This document shows, piece after piece, positions 1 to 64,000 of a DNA stretch of 64,000 bases (position 1 is its first letter; each line of letters opens with the position of its first letter). Position numbers and translations under genes: made by a program. Origin of the DNA: Amoeboaphelidium protococcarum X5. Taxonomy: Eukaryota; Fungi; Aphelidiomycota. The DNA lies in NCBI GenBank assembly GCA_023515725.1, contig JALDTO010000206.1, positions 1-64,000 on the forward strand. Direction: 5' to 3'. Below the pieces are notes generated by a model. It made no database searches. It was not told where the DNA came from and saw only the letters and a list, made by a program, of their open reading frames with translations.

Positions 1-587
1 TATAATTGCTACTAATGTCGCTACCACGCATGCCTAGGATTAAGTTGGACCATGAAGAATCTTAAGACAATGAGTTGACCAAGAAGTTGGCCAGCATTGA
101 ATCAGTCACGTGAAAAGATGAGCCATCTAGAATGCGTCTATTGGTTTCCAACATACTGATATGAGCAGGGATGTTCGGTAAGCGACCTTACAATTTCACT
201 TACATTTCGTCAAACAATCTTGACAGGCTATTATCATTATTCTTGTTGTGGGCTAAGTTCCTTAAGATCTCCATCATCTAAAAGGAGTAATCACAACCAG
301 CAATCAATCCCTGCAAGTCAGGGTGCAAAAATTTACGGATCAATCCTCTACACCTCTCGTCCTTGTCCTACAATAAGTCAGTCCTCTAAATATAGGCAGC
401 TGCTGCAGCAACTTCTGCAGGGTCATTCTAATTGGACACCGTCAACAGCTCACCTTCTCTCGGAGAAAAAATAGTCCGCGAGAATCATACGACTGACTCC
501 CTTAATCTCCATCTCTCCCAGGATGCATTAATACCATGCTAAAAAGTCAGTGAACTACTTCAACTACTTGATGAAAGTCTCTCCCAT
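1..587 (-). mobile_element. Ty1/copia LTR-retrotransposon gag (runs off window edge; one frameshift)
   Basis: With TAR=Gln: MGETFIKQLKQFTDFLAWYQCILGEMEIKGV...QDKDERCRGLIRKFLHPDLQGLIAGCDYSFQMMEILRNL...IPAHISMLETNRRILDGSSFHVTDSMLANFLVNSLSQDSSWSNLI, which follows the copia gag (Retrotran_gag/UBN2-like) pattern. One extra base in the A6 run at 466-471 shifts the frame. No LTR or PBS could be confidently identified. Confidence 0.65.
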
Positions 588-1184
588 CTTGCTATAGACT
601 CTTAATCTTTTGAAATGTGGTTGGAAAGACTAATAAGAGATGATCAATATATTACTACTAAGTGGTGATCGTCAGATCAGCGAGAGATCAGCGAGCGGAT
701 CAACCTAAACTAGGAAGCACCGAAGTGGCGCAGGGATCAATATCGCTAACACACTGAATATCGAAATCACACGTCTTGCATAAGTGAGGCGGAAAAGTAT
801 CAGAAGACTTTATATAAACCTAAAGTTTCTTTTTAATAGTAGAGTGTGAAATCTGCAGCTGCGAGCCCAGCTTGTAAGAAATAAGAATAAGGTGATGATG
901 ATATCAAAAGATTAGCGCTAAAGTACACTAAGAAAATCGCGAAGAAGGAAAAGTAGATGTCACTGTAAAACCTGTTAGATAAGGTGGCAGATAAAATCTC
1001 TAGAAAGAGCTCTTAATAGCAATAGTCTAGTGATATCAAGTCTAAAATTCTCAAGATGATCCGCATTGACAGTCACAAGGAAGACGACTCTCTATTTAAA
1101 TTTGTGTGAGTGTGATATCCATCACGCTAGTTTTATCCATACCCTACGCGTCTTAAATTGATTGAAGTATTATATATATATATT

Positions 1185-3917
1185 TCATTTTGCCTTTTGT
1201 CTTTAGATTCTAAATGTTTTGGTATTGATCTGACCTACTAGCAATCTACTTAAGAGGAAGAGGATTATGCTGAATACTTCAAACAGACAAGCAATGACAA
1301 AGTGACTTATCGAAGTTCCAATCTCTAACCAACTGCCATCATCACGTACCAAGAAGAAGAAATTCAAAGTGACAACATCCGTAACAGAAAGACTGAGTAA
1401 GAACAGGGCGAACGGAGGTAAATCTAACGCTGCAGAGAGTACTCCAAAGACTGCGCTGAGAAGAGCAAACGGAGTCAATATTTTCAGTACCAGCAGCCCG
1501 CCCATGAGGAAGGGATTGAACGTAGTTGTAAGTCGATAAACAGACTGCAGTGTGAATGATGAGACGGAAGCTATATTTCCAGTGCCAAAGAATGCGACAT
1601 TGATAAAGAATAGAAACTGCAGAGCTAGAACCATGTCATGAAGATTGAGCTTCCTGTGAACTTGTAAGCTACTTTGCGAATTATCTGATTACGTTGCATC
1701 TACCTCCAGTTCAAGCTTATCGCCATGTAATAGTTTTTCCATTTCCAACCAGCAGAGAAGAGTCATAAAATACACAGCATAGAAAATAGACTCATAAGAG
1801 ATAGAGAAGGTGATCATGAGAGGGGAGAAAGTGAGGAACACTCTGACTAATTGCAATCTGTAGTTATTAACAGATTGACCATAAGACTTATATAAAGGCA
1901 GCAAAATGGATACCACTAAAATGAGCCATGAGCAAATCTAATTAAAATACGACAGTCCCGTCTTTGAATATAATCTATATACACTCCAATTGGTAAATAT
2001 AAGTGCCAAAGAGCTTAACACAATCTGAAAAGCTATAAGAGTATCTCGTGTACCGAATACTAACCACATGACACCAATTGATATGTGCATAACTCCTCCT
2101 AGAGTGAATAATAAAGCATTCTCCACCAACTGCGGTGACAATAAAGTAAATGACGAGGACAATACGCACAGAATCGGCCATGTATATCGCAGATAAGATG
2201 ACTATAGTCTGCTGGATGAATTAGATAGATAATATGCACCTAACCCGATAAAAAGCAAACTCAATACCACCCTATAGTGATAGCTCATGACTAAAAGCTC
2301 CAATATTATCAGATATCCAGCTCCATACGCGATCAATTATCCGCGAGATACACGTTAACTTAAATCCTAAACGGACCATTATATAACAGATTGATTCCTA
2401 AAAATCTATGACCAGAATATAACGGGAAATAGAGCATAAGCATAATACATTGGCGGTGACTACTTCATATAGAATATCACTGAGAATGGAAACATTCCCA
2501 GGGACGCCAAACTCCAATTATCAAATCGTGTTATCAGCTCATTATCCTTCCTTTGATAGACATACTTTTACAAGATGAACACAGCACTGAATATAATCCA
2601 GCCCAGATATCCAGCACTGATTATCGATCTAAGAAAGAACCAGTCATAAGTCTATAGATACCTGAGCCCTTCCAGCGATTTGGTCATAATCAACTCACAT
2701 AGTTGAATTGATTCATCGTATTCTTTACGCACTATCAACTAATCAATCTATTCAAATAGTTACAGAGCATATTCATCTGATAACTCAGAGAAAGCAACGA
2801 AGAAAGGCTCTCTCGAACGTCTCTGATCCTCTTTCACTCTATACATGGTATAGATTTAACGAGCATTAACAAGCATATGGGCAGCTTTTATTTGGTTGTC
2901 TGCTTATAGATATTCAATAGGCAATCGGCCAACCGAATTCACAGGATAATTTATTCCCAATAGACTCGCCATTAAAGGAGCGATATCCGCCTAATTCACA
3001 TCAATCAACTAATTTGGTTAATCTTGAATCCCAGCTCCCCATGCAAGTAGTGGAGTTTATGTATTATCAGGATGTCCATCACCATGAGATCCAAGTTCTC
3101 CCATACCATGATCCGCTGTGAATATATAAGCAGTCTTTTGGTCATGATTATAGTACTGGTCAAACCAAGTAGTGAAATTACGCAGTTACTTATCAACAAA
3201 TGTAATATTGTCCATATATTCATGTGAAGACGGTCTATGCGCATGACCATTAGTATCTATACCCAGGAGGTGCAGAAATATAACGAGACCATCTTGGTTC
3301 AGCAACTCTCTTAGAGTACTATTGGTGGAAGAATCCTTGTACAACTAAGCAACTTTATCAAATGAAAATTAATCCAACAATCGAGCATCATGCATACCGA
3401 AATCTTCATCATGAGCATCGTACATGCACATCTCACCACTCTTGAATATGAGTAGAATATCAGGACTGCCAAAACTGAATGCAGCTCGACTCTAATTGAA
3501 CACCGAATCAAATTCCACCGGATTCTCTTTCCAACCCTTCATTACCGCAGACACATCTTCATACAAGCCACCAATAATTGCCACATGACCAGGACGAGAT
3601 TCAGTGGGAACTCGAGTGTGACTGACGCCATGAGTGCCACAAGTAGAATAGATGCTTTTCAGAAATGGAGCATAGTCATAATCATACAGCTTATCAGCCC
3701 GGAGACCATCGGCAACAACTAGCACCAAGCGTTTGGCAGGAGCCTCCATAGAACCATGTTACTTGAATGCAGAAGAGTGCTCAGACAGAGATCTAATAGA
3801 GTATTACTACATTCCATGCACTATGGGACTCTTGAAGTAAATATCGAATATACTCCACAAGTACATAAAGTGAAACACCACACCAATGACCATCAATTAA
3901 AGAACTGGGTTCATCAT
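1185..3917 (-). CDS. MCD4: GPI ethanolamine phosphate transferase 1 (PIG-N/Mcd4), ~910 aa, apparently intronless
   Basis: N-term [55 protein letters not shown] and C-term FFGTGNIAS...[17 protein letters not shown] are all in one frame once TAA/TAG=Gln. Ends ...RIQRQKAK-TGA. Confidence 0.95.
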
Positions 3918-4042
3918 ACTATCATTAATGTCTTCACTTAAACAGGTATTCTTTAAAAGATATCAATACAAAACTCAATACTAAAACAGGTACAACTAAG
4001 GATTAGATAGATGATGGAATATGAGATTTGAGAAGAATAGCA

Positions 4043-4220
4043 CGGAGACATTTTCTCCGGGCTTGATTGAATTGGGAGAAATTTTCTCCGACGCAGACTT
4101 TGACTTCGCAGTTGCAGCGCGGCACTTTTAAATGATGTATACCTCAATAATACGCATATTCTGATGTGCCTAAACTATTTTCAGCTCGAGTATAAAGTTG
4201 TGTGACTCAGGACTGAGGCC
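4043..4220. repeat. Dispersed ~180-bp repeat (copy 1) with two 17-bp CGG-N11-CCG-type palindromes
   Basis: The reverse complement aligns closely, by eye, to 29862-30017. Palindromes CGGAGACATTTTCTCCG (4043-4059) and GGGAGAAATTTTCTCCG (4074-4090). Confidence 0.85.
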
Positions 4221-4638
4221 GAATGGGGTTTAAAACAGAAAATTTCATTACAGAATCGCGTTTTCCTCAAATTTTATCTCGCCCCACTCTTTCAGCATCA
4301 TTCTTACACAGAGCAGCAGCACAGGAACGGCTGGGCAGCTAGTCATGTCTCGATAGAACGATGAAACACTTTTTTGAGAAAGAGAAAGAGAGAGAGAGAG
4401 GAAGAGCGCGTTTCATCTTATGCAGACTTCATCCATCAGTGGTACAAAGTCGTTCGTTTCAAAAAAAAATTCTTCTTCTATTCCTTCAATGAAATTCATT
4501 CGCTCACTCAATTCTTTGCACTGGTGAGTGTATTGCATTGAATTCTCTCTAATCTGAAATTGCTGTCCACAGTTTTATCTAGTAAATTTAGCAAGCATTA
4601 AGAAAGGCATATTTGTCCAATTCTTAATCGAATCAAGT

Positions 4639-6420
4639 ATGTTGAAGGAGAAAGTTGTGACGCTGTATGAAAAGCTCTTGGACTGGGATGGAGATGCGCG
4701 GGATGGCGATTTTAATTATGATGATATGCTGCTCTGTCCGCCTAATATTGAAGCTTTGTAAAGTTTAATTATGAAAAAGTTCAACTCTTAGTCGGTTCTC
4801 AAGAGTAGATTTATCCATAATTTCATTTGGAAATGCATTAGTAAATTTGATCATCATTACTCACCAGTCTGCGTGCATTCTGTCTAGACTGTAATTGGCC
4901 TGTTGGAATGTGTGAAGATTTTCAAGTTTCATCACTTTAATTATGTGATTCAAGTTATTTTTGATACTGACAATCTGAGCTAGGAAGTTACATAACTACT
5001 CGTGGCTGTAAATAGGTACATCATTCGTGAAAAGTAGCTGTATTAAAATGCTGCCGAGTTGCTGCTGGCTATCCTTACTCTAACTCCTAATTAGAATGAG
5101 AATATCATAATTTAAGCCATGATATCTGCGCCTAATACTGAGCTCATAGTTGAAGCATTGAAATTGATATGCCTTGAAAGAGCCGACTAAATCGAGTAGA
5201 TTGGCTAGATTCGCTGGCTCAGTCTGGTTGGATTATTGATGCAATTCAGGGCTGATGAAGAACGAAATCAACTCAAGGATTATCTCTTTGGGAGGGAGAT
5301 TGAATCTTTAAATGAATCTATATTATCTCTAACTTTGGGCTTATTTAGCCTGATCTGCACCGGAAAGTCTCTTAATGGCTCAGATGCTGATTTGAGCGTA
5401 CAGAATACTAATCAAAGTTCACCTGCCGTGTCGCCTCTTAGTCCAGTTGTAGAGGGAATTACTGGCCTCATTGGCAGGATAATACCTGTTTTTGCTCCAC
5501 CATCAGTTGATTATAAAGATGCTTCTGTTGGATCGACGTCTGATTTGTGGTTCTCAAGTTCTCTGCTCGTTGTCTATGAACTATTGCATTCTTAGAATTA
5601 GTATTTTATTTAGAAATTTTAATAGTCTGATAACTAACTCGAAGACTTTATTCGTAGATTCTGTAACTATAACAAGTTAACGTATAAAAAGGGAGAGATT
5701 GGGAAGCTGAATATTCTTTTTATTCGTAATCTCTGCAGACATAAGCAATTGTTGAAGCCCCAGGTGATTATTAGCGTTTTTGATGCGCTCAAGTTGTACC
5801 TGAAATCATTCAATAAAAAGCGATTGCAGCTGTAAACTCAAAAAGTCGCTTTGGAATCATTTTTGTGTGTATTGTGCCAATTGAAGAATGTCCGACTGTA
5901 ATACGATTGGCTCTCATTGTACTCGACTGTATCCAAGTTTTTATAAATTGCTGTTTAAATTGATAAGATTGATCAAGAGATACTGGTATTGGCAGTGTAA
6001 ATATTGGATTACATTCTTACTCATGGCGACTCATTCCTACCTGATTCAATATCATATGATGGCCTTTACTATGAGATTATCAGAATGGGTACTCTGTATC
6101 GAAAGGTGGCTAATTTGCTCACTTCCACCAACCCGGCTGGAGGTGTCGTCAATATTAATGGTGGATAAGGTGGTGGAACGTGTAAAAATATTATTGCAAT
6201 TCTTGATTATTATGAACCGCTGGTGGCGAATAAGAGTTCAAGTGCATCTGATGGTGGAGTTACGGAGCAGGATATATACAATGTCATCCAAAGTAACTAT
6301 GATGGTGTCAGCCTGGTATAGTAGCCTTAGGTGTTGCAGTACACTCGGTACGTGGAATCTCAATACTCAACTCTCATCAAAAGCTATGTTCGCTATATTA
6401 TTACTATAAGGCATTCATGA
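4639..6420 (+). CDS. ARMH3: ARMH3/C10orf76 (DUF1741) armadillo-like helical protein, ~593 aa
   Basis: Starts MLKEKVVTLYEKL. C-terminal LTHGDSFLPDSISYDGLYYEIIR matches the family motif (FITYGDTFLP...YDELYYEIIR), followed by IYNVIQSNYD. Ends in TGA. Confidence 0.85.
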
Positions 6421-6539
6421 ATGTGACACGGCGATGTTTTTACTGCGATTAAACTCTTAAATGCCATGTCAGAGAAATGATGAAGATCAAACAGAATGAG
6501 TTATATATACAAGATCATTGCTAATTACTTCTTGACATA

Positions 6540-7034
6540 TCATTATTTAGTCTTTTAACGCTTCTTCTTACTTTAAAATATTAAAGGTGCAGATTCTATC
6601 ACAGCTTTGGTAGTTTTAACAGAGCTAATCTTGCCAGTCAGAAAATCATCAAAGTCAACAAGATCATCATCATCTTGTTCATGTTTAATCTTACTATTTT
6701 CAGACTGTCGTTTATTAATACTTTCAACCTATCTTTCGCGATCTTTATCTGTAAGCTGGAATAAATCCAAGTACCTGGTAAACGGATTAGCCAAGTATAA
6801 CCGCCATCGGATATCCATCGGTACTTTAACCAGATCTTTGGTGATATCCTACTGAGAACTTTAATACTGAATGCATTTTAAAGAGAGACGCGTCCATTAA
6901 GATTATTCGTTCAAATTGTCTCCAGATGACTGAGGCATAGTGGCATGTATGTACGAATATGCAGGTGTAATATCTTGAGGCAACTATATATCAAGCGATT
7001 CAAGATCCATAACTCTCAATGGATCTTTATACAT
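6540..7034 (-). CDS. Hypothetical protein, ~164 aa, acidic patch and basic C-terminus
   Basis: ATG-to-TGA frame under table 6 (MYKDPLRVMDLESLDIQLP...EQDDDDLVDFDDFLTGK...SKKKRQKTKQ) with protein-like composition. No family recognised. Confidence 0.5.
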
Positions 7035-8021
7035 AAAAATACTACCGGTATAGTACGAAATGTTAAAAACTGCCTATTGTAGTGATAGAGCAAGAATGGC
7101 GAATGAGAAGAGACAAGAGTTGATCAAGAGAAGAAATGAGCATCATCATTGGAGATATAAAAATCAATTAGTCTTCTAGTCACGCTCTTTCATTGCACGT
7201 TTATATTATTGATACTGACAGCCTTCCCATTCATGAAGTTCGTGATGACATTTGGCACGCTGTAGCACATTAGAACGCATACACTTGCTCCACTGCACAA
7301 AGTGGTGTGCACAGTAATCTCGGTATTCCACAGGCACCTACAGCCGGTCCATCTCTTCATTGCTAATTTACATTTCTACATTATTTATATAACAATTTGT
7401 AGTGCTAAAATTTTAGATTATCTGTGAGGGTGTGAAATAACTTACAAGGCATCTTAAATAAATGTATATTCCTATGGGTGTAATTAAAATCAAGTTCAAT
7501 GCAAAGGCGGTCAAGGAATAAAAAGGCGGGCGTTATAAGGTACGATTTGATAAAGCGAGCTAGGTAGTACTGTAATGAGGACTGAGTGGTATTAAAGATA
7601 TGTCAAGATTAAATTGTAAGAAAATTCAGTTCAAGCCTGGCTGGTAAGGCCAATAATGCCTTCTGATCGTATACAAATCTGATGATTGCCTCAATCAAAA
7701 TTCTCCGTTATCGGGCTCATATTTTGGTGGTTGCTGGCACAAAATGTCAGATCATTCTTCATGTAACATTCCTCTCTGGGTTAGGTGTTACATTGATTAT
7801 CTTCAAACTGCTGTGGCCAATGAGGACCATAGCCAAGCCGATGTCTTGAGTGGTTGAGTGTTGCTCTGATTGGCCCTCTCGTGATTAGATATTGAGACTT
7901 GAATCTATCTGCTATAGTAGAGAGCCAACAGTTTTAATTGATCTTCCTACTTAGTTCAACCGCGCCAATCTCCTATTTCTGCCGTGTCTGTTCCTATTAT
8001 ATTTGTTTATACCTTTCACTA

Positions 8022-9581
8022 ATGTTGGTCGCAATTCATAGTCTGCTTATCTTGTGCGGTGCGACGTTGGCACTGCCAGGATCCGATGCTGTGCTCAAGT
8101 GCCGTCTCAGAGACAATCAAGTTGCTGAGCATTCAAGTGGCGCTATCAATAGTCGAGACTGTTCGTCATTAACAATTACACCGACTCCTGTGCCTTCTAT
8201 CTCTGTTAATAATCTAAAGTCTACTTCTACCTGCGTGAGTGATACCAGTGCTGTAACAACTCGCACTGTTACTGATGCTACTTCTTCTGATTGTCGCTGC
8301 ATTCCCTCTGGTACCTCTATATTACCTTAGCCTTCCCGTTCTTAATCGAAGTAATTAACAGTCACGTAAAGCATGGTGATATCTCCGCCGATTACAATGT
8401 CATAAGGAACTCAACGCTTATTATCATCATCTTCATTATTATCAAGTGGCCATCCTACCTAAACTCCGTAATCTCACACGCTTCCTCATTAGCCCACCTC
8501 GTCAGTTTATCGCAATGTACCACCGTCGTCAATGTCTTCCATCTCATCACTGCCATCCTCCTCCGCTCGGACTAAAACTGTTTTATCCACGAGCAGTGTA
8601 ACTAAGAAGGGTCCCCTGCCTACCTCTACCTATTTCTCGAGGATGACGAATGAAACTCCAACGCGCAGTGTTACCAAGGGCGGTCCACAGTCTTCCTCTA
8701 CCTCTTCCTCGGGTATGACTAGCGAAACTCCAAAGTTACCTTCGAAAAGTACAAAGACAAAGTCGTTAACTGCCTCTAGTGTGATAACAAGTACTGCTAC
8801 CACTTAATCGGCGACGCGGTCACCCTCTGCTCCTGTCACAATGATATCTACTACAAGTCTTGCTCTTGTTACGCCTTCTCTTCAATCTCCACCCCCACCT
8901 TCTCCTCCGTCTCCGCGTCCACCGTCTCCTAATCCACCGCCTCCTCCCAAAACTACATCACCACCACCACGGCGTACGATTAATGGTAGAGATAGACGCC
9001 GCGGAAAGGGTGGTGGCTGTCCTCTAGTTTTCGATATGAATAAAGACGGTCAAGTCACGGCCAAAACTGGTGTCGGTATATCAACCGATAAATCTGATGT
9101 GTACAGGCGAGATGGTGGAGCGGTAGGAGGCGATAAAATGCTGGCAATGTCTGATCTGAACGCTAATGGTGCGATTGATATTGAAGACGTTTTTGGAAAC
9201 TTTACTATAAGTCCGTTCACTCTATCACCTTATAATGCCAAGAATGGGTTTGAAGCGTTGCATCTCCTAGCTCTGGATGTTGATCGGGATGAAAGGTGTC
9301 GAGGCTTACAAGCGGTCACTACTCAGGGAGAGGAAATCCTTGTGCATTTGATGGCGGTAAAGATATGCTTGAATTTGTATGGCCGTGATTTGGGCTTCAT
9401 AAGTGACAATAACATCAAGGTGCTTGAGCCGCTCGGTGACGCAATTACGGTTGATGTGGGCTAATATATCGAAACGCCTAATGACGTTCGTGATGGCATT
9501 ATCTATGGCTAGAAGGGTCATTATTACGATATTGCAGGACTCAAATAGGCTGTCATTGATGTTTGGTTCAATATGTTCTGA
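8022..9581 (+). CDS. Secreted Ser/Thr/Pro-rich stalk protein with C-terminal RTX/FrpC self-processing-module-like Ca-binding domain, 519 aa
   Basis: Signal peptide MLVAIHSLLILCGATLA, long S/T-rich and poly-Pro linker, RDRRR, then CPLVFDMNKDGQV...DKMLAMSDLNANGAIDIEDVFGN...KNGFEALHLLALDVD...VIDVWF-NMF-TGA. The frame was checked and has no TGA. Confidence 0.8.
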
Positions 9582-9720
9582 ATTCATTGTTACAAACAGT
9601 TTTCCCTAAATAATTTGTACATTTAATTTTGATTTCACTATTCTAGTAGTGTGATAAAGTTTCGAACGTTTTAAAATGAAGGATTAAACGATATCTAATC
9701 TTTTATTACAGTACTGACAC

Positions 9721-11541
9721 TCATTAACTGCTTCTGATTTTATGAGATGAACGAGAAGTCTTTTACTTTCCACTTACACAGATACATCTCTGCACAATTA
9801 GAAATATATATTGTATAGACATACTCAGGAATACAGCCAGAAAACCAACCACACCAGATTCAAACACTAACGGATCAATGCTGACCAAAGCCGGAACGTA
9901 CTTGACAACGTAATGTCGTAATAGTCTGATGGCATCTTTCAACAGTTGAATATAGTGATAATACGTGGATGGATCTGAGACCGCTGGCTTTCTAGACTTT
10001 TACTTTTTATTACTAACAGCGAATGGTTTATCTTGATTCATAAACTGCTCCACAGCAACTATAGACTCACTAATCCTGGCAAGAGTATTAAAAAATGCCA
10101 CAATATCCTCACGCCTAAGACCAAGTACTGTACTTTCTTAATCTTGTACCGATTTACTATCACCATCAGAACTGAATAAAACTTTCAAAGCAGTCCCAAT
10201 GCCGGTAGTCTAAACTTTACCCCAGAGGCGACACCTCTCACAACCGACACAGTTCATAATGAGTGAGATATTAATGAAATGCTATCTGAATTCCTCCTTT
10301 AAATCTTTGAATTGGCCTTCTTTTCTAAATAAGGCACTCTAATCAATGAACGGACCTTCACTCATCACAACAGACTGAATCTTGTCCAGAATAGCCATGG
10401 TCCTGACTTCCTCATGAATATCAGAGCCACAAAACTGATAATTCTATAATGTAGCCTTCATCTTATACAGAGCCTACAGAAGTATGGCTTGCAGATAATA
10501 CAAATTGTTCAAGCGATCTTCATGATTCCCAACTCTGTCCATAAAGCAAGCCTTATTCGGTTTCCACTGAGCAACCTCTTCCACACCGCCGTCTTCAGTG
10601 TTGTGCTTAACCTTATGATAGTAGTACTCATAACACAGGTGCGTAGATATCGAGGCATGAAGACCAGATATGACGCGGTAGAACATTCGCTTCTCAACAC
10701 ACAGCTCTTCAAGTCCCTACTCCATCTCATACGTCAGGGAATGGTCAGATTATTATGATGAGTACGGCTTTAACAAGTTATTAGCATTCATCAGTCCACC
10801 ATTCTTATTTGGTACGGGGTTAAGAGGTACACCGCCTGTCTTCTTCTTTTATTATTATTACTACTACTGTTAGCCATATAAAAACTTGAAGCAATTCTGT
10901 TCATACACTGCTGACCAAATGCTTCTAGCACCAAATCCACTATACCCAGTAAATCGCTCCGGATTTTAAACTAGATCAATATATTACAACTGCTGCTATT
11001 GTTATTTAGAGCCACCATTTTTGCTATTGGTTTTACCATCTCCGGAACTCTATTCTTTTCCCTGATTGCCACTAACTATACCAGAGGAATCAAAGTCTTC
11101 AGCAGCGTCCACCTCTATAGAAGCATCCAACTCGCAGAAATCCATCCTGGTATAATCACATTTTTACCTGAATGGGGAGTTGATGAAAGAACTTTTAGCT
11201 TCAAGATCTGACAATTTCTTCACAGTCTCGGAATCCAATTCAGTACTGACACTGCAGTCAGAGTTGCCACACTTGTCATGATTAGACATTTCCAATTGCT
11301 GGCTCAGATCAAATGGACATTTACCATTCAAGTTAATTCTGAAATATCTAAAGAAATCCATCTAAAGCAGGTCATCAGATAATACAGGTTAAATATGGGA
11401 GTTTATCGCTATTATATCCCTTCTTGAGATAAGAGTGTCTTTAATGAGAGAACTCCCACTGCACATCTTTGCAATAAAGCTCATCACCATGCATACAACC
11501 ACCAACATCTTTGATCTTCTTGTTATAACTGCTAAAATCAT
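9721..11541 (-). CDS. ERO1: ER oxidoreductin Ero1, ~606 aa (start may be 11508)
   Basis: [47 protein letters not shown] and [20 protein letters not shown] lie in a single frame that ends in TGA. Confidence 0.93.
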
Positions 11542-11735
11542 TATTATAGTTAAATACAATTTAAACAGGCAATAAGAGATCAAAATGACTCTAACTTAAT
11601 TAAATGGTGATCACTCAAAGTTGATGACAATTGTCGTCTTCAAACGAGGAAGAGAAACAGAAGCAATCAACTTTCCTTCCCGTTTAAGGCAAACAGAAGA
11701 TCTTACTCCAACAAGTTTATTAAGGTTGTCCAAGA

Positions 11736-12683
<948 letters not shown>

Positions 12684-12773
12684 ATATACTGCTTACAAGT
12701 AAAAATCGCTGCATATAATATCATCCTTTTATATTTATACCACCGTCATACTATCTTCATCATCATATTATCA

Positions 12774-15700
12774 TCACTTGCCATATTTGGCCTTTCTCAT
12801 ACCAGCAAAGCGATTTCTCGCCATCTCCAGCTCCTTCTCCATCTGCAGAATTCTCGCCTGAGCCTCAAGCTCTTTGGCTCTCTGCATTGCACCACTGGTA
12901 TTACCGCCCATCTCTTTCATTTGATCCACATTCAGGGAATCATCAAAGGCCATTGAAGACTCGGCAGCCTTGACCAACTGCTCTGTGGCATTCTACACAC
13001 TCTTTCCGGCGGCCTTGAGTCTCATCTGAGCCTGGGAATTAGGATCAGCCTTGACCGAGGCTGAGGTCAACAACTACACTGTGGATGAGGATACGGCACG
13101 ACTGGCGGCAACCACACGCTCTCTTTACACCTGACCCTTCACGGCAGCATTGGCAGTCTCGCACAAATCTCCAGTAGCTGCGGCGACAGACTTTGCAGCA
13201 GAGACCAGACCATCACTCCACTGTCCATCTTGTGAATACATCTTGTCTTTAGAGACATTGCTTGACTTTCCTTTGGCCACAATTTCTCTCTGCGCATTAG
13301 TTGCACTACGGACTAGAGCTCCAGTGGCAGCGGCAATGGCTTTAGCAGCTTCCAGAATTTACTCTTCGAAAGGCAGATTTTCGTCGACATTCTTTCTCTC
13401 TGCAGGCTTGAGAGCTGCCAGTTTCTTGGCTGCATTTTCAATAGAGCTTGCAGCGGCTAGAAGTTCTCTCTCAGCAATGACGTTAGGATCATTAGGATCC
13501 ACGTATCCACCAGGAATCAGCTCTCCTGCAGCCTCCACAATTCCGTTGACAGAGATGGCAATATCTTTGGCTGCCACCTGAATGGCGCTTTTGCTTTCAT
13601 TAGAGGCGGATTCGAGATTGATTCGAGTCTTGTTGAATAGATTAACGGCAGCATTAGAGACCAATTTTAAAGCTCCAATCATTCTCACCTTCTTGTCATC
13701 TGGTGCCTTATCGATAGCCGCAGCTCCAGATCTGAGCAAGTCCAGCAGACATTTCTTGGAATTCAGGACACTGTTGATCAAATCATCTTGATTGTTGATA
13801 TTAGCCTTTCCAGATGAAGATACCAGATAAGCTGAAGTTTATGCAAATATTCTGGATAGACCAACAACTTCTTCAGGAGTAGACGTACCATGAGCCGCAG
13901 TTCCAGATTCCACGGATTTAGTGCATTCTTACACTTCTCTGATCGCAGTCTCAATCGTTCTCAATCCGCGAGATGATTCGTCACCTACCAATTTCACCAA
14001 CTTAATGTAATCCCCGATCTACAAGACAAAATTTTTGGCATCAGCGCGCATTTTCATAATCTCCATACCCTGGCCACTCACTGTACCAGTTGCTGATAGA
14101 GACATTGGCTTTGCAGAGGCTTCGAGAGCAGAGTTAATCAATTGACTCAGTCTATCAGCGACAGCCTTGGCAGATGAAAGTAACTGCTCTTACATATTGC
14201 GATCGGATGATGTAATTGCAGATGCGCCTTTGATCGTAGTAGCGACCAATGACTGAAGATTAGAGTAACTACTCTGAGCGGAGTTGGCGAGATCATCTTA
14301 ATTAGCGCTGGCTGTAGCGGCAACAAACGACTTGCTGATTTCCACCAAATCTCGCGCATACTTCTCCAAATCATCTTTATACATGGCGTAAACTTCTTGC
14401 TTGTTGGTCGGATCCAGTTGACCAGCCTCGGCAAAAATGATGGAAGACTCAAGATCTGTGATCAGATCTGAAATTTGCTGCAATACTTGTTCGCAAGCCA
14501 TTAGGCCACGAGATCCCTCCTTGGATGCCAGAATCAACTTTGCCACAGCGGAAGAAAGTTCCTTCGCAGCATTAGCAATCTTCTGACGAGTCATGTTGTC
14601 AACAGTTCCATTGGCACTGCTCTTGGAGGCAATCAAAGCCACTTTCAAAGACTCGGCCAACTTTACAGTTCCATTTCCTAGCATACGAGCAGCATCCATG
14701 ATATTACCCTTCACCTTGGAGTCCTGGTTCAATGACGATGCCATACTTACACCCATCAAAATTCCATCAAATGACTACTGCAACTATCCAGTCAAGCCAA
14801 TAACAGTCTCTGGATTAGGCTTTACCGACTTTCCTATAATGTCCGCAGTAAGATCTACCAACTATTTACCCTGCTTTGCAATATCCTACACTACAAGTGG
14901 GAAAGTCCAGCCTTGACCAGCCAATTGATTCGCATTATATCGATTCTCAACTTCAGCAATAGAATTAAGTTGGTTCTAAATTGCAGATGCAATCTCAGAT
15001 ACTTCCTAAGTACCTTCTGCAGATCCCTCAAGGTCACCAATGACGGCTGCAATATCCTTATCCAACTAGATTTTAGATTACTCAAGCTTTTGATGGGCCT
15101 ACGTAGCTGAAGTATCTCCACCAGCCTCTTTACATGCCGTCAAGTAGTACAAAGACGACTCACCGACAGATTTGACACCATCCAAGACCTTGTGCTAGTA
15201 GTTCTTATCAATGACAGTCTGAGCAAGGACAATGGCTGTATCAGACGTTGGTTTAAATGTTGAAGAGAACTACTAGACAATGCTGCCCAGCTAAATGGAG
15301 GGCAAATTCTCTGCATTTTCTCCAATGTTCTATCCTTTTGCAGCAATGGCAATCATCCCAACAAGCGAAGCCAGAGCTTTGATATTGTCAACCAAAGAAT
15401 CTTTCACGCTAGAGTCTCCTTGAGCAGAGCTGTTGCTATTATCTTGCATAGACAAACTGCCAACATCAACTTGCAGTAGAGTGCTATCAATGTCGCTAAT
15501 ACAAGCAGAAATCTACTCAATCGCCTCGGCGCACTCGTTCTGACCAGGAGCTGAAGACTTAATCCCGGTAAGCACTTGACGAAATGTTTCGTTTATGCCC
15601 TTTATTTAAGAGTTAAACATCTGTGTTGTGGACATGTCCAGATTAGAGGAGGTGATAATCTATTTAGCATTTGCCACAGCATCTTAAGTGACAGAAACTG

Positions 15701-18700
15701 TGCTTTTACCAGCCTCCAACATTGGCTATACTTTCTACATGGCTACTGGAGAGATTTAAGCTGGTGTTGGAGAAAACTCTGGAGACACTGCATAATTCAC
15801 TAAACCATCCACAGAGTCAACAAGTGGAACAGCTGAGGCTTCACACTTGGCTCTATTGGCATCAGACTGAGATGAAGCAAGCAATTTGATATTCTAAACA
15901 AGCGCAGCAGTCTAGGTAGCAATGTTCTTTGAGTATTGGATAAACTGAGCTTTAGCGGCAGGTGCAACTGCTGCGTTACTCTGAATGTTCTTACAGTTAG
16001 CACATAGAGCAGCGGTACACTTGGCAATTGCACTGGCAGCTGCGAGAATATCTTACTGCTTGCTATTAGGATTGATTAACAGGGACAAAGCATTCTTTAT
16101 CTCTGTAGTATTGGAAGTGAATTGACTAGCATCAAAAGCACCGGGCTTTCCAGGAACACTAGACGGGTCGGCAGTGGCTACCAAGTAGGCTGCGCGTACT
16201 TATTTTGACGCCATACTGTCAACTGCCTATGCAATTGTAAGCAAAGCCTAACCAAGCTTGACAGCATCTCCCGACCGTAAGGCAGCGCTTGCAGTTGATA
16301 CTTGCGCGCCAACTACCTTATAAGTGTCTGCAACAGAGTTGACACACTGGTAATAATTCTCACTACGCTGGACAACAGATGGGTCACTTAAGTAATCCAG
16401 ACGTCCTAAAGCCTACAACAGTAATTTGTCAGCCTAATTACACTCTGGAATACCTGGAGCAGTGGCAGTGCAAGTATCTAGCAGCTTGCTAATAGAGTCG
16501 GCCATCAACTTGGCAGCCTCTGCTAACTGACCACGCTAGTTGCTATCCATTTGAGAATGTTTAGAAGCCTAGAGAGTACTGTAACTAGTATTCGCCAGCT
16601 CATTAAAAAGACTTTGTACATTAGCCTGTGCTTAAGGATCATTGGTCGTGGCAATCAAAGCTTTACTTGCGAGAACAACTCTGTTGAAAGCATCCTCAAA
16701 TTAGTTTGCACTGCCCTTCAAATCAGCAACATTTCCATTACGGCTAGCATTCACAAGAGAGTTACATGCAAGAGCCAGAGCTGCAGCAGCAGAATTGAGC
16801 TTATTCTGCGCACTTTGAAAAGTCTCTCCCGCCTCTTTTACAGGAGGGCCATTGGCAAACAAGTCAACAGAAGCAGCAATTAAATTCAATGCATGATCAA
16901 TGTCTCTCTGTCCAGGGAGAGCACTGTTCACGGTGGCTATAATCTCGGTAGCATGCTGATAACCTTCAGCAATAGCTCGATTACACTCTGCAATCTCTTA
17001 TGGGGATTTATTAATATTCTTATCGAAAATCAACTTTGCATTCTTGAGCATTTTTTCCAAGTCCCCGGCTAATTCTGCAGCTGCTTCAAATAAACCTCTC
17101 TGTACATCAGGGTCACCAATGGACAAAGCTGCAAGAGTCTTGATGTAAGATGCCCAACTCTGGAACGCGCTAGTAGTATCAAGAACAGCAGAGCCACACG
17201 CAGACTCATTGTTCTAATTGGCAGAATTAACTAAGGTTAATAAACCAGGATTTATGATCTTCAATGCATCCAATATACCGGTTGCCGCCGTCTCTTAAGA
17301 CTAACCAAGCGGTGCGCGCAGTTGTCCTTTAGCAAGTTTTTCCTATCCATTCATGATGTCCTCCAGAGCAGCTTTAATAGCCTTCATACCAGTCACATAT
17401 TCTGATCCACTGATTGCAGCTTCAGCAAGAGCAATAGCGTTAGTCAGATTCTCCAAATCAGTCTCATGCTATTTGATGGCTCCAGATAGAGACTATTATG
17501 CAGATATGTCACCCGTCGTAGAAGCGACAGACTTGGCAGCAACGACAAAATTAGAGGCAATTCCCACCACACCTTTGGCGGATTAAATCAATTTACTTTG
17601 CAGACCAGTATCATCCACAGCTTTAAGGTGAGCCTTGGTAGCATAAATCAGATCAGACACATTATCTGCAGTCTGCTTACCGACTGTATTCAACTGAATC
17701 TGTGACGCTTGATTTCTGTTAGAAGGTCCAGCTTTCTTAGCGGCACCGATGAGCTAAGTGACAGAACCAGCGAACCTCTTGGATGCCTCGGCAAGGGTTC
17801 CCAAAGCTTTTTTCTTGGCGTTATCGCCAGATGCAGCAAGGAGAGCTTTTTCGACATCAGCAACAGCAAGTTTTAACAATCTCTATTTCTCCTGATCATT
17901 CGGATTCTTTGCAGCATCTTTGGCAGCTTAAATCATTCTGGTAGTAGCCTCTGCCAGACGCTTAGCAGCCTAAATCATACTGTCTTTATCGTCGGCAAAA
18001 GCTGGATCTTGACCTCTAGCCTTAAGCAAATTAACCAAACCAGTAGTGGCCAAAGTCAAATTCTTTGCGGCATCAATGATATTTCCGGAGTTTCCATTAG
18101 TTGATGATAGCTGGTTAATAGCCCCTGTAGCTTTATCAAAAATAGCATCAAACTCAGGATCAGTCCCCTCTGCCCCTTCCAATAACTTGAAATTCTTGGC
18201 CTTCTCAATCAAATTGGCAATAGCCTCATTCACTTTCTAGGAGTGCTTCATAAGCTCAACATTAGCTCTAGAATTATATCCAATCTTGGCCTTAAAAGGC
18301 TCCACCACAGAATGCAAATCATTGACAGCATCTTTAACAATCAAAGTGCCTTCCCACAACTAATCTTGACACTATGGAAACTAGATAGAAGGTGCCACAA
18401 CCATTGTGCAAGTGACCAAAGACTCTGCGGCAATACCAGCCTGTTTAGAAAAGTACACGATTTCAGGTTGCAATTATTAAAATTGAGGATCATTCAGAGC
18501 CTCCTAGGCAATAGGCTTACTACCTTGACTGACCAATGCAATCGTCGCCTTTGCAACTTCTTTAGCGGCATCAACCAACTACTATTAGACAAACTGTGAA
18601 ACTTCTGCTTCACCAATTTTACTCAAAAGATTGAATGCCTATTTGGAGATTTCCTAACCTTGACGCAACACCTCAGCCCGGACACTTGGATCTCCATCAC

Positions 18701-20623
18701 CCCCAAGCATTGGCTGAACAGAACCCAACAACTTACCGGTTGCTGCAGCCAGATTACGAGCACACTCCAACAATTTATCGCCCTGGACACCATCGCTCAG
18801 CGCAGCTAACATCTTAATACTGGCACTCATTTGATTCAGATTTTGACTTAGTGTCGATACATTAGCACCTACAGCGCCGAAGTCCACCTGCTCCAAATCA
18901 ATCGCGGTAACATTAACGATCGCGGCAGCAGCTGCCAGGTGAGAGCCAACTTGAGTAGCTACTGTCTATCTGTTGACTTCCATGGTTTGCATTTTCCACT
19001 GCTGAGAGGCCTAATCATTTCCAATAGGAGGAAGTTAAGTAGCCATGCTCAAATCCTGATTGGCGGAGCTGACTGCAGCAAAACCATTGTTTATGCTCTA
19101 CATCAAAGATTGCTGAGCCATAGCATTTGAATACTCCACACTACCATAAGCGGCGGACTAAGCAACCATACGCTTCGTCACACCTTGCTTCATCCCAACA
19201 CGATTGCCTTCCTCGCCGGATATTCCTGCGGACGCAACATCAACTTCCACTGCTCTACCTGCCTTCTTACCAACAATATTCACCGCAGTTCCCTTCACAG
19301 CCTTAATATTATCTTCCGCAATAGCAACCTATTCATCCTCATCCGCAGTGTTTCTTTCTGCATCTTTACGCTTTTTCAAAATAATATCAATATAACCTGC
19401 TATCAATTAACTAATTTTCTCTCCTTCGCTAGTCTACACAGAGTAATACGAGTCGGCATAATCACCAAAATCCAAAGTGAAGCTGTTCTATGCAGCAGCC
19501 CACCTACGCAGAGTAGTCAGCGGCCATATTTTAACAATTTCTTTAGTCTCGGCATCCATTCTCATGATACTGTCTCGAGTGACTCCAAGCAGACGAGGAA
19601 CAATCTTGCTCTTACCTGGAACCTTCTCTTTTACCAAGAAGAAGGTGACACCATAAGTCTTCAAACTACGACACAACTGAACATAACGAAACTTAGCATT
19701 CAATTCATTTAAGCCCTGCAACTTTCGATGCTCCTAGTAAATCTTCTTCTCCAAATCCTTCTTATCCTTCTAGTACTCGGGAGGGACAAACTCTTTCAAC
19801 TTGATAAAGCCCGGCTTATGCTTATCCGGCTCATGATTCCCGTACTACACTTGACACTGCAATGCAGCCAATTGAGATGCCTCTTCCATATTACATGGAT
19901 GTTGGCCACTGACAATCATATCTCTAGATTGAACAAATAACAGATTCAACTAAATCGGATCATTGCGATCAATGTTCTAATCACTAAAGAAGAACTTCTT
20001 TTTCAACAATAGAATATCAGCCTCAGCAACACCTTGCTCAGGCAGACTCTTCTCCGGACTAAGCCAACGATCACCACTAGCCATTTTCTCCTTATCATCT
20101 CCTGCGCGCGTAGACTTCTTCAAAGTCTTCTCAGAGCCACTTGAAGTTTATACACCATCAGCATTGTCCAACTGGAGGGAATATTCGTCAAAATTAGCAA
20201 TTCCGATACGCTTACAGATGGCCTCAGTCATTTCCTGCACAGTCTGCGAATCATCCACCAGAACAGTTTTCATTGTTTCATCCATTAGTTTAACACGCAG
20301 CGGCCTGTGCTTCTTCTTATACTCAACACTGTCACCAGACTTGAGATCATAGAAATCCAGTGTTCTATTGGAAGCTAGCCATTTTGTTAAAAATGGGTAA
20401 TATATACCATGATCAGTAGCACCTGAAGTCTTATCTCCAAGTCTTTCTTTTATATCCTTACAAACCTCAGAGATTGTCATTCGACCATCAAACTACACAA
20501 TATCACAAAAGTCAGTACGGTGAGTGGTGGAATGATTATAACCAATTAGAATATAAAACATACCTATAAAGTTTTAGTGGTCCCTTGATCTGCAATCAGC
20601 ACCTTCAATGATATCGTTGACAT
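12774..20623 (-). CDS. TLN: Talin, full length ~2592 aa; exons 20623-20564 and 20492-12774 (intron 20493-20563)
   Basis: MSTISLKVLIADQGTTKTLQ|FDGRMTISEVC (F0), FERM motifs AKFRYVQLCRSLKTYGVTFFLVKEK and PRLLGVTRDSIMRMD, long helical rod, YVDPNDPNVIAERELLAAASSIE and I/LWEQ end ARILQMEKELEMARNRFAGMRKAKYGK. All track fragments share one frame. GT..AG intron with TACTGAC branch site. Confidence 0.96.
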
Positions 20624-20771
20624 TGTTGTTGTAGATACTAAAGTCAATGCTCTATAGATTAAAAGTTGAGAAATTGTGTTTCAAAACAAGCAAGAGAGAG
20701 ATTTCTGATTGCGAGCTCTTTGTTGGTCCATCGTGCAATCTTGGTTGGCATGCAAACATACAGTGATTTGA

Positions 20772-21113
20772 TCAGCCTCTCATAATTTGTCTCTTCAGAG
20801 ATTTACAGTAAGCGAGATTTTAGTAATCATAATCTTCTTCTTCTTCTTCTTCAAGTTCATGATATTGACGCTTTCGATTAGAGAGGAGGGTAGAATAACG
20901 TGGTTATACTTTAGATAGCAGCGAAACTGATATTTTCGCTTGGTGGAGCCAAATAAGAGAGGCACTATCACTTGCTTGCTTTCCTTCAGGAATATCTTTA
21001 GACTTGCAATATACACACGCCCTTAACTTTATATGACCGTCGATATGCGATATTTAATAGCTATCTCTTCTGGTTCTGTAATACATTCTGTTTGAAACAA
21101 CGGACGATCCCAT
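20772..21113 (-). CDS. Small hypothetical protein, ~113 aa (CxxC, poly-Glu)
   Basis: ATG-to-TGA frame MGSSVVSNRMYYRTRR...RACVYCKSK...RKRQYHELEEEEEEDYDY...QIMRG. No homology recognised, and long ORFs arise easily with one stop codon. Confidence 0.35.
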
Positions 21114-21194
21114 TTTCTTTTCTGTTTCAACTCAAAAGCTGTGCCCAAAGTCGCGGGTACATCTCACCCATCTGCAGTATTGTTGCTTCATAAA

Positions 21195-24100
21195 ATGGAC
21201 CAGCTACTAAAAGAATGTGGGTTGGTGCAGCATAATTCTCTTTTTGAATGCAATCGTTCTATTTAAGAAGTAAAGTAGTGTATACTTGGAGCTGAAAGCG
21301 AAATACTGGTGCAATGGTTGACTGGAGAACGAAATCTTCATGCTTTTCTTCTACCCATAAAGTTGGTAGTCAATGACAGGTAAGACTTTAATTTAGTGAT
21401 TTTATATTCTTTATTATTATTAATATACGTTTTTGTAGATGGCTTAAAGAAGATTTACTAACTATAATGCTGCGTACCGACCCTCTATAAATTCCAGTGG
21501 TGAAGGCAGTGCTCGATGCGATGAGGGACGCGTGCGAAACTGATTCGCGAGATTTGTTTCAGAAGCTGCTGCAGCATTTGAAATGGCTGAATTTGTAAAA
21601 GCCGCGTCATATTGTCATTGAGTCTATAAAGTTGCTGCATACGTTGTCAGACAATTATAAGTCTAGCTTTATATAGGCTCTGCCAGATATTTTCCCAGAG
21701 TCTGAACACAAAATTCTGGTTGAAGAATTGACTCAGGTGATTGATGATGATTCTGATATGCTTAAAGTTGGCATTGAAGCCGTATCACAGCTAAGTCCTA
21801 ATGCCGAAACAAATGCAAAGATGCGAATCCTTGTTATGGAGAAGCTGAATTCTTCTCAGTCTAGTGATCTACCTTTCCTCATTAAATGGTTATGCCATCA
21901 GGCTAGTGTCGCTAAATCGGATGTTACTGAATTTATCCGTGACTTGAGATATAATTTTGATTTCTCGACAGTCGTTTAGTCTGATTCTACGGATGATAGT
22001 ACCGTGTACTTGATTATTGACTAGCTGTGTTAGTGTTTCAGTACTCTCCAAGGAGCAATGGACGCTTTTCTTCGTAGTGTTGGTAAAGCGGATAGGCTTT
22101 AACTTTTAGACTTGGTGTTGTTATTGTGTTGCCTGCGTACTAAATCAAAGTCCAAGTAAAAAGTTCATTTGTGTATTCAAGATTTGATTTTAAATGGGGT
22201 ATTCACCGGAAATCTTATTGATACTGCGTGTAAAAAGTGCAGAATGATACTAAGTGTCTTTGGCTCGGACGTGTTGTCGTTGATCGTGTTTCTGCTATAG
22301 AATGAGAAGATTAGTGCTTCTAACGATGCAGTTGATGTGCTGAAAACTTTTCATCTCAATTTGGCAGAGTAGTCAGATGTTTATATTCGCTCAGAAGCCA
22401 TATCTCAGACTGTAGCTTTAGTCGGTCAAAATAATCAAAGCCTGACTTCTGCTGCCCTTGATTTACTTTTAAATCTGTCTGTCGAGTGTATAGACTTTGA
22501 TCTTGGTCGATATGTTAAGCATTTGGTGATTCTTTTGGACTATTTGGAAATCATGGGTCCTGAAAATGTTCAAAAGACTTACCAACTGCTTTTTCAACTT
22601 GCTTTAAACGAAAAAGGTTAATCTGGTAATTTGGCCGATGAATTGATGATTGTAGTGCGGAAGCAGCTTTGTCATTAGGATATCTCATATTAGAAATCTG
22701 GAATCATTGGCGTGTTGCAGTACATTAAAGTCGGAGGTTAGAAAATAAGTCTGCAAGAGTTTGAAGAAATAATGCAGCTTGCTCACAAATAATGCTGTAA
22801 AAATATTGCCAGTTTAATTCTTCTCTATGAAACTCTTAATCAGCTGGTCAAAGAGGGAAGCTTGTCGGATGAATTTATTGGTTGGATTGAAGAGAATATT
22901 GCGGGAGATTTTCAGACTGAGTTTCTGCTGGAGGCCGAGTCTTTGCCACAGCTGTCTTACGTGTCAGTTGTCAGCAAGTTGCTAGATAGTCCTGTTTGCA
23001 TATCACTTATAAGCGAAGACTCAATCTAAAGATGTTCAGACCTTTAAATCAATGCCTTGAATGAAAGACTTTCTCTTCTTAATCCTTTGTTTGACTTAAT
23101 GATCAGCTGTGTGAAGGCCCTCTATTAAAAGTAGCTGGATTCGGTGGATGTCTTACTTGGTTGTGGCTTTGTGAATTTCAATTATGAACTCCAACTCGAG
23201 GATCTGAGGAAGTAAAGTTCTCAATCTTCTGGACTGATAACACTCTGTTTATTTTACCAAGTAAATTATATAAGAAAGGCTGTTAACTTGTTCATTGACC
23301 AGAAGCATGACGCTCAGGTGATGAAGACGTGCAAACTGCGCTTGAAGGAACTTGTCACGTTGCAATTTCATTTGAAGAATCTTTGCTAACAGTGCTCTCT
23401 GGATGAAATTGAATATATTGTCTCCAAGTTGCGTCATCTGTCATCTAATGAGGCTGCCTCTAACGTCTAAATTGATGCGAAATCCGCTTTGTTGGAAGCT
23501 GCTGCGTAAGATGAAAGTATTGATGATATCACCTTTTCTGAGACTGCGTCCGTGAGCACTGAGAAGAAGAGTAAAAGTCTGTAGTCTAAGAGCAAGTTGT
23601 CTTATTAAGACCATTTTGCGTTAGTGAGACCTCTTTTATGTGAATTGCAGGCTGAATCTGTCTTGATTGTACTAAAAGACTGTGTCTATAGTTTGTAAGA
23701 TGGCGATCTATGTGCTATGTTTGTTGAGGATATTGCGAGAAAGATTGAGGCTAGATTTTCCAATATGTACAGCATGCCGATTATGGTAGCAAAGCGCAGA
23801 AATGATCCATGTGCATTAAAATTTGACTAATTTCTGAGTTTAGAATTGGATTTAATAATGTAGATGCTGCTGGCAGTGGTTCCAGCATTTGGTTCTATAT
23901 TATCTTCCATGTGCTAAGCAGATGCTGACCTGGATGAGAATTAGCTTTAAATTGCAGTTTTAATATTCAAGTCTCTGAAGCATTTGGCATCCAGCAAAGT
24001 GTGGAAAGAGAAGTTCAATGAGAAATATATCAATATTGTCTCAAAGTGGTTTACCCCTCCCGATGCTGGCGCTCAAAATGCATCCGTAATTGGTTCTTTG

Positions 24101-25322
24101 TAAACTGTGTTCGGTCATGATAAAGCTCCTCTGGCATTGAAAATCCTGATTATTGAATGTCTCAATTCTATTCAGTAGTTTTTCGTTGATCACAAATACT
24201 TGCAATCTGATTATCGCGGCAGTATCCTAGACATGGTACAAAGTCTTCTTATCAATCCTTCTAATAAAAGGCTGATATCTAATGATCAGATAATTTGGCT
24301 TTTGGGTATGTAATTCAAGTATTGTTCTGATTCTGACAATGTCCTCCAAGAATACATATCTGAGGCGCTAAAGGCACATATGGATGGAGATGCAGAGACT
24401 CTACTGGCATATCCATTGCTGACCTAGGAGAGATTTCCGTACTATTACAAGTCTTTATTTGACTAGTTGTGCACCAGATTAAAGCAGATTGATGTTAAAG
24501 TCGAGGATGAGTAACTATTACTAAAGTAGATTTCTCTTCACGTAAAGCTCTTTCAAACTCTGATTAGCTTCATTAAACAGGCAGATAAGAGACCTGTGCT
24601 ACTGGCAACTTTGAAATTTGGCAGAGTATTTGTTGAAGCGTTCAATCGTATCTGCGTGCCTGCTCTGGATAGTAAATTTCGTCGTCACAGACACGAAGTT
24701 GTTGATATAATCAAAGAGTGTCAGATTGCGACCAGATAGTTACAGGTTTGATTTTACTAATCACTAATGGAATTATCATAAATATATAATCTGCGTTGTG
24801 TAGAGTGTATGTGGTTATTCTAAAGAATACAAGGATGTTAATATGACAAATGCTGTTCCTTTGACTCGCAAATCATTGGAGCAATTCATCTACAAGATCA
24901 AGGCTATGTTGAGCCACCACAACGTGCAAGGTGCATTCTGGATAGGTAATTTGAAGCATCGTGACTTGAAAGGAGAAGTTTTATCATCTCAAATGCCAGT
25001 GCAATAATAAATCCACCAGCAGACAAAGAAGAAAGCTTCATCCAAGTAGCAAAAGAAGAGGAAGCTAACGGATCAAGATGCTGAAGATGCAGAGAATTTG
25101 TTGCCGCAGAAGCGTTTATCCAATACTTTAATCACCTATTCTTCCGATAACGATGATGACGTCAATTAAAGTTCCAACAAATTGTCCACTATAGCAGAAG
25201 ATGAGTTATCTGAAGGAAGTTCTGCTGTTGTAAATATAGTTGATCATGATGACAGCTTGAATGATCTCAATATGGACGAGATCTTGGTGGATCTTGAGGA
25301 GCAGAATAGTGCAGAATGGTGA
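21195..25322 (+). CDS. FANCD2: Fanconi anaemia group D2 protein; introns 21380-21438 and 24746-24803
   Basis: DELMIVVRKQL...KSGIIGV (monoubiquitination Lys, codon 22661-22663) and AFWIGNLKHRDLKGEVLSSQ signature. Both GT..AG introns restore the frame. Confidence 0.93.
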
Positions 25323-25385
25323 ATTAAATAAAAAAGGTCATGCAAAAACATTATTTATGCTTTATCAACTTACTGTGTACTACAT

Positions 25386-25655
25386 TCATCGCTCCACCTT
25401 ATCTGAATTAATATCATCAAGAAATTGCTTTCGCAATCGATCAATGTCATTCTAAGTGGTAAACTACTTTACGCAATCATTAAGCGCGTTAACTTTAGTC
25501 TTGCATTTCCACAAAGCAACCAGTAGATTATGACTCTAGCAGCACTTTTGATAATCCTTCACCAATTCATCACATTATTTTAACGCGTTCCTCTTTAATT
25601 ATTTGGTCAACGCTTCTTCCTAAGTCTTTGTCAGTCCAACAATCTTTGCCGTCAT
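25386..25655 (-). CDS. CMC1: Twin CX9C COX assembly protein Cmc1-like, 89 aa (absent from ORF track)
   Basis: MTAKIVGLTKTQEEALTKQLKRNALKQ-CDELVKDYQKC-CQSHNLLVALWK-CKTKVNALNDC-VKQF...; two exact CX9C motifs. Confidence 0.85.
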
Positions 25656-25867
25656 ATCAATAACAATGAGAGTACGATTGATCTTTTATTCGCCGTGATA
25701 ACTCGCTAAATAGAAACGATAGTTCTGGCGGCAAAACTTTAACACATCGTCATCCTTAAGGAGTTTAGTCTCTTTCACCAATTTTATGAGGCGCGTGAAA
25801 TCTTTACGCCTTTTATTGTAAAAACGACCACTGAGACACTCCATCCACAAAACTAGTCGCGATCAGT

Positions 25868-27915
25868 ATGGAATTTATAAAATCCATGACATTGAAGAGG
25901 ATTAATTCTAGAAAGAAATCAGTTTCTGGTATGTGTATAGTCATATAATCTGTGGGCATATATTTTGTATTGATTTAAAGCGTGTAGATGCTCATGCCAT
26001 CAGCTAGACGGAAGGTGCCACATTTTTCACCTTGAATCTGATGCAAGACTCATCTGAAGAGCCAGTGATTAAAGTCAGTCTCAATGCAACTAAAGTCTTA
26101 CCAGCTGCTGCCAATAACGATAATCCGCCCGCTACTGGTCTTGAAGAATCGCACCCTAATACCGGCAACATTAATAGCAAGATTGATGTGAAGAGCGAGA
26201 TTAAGCAACTGGCACAAGTGACGCGAGAATTCGCTCAGTAGGTGCTCAAAGATTTGAAATTTGTCGAGTCTCAGCGTAAGATTGTGGGAGATTTAAAGCC
26301 CACCGTGCGTATTGGCGGTCCTTCCAATTTCCAACATCTGGCGCATATTAACGACGATATTCTCAAAGAATTGGATAATGAGATTCTGGTGGATAGTAAA
26401 ATTCTCAGCGGCCAAGACAAGCTTAGTCATGAAGAGTATAGACTCTGGCGATGTACTTTACTTTCTCAATTGGAGCAGTTGAGTATATATCCATCATTTT
26501 ATCAGAGGAGGCGTGAGTTGTCAAAGAACAAGGCACTGTAAGAGCAGCTGCTTATCTCCGCGATTCCTTAACAGTTCAGGCGGCAAGTGTGGCTATTAAT
26601 GGTTGGAAATGATTTGAACATCACCGAGGAGCTATTTAATATCTTTTGGCGTCATGCTAGATCTACAGCGAATAGAGTATAGCTGAGGCGACACGTTGAG
26701 AGTAGTGGACTTTAGATGAGTACACCTCCAACCAGCAGGAGTAGCTCCACCATTTCATATGATGAGAGATCAGATGGCGATAAACTCTGTACTGACATTG
26801 ATAAGGAATAGAACGCTGTACTTGATGCCAAGTCAAAGCCGGTGACTATTGCAAGTAGACGCAGTTCTATGTCTCAATTCAATATGGATGATGATGATGA
26901 TGGTGATGATAACTATTGCCGTTAAGTTGAAGCCATGCACCGTGATGGTATAAATGATCAAGCTGATTAAGCCGCTTTAGAATAACATTATCAGCATTAT
27001 ATGTAAAAGTAGTAACAAGCAATGATGAGTCGGTCAATTCTTGGTTTAGAATCCTCAGTGGCTTTAATACCAGTCGACCTGCCACGAACAGTTGTAGATG
27101 TTAGAAAGCGATCTGTGACGCTGAATGCCATCAAGACTAAAATGAATCTATTGTCCGCTTAGATGATTGATGATAAATTTTAGTACCTGGACGGTATAGC
27201 TGAAGTTGATAATGCTGGCGATTTGATGTTCTCTAATTGTTTAGATTACGCCGGAGATGAACCTGCAACTTAATCAACATCACATTAATCATCGTCTTAT
27301 AAGATGAAGGCTGCGCTGGAAGCATTCGTATGCTATCGCCCAGATTATGGTTATGTACAAGGTATGTCCTACCTGGCTTCAATGATTACTGGCACATCAC
27401 CGCAAGATATATCCTCTTATGAGACATTTGTACTGCTAGCCAACCTGTTGCACCGACCTGTGCTCAGAGATTTCTACACCATGAACAATCTGTTGATCAA
27501 GCCGTATTTGGATGTCCATGCACAACTTTTGAGACTGCACTGTCCTCAGTTGAGTCTACACTTGCAACAATTGGACATTTCACCTGAAATGTATCTCATC
27601 GAATGGGTACTTACTGTATTTGCTCAAGTATGCCCTCTGGAGTAGGCGTATAAGATATGGGACATGTACGTGCTGAACGGCGATGTCTTCATATTACAAC
27701 TATCTGTCGCCGTTCTCATCATGGTGAAAGACACTTTGATCAATGGCGACTTTGAAAGGTGTGCAACTATACTGACAAGGAGCGAAGTATTGTAAGACTT
27801 GTTAATTTAGTAATCGGATGTTTTTCAAAAGCTCATTTAATGCTCATAATCCATCAAGCTGACTGATAAAGAATTGATTCGACTTTTGCATAAATGTTAG
27901 TCGAACTAGCTCTGA
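25868..27915 (+). CDS. TBC1D12/14-like Rab-GAP with N-terminal CRIB motif; intron 25929-25987
   Basis: IPQQFRRQVWLLMVGNDLNITEELF, LIPVDLPRT (Arg finger), YRPDYGYVQGMSYLA (Gln finger), EMYLIEWVLTVF and KIWDMY. Upstream motif IGGPSNFQHLAHI. Confidence 0.9.
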
Positions 27916-28054
27916 TATTTTTCAAAGTTACGAGTCTTGATGCATTGTATGATAATATAGTTGGTTCACAATATTACTCTTGTATTCATTTTTTAACCAT
28001 AAAGCGCAAATTATGTCAAATACTACTACTGTATAAATCACTATGAAATTACGT

Positions 28055-29074
28055 TCAAATGAATTGAAGAATTATTGCAGCAGATGGTACGAGATCCAAT
28101 TCTTTGAGAGTCTTGTTCATGTCAGCAGAGGTGAATTATTTGCGAGGGAACGTGGTGGACAGAGTAAACTACTGGGATAAATGATGATCATTGGTAAGTT
28201 GGCTACAAACTACAGACAGCGTATCATCTGACTTGCAGTTTAGTACAATTGGCGATTTTCCAGGTGCTCGCACTTGTAATCTAGACTCTGAATAATCACC
28301 CTTGATTTCAGGTGTGACTAGAGGACTATTAGCCTAAGGTAATACCTGTTAACTCATAGATTGATCACCACTTCCACCCTCTCTAAGCATCTTCTCCCTG
28401 GCAGCCTTCTCAGCCCTGGCGCGCTTATCAGCCTCAATCTACTCTTTGATCCGCTGCCTGGCCCGAAGATCCTCCTACTTCTGACGCTTCTACTCCTCCA
28501 ACTACTTCTTGATCAAATCCTCCTATGTCTTCTACTTCACCGCAGTAATCTCCTTGCCGGTGATACGTCGCATCTTCTCATTCTCCCTCTACCTCAACTT
28601 CTCCTCCTCTTGCTCCTTGGCTCTCTTCTCAGCCAGCTTCTACTTCAACTCCTCCAGCTTCAACCGCTTCTCCTCTTCAGTCAATGATTTCACCTCCTCC
28701 GTGCTCTCTGCAAAGTTCTAATGACCAGTCTTGGCGGCATGATACTCTGCAACCTGGGTGGATTTCAACAATTTCCCGCAATCTTGACACTGCAGACTCT
28801 TGGCATCTTGAGGCTGAGGTTCTAAACTATCACCTTCAATTTAGTCCAATGATGATGAAGACGAAGATGATTATTTTTAAGTACCACTACTAGAAACACT
28901 AGAAAGAGTCAAGACAGGACCTTGTGGTAGAGGCTAGTCTATATCAGGATCATCTTAGTGTTCCAAGATCCAGTCCAACGCAGGTTATAAGCCGGCATTC
29001 TTTGTAGCCCTCAATGCTTTCTCCACTCTAATCGAGGGAAATCCCATTCCCAATAATTGATCCTTGTCAGTCAT
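28055..29074 (-). CDS. UBA-C2H2-coiled coil-UBX protein (UBXN1/SAKS1-like p97 adaptor), 339 aa
   Basis: MTDKDQLLGMGFPSIRVEKALRATKNAGLQPALDWILEH (UBA), a C2H2-like ...EYHAAKTGH region, an EEKR-rich coil, and UBX end FPRKQFTSADMNKTLKELDLVPSAAII. Confidence 0.88.
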
Positions 29075-29182
29075 ATATACACTATAATCTACACCAGTTT
29101 CAAATATAGTTTATCCTAATTGCACTTTAAATTGTTTCACTTCCAAAGTCGGCGATCTTTCACTTGGCGGAAAAAAAGAAAC

Positions 29183-29195
29183 GAGAGAGAGAGAG

Positions 29196-29232
<37 letters not shown>
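29183..29232. repeat. Compound (GA)8(GT)17 microsatellite upstream of the UBX gene
   Basis: Directly visible. Confidence 0.95.
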
Positions 29233-29235
<3 letters not shown>

Positions 29236-29744
29236 CGACCAGAATATCTTCATAAGGCAAAAAAGACATTGCGAGAGAATGGACTAAACTGCCTCGAATA
29301 AAGTGTATCCGCTTACTAGTATTATACATACCGTATATTTCCTGCGACACAATCCATTCCTTACGCCTTATACTGGTCGTTGCTCTGCCATTAAACAATT
29401 TAAAGCAAATTTAATACCGCCTAAGCTCATCCATCTTCAGAATCATAGTGGACATCTGTTGATTGACTTCTTACAGTTTCGCTTTAATAATAATCATCGT
29501 GTTTTAAAAAATGGATTGATCGTAACGCCACTTTCAGACGCGATAAAGTTACAGGGGTACGTCCGCCATAAAACAGCGTAAATCGCTTTAAGCTAAAGGT
29601 ACTTGAAATCTTCTTGATACATTGTACGGAGAATGAATTCAAAGAACTTGATAGGCATGCGCAACTAACAACGGGGAAGAACGCAAGAAACAGCTTATTA
29701 CTATTAGATAAGCGTAAGGATAATTAACTTCTCTACCTGGTTCT

Positions 29745-30020
29745 GGTCCTAAAACTTTATTTTCAACTTTAAAATAACTATAGTGTGTTGAAATCTACAA
29801 ATTTAATAGACTTAGATCATTCTAAAGTGTCTCGCGGGCGGTTTAGAGCAGTCATCCCCTTCGGAGAAAATTTCTCCCAACTCAAGCACACTCGGAGAAA
29901 ATGTCTCCGGCCGCAGTCCTGAGTCACACACCTTTAAATTCGACCTGAAAATAGTCTAGGCACCTCAGAATATGCATATTCTAAAGGTACATGTCATTTA
30001 AAAGTGTCTCGCTGCAAAAG
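29745..30020. repeat. Dispersed repeat (copy 2; partial tandem of the ~180-bp unit) with CGG-N11-CC(G/C) palindromes
   Basis: CGGAGAAAATTTCTCCC (29862-29878) and CGGAGAAAATGTCTCCG (29893-29909), then ggccgcagtcctgagtcacaca...aaaagtgtctcgctgcaa, matching the reverse complement of 4110-4220. The aaagtgtctcgc segment also occurs at 29824, implying a degenerate preceding unit. Confidence 0.8.
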
Positions 30021-30539
30021 TGGAGTCGCCATCCCGTGCAGATGATACCTTAGAGAGGTAGAAGGGATACCGCCAATACATTAATCGAAGTTGAGTTGAA
30101 CCTCATGCACTGATCCCGCCAAAATGTGTCCGAGATGTGTAATCTACAGTAAATTCAACTAAGATAATCTAAACATAGCAGAATATCAAATGTTTAAGCA
30201 AGCACTCTGCTAAAAGGAATGATACCGGTTATCAAAAGAAGTATCGGCCACAGTCTCTGATCCGCAAGTAATTGCATGCAGTATAACAGCGAGACACATT
30301 CAATGCACGAATAAATAAGTCGGCAGTTCCCGCACGATAACAATTAGAGCGATAGATTGAGAAATGACGAACGACCAAAAGTTAATAGAGCGTGTGAAAA
30401 AATTCAATCGCTCGCTTTGATTTTTTAGCTTTGGCAGACTCTCTAAATCTCTCTCCTTTCCATTTCACACACACACACACACCGCTTCATCTTCATCTTC
30501 ATTGTCTTATTGTATTACTATCATTACAAATAGCTTAAT

Positions 30540-33500
30540 ATGAAGTTCGGCAAGTATCTAGAGAGGGAGCAGAGGCTGGAATGGTCTGGTAAATATATTG
30601 ATTACAAGGGGTTGAAAAAGATTGTGGCACAAGTGGTAGAGAATCAAATGGAATCTGCTAGTAATCATCAGTAGGTCCGGCAGTAAGATGCAATGTTTAC
30701 GGCAGGCCCTGAGGCTACTGTAACTTCTTGTTCTTCTTCTGTTGGTGATAATGGGGGTATTAATAATGGTGGCAATAGTCGCCGTTAATCTTCCTCCTCA
30801 AGTGTTGATGAAGTTGAATTCTTCTACGCTCTGGATCGAGAGGTGGAGAAGGTGAATGCATTTTACTTGTACAAGTCGACAGAGCTTGACAGGCGATTCA
30901 ACATCTTGAAGGATAAGCTGGCTCTGATTCAATAGATTTCCAGTTGTCCGGATAAGCACTAGTTGGAGTCTATGCTGTCTGCTATCCAGTCTCTGGAGGA
31001 TAATGTTAATCTCCTGTTAGAGTATACGCACGTTAATCGAGAGGGCTTCCGGAAGATTTTGAAAAAGTATGACAAGAAGACTGGTAGTTCTATACAGGAT
31101 GATGTTATGGCGTCCAAAATTAATATTCAGCCTTTTGTGATTTACTCCACACTTACTGATATTGTGTCTTGTATCGAATAGATTAGAAGTTCTCTATTAC
31201 AGTGCAGCAATGTTGAATTGAAGGTGGAAGATGACTATAATGTGATTTTGGATTAGGCGGTAGCTGCTCTGTAATCTAATGATACCGCTGCACTTGACTC
31301 CATAATGGGCAATATTGTACATGAAGACAATAATAGTAATTTGAACGTCTTCTTCAAGATTGTAATGATTGCGTGTTAGGTGAAGGCTATCGATTAACTC
31401 AAGTTTATATGTGGCAAATATGGCCATCTACTCCATCAGTTTGATTCGGTGAAGGAGTAGAATTTCATTCATAATTATGTTTAGCGTTAAGGTGATTTTG
31501 GCCAGATTATGAAGGATCTTACTCTCGCTGACTATTATCTTTCTACCACCTCTACTGATTAAGATAGTGACCAAGTTTTGCGTGTGCTATTGTCGAGTAG
31601 TAAAGACTTGAAAAGCTTATTAATGAAGTAGGATTATGATGGGAAGTTGCCATTGCATTATTGTGCGTTGAATAATTCTAAAGTGATTATGAAAGTCTTA
31701 CTAGAATTTTACCTCCCATTTTGGAGCGAATTGGAGTAGATTTGGTATGATAATGATGGATTCACTCCTATCATTTATGCTGTCATTAAAGGGCACTCTG
31801 AGGTGGTTTAAGAGTTGCTTGCGATTAAAAAGATCAACTTGAATACACACCAACTTGCTGTGATGGATAATGAATAGTTGAATGTCATCTCTCATCGACT
31901 TAATCATATGCCGCTCCTATTATATGCTGCAAAGTATGGGCATGCGGAGGTTATTAAGCTCTTACTGGACCATGGAGCAGATGTTTAGGTGTATAATGAA
32001 GATGGTCAGAATGTTTGTCATATGGTGTCCAGGCAGGGTAATATTTCATGTATTAATGTTCTAATGTCCAAAGAATAGCACAAAATATCTGATACTGTGC
32101 GTGAATAGCTTTACGATAAAGCGGATCTGGTAAATGGTTGGACTCCGCTCTTCTATGCAGTGACGGAAGGTCATTTGAAATTTGCTGAAATACTGTTGGC
32201 TGATGTTAAGGTGAATTGTCTCTCTTTGGACAGTAATGGTTGGTCATGTTATGAGCATGCGATATTCAGAGGCTATTGGGACATTGCAAAGTTGATCAAA
32301 GCGTTTAGTCTCTCACCATCGCTAAAGAATATGGATATTGCCAGTACGGAGAGTAGTCCGTCTTTCAGATTCAGTCCAAAAATGGTTCGTCCTAATGGCG
32401 GCAATGGTGCAGGCGGTGGTGGTGGTGGGAGTAGTAAGGATAAAGGTAGTCGTGTTTATGGCCATTAGACTATTGCGAATTAGTGTCTTTTGGCTGTATC
32501 ACTTGGTTGGAATGATATCAAGGCTAATGTGATGCCTGTCAAGTTGAATGATAGCTCAATACCAACTCAATCCGTTCTATCCCTCGTGGTGCATGGTGAG
32601 AACTTGGTTGGGGAAAAGTCGTATGTTGATCTACCAGTGAAGAATCCATCTGAGCCCATCATCTTCCATACCACGCCTGGACAAGATTCGGTAAAGAATG
32701 TTGTATTGAGATTTGATATCATGCCAACGTTTGGTCTCAATGGCAAAAAGATTATTGGGCGTGCAGTTGCAATACTTTCTGATCCGGGGGATGATGTGAA
32801 AGTTGGTTCATACAATGGTGCTGTGATTCGTGTCAATGCACCCATTATGAATAGTCAGCTGGCCATTATCGGTAGAATCAAGTTTGAGTATGTTGTTATT
32901 AAGCCATTCCAACATCCCAAGGCTTCCATCGGATCTAAGCAGACTTATTGGAAATCTGTATCCACTAAGATTATTGGTCATCGTGGTGCTGGTGCTAATC
33001 AAAGTGGCCGCTCTGGCAGTCTTTAAGTCGGCGAGAACACAGTGTTATCATTTATTACTGCTGCATCTCTCGGTGCTGAGTATGTGGAATTCGATGTCCA
33101 GGTGACAAAAGATCTTGTGCCCGTTATATATCACGACTTTATCCTCAGCGAGACTGGACTCAACGTTGCTGTGAACAGTGTGACTCTGAATGAATTCCAG
33201 ACTCTTGGCCCATAGAGATAGTAGAAGCCAAAATCTAATAATAATAGAAGAACGCGTAATACCAGCTTTGATGATTCCAATTTCACCTCCAATAATTAAA
33301 GGCGCTCTTAGAAAGAATATGAAGAGACTGATTAGTTTTCCGACAATGTTGCCACAATGTCTGATGATTAGAACCTTAAAAGGATGCTCACTATACAGGA
33401 GAAGAACATGAGTGAAGGTGTACTGTAAGCCCTCAATCATTGGCATATGCAGAGCAATGGAGGTGCATCAGGAGACGCTAATCCTAAAATTTAAAAGGTG

Positions 33501-34172
33501 AGACATCATGGAGGAAGATCTGATAATGCTATACAAGCTCCATTTGCCACGCTGTAAGACGCGTTTAAAATGGTTCCTGCTAATATTGGATTCAATATTG
33601 AAGTCAAGTATCCGACAGAGCAGGAAGCCGAGTAGTTCGGATTCAAAGGATCTGATTTAAATGTATTTGTTGACCAGATTCTGCATTGTGTCTTTGATTA
33701 TGCTGGTAGCAGACCTATCCTGTTTTCGTCATTCCACCCTGAGGCGTGTCTGATGCTCAATATGAAGCAATCCAATTATCCAGTATTCTTCCTCACTGAT
33801 AGCGGATCAACGCTAACTTATGATTACCGCTGTAATTCCCTCCAAGAAGCTGTCAGATTCGCCAAGTTTGCAGATCTCCTTGGCATTGTGACGGTGAGTG
33901 ATCCGCTGGTGGAAGCTCCTAATCTGTGCAAAGTGGTCAAGCAGAATGGATTACTGCTCTTCTCATTTGGTCGTCTGAATAATTAGGTGGAAAATTTTGA
34001 TTTGTAACGGAGATATGGAGTCGATGCTGTCATTGTAGATAAGATCCTACCAATTGTAAATATGTCAAAATACGCCAACAGTGCTACTAATAATAATAAC
34101 AATAACTCTTCCGCCTCGTCAACACACAACAACAATGGATCGAGTAATGAGTCTTCCTAATCCAAGAGATGA
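30540..34172 (+). CDS. GDE1: SPX-ankyrin-GDPD glycerophosphocholine phosphodiesterase Gde1, ~1210 aa
   Basis: MKFGKYL...YIDYKGLKK and [14 protein letters not shown] (SPX), ankyrin [50 protein letters not shown] and LFSSFHPE (GDPD). Confidence 0.94.
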
Positions 34173-34416
34173 AAATATAAGACTTAATGCATCTACTGTA
34201 TTGTATTCAATTACTTTGATGTTCATCTCAACATACGCGAATTCTTAAAAAGCTGGTCAAAGTATTTCTTGTAAGATCCATCCATCATTACCACTTTCCG
34301 AGGTAGATTTTTCTCTCAGATTGGAAAGAGTTTTAAACGCCGTCGCCCCTTCCATGTGCACTCTCTTTTTACACTTTTAATCCTATCATTGATCGATAAA
34401 ATCAGTTTATTACATT

Positions 34417-35235
34417 ATGTTTAGATTGACGCGGTATTAAAATACTTTGAGTTATCTCGCTACTAGGAGAATATCAGTAGGCTCAAGAATCTTGCTATAG
34501 AACGCGTTAGAATCTGTAAATGGTGGTGATAATGCAGTTGGCGGGGATTTCATTTTAACGTCAACAGAGAACATCAATGATATGGAGAAGGTTGAGTAGC
34601 AAAGTGATAACATGGATAAACCAGATCCTGTGAGTATCAGTATCAAGTAAATGATGGACGCTGGATTGCATCTGGGGCACAGCACAGAGATATGGCATCC
34701 GAATATGTTGCCATTCATTTACGGTCGCCGCAATGGAATTCACATCATTAATCTGGAGCATACGCTGACGTATCTTAGACGCGCTCTTAACGTTACGAGA
34801 GAAGTTGCCAAGCAGGGAGGTGTTATACTGTTTGTTGGTATGCGCCCATTCCAGCGAAATATTTTAATCTAGAGCGCGAATTATTGTAATCAGTTCTACG
34901 TGCACAACACCTGGATGCCTGGCAGTCTAGTCAACCATAAACACGCTCTTAAACGCGCCAGTGCTGATGGTGTTATGCTACAGCCTGATCTGGTTATTCT
35001 GCTGGATCCGAATGAGAGTCGCGAGTGTTTGGATGAGTGCCTCAAAGTTAAGGTGCCAACCATTGGCTTGTGCGATACAGACTGTGATCCTCAACAAGTT
35101 AGTTATCCTATCCCTGGTAATGATGATTCCACAGCTTCTGTTGAACTCATCGCATACCTTCTCTCTTGTGCAGCTAAAGAGGGCCGCGATGAGCGACTGA
35201 TGAGTATTGGTGAGACTGGTGATAACAGTAATTGA
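34417..35235 (+). CDS. MRPS2: Mitochondrial ribosomal protein uS2m, 272 aa
   Basis: Presequence-like MFRLTRY..., AGLHLGHSTEIWHPNMLPFIYGRRNGIHIINLE, PTIGLCDTDCDP and YPIPGNDDS. Confidence 0.93.
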
Positions 35236-35354
35236 CTATGAACGCAAGTAGAATAGGCTTTTATCATATATATCAATGTATTATCTTCATGTCAAATCTT
35301 TCACAAGCTTTTTTACATTAACGTCTGTTTTTATCAGCGGGTAACATTATTCAA

Positions 35355-36737
35355 TCAAAGCAGAATCTTGTAGTAGTTCTACTCTGCGATATCATCTTTG
35401 AATCTTGGGACAAAGTTAATGACTTTGATCTCTGTGAATCCCTCCTATAAATCAGGCTATTCATAATTAAGTCTGTATTATTCATATGCAGAGTTAGGTA
35501 CTGATTATCGTTCGCCAATAATCTTTCGGAATTGATTGTTATGCTTGCAGTGCAGTTCAGATACATTAAACTTGAAGCATCGCACAGGGAGACCACAGTC
35601 CTTTGCCAATCTTATATACTATTGACGGACATGCTTGGAAGGATTAGTGTTATCAATAACTACGCGCTTGCCTTATGTGAGTAGCTACTTTGCAACATCG
35701 ATACATTTCTATCCACTCCCCAAACTATCTTAGTTGACTCGCGAATAATCTTTAAGATACGTGGCGCAGAAGGTACTTTTACCACACCCAGGGAATCCAA
35801 CTAGTATTATCATCTCCTATTAATTTTCATCAAGAGGTAATAGAGGAGAAGATGTTGGTTCAAATAGAGGAGGAGTATCGGCATTCTTAACATTGAGTGG
35901 ATCAAATAGAGGAACTTTAGAATCAGGTTATACCTACTAAGCCCCATTTGTATCAGAATCTTTGTATATTGCAGAAGTAGGTTACTCGCCCAGAAAATAC
36001 TCTTCAGGAGTGTAAAACTTTAAGCCAGATCTCTTTGCGAAATGATAATCTGCATCAGAATGATCAGCTTTGCGATTAGTGCCTGCATGAGAACGACCAG
36101 CAGCATCTCCCACGTAGAATGATTATTCCATATCGATCACGTTAGTCATATAGCTATAACCAGAATGAATTTCACCATCCTCAAGTGCAAGCGGTTATCT
36201 ACCTCTTAGCTCTTATATGAATCTAAATATTCCAATGTTAGGTTTCCGGAACTGATCATCAGCACCGGCTGCGAATATAGTCAAAGGCACCTCCAGCTGC
36301 TAGCATATAGCCTCCAACTTTCGCTTCCACTGACCATCTCTGCGTTAGGTGAATAGATTAAGCTGATTCGATATGATGATTATAGAGTACCCTTGTTCGT
36401 GACATTCCCGCACTTTACCCAGCGTAATCTTTGGGTGCAACCATTTCCAATCAAACTCGCTCTTGGGAAATGTATGACTACCCTTGGTAGTAATGAGCGT
36501 ACCATCCAAGTCAAAGCAAGCGATTTTACCATCTATAAGCAGTGGACGGGATGAAAAATCTTTGAATAAGCATTGCCCATGAAGAAGAGTCGGAGGACCA
36601 TCATCTATCCATTTAACAATCATTTTATCCTCTTGAGCATTCTTAATCGCTGATCCAAAGTACTAATCAATATGTCGCCGCTTTTGCTCATTATTCTAAC
36701 TGACATTATTCCGCTTATTTTGCTACTACCTCTTCAT
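35355..36737 (-). CDS. PNKP: Bifunctional polynucleotide phosphatase/kinase, 460 aa
   Basis: [14 protein letters not shown] (HAD), [17 protein letters not shown]-loop [18 protein letters not shown] and C-terminal EPDLQEGFTEI. Confidence 0.93.
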
Positions 36738-37099
36738 TACTGTTAGAACGCGCTCTAGCCTCTCGCACGTAATCGAATTACTGTGTCTAATGATAACAAT
36801 ATCTAAAGTACTTTCGCTAATTAAAATTCAGTGTTAAGCGCGCAAGGTTTGAGTGAAATGGTGAGAAACCCGGTTTGACTGATTTATCGTAGTTCATGCA
36901 ACAAGTGTCCAATGCAACATTGTAAGACAATAGAAACATCAAATGATTTTCTATCGCAACTTTAAATAATAAAAGAAATGATTATTGGAAGCTATTTCAC
37001 ATATATGAGTGTTCGCTTTGATTACCAGGAGGTTCTTACTTAGCGTCCTATGGAATTACTTGAAGTAGTTGAACCGTTGATGTGATATTAGTAAGCCCA

Positions 37100-37830
37100 G
37101 CTCTTGCGAGCCAAAACCTGGACAGCTCCCATACATATGATAAAATAATAACGCAACTATAATGTCGATATTTAAAGAATCTTTGCAGCATGACTTCACA
37201 TAATCTCTCGGAACTAACGCTTTCGGGATTTCACCATCAGGATGTCTCTAGATCGGTCTTGTAAGATTAGATATAACGCACTCCGATCCCAATCCATCGG
37301 CGTGATAGTGATATGGGCAAGCTTCGTCCTTACCGACAGAATCATTACGAGCTCTATTGACGCGTCTTTCAAATTCCCTGAGGGCGTACTCATAGCACAA
37401 ACTAGAAGTATTAAGCTCCGGCACAACAATTACTCTTGCATACCCGCTCAAAAGGTCAATAAATTTTCTGACAGGAACAGATTGCTGTTGACACGGCCAG
37501 AGAATGCCCATGCTCCATAGTAGACTGCAAATTTATCACGATACCGACTTTGCAAATCGGCAACACCAAGTGCTGTCTCGAATAGATCCAGCGTAACATG
37601 CTTTTGGTAAACTTTCTATTCATGCTGTAGCTTGAGAGGTAGCTCACAGTGTACACAATGTCCGGACGCGTTCCAACCATCAGGTACATGACACTACTGA
37701 CAAGACTTCTGTAGATCTCCTTCTTCAGAGGACTCGACGGAATGCTCCCGCACTTTTTCAACATCGGAGTTAATACAGCTTTAGCATTTTCCATATCAAA
37801 TCTTTGCAGGATCTTGTCACATGCTGTAGC
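37100..37830 (-). mobile_element. Degenerate Ty1/copia reverse transcriptase-RNase H remnant
   Basis: ILQRFDMENAKAVLTPM...YRSLVSSVMYLMVGTRPDIVYTVSYLS is the copia RT C-terminal motif. Downstream ILWPCQQQSV resembles decayed ISWxSKKQ and is in a different frame. Boundaries are approximate. Confidence 0.8.
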
Positions 37831-39267
37831 TTGAGGATGACGGCTCTGAAACTGTAATACGACTGCAGGACACTATTGCCAACAGACTGAACATCTACAT
37901 TCAGTATACCATAATGCTTCTCGGCAATTTTAGTGCTATAGCCACGTTATTGATCATAAGGTGGCTATGCTGTAGTTCATCTCTACTCTTCCATTCTAGA
38001 GTAAGAGTCACGTAGGGTAATTGTCAGTTTGAGAGTATCACCGTGGCTCTTGGACAACTTATACTGTTGGGCTACTGGCACAAACTCCAAAAACAATTAA
38101 CCATGTACAGCGTCTCCCTAACTCGTGCCAAATAATCATCTTTGGATATCACACCGAGATGAGCATCGCCAAGTTATACTAGATCAGCAGGGCAATTTTA
38201 CTAACGTTTGGAGGGACAAAAGTAGGCAATATAATTATTTTGGCCTGGATCTATTGCAATCTCAGTCACTACTATACTGTATTCAACTTTAGGATCTAGA
38301 AACTTGAAGCAAATCCTGCGACACGATTTGTTATTCGCAAACTCCTAATTCATACCCGGCTCCATCCTCTCTTGCTCTAGCTTTAATTCAAACTCAGCAG
38401 CAGAATCTTATGAGCATTCAGAATAGGCATCCTAATCAGGCCGTGCATTCTAGTGGCCAATTTACTAGACAGAATCAACTTCATTCAACTATTGCGCGCC
38501 TTGCACATTCAGGATGTGTTCTACTGTTAGAAACGTAATAAGTAGAAATAAAATAATAACCAATTATTATAATTTCTACTTCACTTGGAACAAGTAATAT
38601 GATCATTTTTCAATCACGTTGTACGTTTTTCATCACAACCTAACATCTACCAAGCAATACCTAGTAGCTTTACTGCCCATTAAATAGAAGATTTAACTGC
38701 CGCCCACATACTTTTTGAATTTCAAACAGATTAACCATCGGAACTGGGCAAACCTTTATCCGCCCAGTTGGATAGAACGGAACAAATACACGTAAATACC
38801 TAGTGGAAATTTATCACCAATTTTATATCATTACGAGATAAGCAAGATCTTTCGTAGTCCCGGGAGAATCAGGATCATCAGGCCGATGTGCATCTTCCTC
38901 TAATCAATCACTGACATTATATTAAATGGCATTTCCACCAATAAGCTTTAATCTTCTTGCAGTCTTATACAATGCGTCTAATCATAGGGAAAGCAAGAGC
39001 AGTATTCACAAAAAAATTTAATAGTTTAAAAAACGTCTCCTGACTGGTAGTAGATACACTCAATGTTGGATAAAATTTTAGGGTTTTCGAGTGTTTTGAA
39101 AAAGGAGAAGAAGTGCTCAATGAGTAACAGACAAGCTTATAAAAAGATAAAAACCATATCTATAATGATTCAGAGAAGTAAAGAAGAGAAAAGTATCGTC
39201 GATGACAATAAAGTCAATTTCGCATTATGAAAACAATCATTCAATGGATCCAGAAGGTAGTGAGTAG

Positions 39268-41040
39268 TCATATACCTTTATCCTTTCCAACACGTACGGC
39301 ACTAGGGAAGAAGCTCTTGGCAATGCCCGGCAATCCATCTCCACCCAGTTCAATCTTCAACTTTGGCTCGGTGATACCCAAAATCGCCTTCTGCGGTAAT
39401 CCAAACACAGTCTCATCCTAGGCACGAAATTCACCACCATTACGGAAGAATTTTACAACATCGCGATAGTACTCGGCACCTGCACGCAACTTTCGGTTGA
39501 AAGAGCTCTTCTTACCGTCTTTAGTCAGGCCATTTCCCTCTGGGCCCAGATCAACCTCGTACAAACCAAATCTCTGACTATAACCGAATGCCCACTCGAA
39601 ATTGTCCATCAGCGTCCAGTAAAAGTAGCCGCGAATATCAACTCCTTCACGCATAGCCATAGACATTGCATAGATGTACCTCTTGATGAATAACTTTCTG
39701 CGAGAGTCATCGTGATCAGCAACACCATTCTCAGTCACGTAAATAGGGATATCATCTCTATCGGCATGTTTACACACTGCATTCCATGTTCTCTTCAACG
39801 CAACGTAGAATCCCTCAGCATAGATTGGATATTCCATATCAGTCATGATACCGGTCGAGGCATCTTGTGGGTGAGCTTCAGCTCTAATAGGATCATCCAG
39901 TCTGACGGAGACGAATGGGAACTTGGAAGTCAGACTAATCTCAGGCATGATAACACTCTTATAGAACATGTGACTGTAAAAGTTCAAACCAAAAAAGTCT
40001 AAAGTATGCGGAGCCTCTGGGATGTTCAGATAATGACGCTTGCCCAACACCGGGAACTGAAAGGACAACTTTCCATACTTGAAAAAAGCCAAAACCAAGT
40101 CATTCTACAGCAAGTCGGCAATGTAAGCAGCCATATAATCAATAGGATTCCATCTACGGTATGGATGAGTGTTGAAAACGTTATGTACAATACCAATCTG
40201 AATGTCGCTATCGTTTCTGATGGCCTTCAGTCTCTTGTACACCTCAGTGTGACCCTTCAACATGTTACACAGCACAGAAACAGCATCGTCAATCTGATTC
40301 CACAGCTGGCCCTTCTCATTCTTTCCAGGTGGGAATGATCCCTGAAGCCAGCCAACCATGGCAAAGACGGTGGGTTCATTAAAAGTACACCAAATCTTGA
40401 CACGATCGCTGTACTCTTCATAAACCTTCTCGGAGAAGCGGTAGAAATACTCCAGATTATCTTCGTTCTCCCAGCCACCAAGATCATCGAACCATATTGG
40501 CTGAGTGAAATGGTGCAAAGTAATGACAGGCGTAATACCTTCCTTCAACAAGAGATCAATCTCGTCCGAGTAATGCTTCAGCGCCTCCTTATCCCACTTG
40601 CCAGGTTGAGGCTCAATCTTGCTCCACTCAATACTGAAGCGGTAGGAGTTGAGAGCCAGATCTTTCATCAGACGCACATCCTCAGCAGTTCTATTCCAAT
40701 GATCTGCCCCATAGATGGCAGAGTGTCCTTTGAAAATGCGACCCTTCTTCTCCCATGCCCACCAGTTGTTATTAGTGCAGTTTCCTTCAATCTGGTGCGC
40801 AGCAGTGCTGGCACCCCAAAGAAAATTTGCCGGGAAATGAATATCCGTAGTGTCTATGCGCTGTCTGTTTGGATTCGCAGCATTGTCCCACTCCCATCTC
40901 AGAGGCTTTGGCACCACAAACGAGAACAGTCTCTGCAACAGCACAAAAGTCATGGTGAACGGCAGAGCCATTATAAGAAATACAAATCTTGCATACGGAA
41001 ACCAATACTTGGACTCTGAACCACTAGAATACCCAGCCAT
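39268..41040 (-). CDS. Glycoside hydrolase family 1 beta-glycosidase with N-terminal membrane anchor, 590 aa
   Basis: FPANFLWGASTAAHQIEG, YRFSIEWSKIEP, TFNEP (acid/base Glu), IYVTENG (nucleophile Glu) and DNFEWAFGYSQRFGL. Hydrophobic segment at residues ~14-43. Confidence 0.95.
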
Positions 41041-41592
41041 ATTTCTCCCTATATTTTGCTAATAATAATCAAGTGCTACCACTGATGATACTACTGACTG
41101 ACTATTAAAGAAGAGTAAAATGGAGGCGAATACTGTTATTCAAAGTTGTCAAAAGGAGGAAATTTTAGAGGCGAAGGAAAGGGAAAGCGCGCGAAACGAG
41201 ATTCAGAACGCGCCAAACTTGTCGAACGCGCTCTTTGAAACATTTCGAGTTGAAGTGGCGTTGTCGTGTGAAGTTTTTGAAACCAGTCAGTGGCGGCAAT
41301 ACACTCACTGATTAATCTAATCAATCTCGTAATTACGTATCGAATTATATTTTCATGTATTAAGTACATTATATTTTGAATCTGAATTGCTTAATTTAGA
41401 TATGTGTTGCTTAATATTACTTTTTAGAAAATGTCGATCCTATTTCTAGTGCCGTGTTTCCGATTCAGGTAGATTTGTATCTTGAAATATATTCATGCCG
41501 CAGTATATAAAGGGCTTCAGGTTTACTTTCACTCTCTTTTTCACTTCAAACAGTAATATCTTAGAAATTGAAATGCCTGAAACTGAATATAA

Positions 41593-42260
41593 ATGAAATA
41601 TCAACAGCTAATCTCTGCATTTGCATTGTTTACTGTGGCTTAGAGTAACAAGATAACAGTGGGCACTTTTGAATTTGACAATCCTTCAAAAGGTATTTAA
41701 GACGCCAAGGTACCTTTAGTTAGAGCTGGTAGCACGTATCAAATCAAATGGCGTACCATCCCAGAAGAGATGGGAAATCCTGCCCTGCTCCTATGCGTCC
41801 TCCTCAGCGTCTGCACCAGACGCATCCCTCGGTGTCATCGCCGTCCTTCTAGAGAAGGTTCGATAACTAGAATGGTAACTTTTTTAGCTATCATTCACCG
41901 CAAGTACGAGTCACTCCTACTCTGCCGCCAGTGAGGGAACGCGCGCTGGTGTATGCTCCTTTGTCTTCCTCTTCACTGGGTCGTGGTGCTGTGTCTGGCT
42001 CCTCAGTGTTCGTGCCTTCCCCATCAGCCTGCTCCCGCTACTGTTTGCAGCACTGTCAGCAGTAGCAATTCTAGTTAGAAGAGTGTACTTCTAAATGGGT
42101 CCTCTTCTAGCTAGAAGCAGGAGTGCAGCAACTGCGCCCTCTTGTCTAGCGAAATCCAGAAGCTTAAACTGGAGAATAGCAGACTACAGGGTAAGGTTGA
42201 AATGCTTAGGGATTTTGACAAGGCCCAGGTAGACTATATTGAATTTTTACTGAACAAATA
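41593..42260 (+). pseudogene. Possible chimeric/frameshifted gene remnant: signal-peptide ORF joined to a CxxC-coiled-coil fragment
   Basis: MKYQQLISAFALFTVAQS...VPLVRAGSTYQIKW becomes nonsense-like and stops at TGA 41932-41934. Further on, a Pro/Ser-rich segment and ECSNCALLSSEIQKLKLENSRLQGKVEMLR appear, separated by frame changes. Confidence 0.35.
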
Positions 42261-42507
42261 AACTTTATATGAGAGATTAACAGACTGTTGGGTGAGATTA
42301 ATGCGTTAGAGTTCAAATGGGTAGTTCAGCCGTCGATTATCGAAAGAATATGTAAGTAAAAGTGATACATTGTATAATAATACGATTCTATATAAGCATT
42401 ACCTTCTATTATCAAGTATATATAAGTAGAACATAAATAGTCACACAAACATCTTTATTTTCCCCCCTCTGCATTTTCCCCTTGACCAAAGCTAGATAAC
42501 AATTCGT

Positions 42508-43797
42508 ATGGCTTATATATCGATTCCCCAAATCTAATTACCTTTATCTTCTCTAATACTCATACAAAAATTGTCATCTAAATAATATCTGAATCGAGAT
42601 GCCTTTCTAAACTCAAGGGGACCAAGGACTAGAGGGACTTGGACTGCAGAGGAAACAGGACTGTTGAGGCGCGGTTTGCTTAGGTATGGTCCGTCTAAAT
42701 GGGCTATCATTCTAAAAGATCCAAAATTTGAAGGCCTTGTAAGAGCTGGCAAAAATCCTTGTCAATTGAAGGATAGATGTAGGAGCGTGGTATAACGTCT
42801 GATAAAGAACGGTGTTAGCCGTGATGGACCAGCGCCTTGTATTCTTGGTACACCTTTAGGATCTGGCAGTGATTACAGATTTGATTAGTAGGATCTCGAG
42901 GATGTATTACGATTCAGAGACCAAGCTATTGGAGGATTTCAAGGTCCTCAAAGAGGCAGAAGTGGCAGCCAATGGGACAATGCCATGATGGATGCCGTGA
43001 TGGGATAGCCGTCTAACGCTGGTAGGAGAAATCCATCCCCGGTGGTTGGTAGGCAGTAATAGCGATCGTAGAGACATTGGCCTTATCAGAGCGAATTTTA
43101 ATATGTAAATCCATCCCACTTTGGTAAAGGCAGTTCATCAAGTCTGAAATCTAGTGGAGAAGGCACGCAAAGAAGATACCGCAATACGGAGGTGGTGTGT
43201 TCGCAGCTTTCTGCAGACCATTCAGCACGTCGCGACAGTTAGGGGCGGTAGGATACGTCTGCTTCAACTTCTAAATTCCAATGGTCGGCAAGGGGTTCCT
43301 AACAGAGGAGTAGTCAGCATCGTAACATGGAGATTCCGGAGTTCTATTCAAGTAGTCAGCTATCTTCAAGCAGGGTTAGGTAACAGTTCACTGATAGCGA
43401 AGATGAAACACGCGATCTGACGGATGAAGAATATTACACAGAGGAGGGTGATAGGGAGGAAACGGAGGAATCATCAGCAGCCAATGTAGAGTTGCTGGAA
43501 AAACACTCGGAGATGTATGATATATTTGCAAATCTGTCTTCTACTCCTACCAGCATCCAACACTCTTCATCTAACCAACCTCCTGCCAACTCCGCAGCGA
43601 CTGATGGCTCAGAGGAAATCAGAAGGCGCGTCAAGTTGTTAGATCAACTCAACTGTCGGCACTGTACGGCAAATGAGGACCTACTGCAACAGAGCAGACG
43701 AAGGGAGCAACGTTTGCTTGGTGAGAATGAGGTTCTAAGAAATGAGCTGTAGGCTACGAGAGAGTTGCTTGAAAGAATTTATGAATTTAAAAAATGA
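42508..43797 (+). CDS. Telobox-type single Myb domain protein with C-terminal CxxC-coiled coil, ~429 aa (start uncertain)
   Basis: RTRGTWTAEETGLLRRGLLRYGPSKWAIILKDPKF...CQLKDRCR resembles the TRF/SMH telobox Myb. The frame is open to LNCRHC...LLERIYEFKK-TGA. Confidence 0.75.
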
Positions 43798-44040
43798 GAG
43801 GTTTTAAAGATGACTTTATAAGATTTCATCCAAGATTGGCCGCGTCAAGTTCAAACAGCTACTAGAACACAAATTTGAATAGTTTTGGCACCATGTGTGA
43901 TCTAAATAACTACAACTGAAAACATCACGTCCGCTCAATTATTGCATTAACGAATCATCTAACATGCATTCATCATTATAATCATCACTCAGTAAAGTCA
44001 CTCAATGGCAAATCTATACGCAATTACCCAGCGGGAAATC

Positions 44041-46980
44041 TCATGCATCATGGACGTGGAAGCAGTTGGCACAACTATGCTCTTTGAAGGGATTGCGAGC
44101 AAAAGCTGTACAATTACAGTACTAGCACTTGCTCTTATTCTCCACCCGCTTGGTCTCCTTCTTCACATCATACTTGGAGATTTTCACGCCTGGTATTTTC
44201 TCCAACTCTCGCTTTGTCAATGGCACCAGTGGCTAATGAATCTGAGAGTTCTTCTGATGAAAGGCATTCAAATTCACAGGTGCCTGACTATTGTCAATTG
44301 GATCCTTCTACTTGTAGCCAATAATCTCAACTAGGGACGCTTACTCTGGTTTAGCACCAACCACAGGCTTTACTGGTATTTACGGCACACTATGCTATGA
44401 TAACACGGCTGGTTTCTAGAATGCCATAGCTGGATTATCAACAACAGGCTTATATGGCCCCTCAGCATACATGTCCGTATTCTTTGTATTATAAGAACCA
44501 GATTAAGGCGAGCTATATTACTGCTACTACTACTATTGTTATTACTATACAAACTGTTGCGCATACATCTACTGCTACTAGCCACCATACACGGGTCTCT
44601 ATTAAAACTGCTACTGAGTCTAGTACTTGAGAGGCTACTATTGTAATTAAGGAGACAACTATTACTAAGGCACGTGTCCAGTCATCTACTGGCGAAGAGA
44701 CATCTAGCCAGGTTGTTATTACAAAGCCATGTTGCCATAATCATTAAGAGCACTACCGGAGACGGCCTTCTTGATCACATTAGAATGCTGCTATTAGTCA
44801 TTGAATGAAGCAGCATACGGATTAACATGATGCGAAGATGAAGAGCTTCTCGCAGACTAAGATGGAGTCTGTTGTTGTTGTTGTTATTGAGAAGAGTCCA
44901 CACTCTCCAAGTACAGTTTGCGACTCTTGGCACTGCGAATACTGAGTACCCAATCTTTCATTTTATCCAGGGAATCCACACACAGATAGTAGCAATACTA
45001 AAACGGGTTCTCATAAACGGCTGCATTCTCTTAGGACTTCATTGCAAAGCAAAACTTGGTGGGTGCCTTCTTCTTGACTCGCATAAGAGTATACACATCA
45101 TAGACGTCCAGGTGGCAAAGCAGAGTCTCCTCACTGCCCCTGGAGTCTTTCGCGTAGTAGAGACCATCATTCTTCAGCTCCAGATAACGCTTCTACCACT
45201 TATCCTTCTTCAGTTCAACGTATGCCCAACCACACATCTTTGGATAAGATTTCTTGGCTCCTCTCGCGGTCAGTGAATCTTTGTACCTATACTTCTTGAG
45301 GAGAAGACTATTTGGAGACTCTTTTCCCCAAGTGGTCATAACGTCGGTAACAATCTCAAAATCTCTCAATGGCCTCTCCAGTCCATACTCGTTGATAATC
45401 TCAAATAGCGTCCACTCGGAAGTATCTTCAAGCAAACTGCGCTCTTTCAGATCCCTCACGATATGCTTCGCACTCTAAAGCGAAGTGATCACCAGAGTCT
45501 TGAAAGTTTACGCGTTCTCAATGTAGATACGGGCAGTAATTTTCTTCACTTTAGCCTTGGTCAACTTCATCATGGCATTTTTAACTTTATCTTCGTGTCT
45601 CTATTAATTTAAATTCTCTCGAGATCTCTACGGCTGATACACTAAATGCTCCTCAGCAGGACTCTCATAATTTCCAGGTGCACTTAACTGTGGCTTTAAA
45701 GGCATCTTTGTACTAGCATTCATTCTATTGAAACTAGTAGCACGCTACAACTAATCACTTTACGGCTGATCACTAATGTAATCAGCCTCTAGATACTCAG
45801 TTTCTGATGATTACGGAACTTCCTATTACAACTTACTTTGACCAATTTTACGACCTTTCTTATGATCAAAAATCTAATCTAAATCTCCCAATAAAGAGTC
45901 CAAATTCTAGAAATCACTAAGAGATACTTCTTCAAATTTCAAAGCGACCGACATTCTCTTGCTCTATTCTTTAAGCTGACGCTCCTCTTCCAAGTCATCA
46001 TCAGTGCCTGGGCCATTGGACAGATCAACTTCCTCAGGTCCCTCTAAACTGGACTGTGAGTTTACAGAATTTATGGATGGCTGTGATTACGACTTGGTCA
46101 TCCCTTTAAGTGGTTTAGGCTGTAATTGCGGGAGCTTGTCATAATACTGATCCACCTGCTTATCTGCTAACATCTCTTTAGATTTACTAGACTTCATGTT
46201 ATTGTTAATCTTCTAATACAGCATCTACCTAGGATCTGCACCATCGCTATCATACTTGAGTTACTACAAACTCTTACTCTTGGGCTAAATATTTTAAGCA
46301 TCTCCATTTTCTGACCTTGAATACTGCTACCCGGGCTACGATTACTACTACTACTAATGCCGCTATGACATAGACATAGGATTGAGAGAATCGACACTCA
46401 AGTTCTAAGCTTTCGAGATTGGAGGTGGAGGAACAGGTGCTACATCGAACATTATTGTGGCAGAGGCGTCCTGCTCCGGCTTAAAATTTCTAACTGTCTG
46501 TGGCGGTGGTCGCTTCAATGGTTACACTCCAGCGAAAGAAGACTGACCACCTCCATTCACCACATAATTAGGAGTACTAAGATTAGGTTAACTCTTATTA
46601 GGCTTATTTAGAGAAACAGGAGGAGGTGATGCCTACTGCTACTATTAATTCTTATTCTAATGCTGATGATGATTATTGCCACCATTTGGAGTCTTCATAT
46701 TCTTATTACCAGGACCATTGCTGACAGCAGCATTACTCTGAGGTAAAGGAGGACTCGTCATGTTTCCATACATTCCAATGATATTGTTCGTCTCCGGACT
46801 CTCTGGTGAAGGCGTAAGCTACATGTAGTGATAATTTATAAAATAATTAATATGATGTTTATCATAAATTTAATATTGCTAGATGCTTACAGTATTGTAT
46901 TTGGATGACATTTTCTGCAACTTATTCAACATGTCATCCAGCTCATTGAGAGCCGAATTCTAATTCCCGTTATTACTCAT
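44041..46980 (-). CDS. MRL-family-like (RIAM/lamellipodin/MIG-10) coiled coil-RA-PH adaptor, ~955 aa; intron 46819-46890
   Basis: HEDKVKNAMMKLTKAKVKKITARIYIEN, then RA (WTLFEIINEYGLERPLRDFE) and PH (GWAYVELKKDKWQKRYLEL...APTKFCFAMK...KDWVLSIRSAK). LD-like motifs and Pro/Gln-rich linkers are present. Confidence 0.85.
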
Positions 46981-47204
46981 TCCAAGTATACGTTCTATCT
47001 TGAAAGTATGGACAATTTGAGATGGGTAGTCTAAACAAAATAGAGCCAAATAAGTAAGAAATATTGTGATGGATGAGTTGATATGATAGACTGAAAGTAA
47101 GTAAATAGGAAGAGAGAATTGAAACAATCGATGAGCGGCAAGATTTTAAAAATAGCCCATTTCTGTAGGCGTGATATTACTTTCGACAATTTTATACTCA
47201 AAAC

Positions 47205-48299
47205 TCATGTGGCTTTCTTGGCATAATTAATAAAGCCAATGCCTACGCAGCTCATCAGGATCGTATCTGAGGATTTATCACGCACAATTTTGAACTGGAC
47301 GCCGGTAAGTTCCTTGAGGTCGCGCAGGAAAGCAATAGTGAACTTTGTTAGTTCCGATCCAACTCTAATCTTACTAACATCTTCAGGACCGAACGCCATA
47401 AGCAAAAGATTAAGCCACTAACTTTTAGAGTCTACACATCCACCTCGAGATATCTCATTGTACAACAGTTTCGCAGCCCGCAGACCAACATTTTCGGGAG
47501 TCTAGCCGGCCAGTGCCATATTCTCTGCGCAGGTAAGTGCACCACTAGTAGACTCTGCCACAAGAGATAGACCATATCCGGCAGACTTTCCAGACTCTAC
47601 TCCTTTATACACGTCCGAGTAAATGTAAACGTCCGGGATGAATTTGTTCAACAGTACACGCGACGATTCAACCATTCGATTGGAGTTTTGTGGTGATACT
47701 CTAGCGGCATAAGCTACTCCTCTTATCTTTCTAATTCTGCCTTCATCAGTGAACTGAATAGATTTAAGAGTGCGCGTATTAGCACATTTAAACTGGACAT
47801 GTCCACCACCGTTTGGACGCGCGCCACGTCTCTTTATCTACAACTCAATGGTACCCTCAAGGCCATATCGCGTGAGTTGAGGCAATAGAACAGTCCTGAT
47901 AAGATCTACGGTAATGCATTATTCATCATTTGTGATACCATAAAATTAAATGTTGATAGGATTCTTGGTAAACGGCGCCAGTGCTAACATAGGCTCCAAA
48001 TAGTAACCAATCGACTTGTCCAATTCACAATCAAATTCCAATCTGCCACCCATAAGAGCACCCGGCTTATAACTGATGCTAGTACCAGTGTAACTAATAT
48101 CAAATACAGATCCATTGGTGAGAGCCTCCAACAGTTTCATAAATCGAATCTCTGCCGCATATAGGCCGACTTGACCAGTAGAATCTCCATCAGGCCTGAT
48201 GTCCTCTATCACGACGCTGTTGCCCGTCAGAGTCGCCAACACCAGTCGATATCTAAACAGTTCATGTCCACTCAATTTCACCACACTACGCGTCACCAT
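47205..48299 (-). CDS. RCL1: RNA 3'-terminal phosphate cyclase-like protein Rcl1, 364 aa
   Basis: FRYRLVLATLTG, LEALTNGSVFDISYTGT, SIGYYLEP, RGARPNGGG and MSCVGIGFINYAKKAT-TGA. Confidence 0.94.
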
Positions 48300-48424
48300 A
48301 CTGTTATATATAATAATGAGTTATAAAATTCTAAATTATATAGAATCAATCTGAAGGATGATAAAGAAATGAAAACAGTGAAAATGAAAAAATCAACTAA
48401 AGGGAACGTCAAACTATTCAATTA

Positions 48425-48943
48425 TCACCTCCTGGTGTCATTTTTAAAATTTTTATCCTTTACATAGTCATAATCCCAGACTTTATCAGCTGGTGTATCA
48501 GTTAAAATACGTCTCTACATTGGTATGTACTATCCCTTTTCTTTAATCATGGCGCGTTTAAACAGTTCTGGTGCGCATCTCTCCAACTCTAAGCACGCAG
48601 CCTTCATCATTTCATGTTACTTTTGAATTTAATAGCTCTTTTATTCATAGATAACACGTTGGTATTCCTTAAAAACTTTCTCTGCTTATTCATTTAATAA
48701 AGGCTAACTTTAGCCATCTGCAGAAATACTACTCTAAACATTCGAATTAGGATTATCCTGGACACCATATCGAGGGAACACGACATCCTGTAAAGATTCC
48801 GAAGTAGAAGAGCTGATCACATTCTTCTTTGATTTATCATCCCTTCCACTCTTTACAGTCTTAAATCTGTTGAAGCATAAAATACTTATATCAGATTATT
48901 TAACTGCCTGGGAGTTTATCTTTGAAATCAATAAACGCGTCAT
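48425..48943 (-). CDS. Mitochondrial ribosomal protein mL40-like, 172 aa (absent from ORF track)
   Basis: C-terminal QHEMMKAACLELERCAPELFKRAM...IPMQRRILTDTPADKVWDYDY matches the fungal mL40 (MrpL28) pattern. N-terminus is presequence-like. Confidence 0.75.
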
Positions 48944-48998
48944 CGTTATTGCAGTTCTTAATTAGTCACCGTCACAAAGTTTCTTCGTCGATATCAAA

Positions 48999-49018
48999 GA
49001 GAGAGAGAGAGAGAGAGA
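48999..49018. repeat. (GA)10 microsatellite in the mL40/Lon divergent intergenic region
   Basis: Directly visible. Confidence 0.9.
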
Positions 49019-49213
49019 AACGCGCTTTAAAGACCAATAGAACGACGCTGAAGGCCTGAAGAGAAAGAAAGACAAAGACTAAGAGCGGGGGAGAACGTGA
49101 GAGAGACGGAGAGAGAGAGAGCTAAACGAACATGAAGAGGGATCTTTTTCTTTCGCGGCGACTTCAACGCAGACTCTCTGAAATTATAGCTAGTGCCTTT
49201 ACTAAGCGATATA

Positions 49214-51906
49214 ATGATTAGAAATATGAGTGGTAGATTTGCATTTCTGTCACGTCTTTTGATCAGTTAGAGAAGATTATACAGTTCAACGGTATGACTA
49301 ATATGGTAGTTTTTAGTATCTCCTATATCATTATATAGTTGATGTAGGAATTGTAAAAGGCTACTGTACCTGAGCTTTATCCTAATATGCTTCTGGTGCC
49401 CATCACTATGAAACCTCTGTTCCCGTAAATGACAAAGAGTGTCTAGATATCTGATCCGGCGGTTAAGCTGAGTATTAATCGGCTAATGAAGTCCAATTAG
49501 CCGTATATTGGATGTTTCCTCACTAAAGATGACGACTTTCCGGATGATGTCATTAGGTCAAAGGATCAGGTCCACTCTATGGGAACGTTTACCTAAATAT
49601 TGAGGACAGAGAAGATGTAGAATGGAGATTTAAATTTAATTGTTCTACCTCAGCGACGGGTCAGAATTACCGAATCACTATATCCATCGCCTGGTGGAAG
49701 GGGAAGCATAACTGATTCTACATCGGCGCCCGCTGGTGCAGCTAGTCATTAAATGTCTGGCGAAGAGGGATTAAAGCAGTAGTAGTTATCATCATATGAT
49801 GTTATGCAAGATGAGGCTGTTAGTCGTGTGGTTGTCAGCAATGTCTATGATGAGCCATACAGCAAGAATCCTCTTATTAAGGCTCTCACTACCGAGATTT
49901 TGTCTTGCATCAAAGATTTGATTCGTTTTAATCCTCAGGTACGCGAATAGGTGACAATGTTGAGTTTATCCAGCAGGACAAGTATTATGGATGATCCTGC
50001 TCTGCTAGCCGACTTTTCGGCATCCATCAGTCAGTTTGCCGGTGCTGAAGAACTACAGTAAGTATTAGAGTCAATGGTGATAGAGGAACGTTTGTAAAAG
50101 GTTTTAGTTATCCTGAAGAAGGAACTGTCCAATGCCAAGCTATAAGAACAGATTGATCGCGAAGTTGAGGAGAAAATGAACAAGGCTAGGAAGGAGTATT
50201 ATTTGATGGAGCACATGAAGGGGATATAGAAGGAGCTGGGTATAGACAGCGATGGTAAAGATAAACTTGTGCTAAAGTTCAAAGACTTGCGATCCAAGTT
50301 ATAAATGCCAGAAGAAGTGTCGCTGGTATTTGATGAAGAGCTGAACAAGTTTATGAATTTAGATTCCAGCTCAATGGAATTTAATGTCAGTCGCAACTAT
50401 TTGGACTGGCTTACTTCTCTCCCGTGGGGTAAATAGTCTGTGGATAGCCTCGACATTGAGCGTACCCGATAGATTTTGGATCATGATCACTATGGAATGA
50501 AGGATGTGAAGGAGCGTATTTTGGAGTTTGTCGCGGTGAGTAAATTGAACAGTAAAGCGGCTTAAGGTAAGATTCTGTGTTTGTCTGGTCCGCCAGGAGT
50601 TGGTAAGACTTCTATTGGTAAAAGTATTGCCAAGGCGCTGAATAGAGAATTCTATAGATTCAGCGTCGGTGGTCTGGGTGATGTCAGTGAAATTAAAGGC
50701 CATAGGCGAACGTACGTTGGCGCATTGCCTGGCAAGATTGTTCAAGCTCTAAAGAAGGTATAGACTGAGAATCCTTTGATTCTTATAGATGAGGTGGATA
50801 AGATTGGTCGGAGTAGTTTCCGTGGTGACCCTTCGAGTGCCTTATTGGAAGTTCTGGATCCTGAGTAGAATTCCTCGTTTATGGATCATTATCTTGACGT
50901 TCCGCTTGACTTGTCCAAGGCTCTTTTTATGTGTACCGCTAACGTTTTGGATACTATTCCAGGACCGCTTTTAGACAGAATGGAAGTTATCGAACTGTCT
51001 GGATACGTGACTGAAGAAAAGGTTGCCATTGCGAATTAATATTTGATGGACAGTGCTCGCAAAAATGCAGGATTAACCAAAGATCAAGTCGAGGTGACTC
51101 CAGAAAGCTTGGTGCGCTTAATCAATGAATATTGTCGAGAGAGTGGTGTCCGTAATTTAAAAAAGTAGATTGAAAAGATTTATAGAAAAGCCGCATTTAA
51201 AGTTGTGCAGAAGTAGGAAGAGAATGATTCGGATGCCAGCAAGGGCCATGCATTAGTTGTCACTGATTAGAATTTACCCGATTTCGTTGGTGTTCCCATT
51301 TACAGTCAGGAAATGATGTATGATAGTCCACCGGCTGGTGTTGTCAGAGGTCTTGCTTGGACTGGTCAAGGTGGGGCAACTTTGTACGTTGAATGCATCA
51401 GCAAAGATCTGCATAACAAGACTGGACGCGCCAGCATTGTGCCCACTGGTCAGCTGGGAGATGTCATGAAAGAGTCCACAGACATTGCTTACACTTACGC
51501 TTAGTAATATCTCCGCCACTTACAGCCTGAAAGTAACTTCTTCCAGTAGAACTCTATCCATCTACATGTTCCTCATGGAGCCATTAAGAAAGATGGCCCT
51601 AGTGCTGGCGTGACAATGTGCACTGCATTGCTTTCGCTGGCATTGAATCAGCCGGTTCCAGCAGACGTTGCAATGACTGGAGAGCTTACACTGAGTGGGA
51701 AAGTGTTGAGGATTGGCGGAGTTAAAGAGAAGATTATCGCAGCTAAAAGATCTGGTGCCAGAAGGATAATGTTCCCCAAGGCCAATGAAGGTGATTATGA
51801 AGATCTTGAAGATTTCATCAAAGATGGCATTGAGGCCCACTTTGTATCCAGTTTCGATGAGTTGGCCCGGATTGTTTTCAGTACTTCCAACACCTCAAGT
51901 CATTGA
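49214..51906 (+). CDS. PIM1: Mitochondrial Lon protease, ~878 aa; intron 49292-49347
   Basis: Presequence-like exon 1, Walker [41 protein letters not shown] (Q=TAG), catalytic KDGPSAG and IGGVKEK. No PTS1. Confidence 0.95.
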
Positions 51907-52146
51907 GTATAAATAATAGATATCTTATTTTTGCTGCCCTGAACGTCTATTTTTTTTATTCCCGATATGATGCATAATATTGATCGTGATGGAGTTAAGT
52001 GTAGGGGCAAAAGCTTAGGATGTATAGGAAAGTCAAACGCGCTGGATCGATCGTACGTTTCAAAGACGTGACTGATTACGCGTGTAAAGTGGGTAATTAC
52101 TGTGACATGCAAATAACAACAATTTATAAACAATACAGCACAATGT

Positions 52147-52509
52147 TCAACGATTCATGATTAGTGCCTTAATTTCAGCCATTTCCTCTCTCAATTCATC
52201 TTTCATTTGCTTCATGTCAACCTTGACTTGATCAACGTCCTTCTTGACATTAGCAACATCCTTCTTGACTTGATCAACATCCTTCTTGACATTAGCAATA
52301 TCTTGAGACAAACAAATTTAGAGCTGCTGGCGTTGAAGTTCTCCTCTTTCAAACCTCACTTGATTCATCTCATTAGAGGCCTCAAGCTTAGACTCCAATC
52401 TCGTTGCATTCAAAGAAGGGGTAATCACTGTGGATATAAACGCTGCACCCACAACATATAACCCTAGATTTTCATTTAAACTTTGAGCAAACTTGGTAAA
52501 ACGCGACAT
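52147..52509 (-). CDS. Small membrane-anchored heptad-repeat coiled-coil protein, 120 aa
   Basis: Hydrophobic LGLYVVGAAFISTVI, then DIANVKKDVDQVKKDVANVKKDVDQVKVDMKQMKDELREEMAEIKALIMNR-TGA, encoded by 21-nt tandem units. Confidence 0.7.
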
Positions 52510-53075
52510 AAGGCTAGATTATAATGTGCTGTCGATTTGGATGAGTTATTAAGATAAAGAGAAGATTTAACGGACTCGACTGTTTCATATGACTGTGGCC
52601 AATCATGACCCGATGCTGCCGAGTGAAACGACTATCTGATTGGGCGCTTATGAGGCGTCATGATGTTTCAAATCTTGCTTCATGGCTTGGCTCCCTCTAC
52701 AGTATATGATAAAACTATGAGAAGAAACGCTTTGCTATTATTTGTTCAGCAAATATTTCTAAAATTCTGATTCAAACCACTCTTCACATCACAACTTACA
52801 ATTGCGCCCATCGTAGTTCTACTTAGATCATTTGACTGTAAAATCCCATAGTCTAATTAGTATGCAAATCAAACTAAAATTTCATGCAATTACCTATCTC
52901 CGAAAGGTAAGTTCTGTTAAGAATGGTTCATAGCATTCCAATATCAAAAACTAAAAGAGGACTGTACAGTACACTGTTAATCGTCCCTTTGATTTCTAGA
53001 CCCGCGGTTTTCTTCCTCGCTTTCTTCCTTTCACCTCATTGTGTAGTATCGTACTAAAGTTCATTATCACTCAAC

Positions 53076-54983
53076 ATGGGCTACTGGTACGACTTTATTT
53101 TTGGTCCTAAAGTTCCTCATAGTCAGTGGGGTCGGTAGATTAACAGCTTCCTGTTTGGTAATAAGAATGTCTAACGAGCCTTGTTCTAGTGGGAGATGCT
53201 GTACTACACCAATGTGTACCCAAAGTATTAAAATTTTCTCAACTTGCCGCCAGTTCATTACGTCAGTAGAAGCTTTATTCAACCTCTTTAGAATTAGTGT
53301 CATCGATTTTGGAATACTTTTGAGTATGACGTCAAGAGCATTGTGTTCTATACCGTGTTGTTGTATGCAGTGTTCAAGTTTCTGAAATGGGCTCGTTCTC
53401 GTACTCTGTGCCAACACTGGAAGGCTCTAAAGACTACCTGCATCCATACAGTGTTCAATTTGCTCAAGCTGATTCCGTCGGTGCGGCGTACAATATAATT
53501 AGAGCTGGGCAAGGTGCTGGATGATGTCGAGGACAAGTTGTTTAAAGTGGAGAGCACGCATAAGATCAAACCCCTGGCCAAGCTGCCTGCAAAGTCCATG
53601 TCCAATGAGTAGATTCAGGATATCTTGAAGCGACACAAGGAGTTGGAGCATGTAGACTGGCGCGGTGGAAAGGTGTCAGGCACGGTGTATCATGGTGGGA
53701 AGGAGTTGTCAGAGCTGCTTGTGGAGACTTATTCCATGTTCTCTCATTCTAATCCACTTCATCCTGACGTGTTTCCAAGTACAAGACTGATGGAGGCTGA
53801 GGTTGTCTCTATGCTTTTGAACATGTTTAATGCTCCTATGAAGCTCGGAGGTGATAAGAAGGGCGAGGACTCTACGGGTGGAAGTCCTTGTGGTAATATT
53901 ACTAGTGGTGGTACCGAGAGTATCTTGATGAGTGTGAAAGCGCATAGGGATTGGGCTTTTCATACAAAGGGCATCACTGAGCCTGAGATTGTCATTCCAA
54001 TTACCGCTCACGCTGCTTTCGATAAGGCTGCGGCTTACTTCAAGGTGAAGGTGACCCACGTTGACATTGATAAGAACAATGGGTGGAGAGTGGACATGAA
54101 GAAGATGCGCCGTGCTATCACAAGCAATACCATCATGATTGTCGGTAGTGCGCCAAATTATCCTCATGGAATATTCGATGATATCGAGTAGTTGGGCAAG
54201 TTGGCGCAGAGTTTCAATATTGGTTTGCATGTTGACTGCTGCCTAGGATCATTTATTGTTCCCTTCTTGGCCAAGGCTGGATTCGGTGAAGGTATTAGGC
54301 CGTTTGATTTCCGTGTACCTGGTGTGACTTCGATCTCTTGTGATACTCATAAGTTTGGATTTGCACCTAAGGGATCGTCTGTTATCATGTACAGAAGTGC
54401 TGAGGTGAGAAAGTATTAATATTTTGTATTTCCAGAATGGTCTGGTGGCATCTATGCTTCTCCGTCGATTGCTGGTAGTAGAAGTGGTGCTCTGGTTGCC
54501 TCTTGTTACGCAGCACTTCTGCACATGGGGGAGAGTGGATACATTGAGAGCACCAAGAAGATCGTCACTGCGGCTAGAGCTATTAAAGAAGGCGTGAAAT
54601 CCATCGAGGGTATTGAAGTATGTGGAGACCCGTTGGCTATGGTTATTGCATTCACCAGTCAAAAATACAATATTTACTCTATTGGTGATACTATGACTGC
54701 TAAAGGGTGGAATCTTAACACTTTGCAACATCCGGCTGCCATCCATATTTGCTGCACTTTACCTACTGTTAATTCTTATGGCTAATTCATTGCTGATTTG
54801 AAGGATGCTGTGGAGTAGGTGAGAATTAAAACGCTGAAGGCGATAGCTCATGGCGATGTAAAACAGAATCAAGAGGAAGGTAATGCTGCAATATACGGTA
54901 TGGCTGCAAGTATCCCAGATAAGAGGCTAGTTGGAGACATTGCTGCCGGTTATTTGGACGCATTAACGAAATTGAGACACTGA
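53076..54983 (+). CDS. DPL1: Sphingosine-1-phosphate lyase, 635 aa
   Basis: [44 protein letters not shown]-lysine motif [15 protein letters not shown] and [10 protein letters not shown]. Confidence 0.95.
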
Positions 54984-55058
54984 ATTTGAATTGAAGTGAT
55001 ATAAAAGGCGATTATTATTTGTCAAAATCTAGATACTCTTTAACTTAGTTTTCTATAT

Positions 55059-56570
55059 TCAAGCTTTAGATTGAACAGAGAGAAAGAGATACACGGGTCG
55101 ATCAAAGATCTTTGTCATAACACCCTGTGCGCGAGATCTGACAATTTCCATTACAGGCGTTTTCAAATTAGACTCTCCATTGGGTGCAGATCCGCTCTTT
55201 TTCTACTCTTATGACTGCGATGGCTAACCGCACAACTTCTCAAAATCACTGAGAGACTTGGTGATTACTGTCGCATCGATTCTAATAGCATCACATTCGC
55301 GGAACGATGGTGCAGATTACTACTCTGATGTATTCTCAACAGTTACTAGATCAGCCATACTTTACCTCTTTAAAAGAGTGAAATAGTCCACTTTAATATT
55401 AACAGTATACGGTAGGTACATCGGGACTCCAGAATAAGCCTACTAGAAAATCTTCTCCCTAATAACGTCAGCAGCCAGTTTATTGGCCTTGGTCGTCGTA
55501 AGCATAAAAGCAGGAAGCGAATTCACGGTGTACTTCTCAGCTAAACCGTAATCCAGTCTTGACTCGTACATATTAGGCCGTGGCTTACTACGTTCATAGA
55601 GATTATTCAATAATTCTGATATCGCTGTGTCTTGTTAACTGTTGGCATCAACAAAATGAGCAGTCTCGAACAGTCGGCCAACTTTCTAACACGCCTACTA
55701 CAACGCGACCAGATCTGCAGTCTAACCCGACTTCTCCACTTTATGCACAAAGCTAGAGCATTTATTAAACACCAACTAAACATCGACATGTTCCAATTCA
55801 TGTCGCAGCTTCTTGATTAACTTCAACAAGTACACCGTATCATCGCTTAGGATGATGGAGCCACTACTGTCGACAATTTGCTATGACGCGTCAACCATCA
55901 GTAAAATAGTATCTACATCATTCTGCAGAATATCCCACGTGTTCTTACTCAAACCATTCTCAAGTATATGAGACGGCCTGTGCTGCTAATCCTTTCTATT
56001 CTGGTCTGTGATAGGGGGCAAATCTTTGACAATGAGCTGATTAATCATTTCTCTTCCACCACCTGTATGCTGCATTTCAGTATCGCCCCGCTATAAAGTA
56101 TACTTATTCCTATATGCAGTCATGACATCTTTAGTGGTATATTTCAAAATACTAGTAGCACTCAACTTAGGACCGACAAGACGATTAAAAAGTGTCGACT
56201 TTCCACAATTGGGTAGTCCAAGTATGGCGACTGAATGTGTGAGTTCATTTTCGTATGTCTTACTTGGATCGATATTACGCGTCTTGAGTTCAAAGATACT
56301 AGAGGGACTGTACACCGAAGGCTATATAGATTGGTATCGCTATGGATAGACGGCAGGAGTGAAAGTTTTTACCAGTCTCTTCTATGTGATCCGAGGTGGT
56401 AAACCAAGCAATTTTGACATTTAATCAGCATGGACATCACCGCCAATCTGTGCAGTCTCCTTGGCTTTCTTCCATTCATGAGGATTCTAATTCTTGAATG
56501 AGGACGTGATGGAGCTATTTAGTCGTTAACTAGCTCTGATATTCATTATTTAACACTTTGGCTTAATCAT
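55059..56570 (-). CDS. Era-like (ERAL1) GTPase with KH-type C-terminus, ~503 aa, G3/G4 degenerate
   Basis: SVAILGLPNCGKSTLFNRLVG, SATSILKYTTKD, ADVIREKIF, MYLPYTV and IFDRPVYLFLSV. Confidence 0.8.
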
Positions 56571-56652
56571 GATCAAACAAATATTTTACACTTTTTAGCT
56601 TGATCATTAAAGACGGAGCAAACAGTGGGGAAAAATATCAATAGTTTACAGA

Positions 56653-57303
56653 ATGGCAGAATCTAATGAGCTTTATGGGTAAAAAGAGTATTGGGAGCGA
56701 CGGTATGAAGAGGAAGACACTGAGAAATCTTTTGACTGGTTCAAAACTTATGATGATATAAAAGACAGTTTAGGCGAATATATCAATGACAAGGAGTCGC
56801 GTATAATCATTCTAGGATGTGGCAATTCCACACTTGGATATGATATGATAGAGGATGGCTACACACATATTGTTAATGTTGATTACGCCGCTAATGTAAT
56901 CGATTAAATGCAACAGAAATACAATCAACTCGTGTTAGATAAACATCCAGATTCTATATGCTAGTTTGAATAGGCTAATGTTACTCAGATGAAGTGCTAT
57001 GATGACGCGACATTCGACGTGGCAATTGACAAGGGAACACTGGACGCGATGCTCTGTGGCAAATATGACCCATGGAATCCCCCAAAGGATAAGTTGGAGA
57101 AGGCTCACGGTGAGATTGCCGAGGTTTATAGAATTCTGAAACGGGGCGCAGTGTTTCTGTACATCACTTTTGGGCAGAAACATTTCCGATTGCCCATTCT
57201 ACAGACTCAGCCGTGGTCATCCGTGTAGGCACTCACTCTTTCTGATGATAATAAACAACAAGGCGGAATTATTGAGTACTTTCTCTATGTAATGATCAAA
57301 TGA
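56653..57303 (+). CDS. EEF1AKMT4-like class I SAM-dependent lysine methyltransferase, 216 aa
   Basis: YGQKEYWERRY, FDWFK, IILGCGNS, NVDYA, FDVAIDKGTLDAM and ITFGQKHFR. Confidence 0.9.
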
Positions 57304-57667
57304 ATATCTATCTAAATGGGTGGTTCTTACAGGTGTGAGTATTTCCATCTGTAACCTTAACCGTCTTTGGTTCTTGACGGCGCGCTTCTTTATATCTTTG
57401 CCGTATTCCTTCCCGCGCGAGATTTTAAAGTCTCAACCGTCGGTCGTTGTTAAATCGTCTTTTACTCTTTTGCGATGGCGGCCCTCTTTCCTCGCACACG
57501 AGTATTAACTCCAGATCGCGCGCCTGTTCTGAATATAGCGAGCGATACGTCGTTCTCTCTTTCGTTAGTGTCTCTCTTCAACCAAACAGCAGTTTTCTCG
57601 CCCGCTCCATTCTCTTTCTCTCTCTTTTCTCATTGTCTTGAAACGAACGATAAGGTTGCGGCGATAT

Positions 57668-61765
<4,098 letters not shown>

Positions 61766-62042
61766 TTTCTATTGAAATACATAATTGGCTTAATTTTTTA
61801 AAATTTTAATCGAGTCCTTTTGATAGTATAATTGCCTTCTACTTTTCATGTTCTTATGCATCAGGATTAAATGTACTCCAATGCGCCACATCTAAAACAA
61901 GCTCTCTTAGGCGCGTCTTATAGCAATCGAGGGGAGCGACGAACAAAATTTTCGTTAAGCTTTTCATTTTAAGCTTTCCGTTTCAAAAAGGCTTCTTTAC
62001 AGTAAAACACTGATCGACTCAAAGACCACTATCTCCGTAACA

Positions 62043-63188
62043 ATGTCACCACGAAAGTTTAAAGTTGTTTAGGAGTTATCTGATCGATTCAACAACTCGC
62101 ATGAGAGCAATGATAGAGATGTTCCGCTGTTAGAAGTAGTGAGTGATGAACACAAGGGTCGATGCTTCATTGCAAAGTAGACGATCGAGTGTGGTCAGAT
62201 GGTCCTCAGTGCTAAACCGTATGCTTTAATCGTGGACAATAATAATCGCATGAATGTGTGTGGGTATTGCTTCAATAAAGATCATGTTGCAGTGTCGGAC
62301 TATAAATTACCCTATTCCACAGATGACGGCCTGGAGATGGTGTTTTACTGCAGCGAGTAATGCAAATTGGCACATTCAAAGTTTTACAAACTGGAGTCTG
62401 AATTTCTGTAGCGTCTGTAAAGTAATCCGGTATACTAAGAGCTGAGCAGCTACTGTCAAGAGTATCTATGGCTGCTGGCCCGCTGTCTAATCAACAGAGA
62501 TCTTGAGTTACAAGGTGATCAGTGCCACGCTAAACAATTCAAGAACGATGTGACATTTCGAGATGTTGAATCGCTGGTGAGTAATATGGATACCTTTACT
62601 CAGGATAGAGTTGAAGGAGAGTTTATGGTTATAGCGGATCTATTGCAGGATCTGCAGCGAGATTTACAATCGCCTCCACTGAATAGATCAGAACTGCTCT
62701 AGCTCATTTGTAAGGAGGAGTGCAATTCATTTGGCATATACACATTTACAGAGAAGGGGAAGCCAAAGCAGTGCTATGGACTTGCCTTGTATCCACTTGC
62801 AGTCTTTTTCAATCACTCTTGTGATCCTAATGTCTCTCATACAACGGAGGGAAGTTGTCAGGTGTTTTATGCTAATCGTAGAATATGGGCTGGCGAAGAG
62901 TTGACCATCTCGTATATTGATATCCGCAAGAGTCGCGCTGAGCGTTAACAAGAGTTGAAGGATGTATTTCTGTTCGAGTGCTCATGCTAGAGATGTGCTT
63001 TGGACACAACGGGCAATGATGGTGACAGTCGCCCTCGTATCCTATGTCCAGACACTTCCTGCTTCGGCTCTCTTCTTCCCATTTCTGTTGATGGTGTTGA
63101 TAAAGCGGATCAGTAGGGAGGAATCTTATCTGACAATGACGGTCAGATATGGCAATGTGAATGCTGTCAGAAGAGAGTGAGAATATGA
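62043..63188 (+). CDS. SET and MYND domain (SMYD-like) lysine methyltransferase, 381 aa
   Basis: KGRCFIAK, MYND CGYCF...FYCSEQC, GLALYPLAVFFNHSCDPN, GEELTISYID and post-SET FLFECSCQRC. Confidence 0.9.
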
Positions 63189-63243
63189 ATGAAGTGAATT
63201 GTATTTTACAAAGTAATAGTTTGTCCGTATCATCAATAGTTCA

Positions 63244-64000
63244 TCAATAGCGATTTTAAACATAATCTTGATACTTTATCGCCTTGTACTGATATATGCC
63301 GCCATATATTGTATCTGCATTAACTATAAACAAATTACCACCGCCACCATCTTGATTGTTCAAATCACCACAATAACTCCCTACGTCTATAGACTGTCCA
63401 CTATCAGAACCGCCAGATGAATCAGCAAAAGTGCAGCCAGATATCTCTCCAAAAAAGTCGATAATCTACTGCCGTTTGTAATTCTATTTCACATCATACA
63501 AATGGACATAATCTGCTGGTTCAGCAGCCATGAGGAAGTTGCCACACGGAGAATATTGACACGATCTGACTGCTGCCATACGGGCAGGAAGTACTTTCAA
63601 AGCCACATCCAACCGCCTCTTATCGAATATCCGCACAGTCTTGTCCTAATTGCCCACAGCTAGTTGAATGCCATTAGGTGACCAGGCACAACAGAATGAA
63701 TAATCCAGAAAGCCGCCAACCTGCGCAATCTTATCACCAGACAGAGGGTCCAGTAGCCAGCCAGCGGAACTATCACCCACACAAGCCAAAATCCTTCTAC
63801 TATCCGGATCTAGAGCGGAGCAATTGACAGCCCATGGCATTTAAAATTCCTGATCCACTTTATGGTACTCCACGTCAACAACTCGCGCATATTAATCATT
63901 ATTGGATGCGATAATAACGCGACGTCCACTAATTGACTGGTCGATTGCAACGTGGTTGGTGATACCATACGGATCTTGAGACACTTTAACACACTCGACT
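63244..64000 (-). CDS. WD40-repeat protein (DUF2415-containing family), 3' part only
   Basis: PWAVNCSALDPD, DYSFCCAWSPNG..LAVGNQDKTVRIFD, MAAEPADYVHLYD and IIDFFGEISG. The gene continues beyond the window. Confidence 0.85.

What the first reader, a model, noticed from the sequence alone, without database searches (positions are those of the whole stretch)
44041..46980. RIAM/lamellipodin-like adaptor with LD motifs: candidate partner of the talin in the same window
Seen: N-terminal NELDDMLNKL, internal NLDSLLGDL (45880-45903; canonical LDxLLxxL), then HEDKVKNAMMKLTKAKVKKITARIYI directly before tandem RA-PH domains, with Pro-rich linkers. Established: animal MRL proteins have the pre-RA coil ADKIKLALEKLKEAKVKKLVVKV, and RIAM uses an N-terminal LD-like helix to bind the talin rod downstream of Rap1. 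Inference: a Rap/Ras-MRL-talin module, usually regarded as animal integrin-activation machinery, exists in this fungal-side amoeboid lineage. Its position ~23 kb from talin may be coincidence.
Basis: partly seen in the sequence, partly recalled or inferred. Interest (0 to 1): 0.8.

Follow-up and report, generated by a model that had tools for sequence, protein, structure and literature searches.

The report
RIAM-like adaptor in a fungal relative
This alga-parasitising relative of fungi, and most early-branching fungi, carry an unnamed gene built like the animal adaptors RIAM and lamellipodin, which link the Rap1 switch to talin, so this part of the cell-adhesion machinery probably predates animals; binding to talin is not yet shown.

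Summary
On the minus strand, 46980..44041 is one gene, read with TAA/TAG as glutamine. It has 83 in-frame TAA/TAG codons and no TGA. I add one 72-nt intron (46890..46819), which gives a 955-aa protein.

It contains a pre-RA coiled coil, an RA domain and a PH domain. In the PDB these match only RIAM, lamellipodin and Grb7/10/14. It has no SH2 or BPS domain.

It is not a lone oddity. It belongs to a single-copy family found across Holomycota (chytrids, Blastocladiomycota, Zoopagomycota, Mucoromycota, Glomeromycota and Dikarya). Every named member is annotated "hypothetical".

Both LD motifs are conserved in the non-Dikarya lineages. The N-terminal motif aligns profile-to-profile with the animal talin-binding helix TBS1 (P = 3.6e-5). 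The internal motif aligns with the animal TBS2/autoinhibitory block (P = 0.004). Both motifs are missing in Dikarya, which the literature says have lost talin.

The genome also encodes Rap1, talin, vinculin and a likely Ena/VASP. The talin R8 domain keeps its LD-recognition Ile-Lys. No integrin beta was found.

What departs from the animal family: no EVH1-ligand motifs, and a lineage-specific C-terminal zinc knuckle.

Talin binding remains inferred. The 23-kb linkage to talin looks coincidental. The scan also noted the twin copy of this gene on other DNA (contig C155).

The parts
44041..46980 (-). Whole gene from ATG 46980 to TGA 44043-44041. It is read with TAA/TAG = Gln and gives 955 aa after splicing.
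   Evidence: The frame holds 83 TAA/TAG codons and no TGA. dN/dS against the twin copy on contig C155 is 0.105 at dS 0.27. Transcript-like contigs of run X6 cover only 44034..47081.
46891..46980 (-). Exon 1 (30 codons), which holds the N-terminal LD/TBS1-like helix.
   Evidence: The in-frame upstream ATG at 47160 lies outside the transcript-like contig.
46819..46890 (-). 72-nt phase-0 intron (GTAAGC...TAG), AT-rich. It contains no TGA, so it reads as open frame.
   Evidence: Run X6 contig record 23 skips 46819..46890. The splice-site sequence is visible. This segment has no counterpart in orthologues.
46918..46947 (-). N-terminal LD motif NELDDMLNKL (residues 12-21). It is the candidate equivalent of the animal talin-binding helix TBS1.
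   Evidence: An LD-like motif sits in the first 30-35 residues of 25 of 99 full-length relatives, against 2% of other 30-residue windows (P = 2e-20). hhalign places the fungal N-terminal profile on animal TBS1 with P = 3.6e-5 and probability 71%. A helix is predicted in orthologue P0009.
46417..46440 (-). Conserved poly-proline motif APVPPPPI.
   Evidence: It aligns with AP(x)PPPP motifs in P0010, P0003, P0004 and P0009. It is not a canonical EVH1 ligand.
45868..45939 (-). Internal acidic LD block (KFEEV..DFQNLDSLLGDLDQIF). It resembles the TBS2/autoinhibitory (IN) segment of animal MRL proteins.
   Evidence: The block is conserved in 28 relatives about 100 residues before the coil. dN/dS here is 0.027. 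hhalign against the animal TBS2 block gives P = 0.004. It is ordered in the AF2 model of P0009 (pLDDT 74-79), and the autoinhibited RIAM structure 6E31 aligns across it.
45541..45597 (-). Coiled-coil helix just before the RA domain.
   Evidence: This piece alone hits only RIAM in the whole PDB, and the match falls exactly on RIAM's pre-RA helix (E = 0.18). The family profile aligns to RIAM and Lpd starting from the coil. A helix at residues 2-19 is predicted in the model of the orthologue P0010.
45283..45546 (-). RA (Ras-association) domain. Glu-Arg sit at the positions of RIAM Glu212-Lys213.
   Evidence: The role of the RIAM residues is taken from PMC9250098.
44923..45246 (-). PH domain with a basic beta1-beta2 loop (KKDKWQKRY).
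44128..44922 (-). Gln-rich, low-complexity tail. A conserved PLVPLTKxxL block lies near its end.
   Evidence: dN/dS is 0.15 for residues 701-890.
44050..44127 (-). C-terminal Cys/His zinc knuckle (CxxCxC...CxxCxHxH).
   Evidence: All nine Cys/Gly/Asn/His positions are invariant in 8 chytrid-type and aphelid-type relatives. It resembles an A20-type zinc finger only weakly (E = 0.011). dN/dS is 0.027.
15759..16052 (-). Part of the neighbouring talin gene: R8 helices alpha2-alpha3 with the LD-recognition Ile-Lys at 15890..15885. This is the proposed docking site, not part of the adaptor gene.
   Evidence: These pieces hit the talin-1 R7R8 structure 4W8P at 5e-4 and 3.8e-6, and I1543/K1544 are conserved. 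The role of these residues is taken from PMC4938799.

Best explanation
The gene encodes the counterpart, on the fungal side of the opisthokonts (Holomycota), of the animal MRL adaptors (MIG-10/RIAM/lamellipodin).

Shown:
- It is a real gene under purifying selection, read with TAA/TAG as Gln and carrying one small intron.
- Its domain order is N-terminal amphipathic LD helix, acidic LD block, coiled coil, RA, PH, disordered tail.
- Its coil-RA-PH module is homologous to, and in orthologues folds like, the integrated cc-RA-PH unit of RIAM and lamellipodin.
- It is one member of a vertically inherited family found across fungi.

Inferred mechanism:
- GTP-bound Rap1 and acidic phosphoinositides recruit the RA-PH unit to the plasma membrane. 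This genome has a geranylgeranyl-type Rap1 with Lys31 and Asp33. The RA helix alpha1 keeps Glu-Arg at the positions of RIAM Glu212-Lys213. The PH loop is basic.
- The N-terminal helix then brings talin to the membrane by docking on an LD-binding rod bundle such as R8, whose Ile-Lys recognition box is conserved in the talin of this window.
- The internal LD block probably folds back on the RA domain as an autoinhibitory segment like RIAM's IN segment. It may also act as a second talin site.
- The tail lacks EVH1 ligands. Its terminal zinc knuckle is a lineage-specific addition of unknown role.
For: Gene reality:
- Codon statistics, and dN/dS of 0.105 with 21 exchanges between TAA/TAG and CAA/CAG against the twin copy.
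- Transcript-like coverage with a spliced intron in run X6.

Homology of the core:
- The RA piece hits only Grb14, RIAM, Grb10, Lpd and Grb7 in the PDB.
- The coil piece hits only RIAM.
- The family profile gives RIAM 9e-35, Lpd 3e-31, Grb14 7e-29, and the next hit is at 3e-6.
- The AF2 model of orthologue P0010 has pLDDT 91.8. Its top 12 Foldseek hits are Lpd/RIAM cc-RA-PH at 2e-17 with TM 0.75.
- Orthologues contain only RA and PH, with no SH2 or BPS.

Family:
- 218 relatives were found, and the named ones come from chytrids, Blastocladiomycota, Kickxellomycotina, Entomophthoromycotina, Mucoromycotina, Glomeromycota, Mortierellomycotina and Dikarya.
- The tree largely follows fungal phylogeny.
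- The gene is at a single locus in this genome, present as two twin copies.

Motifs:
- The N-terminal motif is enriched at protein N-termini (P = 2e-20) and aligns to animal TBS1 (P = 3.6e-5).
- The internal block is conserved and aligns to animal TBS2.
- Neither motif is detected as conserved in the 24 Dikarya rows: the internal block is absent from all 24, and only 2 have any LD-like match upstream, neither aligned. The literature says talin, vinculin and paxillin are absent from Dikarya (PMC5042518).

Partners in this genome:
- Rap1, talin, a conserved talin R8 LD box, vinculin, and a WH1 domain with a VASP_tetra-like stretch 1.4 kb downstream.

Autoinhibition hint:
-, read together with PMC8813058.
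Against:
- The motif similarities are short. The aphelid's own N-terminal piece finds nothing in the PDB. HMMs built from the animal motifs score the fungal motifs weakly.
- RA-PH alone scores Grb14 as high as MRL proteins.
- The protein lacks FPPPP-type EVH1 ligands, and its tail is Gln-rich rather than Pro-rich.
- One of the three RIAM phosphoinositide-binding residues (Lys331) is Gln here.
- The family persists in Dikarya without talin, so its core job does not need talin.
- The absence of the motifs in Dikarya is a single evolutionary event, not a statistical correlation.
- No integrin beta was found, so the downstream target differs from that in animals.
- No RNA run of this organism itself is on record.
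Confidence: 0.6

Rival explanations
1. The protein is a Ras/Rap-regulated RA-PH membrane adaptor that has nothing to do with talin. Its LD helices serve only intramolecular autoinhibition (like the IN segment of RIAM), or bind another helical-bundle protein such as vinculin, or act as nuclear-export-like signals.
For: - The internal block is ordered next to the RA-PH unit in the AF2 model, and the autoinhibited RIAM structure 6E31 aligns across it.
- The family survives in Dikarya, which lack talin.
- Vinculin is present in this genome.
- The motif-level similarity to TBS1 and TBS2 is short.
Against: - The N-terminal motif aligns specifically with the animal talin-binding helix TBS1, at the same N-terminal position.
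- Both motifs are undetected in exactly the clade that lost talin.
- The LD-recognition box of talin R8 is conserved in this genome.
Confidence: 0.3
2. The protein is a Grb7/10/14-type adaptor, that is, a receptor-coupled RA-PH adaptor rather than an MRL protein.
For: - The single best PDB hit of the RA piece is Grb14 (4e-7).
Against: - No SH2 or BPS domain is present in any of 8 orthologues, nor in the pieces of this gene.
- The pre-RA coil matches only RIAM.
- The profile and Foldseek searches both rank RIAM and Lpd first.
- N-terminal TBS1-like and TBS2-like motifs are present.
Confidence: 0.03
3. The stretch is not a functional gene. It would be a pseudogene riddled with stops, or a chance open frame.
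For: Under the standard code the frame holds 83 stop codons.
Against: - All the stops are TAA or TAG, and none is TGA.
- They exchange with CAA/CAG in the twin copy, and dN/dS is 0.03 in the domains.
- The same reassignment is seen in Rap1, vinculin and talin.
- A related strain yields transcript-like contigs with the intron removed.
Confidence: 0.01

Closest known systems
RIAM (APBB1IP), the Rap1-GTP-interacting adaptor of vertebrates
   Same: - The order of parts matches the one given for RIAM in PMC8813058: N-terminal talin-binding-type helix, acidic IN/TBS2-like block, coiled coil, then an integrated RA-PH unit.
- Glu-Arg sit at the positions of Glu212-Lys213 on RA helix alpha1.
- The PH beta1-beta2 loop is basic.
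   Different: - There are no (D/E)FPPPP EVH1 ligands or XPPPPP profilin motifs apart from one poly-Pro run.
- The tail is Gln-rich rather than Pro-rich.
- The spacer between the two helices is much longer (about 320 residues, against about 40).
- It carries a C-terminal zinc knuckle.
- Lys331 is replaced by Gln.
- No integrin beta was found in this genome for it to act on.
Lamellipodin (RAPH1), MIG-10 and the cnidarian MRL proteins
   Same: - Cnidarian MRLs carry DIDKMLDELQ (TBS1) and EVDLDALLEDLC (TBS2). These are the closest matches to the fungal and aphelid motifs ELDDMLNKLQ and NLDSLLGDLD.
- The lamellipodin cc-RA-PH structure 4GMV is the top fold match.
   Different: Sequence identity over RA-PH is about 23-27%. 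The same differences in the tail apply as for RIAM.
Grb7/Grb10/Grb14 adaptors
   Same: They share the integrated RA-PH unit. Sequence and fold scores are nearly as high as for MRL proteins.
   Different: There is no BPS region and no SH2 domain. By my own knowledge Grb proteins lack the conserved pre-RA coil and the N-terminal talin-binding helices. That could not be tested here, because no full-length Grb sequence could be fetched.
Uncharacterised fungal 'PH domain-containing' or hypothetical proteins (for example in Phlyctochytrium, Gaertneriomyces, Rhizophagus, Cunninghamella, Allomyces, Kickxella and Suillus)
   Same: These are direct orthologues, 40-60% identical over RA-PH. They share the coil, the LD motifs (outside Dikarya), and in chytrids the zinc knuckle.
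   Different: The aphelid copy is written in the TAA/TAG = Gln code and has a Gln-rich tail. Dikarya members lack the conserved motifs, mostly lack the coil, and (the Basidiomycota ones) end in a ..FEPGSLLAK motif.

Membership tests
MRL (MIG-10/RIAM/lamellipodin) adaptors | Tandem RA and PH domains that form one structural unit | tested here: met
   - Pfam RA/RA_2 and PH matches.
- The family profile hits RIAM and Lpd RA-PH at 1e-31 to 1e-35.
- The orthologue model has pLDDT 91.8 and TM 0.75 to 4GMV, 3TCA and 4KVG.
- The fold was tested on orthologues P0010 and P0009, not on the window protein itself, because its in-frame TAA/TAG codons bar it from the structure tool.
MRL (MIG-10/RIAM/lamellipodin) adaptors | Conserved coiled-coil segment of about 27 residues directly N-terminal to the RA domain (PMC9250098) | tested here: met
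   - The coil piece hits only RIAM among 177,635 PDB sequences, and the match falls on its pre-RA helix (E = 0.18).
- The profile alignment to RIAM and Lpd starts in the coil.
- The helix is predicted in the orthologue models.
MRL (MIG-10/RIAM/lamellipodin) adaptors | N-terminal amphipathic talin-binding helix (TBS1) | tested here: inconclusive
   - At the sequence level, hhalign places the fungal N-terminal profile on animal TBS1 (P = 3.6e-5, probability 71%).
- The motif is strongly enriched at protein N-termini.
- Binding to talin was not tested.
- The aphelid piece alone finds no PDB match.
MRL (MIG-10/RIAM/lamellipodin) adaptors | Second N-terminal block (TBS2, the autoinhibitory IN segment) between TBS1 and the coil | tested here: inconclusive
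   - The LD block is conserved.
- hhalign against the animal block gives P = 0.004.
- The block is ordered in the AF2 model, and 6E31 aligns over it at rmsd 6.2.
MRL (MIG-10/RIAM/lamellipodin) adaptors | Proline-rich regions carrying EVH1 (FPPPP-type) and profilin ligands (PMC4589889, PMC9250098) | tested here: not met
   - There is no [FLWY]PxxP-type motif.
- There are only three short poly-Pro runs in the N-terminal half.
- The tail is 19% Gln and 8% Pro.
- [FLWY]PPPP is found in only 2 of 92 relatives.
MRL (MIG-10/RIAM/lamellipodin) adaptors | Binds Rap1/Ras-GTP through RA helix alpha1 (RIAM Lys213 and Glu212) | tested here: inconclusive
   - Glu-Arg occupy these two positions in the aphelid protein.
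- Lys or Arg occupies the Lys213 position in 58 of 111 family members.
- The genome's own Rap1 has Lys31 and Asp33.
- There are no binding data.
Grb7/Grb10/Grb14 adaptors | C-terminal SH2 domain and a BPS region after the PH domain | tested here: not met
   Pfam scans of the pieces of this gene and of 8 full-length orthologues find only RA/RA_2 and PH.
LD-motif talin ligands (RIAM TBS1, DLC1, paxillin LD) | An LDxLLxxL-type amphipathic helix, together with a talin R8 that has the Ile1543/Lys1544 recognition box | tested here: met
   - Canonical LDSLLGDL lies at 45903..45880, and ELDDMLNKL near the N-terminus.
- Talin R8 pieces align to 4W8P with Ile-Lys conserved (PMC4938799).
- Only the sequence prerequisites are met. 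Binding itself cannot be tested with these tools.

The most novel reading that the evidence does not exclude
A Rap1-MRL-talin 'inside-out' recruitment module already existed in the common ancestor of animals and fungi. It still operates in aphelids and early-branching fungi without integrins. There it would feed talin to other NPxY-tailed receptors; earlier notes of this scan report Sib-like ones on this same contig, which I did not test. Its talin-binding helices were lost, together with talin, on the line leading to Dikarya. Under this reading RIAM is not a late animal add-on to an older direct Rap1-talin route, as the review PMC9250098 suggests as one possibility.
Probability: 0.4. Interest if true: 0.8.

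Novelty: new variant of a known kind. Interest (0 to 1): 0.66.

Why it matters
MRL proteins are described from animals only (human, fly and worm members in PMC9250098). One review suggests RIAM may have evolved after a direct Rap1-talin link. I found no paper in the searchable library that reports an MRL-type protein outside animals.

Early-branching fungi are known to keep talin, vinculin and paxillin while lacking integrins, FAK and Src. What these proteins do there is an open question (PMC5042518).

A conserved Rap1 effector with talin-binding-type helices gives that question a concrete upstream handle. It can be tested in transformable chytrids. It also names a large family of fungal proteins that are currently annotated as hypothetical.

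Tried and rejected
1. **Word-index protein search with a full-length fungal alignment.** It was swamped by low-complexity candidates and returned only 7 hits.
2. **The same search with a cnidarian MRL.** It returned only close cnidarian and mollusc MRLs. The tree has only animal MRLs as outgroup, so it cannot test placement relative to Grb proteins.
3. **The N-terminal piece against the PDB.** It gave only chance hits such as tropomyosin.
4. **Short HMMs of animal TBS1 and TBS2 against the fungal set.** Only two fungal N-termini (P0113, P0013) beat the decoys. Reversed-sequence decoys proved unsuitable, because LD motifs read almost the same backwards. I replaced this with profile-profile alignment.
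5. **An apparent RA paralogue at C207/C98.** It is a MyTH4-FERM myosin, not an RA-PH protein.
6. **Conserved linkage to talin.** The positional orthologue P0010 keeps the RTC-MRL adjacency. No talin gene lies within 10 kb on either side, and the downstream genes differ. I treat the linkage as coincidence.
7. **Paxillin and integrin beta Pfam models.** Neither finds anything in this genome. The tool itself warns that these blanks do not prove absence.
8. **RNA evidence from this organism.** No RNA run is on record. Only contigs of a related strain look like transcripts.
9. **Limits imposed by the tools.** The window protein, whether read through its TAA/TAG codons or spliced, could not be handed to the search or fold tools. 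All such calls used pieces between stops, given by reference, or used the orthologues P0010 and P0009. The code-6 translation was used only inside my own scripts. The joined two-exon sequence was used only for local residue counting and was never searched or folded.
Full report
**1. The gene**

Under the bacterial code the region 44041..46980 has no long ORF. On the minus strand, however, one frame runs from ATG 46980 to TGA 44043-44041 with 55 TAG and 28 TAA codons and no TGA. The other two frames hold 35 and 42 TGA codons. Read with TAA/TAG as glutamine, this gives one continuous protein.

The genome is 23.6 Mb in 346 contigs, and the window is contig C205. A twin copy lies on contig C155. 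It is 93% identical in protein, with dS 0.27 and overall dN/dS 0.105. Between the two copies there are 21 exchanges between TAA/TAG and CAA/CAG, which confirms the code.

Selection is strongest on three parts:
- the internal LD block (dN/dS 0.027);
- coil-RA-PH (0.033);
- the C-terminus (0.027).

Contigs of a public run from a related strain (X6, about 93% identical) cover only 44034..47081 and leave the flanking DNA uncovered, whereas the DNA runs cover the flanks. One X6 contig also skips 46819..46890. On the coding strand that 72-nt stretch begins GTAAGC, ends TAG and is AT-rich. It has no counterpart in orthologues. I therefore call it an intron.

The in-frame ATG at 47160 lies outside the transcript-like contig, so 46980 is the start. 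No RNA run of the organism itself is on record.

**2. The domains**

- Pieces between the reassigned codons match Pfam RA_2 (9e-10), RA (8e-7) and, weakly, PH.
- Read-through six-frame scans give the full RA domain at 40.3 bits and RA_2 at 49.3 bits.
- Against all PDB sequences, the RA piece hits only Grb14, RIAM, Grb10, lamellipodin and Grb7.
- The 30-residue pre-RA piece hits only RIAM, and the match falls exactly on RIAM's pre-RA helix.

**3. The family**

An exhaustive search with the RA piece found 218 relatives, 72 of them below 1e-10. I used this search because the word search cannot see full-length kin of a 93-residue piece.

The named relatives are 'hypothetical' or 'PH domain-containing' proteins from these groups:
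- Chytridiomycota: Phlyctochytrium, Gaertneriomyces, Rhizoclosmatium;
- Blastocladiomycota: Allomyces, Blastocladiella, Coelomomyces, Sorochytrium;
- Zoopagomycota: Kickxella, Basidiobolus;
- Mucoromycotina, Glomeromycota and Mortierellomycotina;
- Basidiomycota: Suillus, Pleurotus and others;
- Ascomycota: Podospora, Anthostomella.

A maximum-likelihood tree of 128 RA-PH segments recovers these groups largely as in the organismal phylogeny. The two aphelid copies sit with unnamed metagenomic sequences next to the chytrids.

One of those unnamed sequences, P0010, is a positional orthologue. Its contig keeps the Lon, MRP-L28, RTC and adaptor genes together, as in the window.

The genome has no second RA-PH gene. 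The next-best RA hits belong to a MyTH4-FERM myosin and to talin's own head.

**4. Relation to animal MRL and Grb proteins**

A profile of 56 fungal coil-RA-PH segments scores as follows against the PDB:
- RIAM 9e-35;
- lamellipodin 3e-31;
- Grb14 7e-29;
- Grb10 6e-21;
- the next protein, a generic PH domain, only 3e-6.

Constructs that include the coil score about 10 bits higher, and the alignment begins in the coil.

So RA-PH alone does not separate MRL from Grb. What points to MRL is the coil, the N-terminal motifs, and the absence of SH2 and BPS in all orthologues tested. I could not fetch Grb sequences, so the requested tree with Grb proteins is missing.

**5. The LD motifs**

The internal motif belongs to a conserved block of about 25 residues, with consensus ..FE..T..D[YF].D[LMI]D.LL..LD. 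The block lies about 100 residues before the coil in aphelid-type, chytrid, Kickxellomycotina and some Blastocladiomycota proteins.

The N-terminal motif (consensus M..[DE]LD.[IM]L..L[EQ]) lies within the first 30-35 residues of 25 of 99 full-length relatives. Only 2% of other 30-residue windows carry such a motif (binomial P = 2e-20). It is found in Mucoromycotina, Glomeromycota, Blastocladiomycota, Basidiobolus and the aphelid group.

Animal MRLs fetched here (fish lamellipodin, cnidarian and mollusc MRLs) carry DIDKMLDELQ-type TBS1 and EVDLDALLEDLC-type TBS2 motifs.

Profile-profile alignment gives two results:
- The fungal N-terminal motif lands on animal TBS1 (P = 3.6e-5, probability 71%).
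- The internal block lands on the TBS2 block, including the upstream +F....[ED] part (P = 0.004).

In the 24 Dikarya rows the internal block is absent from all. Only two rows carry any LD-like match upstream, and neither is aligned. The coil is mostly unalignable. PMC5042518 states that talin, vinculin and paxillin occur in basal fungal phyla but not in Dikarya. This fits a link to talin or vinculin, but it is one evolutionary event and not a statistical correlation.

In an AlphaFold model of orthologue P0009:
- the N-terminal motif is a helix (pLDDT about 65);
- the internal block is an ordered helix-strand-helix unit (pLDDT 74-79) within an otherwise disordered N-terminal half;
- the autoinhibited RIAM structure 6E31 aligns over it, with 242 residues aligned between model 166-500 and chain 44-428, at rmsd 6.2.

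RIAM's IN segment binds Lys213 of the RA domain through acidic residues (PMC8813058). The internal 'LD motif' may therefore be mainly autoinhibitory.

**6. Functional residues and partners**

- At the positions of RIAM Glu212 and Lys213, which contact Rap1 Lys31 and Asp33 (PMC9250098), the aphelid protein has Glu-Arg.
- The PH beta1-beta2 loop is basic. Two of RIAM's three lipid-binding residues are kept, and Lys331 is Gln.
- The genome encodes a Rap1 orthologue with the DTAG-TEQF signature, Lys31, Asp33 and a CLIL tail. It also encodes Ras and Ral.
- It encodes full-length vinculin in two copies and talin in this window (Talin_middle, 127.7 bits).
- A WH1 domain is followed 1.4 kb downstream by a weak VASP-tetramerisation match, in both twin copies.
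- No integrin beta or paxillin Pfam match was found, with the tool's caveat that these blanks do not prove absence.
- Talin R8 helices alpha2-alpha3 align to mouse talin R7R8 (4W8P) with Ile1543 and Lys1544 conserved. This is the LD-recognition box described in PMC4938799.
- The adaptor itself has no EVH1-ligand motif.

**7. The C-terminus**

The last 26 residues form a CxxCxC...CxxCxHxH knuckle. It is invariant in aphelid-type and chytrid relatives and resembles A20-type zinc fingers only faintly (E = 0.011). Basidiomycota relatives end instead in ..FEPGSLLAK. Animal MRLs have neither ending.

**8. Verdict**

It needs four changes:
- The family is pan-fungal and not peculiar to this lineage.
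- A feature that defines the animal family, Pro-rich Ena/VASP ligands, is absent.
- The internal motif may be autoinhibitory.
- The linkage to talin is probably chance.

Talin binding is inferred and not shown.

No search or fold was run on the read-through or spliced window protein. Only pieces given by reference, or orthologues, were used.

Earlier notes of this scan name the organism as Amoeboaphelidium protococcarum and report Sib-like NPxY receptors on this contig. I did not test either claim.

Noticed in passing
window 46819-46890 (minus strand): A 72-nt phase-0 intron contains no TGA, so in this TAA/TAG = Gln genome it reads as open frame. It would silently add 24 false residues to a naive translation. 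Short in-frame introns may be under-called across this genome.
   Followed up: partly
G000:C207:342986-348259 (L012, L013), with a twin at C98:934091-939349: A large myosin tail with an IQ region and two MyTH4-FERM-like units. Its F1 lobes gave the best RA_2 hits in the genome. It looks like a myosin VII/X/XV-type motor, as found in filopodia-making cells.
   Followed up: partly
G000:C57:~1539-2080 and C156:~54313-54850 (L051, L052): A Rap1 orthologue with an intron placed right after the DTAG codons. It carries the Rap hallmark Thr61 (TEQF) and a CLIL geranylgeranylation box. The two twin copies have identical protein sequence in the second exon.
   Followed up: partly
G000:C200:382286-384025, with a twin at C233:688574-690307 (L060, L063, L059, L064): A WH1/EVH1 domain is followed 1.4 kb downstream, on the same strand, by a weak VASP-tetramerisation match (22 bits, below the cut-off). 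This is a probable Ena/VASP gene, yet the MRL-like adaptor has no EVH1 ligand.
   Followed up: no
window 44050-44127, and the alignment A4 of relatives: The C-terminal knuckle has C, C, G, C, C, N, C, H and H invariant in 8 chytrid-type and aphelid-type relatives. Its only PDB resemblance is to zinc finger 4 of A20/TNFAIP3, a ubiquitin-binding finger, at E = 0.011.
   Followed up: partly
relatives P0097, P0101, P0109-P0111, P0115, P0116, P0119, P0128, P0130 and others: Basidiomycota members of the family end in a conserved ..FEPGSLLAK(R) motif. A similar GSLLAK motif sits near the C-terminus of some Mucoromycota and Glomeromycota-clade members (P0019, P0026, P0052, P0056). It is an undescribed C-terminal short motif.
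   Followed up: no
window 43800-47200, in runs X1, X5, X6 and X8: The source sample (X1) holds both the window allele and a variant about 93% identical to it. Another sample of the same organism label (X8), a second organism label (X6) and a 2013 biofilm metagenome (X5, a 3.6-kb contig) hold only sequences about 93% identical to the window. This suggests the assembly mixes two diverged genomes (hybrid or two subgenomes), and that relatives occur in the environment.
   Followed up: partly
window 47337-48275, 48449-48931 and 49447-51879: RNA 3'-terminal phosphate cyclase-like, MRP-L28 and Lon protease genes flank the adaptor. The same neighbourhood occurs on the contig of the unnamed relative P0010, which uses the standard code. 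That organism is therefore a fairly close relative with a different genetic code.
   Followed up: partly
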